Shown here piece after piece: positions 1 through 64,000 of a stretch of DNA of 64,000 nt. A model generated the notes under the pieces. That model saw only the letters and a list, made by a program, of their open reading frames with translations. It was not told the origin of the DNA and ran no database searches. Made by a program: the position numbers and the translations under genes. The stretch lies in assembly GCA_964106645.2 (NCBI GenBank), contig OZ067040.1; one strand, 5' to 3'. The stretch's first letter is position 1; every line of letters begins with the position of its first letter. This DNA comes from Podarcis pityusensis (lineage: Eukaryota).

Positions 1-243
1 CTGATGGACTTTAGTCTTATCAGTTAGCGCTTGTGTCTTCCAGAACTGGTTTTTTATCTAGCTTGAAATTCTCACATTTGTGAAACACTAAAGCCAATCT
101 GACCAATCTCAGCAAAGCGCAGAGAAACTTGTTTTTAGTTTTTGAGATGTGGCGTTAAACAGTTCTGTTTTATTCTTTAAAACTTTAAATAGAGAACTTT
201 ATTGTATCAAACACTAATCCCCTATAATTTATGTTCAATGCAG

Positions 244-3200
244 CTTTCTAGTGTTCTTTGGGACAAAAACGGTTCACGTTTTTATGCTTTGACCAGCTTA
301 AATCTTTACAAATGGGAAATAGATGATACTACAGAGCGTCAAGTTGTCAGCTGGGATGTAAACAGAATACTTAAAGAAAACATCATGGAATCAATATGGG
401 TAAGAGGCAGTACATTTGGAATGTAAAACAAGTGTTTGCTTTCTTGCTAGCATATTTAATAACTATTATTTGCACAGGGTTCTGAAAGCAACTATGAAGA
501 AATTAAAGGAGATGTCAATGTGCAGTATTTGGATTTGCAGCAAAATCGGTGAGTTCTTATGAGAAAGTGAGGAACCTATTATGAACTAGCGTATACATTG
601 TCCTTTTGTGTCAGGGTCAGTTATTTCAAGCTGCAGAACTGTTACGAGAATCGACATTTTAGAAAATACTTAATTTATTCTTGGTTTTTAAGTCTAGCAT
701 GAGTTGTCCTTGTTTTAGAAGTTCTCCACACAGAATAAGATGCCAATTTTTGTAATTTAATCACGGATCTTCTGTGAAATGCTGTGGTTTCTCCTCCCTT
801 CAAAAACCAAGGAATATGCAAAGGCTTAGCATATAAATGTAATGAATTTGCTTACATGCAGCATGTAAAAAGATGTGTGTGTACATATTCTTAAGATACT
901 ATTTTCTAAGAAAAGCAAAGTGAATGCTGTCAGATAATTAGTAAACTTTGTTTTGCTTCTTGGTATTTCTGATCACAGTTTTGCAAGGCAAATGCTTATC
1001 TCTTTTGTCTTCCAATAAATAGTGATGGATTGGTGATTTTAGCTGCAGCCTGGCATCTTGGTGACAGTCCATGCCTCATCTACTATACTTTAATAACAGT
1101 AGAGGATAATGGTTACCCCACATGTGATAATGTTATTGTGGAAGTCACCCAGTATAATCCACCATTTCAGGTAACTGACCTTATGCATTACAGGGTTTTT
1201 TGTGCCTTATTAGCTATTAGGGCTTGATCCTAAACACACTGTTGGAAATACATCATGCTGACTGTGTTCACCTGTTGCATTAAGGGGGGAAAGGTGGGTA
1301 TAAAATAAGAACAACAACAACCATCATTTATTTTATACATGAACACTTATGTTAGCAGCCTAGAGGCGGATATCAGCCTAAACATATTATACTATTATGG
1401 AAAACTATGTGGAGTTGGCAACACCAACCACAAATGTGTCACTTTCAGCCTGTTTTCCCTGCCCCTTTGGGATCAAGCCGTTAGGCTTCATACAAACGCA
1501 TAGGTGTCATGCTAACAGGTTGAGGGTAATATGCTTTTATAAATGTCGGTGTTAACCCTTAATGAAACATATTTCAGCCTGAAGAACTGATGTGTCGTTT
1601 AGTAGTCCCAAATTTCTCCAGCCATGCTGCCTGTCTTTACACAGAAGAGGAGGTATTTGCTTGCTCAACAGGAACGGGAAGAATTTCTTTGCCCCAGGAG
1701 AAAATGATATTCAGTATTCAAGGTCAGAACCTAAAGAAGCCGGAGCTCTTAATAAGCCAATGAGGGTGTTTATAGTGTCTCTCCAGAATGATTATACTTT
1801 TAAAATTTACTGTATTTACTTTTTATGGAAATGGTCATAGATATAGCAGTGGTATAGATATAGCAGTGATTATTCATCTTGCCATTGACTCACAGTACAA
1901 TCCTATACATGTCTACTCGGAAATAAGTCCCATTGAGATCAATTGGCCTTACTTCCAGGTAAGTGTGTATAGAATTGAAGTCTCAATGACTTAAGCAGTA
2001 ACAGGCCTAACAGTGAAATCTCAGATTTAAGAACAATCCCAATTGTGTTATGTAGAGTTATTATTGTAGGCATAGGAAATAAACTCTGTCTTGTTACTTT
2101 TTCACTTGATAACTCTGAAAACCAGGCCTTACAGCCTTTTAACTTGTGCTTATAACATAGCTTAGCAAATCAAACTTAAGCCCACAGTTTGACATTCATT
2201 AATGGTGTTGAAGTTGTATTGTGTTGTGTTTATTTCCTACCTTAGGTGATAGAATTTTAGGAGCAGGTTCCTGTGCTGGACTTCCAATTTTTTTCACTAG
2301 AAAAAGTGGGCTCGTGGCCATACATTCCAGGGAAAACATTACTGTGCTTCCTGAAGATATTGAGGATTCTTTAGCCTCATCTGTAGCTGAGACAAATGAT
2401 GAGGTAAGGAGGGAAAGCATTGTCTTAATTATCTTAACAGTAAAGATGTATATTCCTGCACTGGATTTTCTTAGATAATTTAGTTATTTCAAAGTTAGCA
2501 TTTTTACTATTTCAAACTACTTTTTTGTGGAAGCATTATTCCTCCCTTTACATTTTTCTCTCTTTTTCAATTTTATTTTAGAGCATTGCATTTGATGCTG
2601 CTTCCAGGATGGATATTATAGCGCAAGAGGATAAGACCAAAATGTTAAAATCTGCTTTCTTACAGTTTTGCAGGTATAAAATTATGTCATGTTTAATATA
2701 CAGTATATTTCATTCTGGGAGCATTGTGGGTTTGTAAAACTAAAGAGAAATATTAACATTTTAGCATTACCTTTTATAGAGGATGAAAGCCAACATAATA
2801 CAAATAGGTATGCCCTGGGTTTTCTTCCTCTCTTCCCTGCAGCCATTTGTGCACTTTCAAAATCTGTAAAAATAGATGGCTTTATGTTCTATGAGATAAC
2901 AAACAATTGGGTTTTGCAGACTATCAAAAGATCTTGTGCTCCTTTCTGTCCAAGTAGTCTGTAATCCCTCCTGTTGCTTGGAAGCCCTCTCCCTTTGCTG
3001 GTCCTTCAATTTGTTTCTTGTCTTCCTTCATTTGGAGCAGAATCCATTTGTTCCTCCTTCAGTGTGCTAATCTTCTCCTTTTAAACCACCTCCCAGCATT
3101 AAGCATATCACGGTGGTTAGATGATTACTGCCCACCCCTGCTTCAACCACAAGACAAATTACACCACCGTCCTCCTCTTCCATCACGGCACAAGTTCACA

Positions 3201-6200
3201 GGAAGCAGATGGAGCACTACCAGCTGAAGCTGTGACTGGGGTTAATCTCCTTTCATGCACCCCTCCAGTAAAGACAGTCACAGCTCCGCTCCTTACATCA
3301 CCTATGGCAGCTTCTGCCTGTTCCCTATCCGATGTCAATATCATTCTCCCACAGTAGTGCTGCAGTACCAGATGTGGTCCCCCAGAGGGCAGAAGATAAC
3401 CATGAAATACTTAGAGAACTTGAAGAAAAAGGCAATATTTTGAATACAGCATTAGCATCTACAACCTGCTGCTGTGGATCCAGTTGATTGGTCTTAGGTA
3501 CCTCTCATCTAGTGCCCTGCTCAGCAGTTTTTCCTGTTTTGTGTTGGAAGCTGCATTTGTCCTCAAGATTGAAGAGGCTGTTGTGGCAGATACAGCTAAA
3601 GAGCTAGTTCCCAATAAGCAGTTTTAAGAGTCTCTAGGACCCTCTCCTGCTCTTGAGGGCCATCCTTTAAGTGAAACCCCGAAGTGTTTGGGTTTTTTTT
3701 TTAAAATAAGTCAGTCCACCCCAGATTCTGTGATTTCTCAGCACCATCTGTAGAGGAATCTTCTGACCCTATTAGCTCACTAGTAAGCACTTTCATAGAA
3801 AAAACACTATTGCATGTACCCTACCCTCAGCCTGTGCAAAGTTGACAGCGTGATAGATTACCCCTTTGCCTTAGAGACCAGCCACCAGACCAAGAGAACG
3901 TCTAAAGGTTCCTGATCCAGAGGGCAAAAGCTGTGAATGCCCTCATAACATCATGGCCTCCAGGCCTCGTGTATACATGCCCTCCAACTCCCCTACTGTC
4001 ACACGTCCTTCATAAAATTCAGTTGGACAGGGTTTAGGTAGTCCTAGCGGCTCTCTGCTGCTGCAGCCAGCCTTGGTTTTCCAAAATTCTCTAGCTGGTA
4101 GAGTATCCACCGTAGTTCCTGCCACTGAAGCCAGACCTACTCTCACAGAGACCCCTATTGCAGCCAGGCCTGACCCGCCTCTAGCTGACTGTTTGAAAAC
4201 TGAACAGAGCGTTTTCCTGAGGGCAGGTTTCCCACCAGAAGTGGCTGCATGGTCCTCAGCAAGCACTTTCGTACACCGTTTCGAACAACTTAGACCTGCT
4301 TGCATCAGTAGTAGCTGCTTTAGGGAAGATGAGTGCTGCGGCACATGCTCCCATTTCACCATGCAGCCACCTGATCGCACCCACAAGACAGCAGTTTTGA
4401 TGCATTCCACTTGACTCACATCCCATGCCCAAGGTAGCCCAGAACCACAGTCTTTATTATGAATGTGGCTTCCAGTTGAGCATTAGCAGGTTCCAATGCC
4501 ACCCACTTAGCTGTCTGCACATACCAATCACCTGAAGGTTTTTTTGGTCTTGAGCATCCAGTTTCAGTGCACACACAGCTAGCCTTGGCTATGTTTCCGT
4601 CTGCCCCTCCCCAGCTCCAGTCCTTTTATGGATGTTCTTCCTGATTCCTGATGTCGTCGTACAGTAGCTTAGCCACAGAACAGAACTGAAGGGCAAGCAG
4701 AAGGGGCTTTCTTGAATATGGGCAGGAGGGATGCAATCACAAGCTTCCTGTCTTCCAAGCAGTTGGAGGGATTATGACCCACTTGGACACCCTCAGATGT
4801 GCAGTTAAAAGCAACATTCCCAGTCAGGACCAGTGTTCCATTCTAAGAGTCAACTCACCAAGTGTTTCCCTTCATTTCAGTAACAATATGAAAGGTGCAC
4901 AAATCATCGTTGCTGAGCTCTTTCCACAGCATGGAGATGCATACCCTGACGCAGACCTGGACAGAGCTGTGTTTCAAATTAGTGAGAATTTGGTGGATGA
5001 TTATCCTACATCTGACCCACGATGGGCTGAATCAGTACCTGAAGGTGAGAAGTCTCATGTGTAAAATGGACATTCTGACTGTACAGCCTTAAGAAAGTAA
5101 GACTGTAAGTTATACTAACTTTTAAACCCCTTTCCTTGTCACTTTTTTTGTACTAAAGCAGCTAGTTTTCCAAATTCTTCCATCATTCTTCTTCATCAGC
5201 TGGAAAATAAGACAAAGGCCCATTCTCTATTCATTGACTTTCTTCGTCAGGTAGGTACCTAATGTTCTTGTGTAAATGTGGCAATATAGGATGTGGCACG
5301 AGTATTTTTATGTACAATTCTCTCTATCCAAGGTGGGTCTATTTGGTCGCCTGGGCAATCTCCCAGTACGGGGCATACCAATGGCAACTCGGTGGTTACT
5401 CTGTGAACATGCAGAAAAGTTAGCGGCAGCTATTGCTCTCAAGAACCATCACTACAGATTGCCAGATGTGGTCAATGCTGCAATAGAGACTGCTTTGATG
5501 AAAAGAGAAGACGACGTTCCGTCAAGTCTAACTCCTGCAGATGTTTTCTTCAGAGAGGTGATATAAAGAAATAATTTATCTACAACCACATCTATCATTC
5601 TCTGTGTGAATAGCATTTCCTAATAAAATGCATGAGAATCCATGTAACATTCTATATTTCTTCTTTTAGATCCATACTTTGGGACGGGGGTGGGAACATG
5701 AATACTTTTCCTTTAGGAAAGTGCCTAATGAAAATCTCCCATGCTTATAGATCCATTCTAAGAATGAAAATTAAATGGCAGAAAAGCTATTTATAAGGTT
5801 CGCGGAGCAATCTAAGCTCCCAGCTGAGAGCAGATGCTCTACCACCACACCTGAAGCCTTGCTGCTCACACATGGCAGGAGGAGAGGTTTTGTTTTTCCA
5901 GCTCCAGGCTAGCGCTTCTAGTGCCTGTGGTAGCTTCCTATGGTAGCTAGTAGATCATCATATCCCCAGCCTTCAGCATCAGGGTGTTTGGTAGGGTGTT
6001 TGGTTGGGTGTATGAATGCGCTTTTAACGTGCTAAGTGAAACACTTAAACTGCTCAGTGCATAAAATATCAGGCTGAATCATTGCTTTTATACCTGATCA
6101 GCAGTGTTAATTGTCAGTGTTCCTTCTTCTTTTCTGTTTTTCAGGTGTCACAGATAGATACCATTTTTGAATGCTTACTGGAAAAGGAGAAGCAAGTCTT

Positions 6201-9200
6201 GAAGGATATGTCAGTTCAATCTGAGGAATGGTCTGAAATAGTCGTCAATGTAAACAATATCATAAAGGTATTACATTTCAAAAATTAAGTAACGGTAAAA
6301 AGTCCACGACCTAGAAAACTGGACGTAATGCACCCAGCTAAATGTTTTAAAGCCCCATTTGATTTCATAGCTTAAATCCTTCCAGTTCCAATAAATTAAA
6401 TTCGAAAAGGGGATCATACATTAATTTAGAGTTTTAATAAGAAGTGGGAGGTTGGACAGTTTTAGATCACAGGCTGCAGTAAAACGAAAATGAAGGACAA
6501 TATTGTTGATTTCCCAAAATCTCTTCCCATCAGATGAAAACAGAAAATTGCAGTAGCAGTAAAATAACTGGTTATTCTCACTACCTGTTGGAAACTACCC
6601 AGAATAAAGGAGGGGAAGATACAGTGTGACTTGGAATCATAATACAGGATACAGAAATGTAAAATGTAATAATACTAAAAAATGATGAGTGCTAATATAT
6701 AGATGAAACTCCCCCAAAATCCTATGTTTGGTAACGTCCTATGTTTTCTGTGTCAATATTCTCTAGGATATGCTGCAAGCTGCTATCCAAGACCGCCAGT
6801 CCAAAGCTGCTTTATATAAAATAAGAGAGCCTCCCGAAATGGAACCAGAATATGTTCCATGGACAGGTGAGAATAGAGAAAATCTTATATGAATGGTTTT
6901 GTAACACAGTATTTCTCTTTCTACATAAAATCCACTGAAGAGTACTTTATTAGCCTTTCAAATTGTTGCCCTTGCTCTTAAATTTCTAACTCAATAGTGC
7001 CATGTTTCATAAATACCTCACTGGTTTTCTTGAACATAAATGTTACATTTTTAGTGTTTAAATATTTCTGTTTATTATATCCTCATCCTGAATGTCTGGG
7101 CTAACATGCTTGCCTGCTTATCATCATTATGGCTTATGTAAGGCCATTACTGCTGTCTGTGCATTCAAACATAAGCATTTATTTACTGGTGCAGATAACA
7201 TTAGGAGGCTAGTAGTGCTGTTAACTTTTAAGATGGTTGCCCTGGAAACTGATGTCAAAACTTACTTGAATTAAATTGTGATTTTTTTTTAATGGCATTT
7301 CGAAATAAATGTGATTTCTCAGCCACAATTTAAATTTGCACCTTGTTTTCTTCCTGGAGAGATCAGACAGGAAAGGACAGATGAGAGCTGAGTTAACCTG
7401 AGGCACAGTCTCTCTCCTACTCGGTACAACACTTGTTCCTGTGAACAAGCCCTAAGCTTATTATAGACTTACATTCCTGCCTGCAATAACTTGAAATCTA
7501 CACTTTCGTAAAAATTGCAAGCAACATCACAGTACAGGTGGCTTTGCAGGGGAAATATCTGATACATTCCCTTGTGCTTTTAAGTTGTTTTGCGCATCAT
7601 AGAATTAAGAGCCTACATGGAAGTTATAACAAATGCTTTCCAATGCATGTGCACATGTATCGTCAAGTAAATCTATGTACCGGATGGCTGTAACATTTTG
7701 CTTGGAAATCCCTTCCATGTAGAATTTTGTAATGCAGGCAGTGACCCTGAGAGACTTTTAGAAACCATGGTTTTAAAGCTGTAAAGGAAAGAAGCCTGTG
7801 TATTAGGTTTTGGTGTAAAGAACAGGATTTTATCCTATTGTTTCAAAAGTTTTCAGATTATTTCATGAGGGGAAAGGTAGGCATGAGGGCATACTTGACA
7901 CTGAGCTCAAGCAGTTGTCTTTTCTTCTCAGCCATAGCCTTGGCTCTGCTAGGATTGTTAATGTGGACGCTTTTCTTTTTCTGCTGTGCAGTGCTGCTGT
8001 TCCACTAAAAGACTTAGGCGGGGGGTTGCTGCTTTGCTATGGAAAGTAGATACGTTTACTTTTTAACGGCCTTTTGTGTCTAACTTCCCCTTGGTATACT
8101 ATCATATGTCATTTTTCAAATTCCATATGCCAAATATAATAATGCCTTAATATTTCATTTTCCGGTCTTCTCAAGCATCCGTTGGTGTGCGAACGACTAT
8201 AATACAGCAACATGAAATCATTCTGAAGAAGGTCTATCCTCAGGTTAATAGTAAGCTTCGTAGCATAGTGACAGAACAGCTGGTGGCACTTCTAGATTGC
8301 TTTCTGGATGGTTACGTTTCTCAGCTTAAATCTGTGGACCGGCCAGAGTACCAAGAACGCTATAACAGTCTGGAAATGGAATACATGCAGAAAAGATCTG
8401 AACTGTTGTCACCACTACGTAAGTGCTGCGGTTATTATACAGGGTGCCATTTAAGTCTCTGCCATGGGTATAGGAAAGCAGGGGAAGAAGGAAATGCTCT
8501 TCTCCTTTCTTTTCTTCTTTTCAATAATGTTTGCCTATTTTTAGCTTTCAACAACATTTCACATTGTGCAGTTTGGTTCTTAGTTTTTCGATTCTAGGCA
8601 ATGTTGAGTTGCTTTTTCTTAAGGGGAAGATAATTTGCAAGGAATTATTAATGAATGAACGAACAAACGAACGACCGAACGTGTGCTTGTATTATTGTCA
8701 GAACCTAATCCTTTGCTTAGGAGTTCCTCCCTGGCACCTTCTCCATGCTAGAGTTTGGCTTGATAGGAATTACAGTCAGGCCCCCTCTGCCCTAACATTA
8801 ACTTTTCCCTTACTCCTCAGTTATAAGGAACTTTGAAGCCCCCCTGCCAACAGCTGTGTCTCCCCAGGTTGTTCCTTGTCTGTCTTATCAGGCTCCACTG
8901 CAGGCAGGAGAAATGGTGTGTTTTGTCTAACTGCAGGCTTGCTTCCCAGCCATTCTCCAGCAGCAAGCTCTGCTTACTGAGGACTTGATCCTGCATCCAT
9001 GCAGGTGGGAAACACAGCGGGCAACACGGTGGTCCCTGGTGGTTCAAAGCTCTTCTGTAGGAGAAAAATTGTATTGTCCTACTACTCCATTATTTGTTGC
9101 TGGGGAGAATGCAGTACCCACCTTCACTCACAGGAACCAAATCCTATTGGTTGAATCAAATTGTCCCCCCACTGACTCTTTGATGTAGCATAGTCTTTCA

Positions 9201-12200
9201 ACTTAATAATATAGAGCCTATGATCTTTCTAATGGCATGTGGAGTATACCCCTTGCAAATTGCTCTAACTTCTTTATAGTTTTTGAAAACAATTATCTAG
9301 CGGCAAAATGCCCTTGAAAGCCACACTCATTGATTTTTTTTTAAAAAAAAAGTCTTCACAAAATGGCCATGTTTTTATTGTGGGTGTTTTTCCTTGTTTG
9401 TTTTTGTTCAGTTTCTCTTGGACAGTACCAGCTGGCTGCCGCTCTAGCAGAAAAATACTGTGACTTTGACATATTGGTACAATTGTGTGAGCAGACTGAT
9501 AACCAGACCAGATTGCAACGTTACATGACACAGTTTGCTGATCAGGTAATGTTCTTTATTTACTCCAAACAACAGGCTGTTAAGTAAGTGTATATTGTAG
9601 GAGAAACCTCAGACTTGCTGTCAGGTTATTTTTCAGAATTATGTCAGTACAGATTTCTTTTTCTGTTAAGCAGCTATCTTATTACACATACAGATAGTGA
9701 CTATCCAAGAGCCTCATAAGTTACAGAGAAAATAACCAAGCTTAGCCATTAGGTGGCTGCATCATGCAACAGATGCTAGGGGAGAATTGAGTTGTTGGAG
9801 AACAGAACTCTGGGTGCTCCATGACTTATGTGTTGCAGTGAGTTTCATCTGTCAATCTGCTCAACTTTGGTATATGGAATGGTGAAGGGGACCCCATTGT
9901 AAACAGCTATTTCTTCACTGATGTGTGAAACAAGTGATAGAACTTTTATAAATCTTTTCTATGCTGAAATGTTAAAACTTGTCCCATTTGGTAAAAATGT
10001 TTACATTTTTAGATTATTATTTTTAACACAAGTTGCCAGTGTGGTGTAGTGGTTAAGAGTGGTAGTCTCGTAATCTGGGGAACCGGGTTCGCGTCTCCGC
10101 TCCTCCACATGCAACTGCTGGGTGACCTTGGGCCAGTCACACTTCTTTGAAGTCTCTCAGCCCCACTCACCTCACAGAGTGTTTGTTGTGGGGGAGGAAG
10201 GGAAAGGAGAATGTTGGCCGCTTTGAGACTCCTTAAAAAAAGGGAGTGAAAGGCGGGATATCAAATCCAAACTCTTCTTCTTCTTCTTGCAGTCTTGCAA
10301 GCTTGACCACATTCTTGCTACTTTTAGAATTTTTCAGATTTCCTCTTCCGTTGGTATTTGGAAAAAGGAAAACGGGGAAAGCTGTTATCACAGCCCATTG
10401 CTCAGCACGGCCAGTTGGCCAGCTTCTTACAAGCTCATGAGCAACTCAGCTGGCTACACGACATCAACAGCAATGATTTTGAAAAGGTAAGGCTTTATTA
10501 AAAAAAGCAAAGTATTTGTAATGGGTAGTTGCTCTGTCCTCGGTAGAGACCCCTTGCAGAGCTAGAGAATGTGACTGACTGTACACAGGTACCCCACTTT
10601 GTTAATCTAAGGAACAAGTGGAGACCTCTGTGTATTTGAACCTATCATTTTAGTGGGATTCTGCAAGCAGAACAGCTTTTCCTGACTTGGTGCAAGTTAC
10701 ATGCACAACAAAAGAAAACTGAAAACCAGCAGTGTGCCTCTGATAGTGCATAGCTTTGTTCAGCATCTCGTACGAAGACCTGCACCGCTTCCCACAATGT
10801 GTGCTAGCACAATGCATTGCATATCCTTTTGCCTTCTGCTGTGTTGTGCTGAGTTTTCCAATAGTTTTTCCACAACAGTTTGTAGAACAACACTGTTATC
10901 AGAGTTTTATTCTGTTCCTGTGTATCTCTGGCTCTTACCCCATGTAAAGTAAAAATAATATGCATAGGAGGCAATTCTGTTCTTTGAAATCTTGACACAG
11001 AGGTAATTTGTAATCTCATCAAATATTTCTAGAACTTAATTGACCTAGCATTCTGTAGTTTTCTTTCTTCACTGAGGTTATTCTGATAGCTTTGTAAATA
11101 TTAAGCTGTTGGGTCCAAGTTAGACAAATGAATGTCTTTGTTTTGTTTTATTTGTTAAAAAGTGCAAAATATAACTTAACTTTTTTTTAAAAAAAGTTTC
11201 CCAGCCTAAATACTGGACAAGTTATAAAATCAGATATTTTAGCAAGCAACTGTTTTTGTAATATCTTTCCTCTTTTCCTTTTTCTTATTCTGGTAGATCC
11301 AGTCACTATTTTAGTGAGTTTCTCTTCTTTCTTAGCATTATAATTTCAGGAGGCGACCATTTCTTACAGGGTTTCTAATCCTGGCCCCCATGAGAGCCAG
11401 TGGAATGAGCATCAACCTGCCCCATTACACCCCCATTCTGCCTTCTTCCTGGTCCAAAAGGACTCACACATTGGTGATTGCATATCAATTGGATGTGCCT
11501 AAAATGGTCACCACCATTCACAATACTGGGGTGTGAATTCTCTTTAGAGCTTTGTTTGAAGAAACATAATAGAAATATTTACCTGAAATCAATGTATTCC
11601 TAAAATACCATTTTTTCATAATAGACTTGCTTTGATACCATTTCTATTTTCAGTGACTTTTAACGTGTGTCCTGTAGTGCAGCTGTTTAACATCTTCCCT
11701 ATCTTGCCTTTTGCATATTGTTATTCTCAGAGTTATATAAAATTGTTCACTGTAGAAGAAAATTCTCCTTGGCCATATCAGAATTTGAACATGTTTATGA
11801 AATAATAACAATATATAATCATCATGCAAATTACTAATGTCCCTGTTATGTGTGTGTGTGTAAATAAACTTACATGTTGAGCTTTATGTCACTTGAAATA
11901 TTAAAAGTATTTTTTGTCAATGTTAGGCTAACCGAACACTGCAGAATTTAGCAAATACAGAAACTCGGTACTTTGCAAAGAAGAAAACTCTTCTTGGCCT
12001 GTGTAAACTGTCTCTACTGGCTTCTGATGTATCAGAAGTGATGCAGAATGAGAAAATTGAAGGTACTATTTTTTCCATTGTAAAGTTTAAAGTAAGTTTT
12101 CTTTATATGGAGATACCCCTTAATTTATTAGATCTACAAGGTCAGTTGTGATCCCAGCAGTATGGTGGTTGAGACACCAATGACAGAGCTTTAGTTTCCA

Positions 12201-15200
12201 AAGCAGTTTGTCAGTTCCCCACTGAAATTCTTGGCTGCCACACACAACAAATTAATACAGGTATCTATGAACAATTACTGTTGTGGTTGGAATGTAAAAG
12301 TTTTCCATCTTTCTGATGTTGCTCCAGTAAGGTGTGCAGCACTTGAAGTAAGGGGTTAATTCAGTGGGTGATGATGCTTAGCTAGTAGATGACACCACCT
12401 TGTAATGTAACTATAATGTGTATATTTGCTTTTTAAACAACATTGAGAATGATCACTAGGATATTAAGGAAGTTTCCATAGAACTTTGGTGCGGAAATGT
12501 GGGGGGGAAGCAGGTCCGCTATCATGAAAACGTGTCATTTTTGCTGCCTGCTTTCAACATGATTATCAATAACTTGGGAGGTAGCACATGGCAAGGGCTG
12601 TCATTTACAAGTCTTTCTGAATACATGGACAGAATTCCCTCCCTTGGGATCTTGTAGGTAGACTTCCCACCACTTTTAGGGATGGTGGTGGTGGCCTTTA
12701 TGTTCTATGCTAAAGGTCAGAAAATAAAAGCTTCTTGTCAAAATCCTCCCTCCAACCAGCCATCCAGTTGTTTGCCAAGAAGTGAAGGGAATTTGTAGCA
12801 AGTGGTCTGTCTGGCTACTAAACATACTGGCAGGTTACAGGTGGAGGTAGAGTTACTGGTCTTCAGGCTCACTGAAAACCTTGAGCATGATGGAATATTC
12901 ATAATTAGGTAAATAATACTTTCTTTGTACTCGGGAATTATAGTCATTTGTGCTATGCTTTTTATTTCATGTATACAAGAAATTACTGAACAAGAGCGTT
13001 TTCTGCTACACCAAGAGACTCTACCTGAGCAGCTGCTGGATGAGAAAAAAATTAATCTCAATGAAATGCCAGTGTTAAGTGCTCCACAGCTGATTGAGGT
13101 ATGTACTATTAAGTGTCCTACCGGTATTGAATTTCTGAGCTACTCTGTCGAAAGACTCTTCTCTAATGTGGTTTTGTTTTCCTGAATAATATTGGGTAAA
13201 ATGACTGGATGAAAATGGGTCATGCCTTGATCCCCTGACCCCAGCAGACAACTCGGTAGCCCCATGGCATCACTGTGGCATCACAATTGACGGGTGAATT
13301 GCCACGCTCACCGGTCAAAATCACTTGTGCTTACAGTGCTCTTTGCAGCAGTCTTTCTTCAGCGCTGTGTGATGGAGCAGTCTTTCAGAGCCGATGTCTC
13401 CATAAAGCAGACATCAGCTCTGGCAGGGACTGCTCCATTGTGCAGCAGTGAAGGAAAAAAACTTGTCTGGAGCTTTCACTGCCTGCTCAAGGCTGAGCTT
13501 TTTTAGAGATTGAAGGAATCAGTGGAGGTGGGCTGTCCGAGAAGGTCCTGTCTATCACGTGACATCACCAGTGATGGCAGTTGATGGGCATGGTTTGGAG
13601 AAATTGGGCTCTTGGCTCAAATTGGACCCCCTGGCAGGCCCAGATTGGCCCATGTGCTGGAACTTCCACACCCCAGGGAAGGAGGGATGGCTAGAAAATT
13701 TGTGTGATAGATACCGAGTGCCCTGCCTTGCTTGAGTAGAAGTGCTTTCTGCTGCCACAGAGTCACTTGGATACAACCCAATGAAGCTGCCCTGAGTCTG
13801 TCGTCACTGCTTTGTATTACAAATCTTAGTGACCTTGCCAACACAATCAAAATAAATTCAGGAAATTTTGGCAGGGAGTCTGCTGTGCAGTTTGTGTCAA
13901 AAGAGTTAATCTTCAGTGCAAACATACCTCATAGGTTTGCTGTGATAAAATGGGGAGCAAACCATGTATAATGCTCTCAGCTCCTTGGATGAATGGTGGT
14001 GTTTGGGTTAAATAATTTTGTGCCTCAAATACCAGGAACGTATCCTGTTTCAGATGAGTTGGCTGTACTCTTCCATAGACGTTGTCCTTCCATATCCTGG
14101 ATATGCCACCATATCCAGATGCCTTATGCAGTGGGTTTTGATTATACACACAGTTCATGGGTTATTAGAGCACTAATCTGTGCTTGCTTTGTGGCAAGAT
14201 CTGTGACTAGGAATGTTCAACAAATCCACTTGCACTTTCTTGATGATAGTCGGAGATTGGGACACCATTGAGCCAAGCTTATAAACAGTTTCTTGGTAAA
14301 TACACTTTTTAGTCCTTTGAATGAAGGAAACTAGAAGGATAGACAGGTGTGGCAAATTGTGTGCATGTTTTTATGAATGAAAACCCCTAGTAAAAGCATT
14401 ACATATATAAGGGCTTTTTTCCTTTTCTGCCTCTGCATTCTTCGAAGTCCATCCTGGGAGGCAAACAGGAGTCCAAATGTTTTTGTGTTTAGGCATTACA
14501 GAAGAAGTCTCTGTAAGCAGAAAGGGGGGAGGAGTTTCTTTAACAGCTGTGCTAAAGCCAGGCAGCTCTGATGCCCCCTAATAATCTTCCAGCCTGGATC
14601 ACTGCCAGACCCTGCTTTTAATTTCTTCTATCAGCAAGGCCTTTCCTTTCTGACCCTGGTGTCATTCAAGTTTAGGAATTTTTTATTTTTTTTTAAAGAA
14701 ACAGCTATAATCTGAACAAAGCTGCTCATTGTGCTGAACCATAGCTTAACTTGTGTGACTGCAACTATACTTCTGGATCTTAATTCAAACAGTCCCACAA
14801 CTTACAGACATTTAGCTTGTGTACATCCAGCTTTATGTTCTTGGCAAATAATAAAAATAAATAGAAAGGGGGCGGGGGGCGGGGGAGTCTTTGGCAATCC
14901 CACCCACCATTGCACCCATTGTTTTGTGATTATAAGCAATTTTGGCTTTAGGTGTGATCCCCAGAATGTAACCCCCATGTCAGTTGAGGGCTTACTCTAT
15001 TAAAGTAAATATGTATGTGTCCTTTGCAGGTATTTATCTTTCCAGAATATTGCAGATGATTTTTTATTTTTATTTTTTGCACATAAGAAGCTGCCTTGTA
15101 CTGAATTAGACCCTTGGTCCATCTAGCTCAGTGTTGCTTTCAGACAGAAGTCTTTCCCAGCCCTGCCTGGAAATGCTGGGACTGGACCTTGAGCCTCCTG

Positions 15201-18200
15201 CAGCCCAAACAGATGCTTTGCCACTGAGCTCTTCTATAACAGAGTACTTATTTGTGGAACTATGTTCCTACCACAATAGGCTAGGAATGCCGAAGCCTTA
15301 AATGGTTTGTAAATTTGAGCCTATCATATAGCAACCTTATAGGCAGTGTAATCTTTCCATTGTAATATTGGTGGAATGCCTTTCTAAAACCCCGACTCTC
15401 TTCCTTACTATAAAAATGCCTACAGCTGAATGAAGGCATATTTCAGTCAACAGTCACATGAGTTAGAATCCAGGGTGGTCTTCCCACAAGGAGTTCTTAA
15501 CAAGATCAATTACACTGTTTTGGGGTCTAAAAATAATGTTGTCCTTCCATCTTTCATACAATAGTTGTACATATCCCCTGAGAACAGAAGGGCTAATGAA
15601 TATGACTTCAAGAAGGCACTCGATCTGCTGGAGTATATTGATGAGGTATGAAAATGAGTGAGTTTTGGTGATCTCTGAACCAGGATGTTTTTCAGTCTAA
15701 CTGAAGTTCCCTCTCCCATCTGTAAAAAAATAAATAAACATAACCTCTTATTTCTCAGCTACCAAAATACTCAAGTCCCATCTAATACCAACTGCTTGAC
15801 TTCGTGGCCATCTTTAAAAAAAATAATGGAGGGCTAAACCTGTGAAAACATAAAAACTGAAACTGAAGACTATGACTCAGTTTTAGTGATGCCATCAGTC
15901 AAATATCGGGACGCAGGTGGCGCTGTGGCTTAAACCACAGAGCCTAGGACTTGCCAATCAGAAGGTCGGTGGTTCGAATCCCCACAACGGGGTGAGCTCC
16001 TGTGCTCGGTCCCTGCTCCTGCCAACCTAGCAGTTTGAAAGCACATCAAAGTGCAAGTAGATAAATAGGTACGCTCCGGCGGGAAGGTAAACGGCGTTTC
16101 CGTGCACTGCTCTGGTTCGCCAGAAGCAGCTTAGTCATGCTGGCCACATGACCCGGAAGCTGTACGCCGGCTCCCTTCGCCAATAAAGCGAGATGAGCGC
16201 TGCAACCCCAGAGTCGACCACGACTGGGCCCTTTACCTTTACAGTCAAATATCAGTTCATATCAGTATGGGAAATTGATCATTTCCCACCTGCCTTCTTT
16301 TTAGTTATTGATGTCGCTACCCCAACTGGTATCCTTGTCGGGATCTAGATTCATGATATAGCAATGTCCCAGGACCTCTTCTCAGTCCTCCACCTGCCCC
16401 TGTGTTAGGTTTTATTTTCTTAATATTTCTATTAAAATATATCTAACCCATTCTGTATCACTTGATCCCAGCCAAATTGACACTTTCCCTCTCACAAAAA
16501 CTGAACTGCAAACTGTTAAGTGCTCTGGGTCACATTCTGTGGCATCAGATCAGGTCTGCTCATTTCCCTAAGAACAATAATATACTGATCACCTTAAAGG
16601 AGCTTACATGTATGATTACATATCTGTATGGACATTGTGGGTTCATGCAAAACTGAGAACCTCTCTGAAGGTCCCGTTGTTCTTTCTGATCTGTTCTTGT
16701 TTAGAAAGCACATGGCTTTGCATCTTCTTGCTTGCCCTCTTCATCCTGCCACAGTTTTCCCAGTCTGGTATTTCTGTCTGTGGCCAAGAGGAAAAACGTT
16801 TTTTATTCTTGTTCTTAAGAGACTCTTGTGCAAAGTCTCTATATGCTTGGCTATGCTGGAATAAAAGGCATATTTTAATAAATAAAAGGCCTAAATAAAG
16901 TCTTTTTTTATATAGATTCCCCTCCTTTCCCCATAAAGTCATAATCCATTTTCAGACATACTTCAAAAAGCTATTTTCTGGCCCATACCCTTGAAAATTG
17001 TCCCTCTTTCTTACTTCTGGTCATGTTTTTAGCTTGTGAACTATTGAATTTGGACATAATCACAATGCATAATGTGTGTTTCTCTAAAATCTCCAATGCA
17101 ATTTAATATTTCTTTTCTTTCTTTTTTCCTTTGAATGAAGGATGAGGAAGTGGACATAAATGATCTTAAACTTAAAATACTTTGCAAAGCTCTTTTAAGA
17201 GATAGGTAAGCAAGCTATTTATTTGTTTGTTTAAAGCATTTTTGTCCCCACTTTTTGGCTGTAAAGAATGCCGCTCACATAAACTCAGTAACAAAGACAG
17301 TTCCTACATGTAGGCTTACAGTCTAAAAGACATAACACAAAAGGAAAATGTGATGACAGAGGAAGGGGAAAATAAGCAAACTCAGGTCTTAAATTTACAA
17401 CAACTATTTTATAACAATCAAACCAGCTTGAATGGAAACAATCAGGGAGAGGAGAAAAATAGAACTCAAATAGAAGAGCTGATGGAGTGGTCCTTCTTCC
17501 TATCTCTCCCTTTTTTCTGTAGCCATTGTATAAAAACTTGTTAGTACACTTAATATTCTGTTAAAATTTGTAGTTTTCCCAGCTGCTTATACCAGATTGA
17601 ATATTTTCTTTGAAACATGTTTATGTCACACTTCACCATATCAGATTTCAGGGTGTTGTACAGCAGGGGAGGGCAGACCTGAGGCTTGCAGGATCTACTT
17701 TGTGTGTTACTGGAACCCTGAGATCCACCGTGTAAAAGACATGAGCTTAGAATTGAAGAACACATTGTCTCTAAGCAGCTGTTGAGGACAGGGATTTGTT
17801 TTGAGTATTAGAAGTGAGGCTGAGCTCACAATCTTTCCATACAAAAATCTATTCCTAGTTACGAAGTTTTTTCCCCCCCAGGGGGTTATTTTGTTGTGTT
17901 ATTGTTAAACAGGTTGGAGTCAAAAATCCTTGCTGATCTATTGCAGATCACCCAGAGATCTACCAGAAAATTCTGGTCCACCTTCTGCCCACCCCTGGTG
18001 TACAGCATAAAATATTTTTTAAAGTGCAAAAACAAGCTAGCAGATAAAACTTTAAAGTGACTACAATATTATTGGTTAAATCAGTAAATCATAGCAGTGT
18101 GAGTGCCAGGCAAAATTCTTAAGGGAGAGCATTCCACAACCAGGGCATCACTGCAAAGAATGCCGAGACTTGATGATGATCTGATGTCTAATTGAGGAGG

Positions 18201-21200
18201 TGCATGTCAAAGGGTCTTGGCAAATGATGATAAAGAACTGGCAAGTTAATATGGGGTGTGGTGCCTCTCAAATTATACTACAGTGGTACCTCGGGTTACA
18301 TATGCTTCAGGTTACAGACTCCACTAACCCAGAAATCGTGCTTCAGGTTAAGAACTTTGCTTCAGGATGAGAACAGAAATCGTGCTCCGGTGGTGCGGCA
18401 GCAGCAGGAGGCCCCATTAACTAAAGTGGTGCTTCAGATTAAGAACAGTTTCAGGTTAAGAACGGACCTCCGGAATGAATTAAGTACTTAACCTGAGGTA
18501 CCACTGTAGTAGGTTGTATAGCTATGGGGAAGATGCACTTTAGACAGAACTGTGCTCTATTGAAAACACATCCATAATAGGTTGTCTGTGTAGGCTCATG
18601 ATTTGTGTCTCTCCAAACAAATTTTGTCCTTACGTTTTAGGCCATAGTTTGTTTCCCAGCAGGAAGCAGAAAGCCTGCAACTTCAGTAGCATGCAAGAGC
18701 ACACTACACATTCACAGTAAACCATAGTTTAATATGATGTGTGAACCTGGTCATCCTCAGTAGCCCTCAGAGAAGCTAATAATTCCCCTCCTGTTACAGA
18801 TGGGGGGCTAAATTAAGATTACCTCAGGATACCCAACAGGTTTTGGCAGGGCTGAGACTTGAACTGTGGGCAACTAGAATCTTTTAACTATTATGCCAAG
18901 CCAGCTTTTTTTGGTTCTCTGGCCAACGGCACAGCAATGGTACATTTCTTTTACACTTCAGATGATCACTGATTGCATTTTCTTCATGGTAATACGCTAC
19001 ATCACGGGTAGTAAACCTTTCCCAGCCCTAGAGCCACTTTCCATCATGGGGGAATCTGGAGGAACCACAAGCCAGTAGTGGGCGGGGTCAAATATCTTTC
19101 TCCATTGACAGCTTGCTTGTGTTCCATACTACATGCTTCGAAATGGGCTTCTTTCTCGAAGGGCACAACATGGAAACACAGCAGGCTTCCGATAGAGAGA
19201 TTTATTTCTCCCTCAGCAGCAGGCCCCTTTTTCTCGCAACTCAGCCATCACTGATCACTTGGGCACCAGGGGTGAGAACTTGGGTTTTGTGACCTGCCAC
19301 ACCTCACTACTTAGCTGGGCAAGGCATGGGAGGAGAGGCCAGTGGGCCAAAGAGAGTGCCCCGGGAGGCTGTGTGTGGCCTATTCTACATGTTCCATTTA
19401 AGGAATTGCCTGCAGTTACAATAGCATTTGAACTAAACGTTATTGGCTCTAAATCAAGAGATAGTTGAAGGTGTGTGTTTTTGTATTTGTGTCAGAAGGT
19501 GTTTAGAACATGCCTGTTTGCAGGTTGTTCCAGACAGCCCCTATGACAAATGAAAACCCCCATATTCCACCTTTTAATTTTCAAAAACCAGTCAATACTC
19601 GGTCTCTAAAGCATAAATGATGGAATAATTCAACACTGTGTTTCAAACTTGCTTAGCTGGCTAAATCCCTAAGTCCTTGCAAGACTGAGCTGCTGTTTCT
19701 ACCTTCAGACATTTGAGTGAATATCTGAGGTACACTTATTCCGAACACTAAAGAAATCTGTGGACCCCTTTGAAGCCCAGTCTGTGCAGGTTTACTCAGA
19801 AGTCAGTTCTCTTTAGCTTCATGGAATGTTTAGGATTTTGGAGTTAATTATTTCTCCTATACTGAGAACAATTTAAGGATTCACTGAGCAGGGATCACTA
19901 TGCACAAATAGTATATAAACTCTGAGCGAACAAAGTTAAATATAAATCTGTCAAGGTTTGATATCCAAGTTGGCAGCCGAAACATTTGTTGGAAACTGAT
20001 CTTCATTTGAATAGCATGTTTAGCATTTCAATAGATATGCCCAATTGATTGAGCTTTAGATAAAATAGCTGTGCAAGAATCATCCTTATTCATGAGAACA
20101 TGTCATCTTGAGTTTTGGTGCATCTTCAAATCATTGCATTGGACACTTTGAACTACCTGTTCTTCAGGAATGTGCATAATTGTGCATAATCCTTTATGCA
20201 TCCCTGCTTCATAGCTATATATGGCAACTGAATTCTTGGGTAGTACCCTGAGGCTTGTGGGGAACACTTGGTGACTTCCTAATATGGTAGTGGACTGTGT
20301 TTCTCTCTTACATTTTGTGCCCTCCTCATGAAGATGAAGTAGCGAATAGAAATGCAAAGGAAGTTGTAGGGAAATAGATTCTTTTCCCAGCATGCTTAGT
20401 TGTTTAACACATCCATTTTCACCTACCTAGGAAATTCTTATTGTAAATGGTAGCGGCAAGGGAAATTAAGGAAGGTCTTCTTTCTGCAAAGGTTTTGACA
20501 ATGTTTTAAAAGATGCATTACTGAAAGACATGCTAAATGGATTTATTGATTGTATTGAAATGGAACGCTAAACATGATTTCAGAGTTCTCTTGGTCCAGC
20601 ATCCTGCAAATGAGACACTTCTGAAAACCTGCTTATAGGGCAAATGTAAGGCTGATAGTTGAGTTAATGTGCTAATAGGACATTTCCTCTGTTGACAATG
20701 TTTTGGGGCATGGATGCTGTTTGTATAATGCAACAACTCTGAATCGGAAGGTATATTGAAATAAAAAAGCTGATTGTGCAAACTGCACACCATTTCTAAT
20801 ACTTGATAAGTCTCTTTCTGTGGCATAGGCCACTCTGAAAAATTGTTTGCTAATCCCACTACAGGGTACAGCCCAGTACTAACACCTCTATGTATATATC
20901 CTGCAGTGTTTGGAAGTGCAGCTTATTAGTTGTAACAAAAATTTTATCCATAGTGAGGCACATATAATTATTATTTTTTACTTTAATCTTTGTCAAGTAG
21001 CATATACATTTTAGCATTCTTAATACTGTACGGCCTTGAAAGATGTGAAATTGAGTAAAGGATACACAATAACTGCAAATAATCAAAATACACACAAAGT
21101 GACACTGGGGATTCTGATTTAATACCGTACATATTTGTTTTTTTAAATATATATTCTATTTGTACTAACTTTTATTTTTTGGTTACAGTTGGTGTAGTTC

Positions 21201-21737
21201 AGAAGGCAAAGATGATCCAATTGAAGCATCTAAAGACAGCATATTTGTGAAAATTCTACAAAAACTGTTCAAAGAAGGTAGATATTGTTGTGTGAAATAT
21301 GCTCAGAAATAAGTTTTTGTGAGTTCGCTGCTTACATATATTTACATCAAATGGCATTAATATCATTAGTAGTCAAGATATAAACATAGCAGGCAAAATT
21401 GAAATAAGGCATGGTTGCTAAGGGCAGAAGGGAATTGCCAAATGTAGTTTGAAAATAAAACTTACCCACTGATGATAGTGCTTGGAAAAATTATCACTGT
21501 ATCCCAGGCCTAGACAAATTATTCTGAAATGTAGGTACGTATTTCAATGATCACTCAACATTTACAGTTTACAGTAGCTAATAACTTCTTTCTGTTTTAG
21601 GAATTCAGCTCAGTGAATATCTACCTGGGGTAAAAGACTTAATGCAAGCAGATGAACTTGAACACTTAACATGCAAACCGTACTTAGAATTTGTACTTAA
21701 AGCAAATTACGAACTTTATGTCTATAGGCAGACCTGA
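244..21737 (+). CDS. NUP133: Nucleoporin 133, 3' portion (20 coding exons; 5' exons lie upstream of the window)
   Basis: Exons, all with AG/GT boundaries and continuous frame: 244-399, 478-548, 1023-1170, 1578-1722, 2246-2403, 2582-2673, 4881-5044, 5159-5250, 5333-5557, 6145-6267, 6767-6866, 8176-8418, 9412-9545, 10328-10486, 11927-12062, 12980-13098, 15565-15645, 17141-17205, 21189-21277, 21601-21737 (TGA). Total 2637 nt = 878 codons + stop. Recognisable Nup133 peptides: [110 protein letters not shown]. Confidence 0.96.
1898..1977. repeat. Short (~80 bp) palindromic MITE-like repeat; related copies at about 23095-23170, 25325-25410, 29297-29355, 31680-31830 and 61255-61330
   Basis: Imperfect hairpin CAATCCTATACATGTCTACTCGGAAATAAG...CTTACTTCCAGGTAAGTGTGTATAGAATTG; similar sequence recurs several times in the window. 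Confidence 0.6.
10032..10288 (+). mobile_element. tRNA-derived CORE-SINE, Squam3(B)-like, with (CTT)n tail
   Basis: A-box-like TGGTGTAGTGG, B-box-like GGTTCGCGTCTCC, CORE-type GGGTGACCTTGGGCCAGTCAC, ~260 bp, ends in CTT repeats. Confidence 0.8.
15082..15230 (-). mobile_element. Degenerate tRNA-derived SINE, same family as 48273-48471
   Basis: Reverse complement resembles the 48273 element: tail ACATAAGAAGCTGCCTTGTACTGAA, head GCCACTGAGCT. Confidence 0.55.
15908..16241 (+). mobile_element. Sauria SINE (Squam1), near full length, with 12-bp TSD
   Basis: Head GGGACGCAGGTGGCGCTGTGG, B box GGTTCGAATCC, body GCCAACCTAGCAGTT...GTGCAAGTAGATAAATAGG, (ACCTTT)n tail. Perfect TSD CAGTCAAATATC at 15896-15907 and 16242-16253. 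Confidence 0.92.
18281..18506. mobile_element. Tc1/mariner (Tigger-like) MITE
   Basis: TIRs CAGTGGTACCTCGGGTTA / TAACCTGAGGTACCACTG, TA on both flanks; same family as 56165-56386. Confidence 0.88.
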
Positions 21738-21807
21738 GAGAATTCTGAATTTTAGAAAGACCATTTCTAAAGAATGAAATTTTTGTACACTGTTTAAATT
21801 TTTTTGC

Positions 21808-21813
21808 AATAAA
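21808..21813 (+). terminator. Probable NUP133 polyadenylation signal AATAAA
   Basis: AATAAA ~70 nt after the stop codon, preceded by a TGTA motif and U-rich sequence. Confidence 0.6.
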
Positions 21814-24154
21814 ATCTTTATGTTAAGTAAGAACATGTCCGTCTTTAAAATAGTAAAGAATTCATTGAGTATCTGGAAGGTTTGGTGGCCTTTCCATCTG
21901 ACAAAGGCAAAAACTTACAAAGCTTAAGATAAGCTTTAAAACAGGGTTTGGAACAGACATCTTCTCTTGCTTCAGTAATCCAACTTCTGACTTATGCTCT
22001 GCTTCTGTAAGTAAATGAATATAATCCATCCAATTTTCAATCTTATCCTGAAGAATGCTTTTTATTCAGTTACAAACACACTGCAGGTCCACAGACATTT
22101 TATACATAAATAATGAAAGTTTTGGTGCTCACCACATAGCGGTATCACGTTCTACTACCATCTAGGTAATGGCACGGAGACTAGAAAGCTGTTCTCTGCC
22201 TGCCTCTCTTGGAAGAGTCTCTTCTCTGTTTGATACCAGGCTGTTTTGAGTTGCTGGGTTGCTGTACAATCCACAGAATTTATACATTCTAATGCTTAAA
22301 AGCGTAGATTGCTAACTTTATTAGTCTTAGTGGCTTTAATCTGACAAATGTCATGGGAGAATCTTTCTTACAGACTGCTAAGCATGCACAGATTGACTGC
22401 AAAGCAAGTTGCCTCCCCTCACATTTTACTTTATGCCTTGGCTAAATGCCTATTAGAAGAACTCGATCCAACAGCTGAGAAGGTCATAAGTTAAATCAGT
22501 TGAAGAGACTCCAATTTCTAGTTTTAAAAGCCCTGCTATCATTCCATGGCTTCCCTTCTTGCTGTGCTAATACGGCGCTAAGAGTGGAGGAGCTGAATGT
22601 GTTCGGAAAAATAGACTTATCTGGACATGTTCAAACCAATGTAGAAAATAAATGCATTAGCACCACTGGAAATAGATCCAAAGTTCTGCATAGCAGAGAG
22701 GGGCTCAGTGTACTTGATAGCAATAATTAAGCAGAGTATCATGGGTATTTATCTAGAGAATAATGGAGTTAAAAATATAATGGACTTAAAATGGATAGTG
22801 ATAAAATGAAGCCGTTTCTCTCCCTAGACTTTACTGCTTGGCTTTGTGTCTAGTAATATGGACTGAAGGTTCTGCTAGAATTTCCCTCCTGTTGTCTCTA
22901 AAACCCACTTAGCTTGCTTTGTTGTATTTAACACTGACAAGTGCTGCTTAATCCTCATCTGCTGGAAATTCTGTTACTGCTGTCTGAAGACCTCGGAGTC
23001 AATTGGAGGTTCCCCCATCCCATGTCGCTGTTTATTGACCAAAATACATTTGGTGAGAGTATGTTGTTCATAGAGTTTTCGTAAGAGATATACAGCCCCA
23101 TCCTCTGCAAATTTACTCAAAAGCAAGTCTCACATGAGCTTACTCCCATGAAGGTGTGCATAGGGTTACAGTCTTCACAAGTGTGAAATCAGGAAGAGTA
23201 ATTCCATTATGTTTTAGTGCATCACTGTACAATGACCTGTTGATGTTGATACCCAGGGGGGAGTCACCTTGCTTAAAGACCGCAGGGCTAGGGAGTGGAT
23301 TTTGTTTGAGAGTTTGGCTTCTGTAAGCATGGGTTTGCAGCCTTCCCATATGAATCTAGTGAATGGCAATTGCAAGAAGTCACTATGTGATGATAAAATG
23401 GGTCATCTGAATATACCCACAGAATACCTTTGGAAGATTTAACAATAATATGAATTCCTTTTACTGGAGATTATATGTATTTCTTCAATGTCAATCCACT
23501 GATATTACAAAAAAGGGCAACATTTGCAGCACATTATTACTGATTAGCTCTACTGAATTGGGGAAATTCATTTCTACAGGATGTTTCAATCGATAAGTTC
23601 TTTAGCTGAGTGGAAAAGTTGGATTAGTATGTGAGATAACTATCAAACGTGGCAGTTTGTTTTAATATTGCACCTTACAAATGACTCTTCTGAAAACATC
23701 CTATGATTTAAAGCAATAGGCAAGGGTGTAAAGTTGTTACTTTCATCTAGACAGACTTGAGAACCTACAGCAATTTCTCCTATGGAGATCGGCTTTACTC
23801 TTACACCAGCTCTCGTTGCTGGAATTTGACCTGCCTTGTCTCTGTTATAGCTGAGTACTAACAAAATATTAGTTTAATCCTTCATGCCTATCTTCCTACA
23901 TCCTAATCCCTAAGAATGTTTACAACAGAAATGACCACTTGCTTGGAGAGAGCAGAAAAAATGATGTTTAGTCATTTTTTGCATTTAGTTTATATACTGT
24001 TGGTATGGATATTTGTAAAAGGACATGCATCATAAGCCAATATTGTGTCAGAAGTTTGCATAACTCTGAAGATCACAAAGTCTGCTTTTATGTTCTGTAG
24101 CTTGGTTGGTATGATCAACGTGAACAATCTGAGAGCAGTTAACAAATTATAATA

Positions 24155-24361
24155 TAGGCAACTCCCCATTTATGCAAGGGTTATGTTCCAAGGCACCGCA
24201 CATTTAAGTGAAATAGTGTATATTTGAAATGCCATTGGAAAAGCCTGCAAACACCCCATCCCTTTTTGTGATGTTTTTTGGTCACTTCCAGGTTCAGTCC
24301 AATCAATGCACATATGCACGGCCATGCACATATTGAAAGCATGTAAATGGGAGGTTGCCTG
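24155..24361. mobile_element. Older Tigger-like MITE
   Basis: Imperfect TIRs TAGGCAACTCCCCATTTA / TAAATGGGAGGTTGCCTG, flanked by TA. Confidence 0.7.
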
Positions 24362-27064
24362 TAATCCTATATGTTAATAGCAACCTCATTTTCTGAGTGT
24401 GGATCCCTGTCCAGTAAAATGTCATCACCCATGCTGAAGAAAGGCATATCAGTCAGCTTGGGGAAATCCCATGGCTTGCCAAAATATATAAAAAATAAGG
24501 GACTCAATAAAGCTCTGATCTGAGCATGGACAGTAGCCACAGGATGCTGGCTGACTTGTGGGAAATGAATGGGACAGGGAATGGGGTATCCGAGAAGAGG
24601 CACGGCTGGAACCCTAGACAGCAACACTTTCCACTGCAACAGATTCCACTTGTGGCAGGTTCCACATGTTCATTCATTCTTAAGGTCTTGGGGGGGCATA
24701 ATAAGAGGCTGTATAGAATATAGAACTGAGAACCTCCCTGCAAGTTTAATATCTTAAGATTAGAATTCAATACACAACAGGGGATTTATGCCTCATGTTA
24801 AGCTTGGGCTATCCCACATCATGAATCCAAAACTCCAGGGGAGTTGCATCTGTAAGACACCTCAGCAGTGTGCTCTGGGTGCAAGACACTTGCAGGTGTT
24901 GCCAAGAACACCCAAAACATGCATAAATGAACAAAATTGGGATTGTGCACCCCAAACTTAGCTTTCGGTCACCCCTGCACCATACATCTACATGTCCAGC
25001 AGAGTAGAAGAGGAGGCAGCATATGAACCAATGCACAAGCCACTCTCAAGCATAGTTCTGTAGAAATTAATAATGCGCCAGTCTGAGCTGCCCAAATGTG
25101 TCTGCTTGAAGTTTGAGCATGCATGCACTGACATGTATTATGACAAACTTGTAAGACTAGATACGTTCAGAACAAGGTAACTATAATCTCTTAACAACTG
25201 AAATTTAGAGGTTTCTTGTGAGATTCGCATTAATGCTGTTAATATAAAGTAAGTTTGCACAGAATGCTGGTTGGGATGTTTCAAATAACTATATCAAAAC
25301 ATACAGTAAAGAGTTCCACCAGGCTGCAGATTTATACCCACTCTCTAGAGAATAGATCCCATTTAATTCAGTGGGTATAAAAATATTCTGAGTAGATATA
25401 TATTGGATGGCACTGTTAGTAATTTAACAAATTTTTGACACACAGACTATGTGATTGCTGCAGGTTTTATCACCTATTCCCTACTCTCGAGATATAGATG
25501 CTTCCAAAAATCATGTTCTGGAATGATATGTAATAAAACGCATGGGAAAAATTTACTGCTTTTAGTGGTATGGCTCAAGAACTGTGGATTGTATCCAAGT
25601 CATCCTGTTCCCACCAGGACTTGTTCCCACCATGAGATTTCCCCTCCCCCTTCTCTCACTGCGCACTCTAATATGCTCCATAGGATCAAGGGAACTCCCC
25701 AAAACAGATTTGGGAAGCACACGGGGATTGGAGGGAGGAAGTTCCAGCACCAGCAAAAAGACTTTGTAGGATACAACCCTATTTAAACGTTTCCAGATGT
25801 GAACATTTAGAAACAAGTGTCTATTTTACACACAGATTAACACAACTGAAGTGCAGTGGATCACAGTGGAATGCAATTCAGATACATAATCCAACCTAAT
25901 TAGTATATATTGTTGTTTAAAGCAGTTTGGGGTATTATATGGGACCTATACACAGATGGCCTCACTTTCTAACTGGAACTACAAATAAAGTGTTGGGTTT
26001 TTTATAGAGAATGAATGTCTTCAGTAAGGTTGAAGGGGATGAAGGTCCAAAGTCCCGTACTTCCTTCACTTTGAAAATGCAAAAGTATATATATGCAAAA
26101 GCATATATGTGCATTTCCGTTCTAAAAGACACATGGGAAATCCTGAATTACTATTATTTTGCCTAACACAAGCACAACTAACCATGCAGTGTGCACATAT
26201 CAAATTAGGCCATGGCATAATTTCAATGTGAGATTATGGTGTCTTTACATCTTTCATATGGGGGTGGGGGACTGCAGGGACAGGGTCCAATGCAGCCCTC
26301 CAAGTTTCTCTATCTGGTCTTTCCCCCCCCCCCCATGCCCTCCCCACTAAGACCCTGTCCCTCAGATGTCCTGCTTGGCACTCTCGAGTGTTTTTGCCTT
26401 GAACTCCAATAACACTTTTTGCTTGCCTGCATGGAGAACAGAGGTGTATGTGTGTGTGCAGAGATTAGCCTACTGTATAAAAGTAAAATTTACACTGATT
26501 GCTCCACCCTCATTTGTCCCTAGCCCCACCCACCACTGCCATGTGGCATTTGGGACATGGAACATGCCCAGGAGGGAATGTAGTCCTTGAGCTGAAAAAC
26601 ATTCCTCACCCCTAAATATATGCGTTTTTTTACATGTACGAGTCCAAATGTACAAAACTGGGTGCATGCCGTGAGAGTGGGTCTTTGTCCTATTGCTGTT
26701 GTGAATGCCTATAGTTTAGCCAGTAATGAAAACATGCTACCAGTGTCACCAAATTGCAGCAAGGGACATAATGGTGTGTCATCTGCAATCATGCAGATTG
26801 CACTGAGCAGGCAGTAGGACTATAGGATCTCCAAGGTGCCTTACAACTCTTAAAAGGCTATGATTCCATAACCAATTTCCTAGTGAGTCTTTATGATTGT
26901 GAAAACAAGTTTAAACAGGCAAGTGCACAACGGCTGATGAAATCTCCAGTTGGATGTGCTGCAGGGGGAGCTTAGAAGTTGCAATGGAGGAATGGGACTA
27001 GGCTTCAGTGTTCCATATTGCTCCTTACCTTCACTTGTTGCCTATAACCTGCCAACCTCTGCTA

Positions 27065-27300
27065 TAAAGACGCTGTTAACCTCTCAGCAAAACTCTGATT
27101 GCTGCAACACGTTATACTTGGGGCTTCCTTTGAAAAGCGTTCAGAAACTACAGCTAGTGCAGAATTCAGCAGCCAATTGTTGACTGGAACCAGGTGGTCA
27201 AAGCATACAGCACAGTTCTAGTCCGACTGCATTGGTTGTCAGTTTGGGACCCCGATATCTTAAGGACTGCATCTCTCCATCGGAACCTACCCAGATCCTG
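27065..27300 (+). mobile_element. Degenerate L2-type LINE ORF2 C-terminal fragment
   Basis: Translation ...DCCNTLYLGLPLKSVQKLQLVQNSAA...LHWLSV matches the L2 'LDYCN...L..LQLVQNAAAR...LHWLP' signature; disrupted by stops and indels. Confidence 0.75.
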
Positions 27301-29982
27301 CCAATACCATCAGAGGTCCTTTTCTGTGTGCCCAACCTCTCCCCTACCACAAGGTGTGGTAGGTGGCAAGGCAAGATTTTTTCTGTACATGTATATAAAG
27401 CAAAACTCAATAAAAATTATTTAAAAAGAATGGGCTTGTCCAGTGTTGTCGCCATTTGTAGAATGCTTTTACCCGGGAAACATGCCTGGCTTTGGCATTG
27501 TCAACTTTCAGACGCTAGGCAAAGCATTGTTCACCTAGGCTTTTAAGTTGTTAAATAGGATCATACTAGAGTCTGATTTAGCGGTTTTATTTGGCAGGGT
27601 AGACTCTGTCACAGCAGTATTGTTGGATGAATAGTTTTTACATAAAATGTGCACTTTTGTTGCATTTTCTTGATATATTTTTTTAAATGTTTGTTAATCC
27701 TGTTGCTTTGAGTCACTCTTTGTGTAGAAAGTGACAAATAAATGCTGGTGATGATTGTAATATTCCCATGGTTAGCAAGAGCTGGATAAATTAGACAAAT
27801 ACATTTGTTTTCACATAATTTAAAGTTACAGTATTGACTTGGTTCAGTCCTGCCTGCAAAGTTCTTGAAAATAATCAGCGTCTATTCGAAGGGCTGCAAG
27901 TATAGCTGTTACTTCCTCTTACTTTTGGCAGGGTGTTTGTACTGTCCTCCTAAGGTATCTGTTCAGTCCAGTCCTCTCCATAAGTGGCTGGTGCCCTGGC
28001 TCATCCTAAAGCGGACTGGACTTCCACCCTTTCTCCAATCCCAAAACTGCCATTAACCACCTCCATGACCATAACTAGATATGAATCTCTTTAGATTTTT
28101 TTTTTTAAGTCAGTGTACCCAAGCGGTATAAATAGCCTAAAGTGCGGCAGGGCCCATGGTGTATGGTAACTGTTCAGTGTAGTCTGGCAGCTAGCCAGAC
28201 CCTTAGATATTTATCATCCTCTATATATAAAACTGATTTTGCACAGCATTTTGAATTGTAGAGAAAAAGGTTAGGAGCTCCCCTACCCCAATAACAAATT
28301 CCTTTGACGTCTCTCCTGATTTGTTTCAGAGCTGATCTTGTACAAGGCTTTCAATAAGCCTTTCTCATACAATCTTGCATGGAAATAGACTTCACTGTGC
28401 TCCAGTCTACCCGACAGCCGCATTTAACTGACATATATCTTGAGAACTGGTGTTGCCAGCCAGAAAGGAGAGGCCTAGGTTATCAGCCCAGTTCAGCCAT
28501 GATTGTCTAGGGCACACCCTAATTCCTCACGTAAAACTGTTCTTCACATGTAAACGTTGGTAAATATTGATTTAGTTCACACAGCTGGAGCTTAATAAAT
28601 TGTTAATTAGTACAGATTAGACATGACAATCTATACAAAAGATCACATTTCAATATCCACACAGTCCAGTGAGGAGAGTTGTAAAATGGTTTTAAACTTG
28701 TTCCCTTCAATGTATACTGTATATTGTATTTTGTGAACTACGCTGAGCTTTAGCAACCGATTAACACCTTGAACCAGCCTAATTAATATGTTTTTCCTGT
28801 GATACCTCCCTGATCCTAATACTTAGAAGCAAATCATTGATTTCAGTTAAAAAAAAAAATCTGATGTCTTTGTTAGTAACGTGGCATTGTTTGCCACTGC
28901 AAACACAAGAGGTACAGTAATTCTGGGGTAGACAGAGCAGATCAAGAGATTTTCTGTATGTGCCCTAATCCAATTTTAAACACTTTCCTGTACAATAAAC
29001 CCATTTGCTTCCATTCCTGCTCCCAATGTGATCTTAGCTTCCTATACTGGAAGAATGCGAGTTCATGAAATGTGCCCTACATCGGATTAAAATTAACCCA
29101 CAACAAAAGCATGTGATCTTATGAATGAGCCCTAGACCACAATAATTGATCCTGAATGAAGGGATATGATACAAGAGCTCTAAAAAGTAACATTAGTTTG
29201 AGATAAAAGGGTGTGCTTGTTTATGTGGTTTTGGACAGGAGAGTTAGTGGCCGGATTTAAGAAAACGAAAAAACCAAAGTTACGCTCCTTAAGGCTGTAA
29301 TCCTACCACACTAACCAGGGAATGAGTTCCTTCCGAGTAAGCATGCACAGGTTGACCCCAGCCTTATTCACACCTTGCACCGAGCACAGGTACAAGCGTA
29401 TGTGAAAGAGTGTACACGTGAACAAGTCGGTACAACTGTTTGCGTATGCAGGTTACACACTCACTGAATGCAACCGTGAACACCCTTACAGTAAAAAGTA
29501 CTTGAGTTTAGCACGGGTCCAAACCTTGTTTTTATCTTGGGCGCCCCGAGCAGCTAAGGCGGCCCTGCTCCGAGTCCTGGCCCGCCCTGACTTACCTGGG
29601 AGTAAAGCCTATTGAACAAAGGAGGCCTGTTTGCTGGCCAGTTCCCCTTCCCGCTCCGCAGGCGGGGCGAGGCTGAGCGAGGGGGGTCCCAGAGCCGCCG
29701 CTGGCCAGCTCCTTCCCGGCGCGGCCGAGAGGGAAACGCGGCGGGCGGGACAGGCGCGTAGGCCGCAGCCTCGCCTCCCCTCCCGCCCTCAGCCCCGGGC
29801 TGTTTCCTTCCTCCCCATTTTCCTTCCTTCCTCCCCTCCTTCCCGGGGCCTGCCTGCCCGGGCACCCCCCTCCCCGAGCCGGGGGCTTCTTTCTCCTTTC
29901 AGGGCATGGCGGCTCGGGGGACTATTTGGGACAGGAGCCCTCCTGGCCCGGGGGGCGGAGGAGGTCCCGGCCGGCAGACACT

Positions 29983-30179
29983 CCTTATACGGCCCGGCCC
30001 GTGTTACCTGGGCGCGGGCCAGGCGCTCCTTCTTTGGGCAGCCCCGCGGCAGCGCAAGGGGCCTGGGGGGCTCCGGCCAGGCCGCCCGGGCTCGCTCGGT
30101 GCCCGACACCCAAATATGGAGACATTCCTGTGGGTCGGCGGCAAGGGAGGGAAGAGCCCGGCCGGGAGCCTATATAAAA
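29983..30179 (+). promoter_or_regulatory. ACTA1 proximal promoter: three CArG/SRE boxes, M-CAT (TEAD) site, TATA box
   Basis: CCTTATACGG 29983-29992, CCTTCTTTGG 30028-30037, CCAAATATGG 30110-30119, CATTCCT 30123-30129, TATATAAAA 30171-30179; the classical skeletal alpha-actin promoter layout. Confidence 0.92.
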
Positions 30180-30197
30180 CCCACCGGGCTTCCTCGC

Positions 30198-30265
30198 AAG
30201 CCCACCGAGCTGTAAGAGCTGGGAGAAGCAGCAACCGGAGCTAAGAGCCAGGAACCAACCCGAAG
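30198..30265 (+). other. ACTA1: ACTA1 non-coding exon 1 (start approximate)
   Basis: Begins ~25-30 nt after TATA; donor GAAG|GTGAGG at 30265/30266; matching acceptor at 32142/32143, 12 nt before the ATG. Confidence 0.75.
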
Positions 30266-32142
30266 GTGAGGAGCGGGCGGGCAAGGGGGATGGATCCGGG
30301 CAGGACCACATGATGTGGGGGGAACTCCCAGCCACGCGGCCCGGGGGATACCCGGGAGAGGGAAGGTGGAGACATCGCAAAGCCAGCCCGGAAAGGAGGG
30401 AGCCTTCCAACTCCTCTCCGGTGCAAAGCAGAAATGGGCAACAGGGAGCAGAAAACAGCTGCATCCAGCCTTCTCCGCCTGGCGTTCTTCAATTGCCACT
30501 GCTATTTTTTTTTAAAAAAAGTTTTTTTACATTAAATTATAAAAGAGATCCTGCCTGCATCCAGCCTTAGTTTAAACCAACCCGGGAGCAAGCTTTCAAT
30601 TTATGCATAATCTCTCACTTGGCTTAGGCTGCTACTGAGAGTTGTGAAGATTCTGACACACACGCTCATATTGTAAGATGGAATTATCCGTAGTCTGCAG
30701 AGTCCCACGGCAAGGATCTCTGAGATGCGGGCTCAGGGTTTGACTCTGCCACCCACGGAACTCTTGTGACTTTCAACAAGTCGCTGCTGGCCACTTGGAG
30801 GGGACTCTGAAGGAGAGGGGAGGCTAGAACTGACAGCTGACAAGTTATAAATTGCCTGGGATGAACAAATCCACTTCTCACTTGGAACATAACTGGTTCC
30901 ATTGGTATTTATCATTAAATTAGAAGGCATTGCCTTGGCTTTGAAGGATCCAGCCCTTTTATTACCGTGTTTTATATTACTGAATGAATGGTAATTTTAC
31001 TGAGTGTTAGGCACAGGGTGTTGAGCTACAAAGGACAGGAACCATTTTATTTGAAGGATGATTCTGGGTTATTCTTTTTTCATCCTTTGCTTCCCTAATT
31101 CCTGAAGGTTTCATACACAGAGAAAGGGCTCACCCAGTTGGAAGCCTCTGTTACACCAAGCCGGATTCTGTAGGGTGTAACTAGTCCTGAAGAAAGTCAG
31201 GGGTCCCCTTGTCCCCAGGACAAAGGACAATCCATCATTTGCAGCACTACAGCTCAGAGTGGTTAGTGCTGCCTGGAAGTACAGGTATGGCCAGAAGGTT
31301 TCTCAAGGAAGCAAGCCTTCAAGCTTTTCCTTGCAAACCGTATATTCCACAAGGGAAAATATCCCCTATTTTGTGAGCTGTTGCACGCTGTGTCGTGCTG
31401 TTCAGATTGTGTGGCAAGGTTTGGGTTATCTCCATTGAGATGTAAAATGGACCAACCTTATTCAACTTTGTCACTCTCTGAAAGTGCTAGTCACTTTAGA
31501 CATGTGTCAAAAGTTTGGGGGTGATGCCTTTGCTAAAGCTCTTCAGCATACTTCTAATTCCAGGTACAAGAGCATAATACCTTGTATATTAGCATCTTAA
31601 TATGGGGATCTAGAAGTGGGTGGCCTGCACATGTTTTAAGAGGGAGTTTGATTTAAATTTTATTTTTCAAAGTGTACAGCTCCAACCCTAACCACATTTA
31701 CTATAGACCAAGTACCACTGAATTCAGTAGAGCTTCCTTATTCAAAATGTGTTGGGTTGCATTGTAAAGCCTAACCTATTACTCTGGAAGTCACTGGAGA
31801 CAAATGGGACTTCATCCTAAGTAAATGTGATTCAGTTTCTCGACCCCAATAAGTTCATCTAACTGTGCTGAAGATTCAGCTGTTACTTGGTGTTTTAGTT
31901 TGCAGATCTTTATTAACAATAAAGTAAGCAGGTAGAAGGGGAACAGAAAATAATCTACTTTGTGGCCAGCGTAAGAACTGCTTTCTCCAGATTGATGGCC
32001 TATACTCCCCCACCATGGGGGAGACCCCCCTGTCAGACTTCCATAGATAAGAATTCTGCCTGTAGCCTCTAAGCTTTTGTGAGTGGATGCCTGCTGCCTG
32101 GTTGCCTCTTGTGAACTCTTCTTGCTTCTGCTTCATCTCTAG

Positions 32143-35748
<3,606 letters not shown>

Positions 35749-36017
35749 ACATGTTTACAAAAAAAAAGGATCATTATTATTACTTGGTTACTACTCTCAG
35801 GATGACGACATTGTGAGTTGCAGGCTGTTGAACACCTGCAACAGCCACCTCAACGTTCTATTTTGTAACAATGTCTTTGTTGCTGTTGCTGCAGACGCCA
35901 TGTGACACTGAGTGTATGTAAAGTGTACATAAAATTAATTTATTTTACCTCATTTTGTTATTTTTCAAACCAAGCCCTGTGGAAGGAAACCAAAAACAAA
36001 AAAATACTTCAAGAAGC

Positions 36018-36023
36018 ATTAAA
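36018..36023 (+). terminator. ACTA1 polyadenylation signal (ATTAAA variant)
   Basis: GAAGAAGCATTAAA-like context 270 nt after the stop codon, resembling the vertebrate ACTA1 3' end as I recall it. Confidence 0.7.
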
Positions 36024-39000
36024 TCATCAGTCATTCTGTCATGCCCCAATGCAGCTGGCTTTGTGTGATTTATTGCTCTCAAATGCTGTGGGTTGTGCTA
36101 TATCAAGCCTTCTGGCTTTTTTTCTTTCAAGTAGTTGCAATACATAAATGGGATGGGGAGGTGCTTTAAAAAGGGAACCCACGTGATAATGTTTTGGGAT
36201 TCTATAAAGAGACTTTGATTTCCAGAAATCCACACACACAGGTTTCTGTGAAGAGGGTGTGCTATTATAGATGGCTCGGTCAGACTGAGTGATTAACCCC
36301 AGGTCACCCATTGATAGCTAAGCAGGGATTTTAATTCATAATCAAATCTAATGCTCTCAGTCTGTACCACACTGGCTCTCGGGACTGTTGGTGGAAAGAG
36401 GAAATTCTTTCTAAATAAGAAAAATAATTTCAGTTGCATTCTTGTGTTTCTAAAGAAATCTAGTTTCTGCCCTCACAATCAAGTTTTACAAAGATGCATA
36501 ACATTCATAACAGACCCAGTTGTTTCCTTGCATTGTACAAACTCCTTAACGAGATAAAAGTTGTTTTCCTGCAGAATTCAGAGGCACTGTTTAAGGATAT
36601 CCACAACTGCCTTATTGCTAATTCAGGCTAATGGCCCATATTCTTGCCTATCTGTATTGCTGGAGAGTTTCCACCAAAGATCTGTCCAATAGTCCTGCTA
36701 TGCGAGATCCTTTAACTAGAGATGCCTGGAATTAAACCTGAGATATTACATATGCAAAACATGTGCTGTGCCACTCAGCTATGGCTCCTTCAATTACTGG
36801 GTGTCAAACCTAACTGAGCCAAGGACCTAAAATACCCCAGAGGGCAGGACAGATTAGCACAGCACACTTGGTGTGCAAAGAGACTTGCAGCTCCCAGCTG
36901 TTCTTTTCTTTACCATTCCCTCTAAAGGAATTGCATTAGATTCTCGCTAATGTTTGTTGGGCTACCATACAGTTGGAAAGAGTCTGAAGGTCATCTGGTC
37001 CATTTTACTTCAACCAAAAGCCTGCCACATCCCAAAGGCTCAGAGCAGGTTACAGTGTGGTATCATAAGACCATTTCCTGTTTGGAAGACCTGCAGTCTA
37101 AAGGAGTTTAAAACGGAAATCACTTGCACTTTTGGCTTTACTAAAGGGGAACTCCTTCCTTCCCTGACAGCCCAGCCCTCCATTTCCATCATTCCCATTC
37201 TCTGGATTCTTAGAAGCATTTCCATCCTCCCCAAGGCAGCACAAACTTGCCTGTCCTTTGTACCTTTTCATCTCACCCATCTACCTACCTCGCTCTTGCA
37301 CACACACCCCACTTGGAAAAGCCTGGTATAATCTAAACCTGTCTTGGCTTCCCAAATCACATCCCATACGTGGATCTGTGACTATGGACGTGGATCCATA
37401 GATGGCTGGGGCCCATCACTACCTTTAGCATCTTCCAAGCAGGTAAAACAGGCTTTGAAGCATCCACAAGGAAGCACAAGGAAGACTTGTGGAGCCTTCG
37501 CAGAAATCCTGCTCCCATCTTCCTTCCAGGGCAAGTGGGCAGTCCTTGCATGGTGATGGGATCCTTGGCAGCTTAGCCCCACTGTATGTCAAATCAGAGA
37601 GCAGGTGCAGACCAGAGGCCCCTTGCCAGAGGAGACTAACACAAGGACACATTCAGTAAAACAAGCTCAGATCATCAGGCTTGGTAATGAATCAAGCCAG
37701 CTTTCTCAGATGCCTTGCTGGAAATGCTGCAAACGACAGATGTCTCGATGACACAGGGTGAGAAAGCTGATACTTTCGCAAGGCTGCACGCCTTTTGCTC
37801 TCTTCAGCAACAGTGGGAGCAGTTGCAGAAGCTGGATGGGATTCTTCCCGTAGAAGCCCCACACAGAACTTCGGGAGAAAGAAACGAGAACAAAAGCCAA
37901 GCTCTTCTGCAATTCATAGAATTGTAGAGAGTTGGAAGGGACCCATCTGTTCCATACCCCTGCAAAGCCCCTCCATCGAAACTCATGCAGGAGATGTTTC
38001 TAGTGACTTGCATCCTTTATTCTGGGGGTGGGTGTGAAATATGTAGATCTAGCCCATGGGTCCTCCTCATCTGACCTACTTTCTCCAACCCATGGCAATT
38101 TAGCTTAAACAACAGCTTCCCATTGGAGCCAGCAGGAATTTTAATGGGGGAGTGGAGCTCAAGAGGAACCCTCCAGTGCTGAAAATAGAATGAAAAAAAT
38201 AAAAACTCTCCTGGTGGCTTCAACGTGAGGCTGTTTTCAAGCCCAGTTGCGTCAGAGGGGAACATTTGGGAGAGGGAGGGTCACAGCTGGGGAGAAAGTT
38301 TATGCATTCTTGGGAAGCAACGTACAGTGTAAACCGATGCCAGTGACAGATAATGGAATGTGATTCTATTAACCGGGCAACACGTACGTCAGACAAGCTG
38401 ACCTTGGCAAACTGGAAGGGAGCAGAACTGAGGAATTTGGTGCTTCACAATGTTACCAGGAGGCAATATCACCTGAGCAAAGCTGCTCCTTCTGAACTGG
38501 TTTCTCGGCACACTCAGAGTAAAGCCTCAAGTTCTCCTCAGGTGCCAAAAGGTCTTGGGCCAGCCCTGTATGGGGATAATACAGGGCAATTGTAAGGATT
38601 GCAAGAAGAAAATGTATGGGAAGTGCTTTGAACACTTGAAAGCTCTATACAAATATAACGATAATGCCTGCTGTTACTATTACTACCATTCCTGAGTTTT
38701 ACTAGGAATTCTCCTATATCACAGGGCTGATATGAGCGCCTAATGTTTCTTCCTAGGCTTCAGAGAATTTATAGGCTGAACTTGGTGAAGACCTATTTAT
38801 CCAGCTTGGAACAAAACAAATGTTTTCAATTGTTTCTGGGGATGTGCAGAGAGTGGGCACCTGTTGTATGTTGACAGGCCTGCTATTCCACAGAACAGGG
38901 GCAGCCCTGCTTCTGAGATCTTTGGAACACTCAGGAGAAACCCTCCCGCAGACCGCAGGGCTCTTCTCTAAAGTATTCCAAGAGTGCTTTGCAAATATAT

Positions 39001-39452
39001 GCCACCGGCTTCCCGTCAACATGCGGAATGCTTATTTCACAAGTCAGATATAGCAAGGCGGCAGGGCTTTAAAAATAGAGAGGCCTGGCTTGCAGACCAT
39101 AAAATGCAGCTCCCAAGGAAAGCTGCCCGGGAGGTTCTTGCTTGCCTGCCGCCTGCTTTCAAAATTTCATTGTGCAAATCTTCACATTATCCAGATAGTT
39201 GCCGTACATCCAGCGCACGTGTAAATCCATCCTATTTCAGGGAGCAGCGTCTTCAGAATCAGACCCTGCTTGCCCCTCTCGGTTTGGCTTGCCCCCTTCT
39301 TGTGGCCCCAGACTTCCTTGAAGTCAACCTGTGCTTATTGGTGGACCATAGAACTGCATAATCTTCCTGCTATTCCTATCGCCCTTCCTGAGTCTGGAGG
39401 GCATTGCTGGTTGAAGGGATATATATGGAAAGGAAGGAAGGTGCCTTCAGCC

Positions 39453-39593
39453 CAGTGCTTTTCTCCTTGAAAAAAAAAACGGTGCTGGTACTCACCATGA
39501 AGTTGTTACAGTGAGTTCCACACTTTTAACCAGCACTTTGCTTCTGGGGGGGGGGGAGGTGCCAGTACTGCATCCCCCAGAAAAAAAGCACTG
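39453..39593. mobile_element. Short TIR element (hAT-like MITE)
   Basis: Ends CAGTGCTTTT / AAAAAAAGCACTG with an internal inverted repeat; no clear TSD. Confidence 0.5.
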
Positions 39594-41002
39594 CTGGTAC
39601 TTATTGGGATGGTAGCATGGAATGCTAACAGTGGCTGGAGCCAGAGCGAAAGACAGGCAAGTGAAGTAGTTCTTGGTGGGGGGTTTTTGTCCCCATGCTC
39701 CTCCCTGCTGTGTTCTACAAGGAAAATCTGGAGACTAAGAAGGAGCCACCCCTTGGACTGGTTGTGTGTAAGAAGGCAGGCAGGTTGGGGGTGCTTGAGG
39801 TTGAACGGATCAGCTTCCACTGTGTGCAACATCTATGGAAGGTCCACAGGTCAGTGGCAGAATGGCCTACTTGTATTCAGAAGGCCCTGAGTTCAGATTC
39901 TGACACCTCCAATTGAAATGATCAGAGTTGGCTTCATCAGGACCAGGAGGAGCAAATTGCATCGCCTGTCACAAAATCCATTTAGAAACAAACCAGAGCC
40001 CATGCTGAGCCAGTGTACACACAACGAATGAATTCAGCGTAGCACTAAGGAGATTGTTCTGTCAACATAAGAATTCCGCTTGACTGGCAAAACCATCTCC
40101 CTTTTCCTCTCTCCTGCACACTGTTCTGGGGGTTCCCACAACCTTCCAGAGCAGATCGGGGGGGGGGGGGCGGCGTGCGGCTGCACCAGGAGAGGAGAGT
40201 GAGGGGAAGCTCCATTGTGCTAGGAACAGTCCTTGAGCTAACATTCACTAATGGAACTGAGTAGCTGAATCTGGCCCTATACCTTTAAAGTCTAGTCGAA
40301 AGACACTGCCCACCTCAGAGAATTCTGGGCCCTGGGCACACTCCTCTCTTGTTTGCCGAGGCAGTTTGTTCAGGGTTGCTGGGAATTGTAGCTCTATGGG
40401 GGATAAGCTACAGTGCCCAGAATTCTTTGCAGGGGAAGAATGTTTCTTGAATGTGCTTTAAAGTTATAGTGCGTATATGCAGCCTGAGTCTCCAGGATAG
40501 GGAAACAGCCTCTATGGAAACCAATAGGTTGTAAGTTGAAATCTAAGGCTCTTCTGGGATATTAGCTCGAATAAAAAGGAATTTACCACATACAAAGGCT
40601 CTAAGCTCCTGAACTTTCTGCTGGGCCACTGTTTAGCTGGAGGTCTCAAGTCTTCTTTGCACAAGGGAATTCTATATGAAAATCACTTCCCCCTCCTGGA
40701 GCGACCACCAAGCTGTTACTGTGTTGATGAGAATCTGAGTGTTGAGAACGTTTCTGTGGCTTAAAACCTTTCAACAACAAAAAAAGATACCTGAGGATTA
40801 CCAGAAGTTCTCCGTTACATGAAGACCTTTGGCAACATTGCAGTTCATACTGGATTACCATAAGGCTCTGTAGGTTATAGAGGCAGCCTCAAAACTTTTA
40901 TTTCAGAGTAGTTTAAATATAGTAGCCAAGATATTTGCCTTAAACTAGGACATTAGCCTTCATAGTAGATTGCTCTTTCAGGGCCAAACTAGATGATAAT
41001 TT

Positions 41003-41528
41003 TGTACACCACCCCCGTTTCCAACTGGGGCACTATTTCAAGGGTTCCAGGCGCTTACCAAGAATTTGTGTTTCTTTTGGAATGAGGGGCAGCGGAGACT
41101 GTGGTGTCTTTATGATATATGGTTTATTTACACATATATACAACTTGAGCCTACAATGGAGGGGCTCATGGCATTAACACCCCAAGATGGCCTTGCTTCT
41201 CCCATAGCTACAACCTTGGATTCAAGCAGAAATCAGGCATGGCTCTGTCTCTCGCTCTGGCTTCCCAGCCTGCATCTTTGCTTCTAGCTTCTAGCTCACA
41301 CACCTTAACTCTGCCCTTTGTCTTTCTAAGTACCAGCAAGTTTTGGGGGAGGAGGGGAGCATTTGTCTTCTGGCTACATCCTTTGTTTCTTAGGTACCTT
41401 TGTTAACCATACTAAGGCCATTAACTCATCAGGAAGCTAACCGGGCTATTCCAAGAATTGAATCTGTGCTGGATCCAGGAATTTGTAGGGGGTTCAGGCA
41501 TACAGCCCACCCACCCCCATTTATAACA
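41003..41528 (-). mobile_element. Putative solo LTR (~526 bp)
   Basis: TG...CA termini (minus strand TGTTATAAAT...GGTGTACA), minus-strand AATAAA near 41122-41127, LTR-like length. The TSD is only a partial match (ATTT/ATAT). Confidence 0.4.
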
Positions 41529-43676
41529 ATATGTTAGTTCATCTGATGCAGCTACTTGGGGCAGAAAAATGTATTGGCCGAACCAAAGAGTCTGTGTACA
41601 TGTTCATGCAAGGCAAGGAAGAAAGCAGGTATGTGCCATTGCTAATGCCTGATGATGTATACTTGTTTGATTCAGTTGCCAGTTTTAGCCCTGGCGGAGT
41701 TATATCAGAAAAGTGTACATTGCTGTTTGAGGTGCCTAACCCATGAAGCTGAAAGGTTTGCACTCTTCCCAGTAACAAAACAACATTTCAGCCACTCCAC
41801 TTGGATTAACAACAGCAAAGGTTGTTTTTATCATCATCAAGCCCCACCTCCAAGATAAATTGGGGTGGTGGCCATAGCTAGAAGGGGGCTGGACACCAGG
41901 TGAAGGAATACAATGGGAACATTTACTGGGAATCTGTCTTCACTGTGAGCTACCATTAGCGCTTTTCTATTTTGGGAATACAGAGTGAGCTTCATAGGGG
42001 GGTGTCCCATACGTGACAGCTGATCAGACAGAGACGCTGAGTGGGGGATGCCATTTAGCATTACAGAGCACTGAGGCCGCAAGCCCAGAAGGGAACAGAT
42101 GTGCCACATTTGTGGTCATCGCTGATGAATGGCTGGATGTTATACAGACCAAAAAGAACCAGACTGCAAGGTTGCCTGTGCTGGAAAAGGGCAGGGATGA
42201 CTTAACTCCAAAGAGTGATCCATGTTCCTTTTAACTGCGGCAGTGCCTGCTTTTTCTGACTCTACACTTCCGAGGGTTTGAAGTTTTGGCTTATGGCAGA
42301 AGACCTTACAGGCCATAGTCACATTAATAAGAAGAGCTTGCTGCATCAGGCCAATGGCCCATCTGGTCCAGCCTTCTTAAATAAATAAGAACCTCTGCTT
42401 TCAAGTTGTACCGGAATGGAGAGGAAAGCAGGTGCTGGTGGAAGGATCCTTGGGTTCAACTGACATCACGGTCACCAGAAAGGAAATGGGTATGGTGATT
42501 AGAATGTTGGAGGACAAGTGGAGTGAAGCCATGAAGCTGGGATTGGGACTGCCCATAAAGGTACCCTAAGGCCCTTTTGCTAGGCCACAACAGTGTGCTA
42601 TGCAATGCCAGAATTATGCTCCAGCGTTCTTTGCGACCATTTGAGTGATCCTCAGTTGCATCTGCTGGACTGCATGCTTCTCCACTGGCACACCTACAAA
42701 CATGGCCACTTGGGGAAGGCTTGTATTGTCCGGCCAGGGCTTGGATGTGATGCTAATTGGGTGTAGTCATTGGACTAGGTTGGGAGACTCGGATTCAGGT
42801 CTGCACTTGGTCATTCAGATATCATACTCAGGTCATTGGCAACAGCCTTTAAAAACAAAAAACAAAAACTTACCAGCTTTTCCACAGACTGGGCAAATCC
42901 TGATTAACTGGTGAAAAAATATATATACTGGCATTTTGATGCAAATAAAGTCCCATAGATGCTGGAGAAAACAGAAGCAGTACTGAACCCACAATACATA
43001 TTCATTTGGAAGGATTCCTAGTAAATAAGCTGTTCTTGATACTGACCAAAAGAGCAATATGATGAAACAACAATAGACTGGGAGAAAATGTTCCATATTG
43101 TTTGAACTCCATTTCAGTGGGGAAATTCAGAGTCAAGGGGCAATTCAGGGACAACAGTAATGCAGAGTGGACTGCTACAGAAACTATGAACCCCACTAAT
43201 ACTTTTATTCCTAGCTGTCATAGTACAAGTGGGAGCTGCAACAATGTTTTGCAGTGTCGAACTCTTCTGTTCAAGGTTCCACCCCCTTCCATTCCATCTC
43301 CTCCCTCCCAGTTTTTAATCCTTCGCATACCCTCCAACAGACCATCAGCATTCTATGCCCATTGAGCATTCTGTCCCAATCATCTGCTTGTGGAAAAGAT
43401 ATCCAAAGTAGATAGAGTAAAAATACAAGGGGAGGGGGCTCCAATTTTCACCAGAGGGGTTGGACACAATTTCAGGGCCTAACAGTTGGTCATCTGCAGA
43501 TGATCCAGACAGAACTCAAGGACTATTCTTAGAACAGCACCGGTTTAGACAGGTGGCACATTATATTTCCTTTGAAATCAATTGAACATTCAAGTTTAAT
43601 AGTACAGTGGATGTGGGTGGCACTGTGGGTTAAACCACAGAGCCTAGGGCTTGCCGATCAGAAGGTCAGTGGTTTG

Positions 43677-45740
43677 GGGGACTTCCGGGGTGGCGCCATC
43701 GGCAATGGTGGACTCCCTCTGAACCGGAGGGACCAGCTCCGCGCGAAACGGGTCTTTTCCGCTGCAGCGAAGCGGGGACCCTTTTAGAAATCACAGGCGG
43801 ATGAAGCCTGTGACCGTGGGACTCGGCGGGTACCCTTAGCGCCCCCCCAACCCGCAAAGGAACCCACTAACGGGCTCCAAAGCGAAGAGGGGGAAGTGGC
43901 GCGGTGCTGTGAGTCAATTGCTTTTTCCGTGGAGCGAAGCCGCATAGCCGTTGCCGGAGAGCGCTGCCTTTTTCCTGGGACAATTTGGCATCTAAAATAA
44001 TCACCCGTGAGTACTTAAACATTGAACAATTGGACTTCAAATAAGAACTGGTGATTAGAAAGGAATTGGACTTAAAAATTTACCTTAATTTGGTACTGAA
44101 ACGGGAAGGTCTAAACAGGAAGTCAGCCTTCCGTTTCCTTGTAGTCAGAAGAAAGCAAAGACAACGTAAACTAGAGCTTAGAAAATCACTTTCAAAGGAT
44201 TGGTTTTCACCATTTAAAATCGTTGAACCCCCCTTCGGTAGCAGGAGAAGAAGGGGGATCTTTTTTTTGGACTGTTTAAACCTGCAGAAGTGAGTTTAAA
44301 GTAAAGTAACTTTCCACCGTCCTGATCCTGGAGCGGGGTGTCAGAGTTGACATTTGAAGCTCATTGACCAGAGACAAATGTTTTTGACAGATAGTTAAAA
44401 GAAGAGTAACATTGTGATTCCACTGTTTCCTTTCGCATTTTAAAGGAACAAATATTGACAAAATATCTTTAAAAAAAAGAAACTTTGTTGCTATTGTCCT
44501 TAAAAGAAAGAACAACCAGAAGTTCTCCCCCTAGAGGGGGACTGTGAAACTGTAACTAATTCTAGGGAGCTTGCAGCTGCCACAGATTACAACCGTGGGA
44601 AAGGACTTGTGACCTTGCAGGACAATGTTTTCAGAAGCACTGTTGGGTGCTTTCTGTAAAATAAATGCCCTATTGGATCAGTTAAGCCAGAAGACGGATT
44701 TGATGACTAATGCGGCCAGAACATTTGAACAGGTAGTGGGAAACTATATGGAGCCCACCCAGGAACTTAAACAGGAGTGTGCCATGACAGAACAGTTGAG
44801 AGAAGAGGATGTTGCTGAATCTTGGGCGCCAGAAAGGGAGGAACCTTTGGCCCTGCAGGAAAATGAGCCTTTGGATCTGACAAATGAACTTGGAAAAAAC
44901 CAGATTTGGAAAGATAAAGTTTGGATTGATTTGGAAATGGGGGGTTGGACTGACCCCCCTATGCAGAGATGTTTGGACTTTCCGAGTCTGGCAATGGGCC
45001 GTCAGATGTTTGGAGCTGTGGGGGCTCTCAATTTTGGAGGGAATTTGAAACATGTCTTAAAATACCACATGGAGTCTAATCTGGACTATGGGAAAGGGGC
45101 TGATTTGTTGAAAAGGGTCAAAAACACGACTAAGCTGGAGTTCCCACGAGTGAAAGGAAAATATGAAGAAGAGCTGCGGAAGGGACATGGAAGAGACTTG
45201 AAGGCCTCGGATATAAGATCACCAGGTTAATGTGCCAGACTAATGGGATAAAAAGGACTGACAAACCCGGGACCAGGAGGAAGGGACGCTGGAAGAAGAT
45301 TGGATTGTTCTTATTTCTTTTTTCTATCATTAGGAATGTTTTATAAAATTGATGAATGTTAGAAAAATGTTGAAATGAAATTACTTGGCTCTTGTAAAAA
45401 TGTTTAAAGAATTAGGTAAAAAGGTAATGGTTATGAGAAGTTGGTAAAAATAAGATTTAAGTTTTAAGCTTTAAGGTTTTTATAAGATAAGATGATAATA
45501 GAGTAAGGTAATGTAATGACAGAATACTATGAATTATGGAAAGGATTTGCTGTGACAACTATTAATCAAGATACAAGAAAAGGGAGGAGGAGGAGGTCAT
45601 AGAAAGAAGGTAATGAAAGTGGAGAATTTGAAAATGATGGTTTTATTTTTTTTTCTTTTTCTTTTTCTGTTTTGTCTTTTTTCTTTGTAATTTTTTAAAA
45701 AAACTCTTTTTTCAATAAATATCATTAAAAAAAAAAAAAA
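43677..45740 (+). mobile_element. ~2.06-kb poly(A)-tailed retroposed element lacking RT (candidate HAL1-like non-autonomous L1 derivative)
   Basis: 16-bp TSD GAAGGTCAGTGGTTTG (43661-43676) / GGAGGTCAGTGGTTTG (45741-45756). CpG-rich 5' end, AATAAA at 45714-45719, A14 tail at 45727-45740, one long ORF. Confidence 0.85.
44625..45230 (+). CDS. 201-aa ORF inside the poly(A) retroelement; possibly a divergent or truncated ORF1-like protein
   Basis: ATG-initiated, uninterrupted, purine-rich sense strand; N-terminal ~60 aa look helical/coiled-coil-like. I recognise no RRM, endonuclease or RT motif. Confidence 0.4.
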   Translation: MFSEALLGAFCKINALLDQLSQKTDLMTNAARTFEQVVGNYMEPTQELKQECAMTEQLREEDVAESWAPEREEPLALQENEPLDLTNELGKNQIWKDKVWIDLEMGGWTDPPMQRCLDFPSLAMGRQMFGAVGALNFGGNLKHVLKYHMESNLDYGKGADLLKRVKNTTKLEFPRVKGKYEEELRKGHGRDLKASDIRSPG

Positions 45741-47489
45741 GGAGGTCAGTGGTTTGAATCCCCACGATGGGGTGCGCTCCTGTTGCTCGGTCCCAGCTCC
45801 TGCCAACCTAGCAGTTCGAAAGCAGGAAGTGCAAGTAGATAAATAGGGACCGCTCCGGCAGTAAGGTAAATGGCGTTTCTATGCGCTACTCTGGTTCGCC
45901 AGAAGCGGCTTTATCATGCTGGCCACTTGACCCGGAAGCTGTACGACGGCTCCCATGGCCAGTAAAGCGAGATGAGTGTCGCAACCCCAGAGTTGTCCGT
46001 GACTGGACCTAATGGTCAGGGGTCCCTTTACCTTTACCTTGGTTTACGAACAGTCCTGTTTACGAACTATCGGTTTACAAACTCCGCAAAACTGGAAGTA
46101 GTGTTCCGGTTAGCAAACTTTACCTCAGTCTATGCATGGAAGCTGGACGGTGGAAGGGCACTGGCGACAGCAGACCTCATTAGGGAAAGCACACCTCAGC
46201 TTAAGAACAAATTTGGTTTAAGAACGGACTTCAGGAACAGATTAAGTTTGTAAACCAAGGTTCCACTGTATTTAAACTGAACTTGGGTGTACCAAACATC
46301 CTTTGAATGCCACCACCCCCATTGCCCTAATAAAGCCAATTTGTTGTCCCTCTTGGAACATATTTCAAATGGGTCATTCAGGAGTCCCTATTTTAGGCCA
46401 ACCATCCTTCCCTTTCTGACGCTGCCAGAGACGCAGCCTACGGCTGACAAAATCACACTGACACATAAATTTGCACGCCTCCCTCCCACGCGACGCAGCA
46501 CACAGCCCAGCTGTTGTCATCTCTTATCCCGGAGGATTGCAGACAGGCAGTGTGGGTAATGACTGCAAGGTAGCACAGGCAAATGTATAATCTTAACATG
46601 GCTAACTGAGCCTTCCAAGAAATGTGTGACTCTGAGAAATATGATCTCTGTGCTTATTTTCTCCTGCAGAATGATTTCACCTAGGAGGTGGGGTGTTTGG
46701 CTCTACGGGTCTAACAAACTGCCATAGTTGGGGAGGGAAAGGAATGGACCTTAACTGTTGTCTCTAAGAGTTCTTTGCCTTCCACTTTTTGCTGTTGCTT
46801 CTTTGTGAGGATTCTTCCAATTACTTTGCACATGATTCAAAACAGAGTGGACTGTGGGGGGTGCTGTAAAACAGAAACAAAAGCAGCCTAGCAGGGGAAA
46901 GGCCTGATCTGAACTTTGCAAGTCTTCCACTTGTAGGGAACAATTTTTAAAAACAAACAAGCAAACAGATAAAGGAGCCTTCAGAAATGTGGGACTCACC
47001 TCCAGCCTGAAGTGGTAACATCCATTGCATCACCTCAGGAGTGCATTATTTCATTCTGTTATTGGTGTTGACCAGGAATTCCACTGGGCCTTCCTGCATA
47101 GAAAGGGCTATAAAAGGCTTTCTAATTGGTCCGGAACTTTGCCTGAGCAACCAAGTCTTCCAGGTTCTGGGCAATTCCTAGGTCCACCTCTAACAGCTAT
47201 CTAGGGCTCATCCTTGACACATACTCAAGCATATTATTCTAATACAAGCTATAATATTACCCTGATGTTATTTTGCCCCAACAAGTCTAGTTATGGATGC
47301 TGTTCAGCTTTAGGAGCATTTAAATAAGTTGTAAAAACCTCATATAATTCAACATTTATTCATAACTGGGTTCCTAGTGGGGAAGGGGGGGGAGTGAAGA
47401 TTTTAGGGAAAGTGCCAAAACATTAGTTGTTATTCAGCTAAAGCTAATCAGAACTATATCCTATTTGAGTTAATGACACAGCTTTGCTG

Positions 47490-47745
47490 CCACTAACTTA
47501 AATCCCACTGCACCTTAAAACAGGATGAGGCAAATTCATGAAGGATAAAGCTATTCATGGCTACTGACCATGATGGTTGTGTTCTGTCTCCACTGTCAGA
47601 AGCAGTATCCTGCAAGTCATAAGTGGGGGGAGTGCTGCTGGGCTCAGGTCCTGCTTGAAGATTTCCCACCAGTATCTGGTTGGCTGCTGTTACAGCAGAG
47701 TGCTGGCCTAGATGGGCCTCTGGCCTCATCCAGCAGGGCTCCTAA
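47490..47745 (+). mobile_element. CR1-like LINE 3' fragment
   Basis: ...AAATTCATGAAGGATAAAGCTATTCATGGCTACT...GCTGGCCTAGATGGGCCTCTGGCCTCATCCAGCAGGGCT; inverted homolog at 55368-55570. Confidence 0.55.
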
Positions 47746-47751
47746 GTCACT

Positions 47752-47752
<1 letters not shown>

Positions 47753-47800
<48 letters not shown>

Positions 47801-47802
47801 CA
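47753..47802. repeat. Compound (CA)n(GA)n microsatellite
   Basis: Direct reading; abuts a MITE TIR. Confidence 0.95.
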
Positions 47803-48054
47803 CAGTGGTACTTTGGTTCTTGAACTTAATCCATTTGGTGAGTCTGTTCGACTCCCAAAACCTGTTCAAAAACCAAGGTGTGGCTTCTGATAGGCTGCAG
47901 GAGCTTCCTGCACTCAATCGGAAGCTGTGGAAGCCGTGTCAGACGTTCGGCTTCCAAAAAACTTTCGCAAACTGGAACACTCACTTCCAGTTTTGCAGTG
48001 TTCGAGAGCCAATTTGTTTGACAACTAAGCCGTTCAAGAACCGAGGTACCATTG
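47803..48054. mobile_element. TcMar-type MITE
   Basis: TIRs CAGTGGTACTTTGGTTCTTGAAC / GTTCAAGAACCGAGGTACCATTG + TA; related to 60188-60421 in the opposite orientation. Confidence 0.8.
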
Positions 48055-48272
48055 TACCAGATTTAACAATATCACTGATGCTGCACAATTTCCTGGGGAA
48101 ACAAAACATATTTTCCTGGTATTGAAACATTGACAAGGTTTTATTCTGGAGGGCCGCAGGTTCCCCAGGAACAGTCTCCATTTGACTGTCTAAAGTACAG
48201 CAAGAATCAGAGACCTCACCCACTCCAATTTCAGCTGCATAGCTCTCAAGGCCAGTAGAGTTATTCTTGACA

Positions 48273-48471
48273 GGGAGGGGCCACAGCCCAGTGGCAGAGC
48301 ATCTGTCTTGCATGCAGAAGGTCCCAGGTTCAATCCCAGACATCTCCAGGTAGCACTGGGAGAGACTCCTGCCTCCAACCCTGGAGAGTCACTGCCAATC
48401 AGTGTAAACAATACTGAACAAGATGGACCAACGGTCTGATTCAGTAGAAGACATCTTCCTCTGTTCCTATG
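48273..48471 (+). mobile_element. tRNA-derived SINE with LINE-type TTCCTATG tail (Squam2-like)
   Basis: Head GCCACAGCCCAGTGGCAGAGC...GGTTCAATCCC (A/B boxes); tail CTTCCTCTGTTCCTATG. Confidence 0.7.
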
Positions 48472-49693
48472 TATTCTGGCACCTGAGACAGAAAAGCTCT
48501 TCTCCCTCCACACATACACACTGCCCCTGGCCATCAAAATACAACAGCAGTAAATTAAATAGCAAATAGTTTTCTGCCCTTTCAAGACAGCTGAAGTGGC
48601 TGCATCACTCTGCGTAACAGTTGAGCCAGCCCTGCTTAAAATGAGTTGAGTGGCACAGCACACCCCTTGGTAAATGAACAACTGAAATGTCTGCTTCAGC
48701 AAACATGGGTTTTTATTATATTCTAATTGCTTCTTAATGCCATTCACGTAGAAGCATCTTGGCACAGTTAATGTTTTGAGTAACTGATGAACTGTTGACT
48801 TTGGCTAAGTGAGTCAGTTCATAAACTGCGGAGAGAAAAAACAGATACCTCCAGCTCACGGTTGTTTTGTAATGCTAACCACCAAGCAACACTATACTGT
48901 CTTTAATGTAGAAGTCATTATGGGAAGGAAATAAATACTAAAGTCTCAAGGAGACCTCAAGTGGGCAGATTTGGAAATGAACTTGACTACAGCTACTCTA
49001 TTTGCCCTGGGAGATGGAGATGATGCGAAAACACTTCTGTCTGGGAAACCTGTCCTTGAACGCCACAAAAAAATTCCTGGGGTCTTTTTGCCTACTGAAA
49101 GCCAGAGAGCCTATAATAATACATGACAAGATTTCATCACCTCCCATCGGTAAAGAAGTCACGTTTCATCAAAACATGATTTTCCATTCATCTCTTTTGC
49201 AGTATCCCCGGAGGAAAAAATGGTTGTGTCCAGATCTTTTCAAATGTCTGTCCTTATACTGATGGTGGTTAATGATACAATTATTTTGGTTGTTATTTAT
49301 TTTTATTTATTCTCCGTGTTTATTTTTTAAAAAAACCCTGAACATAACCCCCCTTCAATTGAGCTAAATGAAATGCTCAAATTTAAGTTATGTTTATGTT
49401 CATTTGTTGTCGATGAAGTTCACCTTGAATGCTAGTATTTTAGTGCATTTCACTCATTTTAGTTGCTAGTCGTAGGTCCCTATCTTCATCTTCAGTTGCA
49501 ACCAGATCTAAGTAGGAGGAACTGCATTTGCCTCAATTTGTCCTTTATTACCTTTCGTTTGCTCTTTTGTTTATTTGTGTGTTTTTTAATTTTAAATTTG
49601 TTATTGATTTATTTAGGGTTGAGCTTTTTTTTAATTGTGCCCAAAGCTGTTCAGCTTATTGGTCCAAACTGAAGGGGGGAAATGCCTTTTTTT

Positions 49694-49805
49694 GATTGCC
49701 ACACATCCAGATTTTCCAGGACATTTTCCTGATTTCCACCTGGACACTGCTGCCAACTGTGGTATTCTGTATATGTCCAGAAAAATCTGGATGTATGCCA
49801 ATCCT
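49694..49805. mobile_element. Palindromic hAT(Tip100)-like MITE remnant
   Basis: GATTGCCACACATCCAGATTTT ... AAAATCTGGATGTATGCCAATC inverted ends. Confidence 0.5.
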
Positions 49806-50279
49806 GATTTGGTAACAAAAAATGTGCAAACAGAATAAAAAGAAAGAAAACAAAGAGACAAAAATCTAGTGAGATCTCGTTGGAAGCGGCTGCCACTTCT
49901 TACTCTCTGGCTGCATTGGCAGGGGTTGCCTACCAAATGCCCATGAAAATCCTAAATTCGGCACCTGAGCACAACAGTGCTCTCCTCCGTTAAAAATATA
50001 CAATCTTTTCACGTTACCCTTGAGAACACTGAGGAGCACAATCCCGCCAAAATTAAGTATTTTTAAATCTTAGCTGGATATGTGCTTAATTGCTTTCATG
50101 CACACTGCTAAGATATGACTGTGATTAAGTGGTATGCAAATTGTTAACTAAAATGTGAAAAATCGACTGTAGACTTGCTCAGTTCTGGCTGATGCCTCGG
50201 GATGTTGCTTTGTTTTAAGAAATCTAGGAAGACAGATTCGAAGGGCACAAGATTTAATTACCGCAATTAATTAGCTCCC

Positions 50280-52000
50280 CAAGGGGCGCAGCATTGGGGG
50301 GGTCACCACAGAAAAGGCTCGTCTCCTCCCCACCGATCGGACTTCCTTAAATGAACCTACATTGAGTGCCCCCTTTAACTCCTCAAAGCGACGCTTTCTC
50401 GGGCCGTGTAACTCTCAAGAAGCTAGATTTCAAAGGTCTGCGCAACGTTAACTCTGAATTTGGTTAAATTGACCGGTTCACCGACAGCTAGTCTCCAGCA
50501 AAGCGTCAGGCACAGGCGAGCAAGCCTTAGGTGGCCCGCACCGTCTGCGATCACGTGCGATGCCCATCTGGGGTACTTTTTTTTATAGCAGCAGCTGCGT
50601 TGGTGGGTGACTAAAACCTGGTGACTAATACCACTGCAGAGACGAAAACCAACAACCGGGCAGGTTCAGAGAAAATCCCGAGTCCACTCCCGCCTCCAGG
50701 GACAAGGACAGCCGCAGCCCGAGGCTTCCTGGCGCTTCTCCCCAGCCTCCCCACCCGCTAAGCTCAAGACGTCCCCTCGGCCTCGCCGGCGGGGGACCTC
50801 CTTCGAATGTTTCCCCGGAGCCTCGAAGGCTCGCTCGTGACGTAGCCGCAGGACGCCCTCCTCCTCGCGTGCCGATTGGCTGAAGCGCGCGGAGGCGGTT
50901 GCAGAACGTCGCTGTTTGTGTTTGAACGTTCCAGCGGGAGGGTGGGGCCAGGAGGGCTCCGTCGGGCAGGCGGCCGATTCGCTGCTTGAGCAGGGCGACC
51001 CTCCGCCCCCCCCCGCTGGACGGCGCGGCGCGATGGTGCCGTCTCGGTGCGTGAAGAGCGAGTACATGAAGCGCTTCAAGGAGCCCAAGTGGGAGGCGTG
51101 CGGCCCCTGCTACCAGGAGCTGCTGCGCTACCGCCTGAGCCGGCGCCTTTTGGAGCAGGCGCACCGGCCCTGGTTTTGGGACGGCTGGGAGCAGGACAGC
51201 AGCCAGAGCGGCGGCGGCAGCGGCGGCTCCCCGTCGCCCCCGGGCACGTCCAGCCCGCCGGGTGGCCAGCAAGGAGAAGCAGCAGCGGCGTCTGGCGAAT
51301 CTGGCCGGGGCGGGGCGGCGGCAGCAGCGGGGGACGCCGACAGATCCTGCCCCGAGGAGCCCTTGCGCGGGTCGGGTATGTTCCTCCGCCGCCGAGGGGA
51401 GAGGAAGAGGACGGCCTGCCGGAATGACCTTGAGCCATTCTCCGGGAAGGCGGGCGGAGGGGGGCGCTGGGAGCCGCGGCTGCAGAGATGAGTCGCTGGG
51501 GAAGGAGGGAGGGAGATGCGGTGGCCGGATGTCCCTGCTCTGCAATGGAGCTGCCGCTGGATGTAAATACGGGGCGGGGGCGCGCGGAGGAGAAAGCGGC
51601 TTTCCTGGATTTTAAATAAATCTTAACAGCTGGGGCTCCGCGTCCGGCTTGGCTCTTGACGCCGCCCTCCCCTCCGCACGCATCGGGAAATGGAGGGTGC
51701 CAGGACCGTGCAGGCGCTTCGGCCTCTTGCCGCCGAGTGGCTTCGCAGCTCCTCCTTACGCGTCTGTTGGGGAACGGGCGAAGGCGGCGCTGCCCTGCCG
51801 CCATCGAGTGGTTGCTGCCAATACTCGGCCCCTCCGGCGCCAACCCGGGTCCTTCCGGAGGCGAGAGATCTCCGGCTGGATCGTCCCTGCCGAGAAGCGC
51901 TTTCGCCCTCGGGCGGCACTTTCCTAGCTTACGAACGAATAGATTGCTACCGGAGCCTCCGCTGACGTAACAGCGGCATTTTGGAAACCCATCTTTGACC
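50280..52000. promoter_or_regulatory. CpG island / CCSAP promoter and first exon
   Basis: Very high GC and CpG; CRE-like TGACGTA 50838-50844 and inverted CCAAT (ATTGG) 50875-50879 upstream of the ATG. Confidence 0.85.
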
Positions 52001-55000
52001 AAGTAGAAAGGGACGATTATTTCTCTCCAGCTTTGCTGGCAGGAAAATAGGCCATGCCCACTTGCATTAAGGCTTTCTTTTGAAATGTATTCGTGTAGGG
52101 CCAGAGATGGGCCTGGGGCTTTTTGGCCAATGGAGGACCAGAGCGAACAGGGATGATGTGAGTTGTAGGACAGCGGCATCAGGATGGGGCCACAGGTTCC
52201 CCATCTCGGACTTACTAAGGATGATTCGACTTCTGCTTTGTGACTTAAATCCACATCCTTATGATAAATAATATCTATCTAGAGAGCAGATGGATGCCAA
52301 CAACAACAGTATCTAGAGAGCAGTGCAGAAATTATGCTACCCCATAAGGCAGGTGTGGGGAACCTTTGGCCCTCCAGGTGTTCCTGAACTACAGCTCCTT
52401 CATCTCCTGGCATTGACTATGCTTGCTGGGGTTGGTGGGAGTTGTAGTTCAGCAACACCTGGAGGACCAAAGGTTCTCCACACTTGCAGTAAGGATGATG
52501 CCATTCTTCCAGCCACTCTTTGGTGGTAATAGCATGATGCCCTGTTCTGCGCAGAATTAGGATTGCTTTAAGACCATGGAAATCTTAGGCACGCAGATAA
52601 AAATGAGCCTGTTTCCTCTGGGTTTACTTGCAGACTCTAGAATCTATTTTCCGAAAAAGTGAGACAAAGCTTAATGATCTTACTACGAGTGAAGGGTTAG
52701 ATCTGCATCCCTGACAACACTTCTTCCAGACTAGTACATTATTATTATTATTATTGCTCTTGAGTATTGCTGTTGGCACCAGTGGAGCCAGCTTCAGAGA
52801 ATGCAGCTTTGATTTCATCCCCAAAGTGTCTTGATCTTTTATAAGCTTTTTGGAATGACCTCACCAATAGCATTTCAATGGCCCAAACTGAAATACCAGC
52901 ACAGTACTGAGAATACACCCAACTCAGTAGTATTCTGAATAGAATAACCCTAAAAAACACTCTGAAATTCCTTTGGTTTTTTCTGATTTAACAGAAAGTA
53001 AAAGTAGCTTCTTTATTTAGTTACAGTATTTATAGCCTACTCATCACTGAATATTTTCAACCCCAGAATAAGGATCAAAGTAATAAAACCATTACCATCT
53101 AATATAAACAGGTCCAACAAACAACAAATCAACAGTTCTTTCATAAGGGAAGCAACAATGCTATAATGATAAACATTAAACTTTCCAGTTTAACCAAATG
53201 CCTAGGTAAAAAAAGAAGAAGACATTCAAACAGATTAAACAACCAACAATTCCCACCCCATTTTTCATTTCTGGTGGAGATGCTGAGGTAATCCACTTGC
53301 TTCCCACCATCTCTCATACAAAGAAGGCTCCACTCTGAGCCAACAGACTCACTTCGTAGATTTTGAACAGCTTCCATCTCATCCAGGCTCTTGCCCTGAG
53401 CATGGGTGTAGCCGGGGGGGGGGCATTTGCCCCCCCAAATCAAGTGAATCAATAAGAATAGTTAACTAATTGAGGTTCTGCCCCTGCCCAACATAAATCC
53501 TGGCTACACCCATGGCCCTGAGTGGTATGAATTGTTGCCCACAAGGATCTACAGCAAGAAACTCCTCCTACTTGACCATGGAAGCAACAGTGGTTGGGGG
53601 AAAAAAGCACAAAAGAAAAAGAGGGTGGCAATAAGGCCCTGCTAGTGTTTCTCTCCCAATCCTGACAAAACTCCTGGGCCTCCAAGCCGGTAAGGCTACT
53701 AGGGAGGAATATGCAGGTGAATTTGCTGGCCTCTCACAACTCTGTCCTCCTTACCAGCTGCCGCAAACCACATTCAGGGTCCTCTAGGGAAATTAATGTG
53801 CTTCTCTATATAGACTGTGCCCTAGTTCTCAGAATACACTTAATTAGGATATGTTTTACACAGTACACAGCAGCAAACTCAGATTGGCCATTAAGTGCGT
53901 TCACACCGGGGGAGCAGCAACTCATGCAGTCTGCTTGATTGTACCTGCACAATTTATGTATACACAAATGGAAGTTTGGTATGTCACACATAGTCTTTTT
54001 TCCCTTTCCAGTGAACCTTTGAAAACATAAATTTGTGAAGTGTCCTATGACATTGGTTGCGTCTAGGAATGTTACCTTGCTGACAGCTGGGATCAAATTT
54101 TTAAAATGGATTTTCAAATGCTGAGGATATCAAATGTGGGCAGATACCACCTGCAAATTGAAACAAATGTGCATGACTTATATATGGAATATACTATCGG
54201 CAGATACAGCGATGGTTGGCAGGATAACTCCATGCAAGTACCCCTGTACAAATTTGCAATACCACTTCAGGTTTGCTAAGATAATCAAACCTTAATCCGA
54301 ATGACAGCTTGGAGTTTTCTCTGTGCTGTGCTTCCTGGACAGTATTTATTTGGAACTTAAAAGTATTGTCGCAAATGTGACACTAGCATAGATAACCTAG
54401 TCTTCTGATGACACACTGGTACCTTGGGGGCAAAGACATTTCCTCTATAGAAGGTTGGTTTTTATTTTTGACATTGATCTCTTTTCCTCCGTTACTTCCC
54501 ATTGTATGACGAAAATCGGTATCATGCCTTGACAAGCAAGAGTAATGATGAGCAAGAACACTGTGTGCGTATGCACGCACGGTGTGTTCAGCATTTGCAG
54601 AGAGTTATTTAGTTGTCAGTGATTCTCACACGGATTCATAGCTGCTTATGTAAGTTGTTGCCATGGCATCTTGCATCTTTAAAATTGCATAAGCTTTCGT
54701 TCTCCAGCCAAAAATAAGGCACTAACAAGAGCAGGGACTATTACATGCTAGGTGCAAGAATTGTAATGTAGCCACAAACGGCATCACTGTGCCAGCCAAG
54801 CTGGTGCGTGATGGGAGTTGTGCTTTTTAACAACACAGGCTCCATAGCCGCCTTTGACCCGGCCTCTTATATAGGAGAAGGCATTGCACCTTTCGGTAAT
54901 ACTATGCAGCTCTGATCACTGACACCTGTCCACTGCTGCTGTATCTACTGTCTGATTGGAAACCTTAGTAATGGAGGGCTCTTTTTCCTACTTTACATTG

Positions 55001-58000
55001 CTGACTCTTGTGTGCACCCAGCAAGAGTTGATTTTTAAAATTTTTATTTATTTTTTAATTGAATTTATATACCACCCTATACCTGGGGGTCTCATGGCGG
55101 TTCACAGAATAAAATCAAGATATAAAACCACAAAATACATAATAAAAATAAAAACAACCCCATAGCCCCTCCGCAAAAGAACACATTTTAAAAGGGCATA
55201 GAATGTAAATCAGATCAACCAAAGGCCTGGTTAAAAAGGAATGTTATTGCCTGGCGCCTAAAGGTGTATAATGAAGGTGCCAGGCGAACTTCCTTGTAGG
55301 GAAGTTTTTCCTACAGCGCAGATAAATCAAAGGAGTTATGGTACACTACCAGTCTGCATTGGTTTGCATAAGATGAGCCCTGCTAGATTAGGCCAGTGGC
55401 TCATCTAGTCCAGCATCTTCCTCTCACAGTGTCCAATCAGTGCAACAATGGTCTCCCAGCTTGTATTCCCCAGCAACTAGCATGCATAGGCGTTCTGCCT
55501 TCCAACAGTGGAGGTAGAACTTAGCTGTCATGACTGGTAGACACGAAGAGCCTTTGTCTCCATTAATTTGTCTTGTCCAGTGGCAGTGGGTGGGGTGCTC
55601 ATGGCAGCTGCTTTAGCATGCCTCTCGGGTAGGCCGGCCCTGGGAGGTGGGCAGGCTAAACCTAACCCTCCTTCTTTTCTCCCAGAGGATGAAGACCAAG
55701 AGAAAGCCGAGGAGAAAACCGAAGTTGAGAGTGGAGGCAAAAAGTCTGCCCCCAAAGGAGCTGGCGGGTCAGCAAGTTGCCCCCAAGGGCAGCCTTCGAG
55801 TCGTGGTGCTTTGGGCAGCCGGGGTGACAGAAGACGGGTGAAAAGTCCTCAAAGGATACATGCAGCAAAGGAGTTGAAACACCCATTTGCCTTGTATGGC
55901 TGGGGAGAAAAACAGACTGATACTGGGAGCCAGAAAACACACAATGTTTGTGCATCCGCTTCTGTGAATGAAGTAAGGCAACTTGAAATATATACTTATG
56001 GGTTGTGTGTCTAAGTCCTTGCCCTCCTGCCTGACTCCTTCCTTCACACTTGTAAGGTCAGCCCAGGTTTGTGTGGTGCCCACAGTGAACTAGGATGTTG
56101 CTGTTTCCTCATTCTTTGTCATCCTATGCTGGGCAAAATAACTACTGACATTTAATATGCTATACAGTGGTACCTCGAGTTACAAACGTCTCAGGTTACA
56201 AACTCCACTAACCTGGAAGAGTTACCTTGAGTTGAGAACTTTGCCCCAGGATGAGAACGGAAATCGTGTGCCAGCGGCACTGCGGCAAGAAGCCCCATTA
56301 GCAAAAGCACGCCTCTAGTTAAGAACAGTTTCAGGTTAAGAACGGACCTCCGGAACGAATTAAGTTTGTAACTAGAGGTACAACTGTAGTTAAGTTGGCT
56401 AATGTTGTCTTAACTTCCTGCCCTTCTGCTACTGTGCCTGTGCTCTGGGGCAGCCAACAGATACCAGCAGACTTTTGACTGTGCCATCCCCAAAGGCAGG
56501 GAATACTATTGAACCCATCAGCTGCAAAGCGGCCCCTGTGCCAACTCATGAGGTCCCCTCATAAAATATTAAAAATAGTTTAAGCACACTACAAGCAAGA
56601 GTATAGGGTGGGTCCTTCTATATATCAGGTATCAAAAGCCAGGATGAAGAGATGTGTCTTCAGCATATGACAAAAATTACACAATGAAGGTGCCAGGCGC
56701 ACCTCTGTGGGGAGGGAATTCCACAGCTTAGGGGCTGCCCCAGAGGAGGCACTCTCCTAGGCTGCCACCACCTTAAACTTCCAGCGTGGTGATCCCCAGA
56801 GAGCCCCCTCTGCTGATCCTAACACCTGAGGGGGTCTGCAGGGAAGGAGGCAGTCTTTCAAAAATAGTCATCAAGGCTACCTGAGCCTCCAGTGACCATG
56901 TTGGGTCCAGGAGCATCCCTAAGCTATGGACCTACTCCTTTCAGGGGAGTGCAGCCCTGTCCAGAAGAAACCATCTCCCCAGACTCAAGAAGTGAAAACA
57001 ACCTATGTGTTTTCATGGCTTCAGTTTCAGTTTACTTGTGTGGGTATGTCAAAATGGAAGGGAAAGGGGTAGTATCTGATGTCAACATGTTCAAAGCTTC
57101 GGATAAATGAATGAGGGAAGAGCCTATAGGAATCCATTTGCCACATACAGGCATCTTCATATTCCCCCATAGTAAGTTGCCCTATTGTACTGAGACACCT
57201 ACTGGACCTTGTGAATGGAATGTTGGCCATTGATCTTCTGCAATTATATTCCTTGGTTGATGGTAATGGGCTGCGACATTGTCACTGGCATCCTATGCTG
57301 TAGTTATGAAGTGGAATCTTCTTCCACCTTGTTTACAGATTATATTGGAACATTATTTGCTAACTCTAATTAATACAAAGCTTTTGTTTGTTTGTTTCTG
57401 GCTGCCGTTTCAGTGCTGCTGTGGAGGGAATTCCCGATGCTAGAACGGTTGCCCTGTCAGGATATGAGAGAGAATAATCTTTGTAAAACAGCAGGCAGTT
57501 AGCATCAAGTGTCCCAAGGCAGAGTGAGCTCAAGTTTAGGTATGGCATAAAAGGTTGAAAGTACTGACGGTAGGCTCCTGGTACTTGAATGACATTGGGA
57601 AGCTGTAAGTTCTTGCAAAAGTGCTGCTGATCTGTGAAATGTTAGATTCAGCATAAAGGATATTAATGTAGTTCTGACAGCAGTATGGAAGAAATACAAG
57701 AAAGGCAGCTATTGTGTGTGTGTGTGTGTGTGTGTAAAATAATACAGCACGTACTGGTTAAATTTGCATATCTAGATTTAGTCTAGCTTAGTGCATTGAA
57801 ATCAGTAAATCTAAGCTTGTTTTAAATGGACATCTGTCATTAAGAGTGAATTACTTAAGTCCCAACAGATACTGGCATTTGCTACTGAATAGAAAAAAAT
57901 GGCGTTTATAATAGAGCCTACACATATTTATGATTGGATGGCTAACATATCTGTACACAGCCTAACATGCCTTTGTACAACCTCTGCAGGTTAGTGGATG

Positions 58001-58813
58001 GCTAAATCCTTCAGCCTCTCAGGTTAGCAGCTGAGCTTATTGCATTTGTGCTTCATACCCTAACCCAATGCCATGCATATTCACTCACCTATGAAAAGTT
58101 GGTGATTCAATATTGGATGTGCACAGCTAATTAGCACGTTTTTTATTTTACTTAACGTGCACCTGACTTTTCAGTTTGAAGAACTTTTCCCAAGTGGCTT
58201 ACGAATGAAAGCAAGAATAGATACTATCCAATAGTTTAAAAATGGAAGTGGTAAATAGCAGAACAGTGTTAGCATATGGAAAGCCACAATAAACCTTAAA
58301 AGCAGCAGTAAATATCAGTCTCCGTTTAGTTAAAAGAGGCAAAATTTTAATGGTTTTTGCCTGGTGCCAAAACCTGACCGTGCCTTGGTTTTCAAACCAT
58401 TTTGGGAGTTGAACAGACTCCCATAACGGATGAAATTCGAGAACCAAGGTATGACTGTAGCAAGATAATAACTGGCATATCAAATACGGTAACTAGACAA
58501 AGTTTTGGGATTCTGGATGCTAGTTGCTTGAAACTACAGGAGGGGAGACTGCTCTTGAGCTCAAATCCTGCTTGCAGGTTTCTCACAGGCATCTAGATGG
58601 CCACCAAGAATCATCTAACACTTAAATATCTCTTGTTAGATCCACGAGTCTGCACTGAGAGCGAAGAACAGAAGGCAAGTGGAAAAAAGGAAGCTGTCTC
58701 AGAGGCGGATTCATTCAGCGGAAGTAGAACAAGCCTGGAGAGCAAAATCTGCTGCACCAGACAACCCCTGGATGACAGAATACATGAGGTGCTACTCAGC
58801 ACGAGCACGGTGA
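51033..58813 (+). CDS. CCSAP: Centriole, cilia and spindle-associated protein (267 aa)
   Basis: Exons 51033-51375, 55686-55972, 58640-58813 (TGA) = 804 nt in frame. Motifs [100 protein letters not shown]. Confidence 0.94.
52350..52486. mobile_element. hAT-type hairpin MITE
   Basis: Long inverted arms CAGGTGTGGGGAACCTTTGGCCCTCCAGGTGTT / AACACCTGGAGGACCAAAGGTTCTCCACACTTG; degenerate 8-bp TSD CCATAAGG/CAGTAAGG. Confidence 0.8.
53401..53514. mobile_element. hAT-type MITE with perfect 8-bp TSD
   Basis: TIR CATGGGTGTAGCC / GGCTACACCCATG; TSD GCCCTGAG at 53393-53400 and 53515-53522. Confidence 0.88.
55040..55300 (-). mobile_element. L2-type LINE 3' end fragment
   Basis: (TTTA)n start, GCGGTTCACAG and GCCTGGCGCCTAAAGG...GGTGCCAGGCG; a similar fragment lies at 56620-56870. 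Confidence 0.55.
56165..56386. mobile_element. TcMar-type MITE (family of 18281-18506)
   Basis: TA|CAGTGGTACCTCGAGTTACAAAC ... GTTTGTAACTAGAGGTACAACTG|TA; shared internal TCAGGTTAAGAACGGACCTCCGGAA. Confidence 0.88.
57713..57735. repeat. (TG)n microsatellite
   Basis: Direct reading. Confidence 0.9.
58378..58457. mobile_element. Partial TcMar MITE (one end)
   Basis: Ends GAGAACCAAGGTATGACTG|TA; homologous to the 47803 and 60188 elements. Confidence 0.6.
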
Positions 58814-60187
58814 TTCCACATTTGCCTGGACCTGTCTTTTTTTAAATTCAGAAATAGTGTACGAAAGCAACGGGTGAAGAATTCCAAACCACTTATGCAA
58901 GATTTTTAACAAAAGGATTTTTCCAGCAGTTTGATATACTTGTTTATATTTTGGCTACTTATCCCTGCAGGAGAGGGAATAATTGATTCCATACTGGTGG
59001 GAACTATGCTTAGCAGTATAGCTTCTTTACAGTTTTTTTTTTTAAAAGAAGAATATTAAGAGATCTTTCTGTTGACCTTGAGCGGAAAAGCTATGGAATG
59101 TTGTAGAATGAACTTTTTAAAATGAAAGACCTCAGAAGGGTTATTTTGACAAATATTTAGTCCCTCCTTAATCATTAAAACATATGGACCATAATCCATG
59201 GGAAATTTCTTGCCCTGATGTTGCATAGAACTCAAAACTTTTCCCTATAGGGGAGCCATAAGGCTTTACAAATCAGGTCTGTAAAAATTATTTGTAGGTG
59301 CCATTGTATTTTCATGTGATTCTAGTTAAGTTGCTATGATTTTCCTCAGACCTGTACAACTTGAGACCTAGCGAGCCAAATGCAGACTTTCTGCCCTCTG
59401 TGGATTCAATCCAGTGACTACAAAAACAGGGGACTGTTATCTATCTATCTTGCTGTGAAGGCCAGATGTGCAGGCTCTTGCAGCCAGATGTGTAGAAGAT
59501 TGTATAATTGGAAATGCTCCATTTTTAGAATTCTGAAAGCTCTCCCCAACTTTTGGTAAATATATAGTGACTTGTTCAGGTTTACATTCCAGTTTTAGGT
59601 TTTGTGACCATCTGGAACTGGAGATTTTGGTGCAATAGATTAGTAATGTGACGTGTTTATGTTTTTAGCTTTTTAAATTTGCTATCATGAGCCTGTGGTA
59701 CCAAATGGCAGGTGTAGACAATCATTAACTATTAGTTATCAGTACTTTGCAGTAAGTAACATGGACTTGGTGACAGTGAACTGGGATGTAGATTTTTTTT
59801 AATGCTTTATTTGGGTGGATTAAATATGCTTTGTAAAGAGTTTTGTTAGGTGAGCTTCTGCATAAGTGAAATGTTACGACTATTTCAGCTCTTGAATTGA
59901 ACCTACCAGACCAAGTTAGTGTATATTCCAGAGGCATGTTCAGGACTCAGGCAAATTTTGCTATACTTCTCAAGTGTATGACATGCCCCTTATCCCCCCC
60001 CCCCCGACCACCAAAAAAAGTTGATTTGTGTAATTCAGAGGATGAAGCCATTGGCAATTATGAGAATGTAACAAATCTGTTACAGTTTAAAGTTTGTATC
60101 GCATATTGTGAGACTACCTGCCATTTTTGTGTGTGTATCAAACACCGAACTGGTGGTTAATAAGCTGCTTAAAATAGTCTCCTTATA

Positions 60188-60421
60188 TAGTCAAACCTTT
60201 GTTCTCAAGGTTTTTTAACGTTTCGGCTCCCAAACGCCGAAAACCCGGAAGTAAATGCTCCGGTTTTCGAAGGTTTTTCGGAAGCCAAATGTCCGACGTG
60301 GCTTCCGCTTGAGTGCAAGAAGCTCTTGCAACCAATCGGAAGCTGCGCCTTGTTTGTCGAACATTTCGGAAGTCAAATGGGATTCCAGAATGGATTACAT
60401 TTGACAACCGAGGTTTGATTG
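60188..60421. mobile_element. TcMar-type MITE within the putative CCSAP 3'UTR
   Basis: TA|TAGTCAAACCTTTGTTCTC ... GACAACCGAGGTTTGATTG|TA; body homologous to 47803-48054 (inverted). Confidence 0.78.
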
Positions 60422-62990
60422 TATTTCAAATTATGTTGGCTCCATTCATGTAGGGGTGGTTTTATGCAGCTGGCATTAGTCTCAATCATTAAGACTTAAA
60501 TAACTCAAATTTTGGGAAACAGTTATTGGTAGCCTTTCATTCCAAAGGCTACATCAGGTACTCTCCCCAGAAACTCTGTGGTTACTCAGTGTTTGAGTTC
60601 TCTCTTCCATGGTTGCTGCAGGTGGCTTTTGGCTCCTTTGACTTCTGCTTTCTTTCCATCTGTAGGCCTGTGGTTGGAACTATGTTTCCTTCAGTCTTTT
60701 TTTAATTTAATCCCTTATCTTCACTTTACAAAATTAAAGGACTTCAATTGTACATGGCTTTAACATAATAATACATTTCTCTATCTTTGTTATACAATAT
60801 TGACTCCCGTCCTGCTTCCAAGGGATACATGAAGGACTTTTTTTCTTGTGTCCTAAAGACCACTTTTCTTAAACAACTGGCAGCTTTTTGAAAATATTTT
60901 GGATTCTCTTTTCAAAGGGCTGTTCATGTTGCCATCTTTTAACTTCACAGAATGTGTTCAGCTCAACTTCTTGTAAGCTAACTGACACATGGATGGACGT
61001 TGGAAATTTTGAAGACACTGTTGAAACAAGGATACTAAAAGTCTGGGTTTTCAGTCTTCCACAAGGATGTGTTGGGTGGCTTAAGTCACTTATAATTCTG
61101 GTAATTTGCAAATGGGGTGTGTGCATATCGCTGTTGCACTTGGAGCATCTGCTTGCTTCTCTGTGTAGTGTGGTTTTTATCTTAACTTTAAGCGATCCCC
61201 TCCTCCCCTTCAACTGGGCATTAATGTGGAGTTAGACATGGAGTCTCTTGGATTGCAATCCTAAACATGTTTACTCAGAAGTCTCATAGAGTTCAGTGAC
61301 ACTTCCAGGCAAATGAGCAAAGGATTGCAGGTGCATTTCCTGACAAAAGCCCTGTTCAGCTGTGATAAAAATCCATAAATATAGCATGTGAGTACCACCC
61401 TGTCTCTGTCTCCCTCTGTAAATTGAAGGGCAGGTGTGCAAAGCGAGGAACCTGCTTCTACGGGTGAATATTTCCTGTGCATTTTAGAATCCAGGTTTAA
61501 CAAGATTCTGCATCACTCAAGGAGCCTCCATGCAGGTCCCCCCCCCCCCATTTCTTGCATTATATTTTCAGATAGTCCCACCTGAAGAGGGCTAAAGTTG
61601 GCAGGAAATGGCAAAACTACCATCCTCACTAGGAAATAAAGAAGCTTATTTACAGATGTGTTTACTAAAGCTGGAATTGGTGGTGGTGGGACGACAAATT
61701 CTGAGCTGTTCCAGTCTTCTAGGTATAAATAATGCTTTTGCTTTTAATTTTAAAATAGGGACATTCTCATGAGAAAGACCCCTCTTTCCTTGTTGGAACT
61801 TGAGAAAAGTCCTATTTATGGCCCATCTGTCTTCACAAAACTGGCATAGTATCACTACCAAATGCATGAAACTGAAATGCACAAATGACACTCATTGTTC
61901 CAGCACAGAAAAAAAGAAGAAGTATCTACTGTTCCAATTAGACATTTACTTTTGTGAAACATGTTTATGGTGTGACATTGTGCAAAAAAAGGTATGCTTT
62001 GTGTATATTTGTACCACCACGTTTCTTGAATCACTATCCAGTAACTTCAACAACAAGCTATTGTTAGCAAGAGTTGACTTCTCTATTTTTAAATATCATG
62101 GTTATGCTTTTTCTTTTCTTTTTACTGTTTACCCTCAGGCATCTTGCTTGTACTGAGCCCTCCTTCACTATTACTGGCAGCTATGTCTTCTGTAAGCATG
62201 GAGCAGAATGCATATTCAGCCCTGGGATTAGACTTCCCCTAGAATTGACCAAATTTGGTGAGGGTCCCACATCCTCCCTGCCTTTTGAAGCTTTTGGGGT
62301 TGGCACAATGGTAGATGTAGTGCTAGACCTGTTGTATGATGGGAAAATGGCTCTGGCTCAACTTCCCTCAGGGTCTTCTCCCACCTTTGAAATGTGTCTC
62401 CCCTGCTTGAGCTGCCAGGGCAGACGGGAATATAAGCAATTGAGACCACTCACATTTTAGCCTACTGAAAACTGTCTATACCAGATTGGCATTAAATATG
62501 GCTTCTAGATGAGAAAGTTACCTTCTTGATGTGGGAGGCAGCATCACCTGAAGCACAAACTATCTACTAGTTTATGTTTGCATACTCCTGCCTCCTTGAA
62601 ATATGTTGGTTTGTGACAGGCTAGGAGTACCAAAACGCTGGTGTAATACAAAGAGCAACATATAGCCTAAAGCCATAAAGTGTGAGTAACCAGACCAAGC
62701 ATGGCAGTCTTTTGAGCACGACTGTTTAAGGCCCAGATACTTGAACAGGTGGGGGCTATAAACTCTTGACTCTGTTCCTGTATGTAGTTCCTATAATGTA
62801 AAGTTAAAGGTACAGGGAAGCTGCCACACTTAGCTTTTGTGAGCACTGAAATCACTTTAGATAAAAGCTTGGGGAAAAATAAGCTTGAAGCAATATGTGA
62901 CTTAGAATGTGTTTTTAAATAGTGTGTTTTTTTTCTAATGTTCTTGTGTTATTTATATTTAATTGTACTTGCCATGACTTTGTACATGTG

Positions 62991-62996
62991 AATAAA
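62991..62996 (+). terminator. Probable distal CCSAP polyadenylation signal
   Basis: AATAAA preceded by a U-rich tract and two TGTA motifs; implies a ~4.2-kb 3'UTR. Confidence 0.5.
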
Positions 62997-64000
62997 ATCA
63001 ATTTGGGGGGAAAAACATTTTGAAAAAGCAGTTGTTGTGCTTTCTTGATAATGGTGAAATAAGTCTTATGACTCTTATGTAAGTTTTAGGGGCCTTGTGC
63101 CTCTGAGTCCTCTCAGTGAGTTGCCACCTTAAGGCTAGTAACTGCAAAAGACTATAGCAGGAATAGGGAACCTCTGACCTAGAGCCCAAATACAGCCCCC
63201 AAGGACACTATTTGGCCTCTGACCAGACCTGCTTGTACCTTCCTTGAGTTGTTTTTGGCTGGTTGTAATGTGTCCTTCCACTTTGACAATCCCTCTCTGT
63301 TGCCTGTAAGATAGAGAGGGATGCAAAAGAATGTGTAGAAATTAACCGCCTCCCAATCTTTTTTCTCTCTGCATCATGCATAATTTTATTCATCATGTCT
63401 CCTCTTCCCCTTTTCGCAAGCTAAAAACTCCCAATTGGCTTTTTGGAACACAAAAACTTTTCTTCATAGGGTTATTGCTGCACCCTTCCTTGATCATTTT
63501 GGTTGCCCTTTCCTGAACCTTCCACCATAGGTTTAGAAAACTATGGTATTTATTCCCACAAAATGCACCACCTTGGATGCCTTTAAGAGATTAGTCAAAT
63601 TTGTGGTGAATAAGGCTATGTTTTACCTCAGGCCTGTGGGTTGAATGTGGCCCTCCAGGCCTCTCTCCCTCTGGCATCCAGAATTCTTCTCAGGCCAGAA
63701 CCCTCACTGGAACCACAAGTCATTTTGCGTGGCTGAAATGTGTTCTTAAATTCCACTAATTTCTCTTGTTTTGTCTGGATGGGTAATACGGGTTTTGTGT
63801 GTGTTGAAAACTAGCCTGCTGTACAAAGGCAAAGGTTACATTGACTCTGGCCACTTTTGCTTCTGGCTCCATCTACCACTGCAGCATGGGCCCTAAAGGT
63901 TGCGCAAACTGGAATGTGGCCATTGGGTTGAAAAATATTCCCCACTATGGACACTAATTTTAAGCTGCTTTCAGACACAACTGAGCGACACTAGACATCT

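Follow-up and report, generated by a model that had tools for sequence, protein, structure and literature searches.

How a retroelement of about 2 kb that encodes no reverse transcriptase (RT), and a single protein matching no known domain, comes to be copied is the question raised by one locus in the 64,000-nucleotide stretch of lizard DNA analysed here (the window; the element, its parts and the flanking SINE halves all lie on its + strand). An earlier note had read the locus as a protein-coding parasite of L1 with its own promoter. We set its borders against an uninterrupted target, compared it with diverged copies, and weighed the alternatives to that reading where the evidence bears on them.

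An RT-less retroelement interrupts a tRNA-derived SINE

The locus is flanked by the two halves of a split tRNA-derived SINE (left half, 43561-43676; right half, 45757-45960), both colinear with an intact SINE copy at 15916-16181 that spans the insertion point without a break. The last bases of the left half, AGAAGGTCAGTGGTTT(G) at 43660-43676, recur on the right as AGGAGGTCAGTGGTTT(G) at 45740-45756, as read from the sequence and from the SINE comparison, with 16 of 17 bases identical. The intact SINE carries the duplicated sequence, AGAAGGTC(A/G)GTGGTT(T/C)G, only once, and the repeat in the window is thus a genuine target-site duplication (TSD) and not a chance repeat. The 16-bp TSD with one mismatch noticed previously is therefore backed by an empty-site copy, and positions 43681-45740 are confirmed as a full-length, polyadenylated, RT-less retroelement of 2.06 kb inserted into this SINE.

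The two ends of the element are sharply defined. At the 3' end, AATAAA (45714-45719) is followed by a 7-nt spacer and an A14 tail (45727-45740), in agreement with the earlier description. At the 5' junction stand four extra bases, GGGG (43677-43680), found in neither the SINE nor the family. The earlier note had taken this G-run as the 5' end of the element; that part of its reading does not hold, because the three other full-length copies described below lack GGGG and begin at the A of ACTTCCGG. GGGG in the window copy, like AAAG in one of the other copies, is junction filler private to a single copy and lies outside the element.

Diverged copies begin at one base and occupy unrelated loci

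Queried with the product of the open reading frame (ORF), a word-based protein search found one Logan contig and, at 83% identity, a protein of 201 aa that is annotated in Podarcis lilfordi as a 'hypothetical predicted protein'. Profile searching among 1.84 billion representative proteins added four more distant relatives, and a profile word search two more; a short-query protein search yielded no added fragments. One gene model, P0006, was rejected as spurious, its several exons having been stitched over repeats. We compared the genomic loci behind the protein matches with the window, and three of them are further full-length Podarcis lilfordi copies.

The closest of these, L001 (3080-5173), is 90.5% identical to the window copy, starts at the A of ACTTCCGG after its four extra nucleotides, and lies at a TT/AAAA site within the TSD AAAAGTATGACTCA(C/A)GCGA. 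L004 (816 to about 2977; 81% identity) starts at the same A and is bounded by GAGATGAG(T/C)G, and L003 (4087 to about 6249; 67% identity, subfamily B) again starts there, at a TT/AAAT site, with the TSD (AAA)TCTATGGCGTGTGG. The L003 insertion sits within C2H2 zinc-finger coding sequence. TSD lengths are 16/17 bp in the window, 19 bp in L001, 14-17 bp in L003 and 10 bp in L004; the window site, TC/AGAAGG, and that of L004 are poor fits to the pattern seen in the other two.

All four full-length copies thus share their first base, and the three in P. lilfordi lie at unrelated loci with their own TSDs and their own poly(A) tails and repeat the AATAAA-to-poly(A) layout of the window. The expectation that the element would prove multi-copy, with both ends common to copies that differ in TSD and locus, was borne out in the window copy, L001, L003 and L004. 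These observations make the window copy a member of a genuine multi-copy retrotransposon family, not a single retrocopy. The copies carry the footprint of the retroposition of a defined RNA, apparently running from capped end to poly(A), with TSDs of 10-19 bp.

The family extends beyond these copies. Logan contigs hold three further subfamilies, with ORFs of 215, 212 and 196 aa (L005/L009, L006/L008 and L007, respectively). Between 48% and 60% of the 31-mers of the element occur in 20 public sequencing runs with at least seven organism labels, some of the runs comprising only 117-267 Mb. If these are whole-genome libraries, 31-mers in such small runs would, as a rough estimate, imply many copies. 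No run holds more than 60% of the 31-mers, so the exact window copy is probably not in the run index. We found no description of the family in lacertids in the literature, and it may already be present, unnamed, in a repeat library.

Such a family could in principle be produced by a fast-evolving group of related host genes whose mRNAs were retrocopied again and again, the window copy being an ordinary processed pseudogene or retrogene. The layout of the element (5'UTR, ORF, 3'UTR, AATAAA, poly(A)) is indeed that of an mRNA, and an ETS-type start motif is typical of CpG-island host promoters. Yet each of the four genomic copies, including the one with only 67% identity, is itself a TSD-flanked retroposed insertion, and they share one start base, so that the source copies must be retrocopies with their own promoter; moreover, the transcribed 5' part is the most conserved part of the element, and the sequence is present even in very low-coverage runs. 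Protein searches returned no intron-containing or named cellular homologue, with no annotated one among 5.8 billion and 1.84 billion proteins. A host-gene origin is thus highly improbable, and the earlier view that this is no processed pseudogene of a spliced gene stands, given that copies at 90%, 81% and 67% identity are all retroposed from the same start.

No enzyme of its own

The element must then be classified by what it encodes and how it moves. No RT, endonuclease or other family emerged when the ORF and ten further stop-free stretches (36-82 aa) of the sense strand were scanned against Pfam, in line with the earlier statement that the element lacks an RT, and we therefore rejected an autonomous LINE. 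The class of SINEs was rejected as well: the element measures 2.06 kb (SINEs, <600 bp), no tRNA was found in it, it has no Rfam match, and it contains internal T-runs, which argue against transcription by RNA polymerase III.

The mobilising enzyme is most likely that of L1, with ORF2p acting in trans, a reading suggested by the TSD lengths, the poly(A) tails and the two TT/AAA(A/T) sites, the other two sites being poor. Motif scans of the window and of the fetched loci detected no L1; the only RT fragments in them are CR1-like and L2-like, in L004 and L003. The long ORFs of the window contain no Pfam domain.

A CpG-rich head is conserved and covaries as RNA

The first 335 nt of the element (43681-44015), here called the head, open at A43681 with the ETS-type ACTTCCGG (43681-43688), followed by the YY1-core-like motifs CGCCAT (43694-43699) and AATGGTGG (43704-43711; in the family, AATGG(C/T)GG), and close with the invariant CCCGTGAGT (44005-44013). 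The ETS-type, CGCCAT and YY1-like motifs thus lie where the earlier note had placed them. The retention of CpGs that it had seen in the roughly 300-bp 5' part is also clear: the observed/expected ratio is 0.94 in the head versus 0.31 over the whole window. As in L1, the head may act as an internal promoter for RNA polymerase II, a role suggested by the start base common to the copies, by the retention of CpGs, and by the placement of the ETS-type motif at +1 and of the YY1-core motif at about +25.

The head is also the best-conserved part of the element: against subfamilies B and C its nucleotide identity is 67-73%, and that of the ORF 50-57%. Its invariant blocks include AATGG, GGCGAAG, CAGGCG...GCCTG, GAAGCCGCA, GAGAGCGC and CCCGTGAGT. 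RNA folding gave the head a z score of -3.8 on the + strand and -2.0 on the complement. We predicted its structure from the window sequence alone and then scored the pairs in which diverged copies had changed both partners. Pairing was kept in 14 such pairs and broken in 3 (7/2 in L003, 7/1 in L005), counts that draw on two or three independent lineages; six pooled controls with slid partners kept 23 and broke 55 (Fisher P = 8e-5 versus the head). In one hairpin, TCACAGGC-GGATGAA-GCCTGTGA is replaced by TCCCAGGC...GCCTGGGA, a compensatory change. In a long-range helix, the 'YY1-like' stretch CGGCAATGGC pairs with GCCGTTGCCG some 250 nt downstream, and a C:G pair has become U:A in both diverged subfamilies.

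A covariance model of the head retrieved a further, very diverged head in L008, nested in a subfamily-D ORF and starting with ACTTCCGG, in which the loops (GGCGAA) are conserved and the stems are completely changed and covarying. In the model-fitted alignment, 24 pairs show double changes (shuffles, 7.9; slid controls, 7-13), a count that we take as support only, the alignment being structure-fitted and including partial antisense self-matches. An Rfam search of the head returned only a chance-level snoRNA match (E = 0.54). The covariation shows that the head is constrained as RNA too, in what is predicted to be a conserved multi-helix domain.

We also considered a spliced leader with a conserved intron. 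The donor-like CCCGTGAGT (GTGAGT) is invariant in the family; the AG acceptor just before the ATG is limited to subfamilies A and E, a pattern that gives a conserved intron no support. Conservation of GTGAGT could instead reflect pairing or U1 binding.

A leader with few ATGs and a C-poor 3' region flank the ORF

Between the head and the ORF lies an AT-rich leader (44016-44624), which together with the head forms a 5'UTR of 944 nt, matching the earlier estimate of about 950 nt. ATG occurs three times in these 944 nt, versus about 9.5 expected, and trinucleotides of the same composition occur 8-19 times. Downstream of the ORF, the 3'UTR (45231-45713) is poor in C. Copy comparison reveals in it a conserved polypurine block, GGGAGGAGGAGGAGG (45582-45596), and then a T-rich tract of variable length (about 45641-45712), after which come (T/G)CAATAAAT and the tail. 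With 22-31% GC, the 3' region is as AT-rich as previously described.

A single ORF encodes a fast-evolving orphan protein

The intact 201-aa ORF reported before (44625-45230) is present and is the only long frame in the element. Its predicted product has a long N-terminal helix, an acidic N-terminal half, a basic C-terminal half and the C-terminal motif RDLKASDIRSPG. The isoelectric point is 4.0-5.4 for the N-terminal half across the family and about 5 overall; for the C-terminal half it is 8.2-10.4 in most members (5.1 in P0005, 6.9 in P0010). AlphaFold2 models reached an overall pLDDT of 34 with 3 sequences and 44 with 10, and confidence was restricted to the N-terminal helix (residues 4-42, pLDDT 64-81).

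Five subfamilies with 24-44% amino-acid identity all keep the ORF (196-215 aa) open between the same start and stop, in a sample in which intact ORFs are over-represented because the ORF-bearing relatives came from a protein search. Two copies whose discovery was independent of a full ORF have broken frames: a frameshift disrupts L004, and codon 175 of L002 is a stop. Pairwise dN/dS is 0.23-0.73. The last twelve residues, RD[LI]RASD[IL]R[SL]PG, are kept while their codons vary synonymously (GAC/GAT, TTG/TTA, AGA/AGG, GCC/GCG, TCG/TCA, CCA/CCG and GGT/GGC). The follow-up of ORF integrity and dN/dS foreseen in the earlier note thus points to protein-level constraint, placed most clearly in the C-terminal motif. 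Because this motif survives synonymous codon changes, the ORF product is probably made as a protein. Over most of the protein, constraint appears weak: when the window copy is compared with its close relatives L001 or L002, substitutions are spread evenly over codon positions (16/22/19), and the untranslated head is better conserved than the ORF.

The same data bear on whether the element functions as a non-coding retroposon that needs nothing but its structured head and poly(A) tail, the ORF being carried along by accident or in decay. That the head is far more conserved than the ORF, that close-copy substitutions ignore codon position, that the ORF product has no confident fold, and that a diverged head opens another element in L008 would all suit such an element. 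An unselected frame, however, would not remain open with the same start and stop in five lineages so far diverged, nor would the C-terminal 12 residues be kept through many synonymous changes, and the leader is poor in upstream ATGs. We judge a purely non-coding element improbable. On mixed evidence, we conclude that the source elements are probably selected for a translated, fast-evolving protein and that single copies decay afterwards. Comparison of the subfamilies shows long-term maintenance of both the ORF and the predicted structure of the head.

What the protein derives from bears on the origin of the family. The family might be a true 'half-L1', a lacertid L1 with an internal deletion in which the head and the 3'UTR are the 5'UTR and 3'UTR of L1, the ORF is what is left of ORF1 (perhaps joined to the end of ORF2), and the protein is a diverged coiled-coil fragment of ORF1p. 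The architecture is L1-like throughout, from the CpG-rich, promoter-like head with a YY1-core motif near +25 and the helix-first ORF to the 3'UTR with its polypurine block, AATAAA and poly(A). The protein itself offers no such likeness. No Pfam family, Transposase_22 and other L1 domains included, matched any of seven ORF members at E <= 10. Solved protein chains, including human and mouse L1 proteins (ORF1p and ORF2p), showed no similarity to the single sequence or to a profile, and the ESM Atlas held no usable neighbour. The profile search of 1.84 billion proteins returned family members only, although that collection includes P. lilfordi and lizard Logan gene calls. The element protein is acidic, with a pI of about 5, whereas L1 ORF1p is a basic protein. 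The earlier impression that the ORF lacks features of ORF1p is thereby upheld across Pfam, the PDB and the protein collections. Remote homology of a fast-evolving coiled coil would slip past all of these searches, and descent from a deleted L1 is possible, if doubtful.

Discussion

We consider it likely that a family of non-LTR retrotransposons in lacertid lizards, polyadenylated, non-autonomous and mobilised in trans, has left a young, full-length copy at 43681-45740. In the life cycle that best accommodates the data, an internal promoter within the 335-nt CpG-rich head, downstream of the start, would direct RNA polymerase II to begin at the A of ACTTCCGG. In the transcript, the same head would fold as the multi-helix RNA domain that its conservation and covariation indicate. 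The leader, with its few upstream ATGs, would let ribosomes scan to the 196-215-aa ORF, whose product may act on the RNA or ribonucleoprotein (RNP) of the element itself, by analogy with ORF1p in L1. The transcript would terminate at its own AATAAA and poly(A) tail. An endonuclease and RT supplied in trans, most likely L1 ORF2p, would then insert it by target-primed reverse transcription, giving rise to the TSDs of 10-19 bp.

A bolder version of this proposal, which we put forward tentatively and think somewhat unlikely as a whole, is that the family is a distinct lineage of LINE parasites and not a deleted L1. The structured RNA head of about 330 nt would then be an essential module shared with ORF-less lacertid retroposons, serving both as promoter and as a handle that captures L1 ORF2p or ribosomes, and the orphan, fast-evolving protein of 200 aa would represent a novel type of RNP or accessory factor for retrotransposons, without kinship to ORF1p.

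Among known elements, the nearest in design are HAL1 'half-L1' elements, non-autonomous L1 derivatives that encode only ORF1p (PMC5753468); for the HAL1 of mammals, that article cites Smit 1999 and Bao & Jurka 2010. HAL1 and the lizard element are both non-autonomous and about 2 kb long, with a 5' region and a single ORF, no ORF2 (endonuclease/RT), a poly(A) tail, L1-type TSDs and lineage-specific subfamilies. They differ in host, mammals versus a lizard, and in protein, since HAL1 encodes a recognisable ORF1p whereas no Transposase_22, other ORF1p domain or any known domain is detectable in the lizard element. Because the defining ORF1p-type protein was looked for and not found, we do not class the family as HAL1 and place it provisionally among L1-dependent retroposons, as a variant that resembles HAL1 but has an orphan protein and a structured head.

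L1 itself shares with the lizard element a CpG-rich, promoter-like region past the start, a YY1 core near the 5' end, a helix-first ORF, and a 3'UTR polypurine block followed by AATAAA and poly(A); the TSDs of the lizard element measure 10-19 bp, with TT/AAA(A/T) at two of four sites. Unlike L1, the lizard element has no ORF2, endonuclease or RT, its ORF of 200 aa is acidic and lacks an RRM or CTD, and its RNA head covaries. Composite retroposons of the SVA type, which are transcribed by RNA polymerase II and mobilised by L1, are likewise kilobase-sized and trans-mobilised, with their own poly(A) signal and a defined 5' end. SVA, however, is non-coding and built of SINE-R, VNTR and Alu-like pieces, whereas the lizard element carries one apparently selected ORF and none of these modules. 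As an analogy only, SINEs of the Alu/7SL type also join a conserved, structured 5' RNA domain to L1 dependence and a poly(A) end; Alu, though, descends from 7SL and is transcribed by RNA polymerase III into an RNA of 300 nt, whereas the lizard head has no Rfam match and the T-runs speak against that polymerase.

L1 parasites that lack an RT yet code for a protein have been described chiefly in mammals, as HAL1, and there the protein is ORF1p. The lizard family brings a different, unrecognisable protein kept open over deeply diverged subfamilies, together with a covarying 5' RNA domain that is better conserved than the protein. In the annotation of P. lilfordi its ORFs already stand as 'hypothetical predicted proteins'; annotators of lacertid genomes should treat them as transposon genes. 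If confirmed, the family would offer a tractable system for studying the RNA-structure and protein needs of non-autonomous elements that hijack LINE machinery.

Genomic surroundings of the retroposon copies

Two copies of a tRNA-derived SINE, ~88% identical to each other, are present in the window, one at 15916-16181 and the other split between 43561-43676 and 45741-45960, where it forms the insertion target of the retroposon. The window also contains a CpG island at 50500-52000, with GC content of up to 73% and long overlapping ORFs on both strands, none of which matched a Pfam family. Most likely the island belongs to a host gene, as its promoter or first exon; its ORFs look like artefacts of GC-richness.

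In Podarcis lilfordi, the subfamily-B copy at locus L003 breaks a C2H2 zinc-finger coding sequence (L003:3960-4086 and 6250-6330), recognizable by the pattern 'ECGKSFS.SG.L..H'; farther out lies an L2-like RT fragment on the minus strand (L003:742-1395). The P. lilfordi locus L004 (CANTUW010000783.1) harbours a CR1-type RT fragment (L004:6109-6741) and the annotated protein CAI7935470/1 (P0006). Its 14-exon gene model is joined over a SINE, the retroposon described here and other repeats, and the annotated protein is an annotation artefact.

The structured head and its possible modularity

A splice-donor-like CCCGTGAGT (window 44005-44013) lies at the head's 3' edge and is invariant, occupying the same position in the P. 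lilfordi copies L001, L003 and L004 and in the diverged Logan relative L005. One predicted fold pairs it with the 5'-terminal ACTTCCGG, and a matching acceptor upstream of the ATG occurs only in some subfamilies.

Within the ORF of the subfamily-D copy on Logan contig L008, we found another, very diverged retroposon head (L008:826-1043) in sense orientation, starting with ACTTCCGG. The nesting accounts for the truncated 154-aa product P0011. Finding such a second head suggests that other retroposon families share the structured head as a module.
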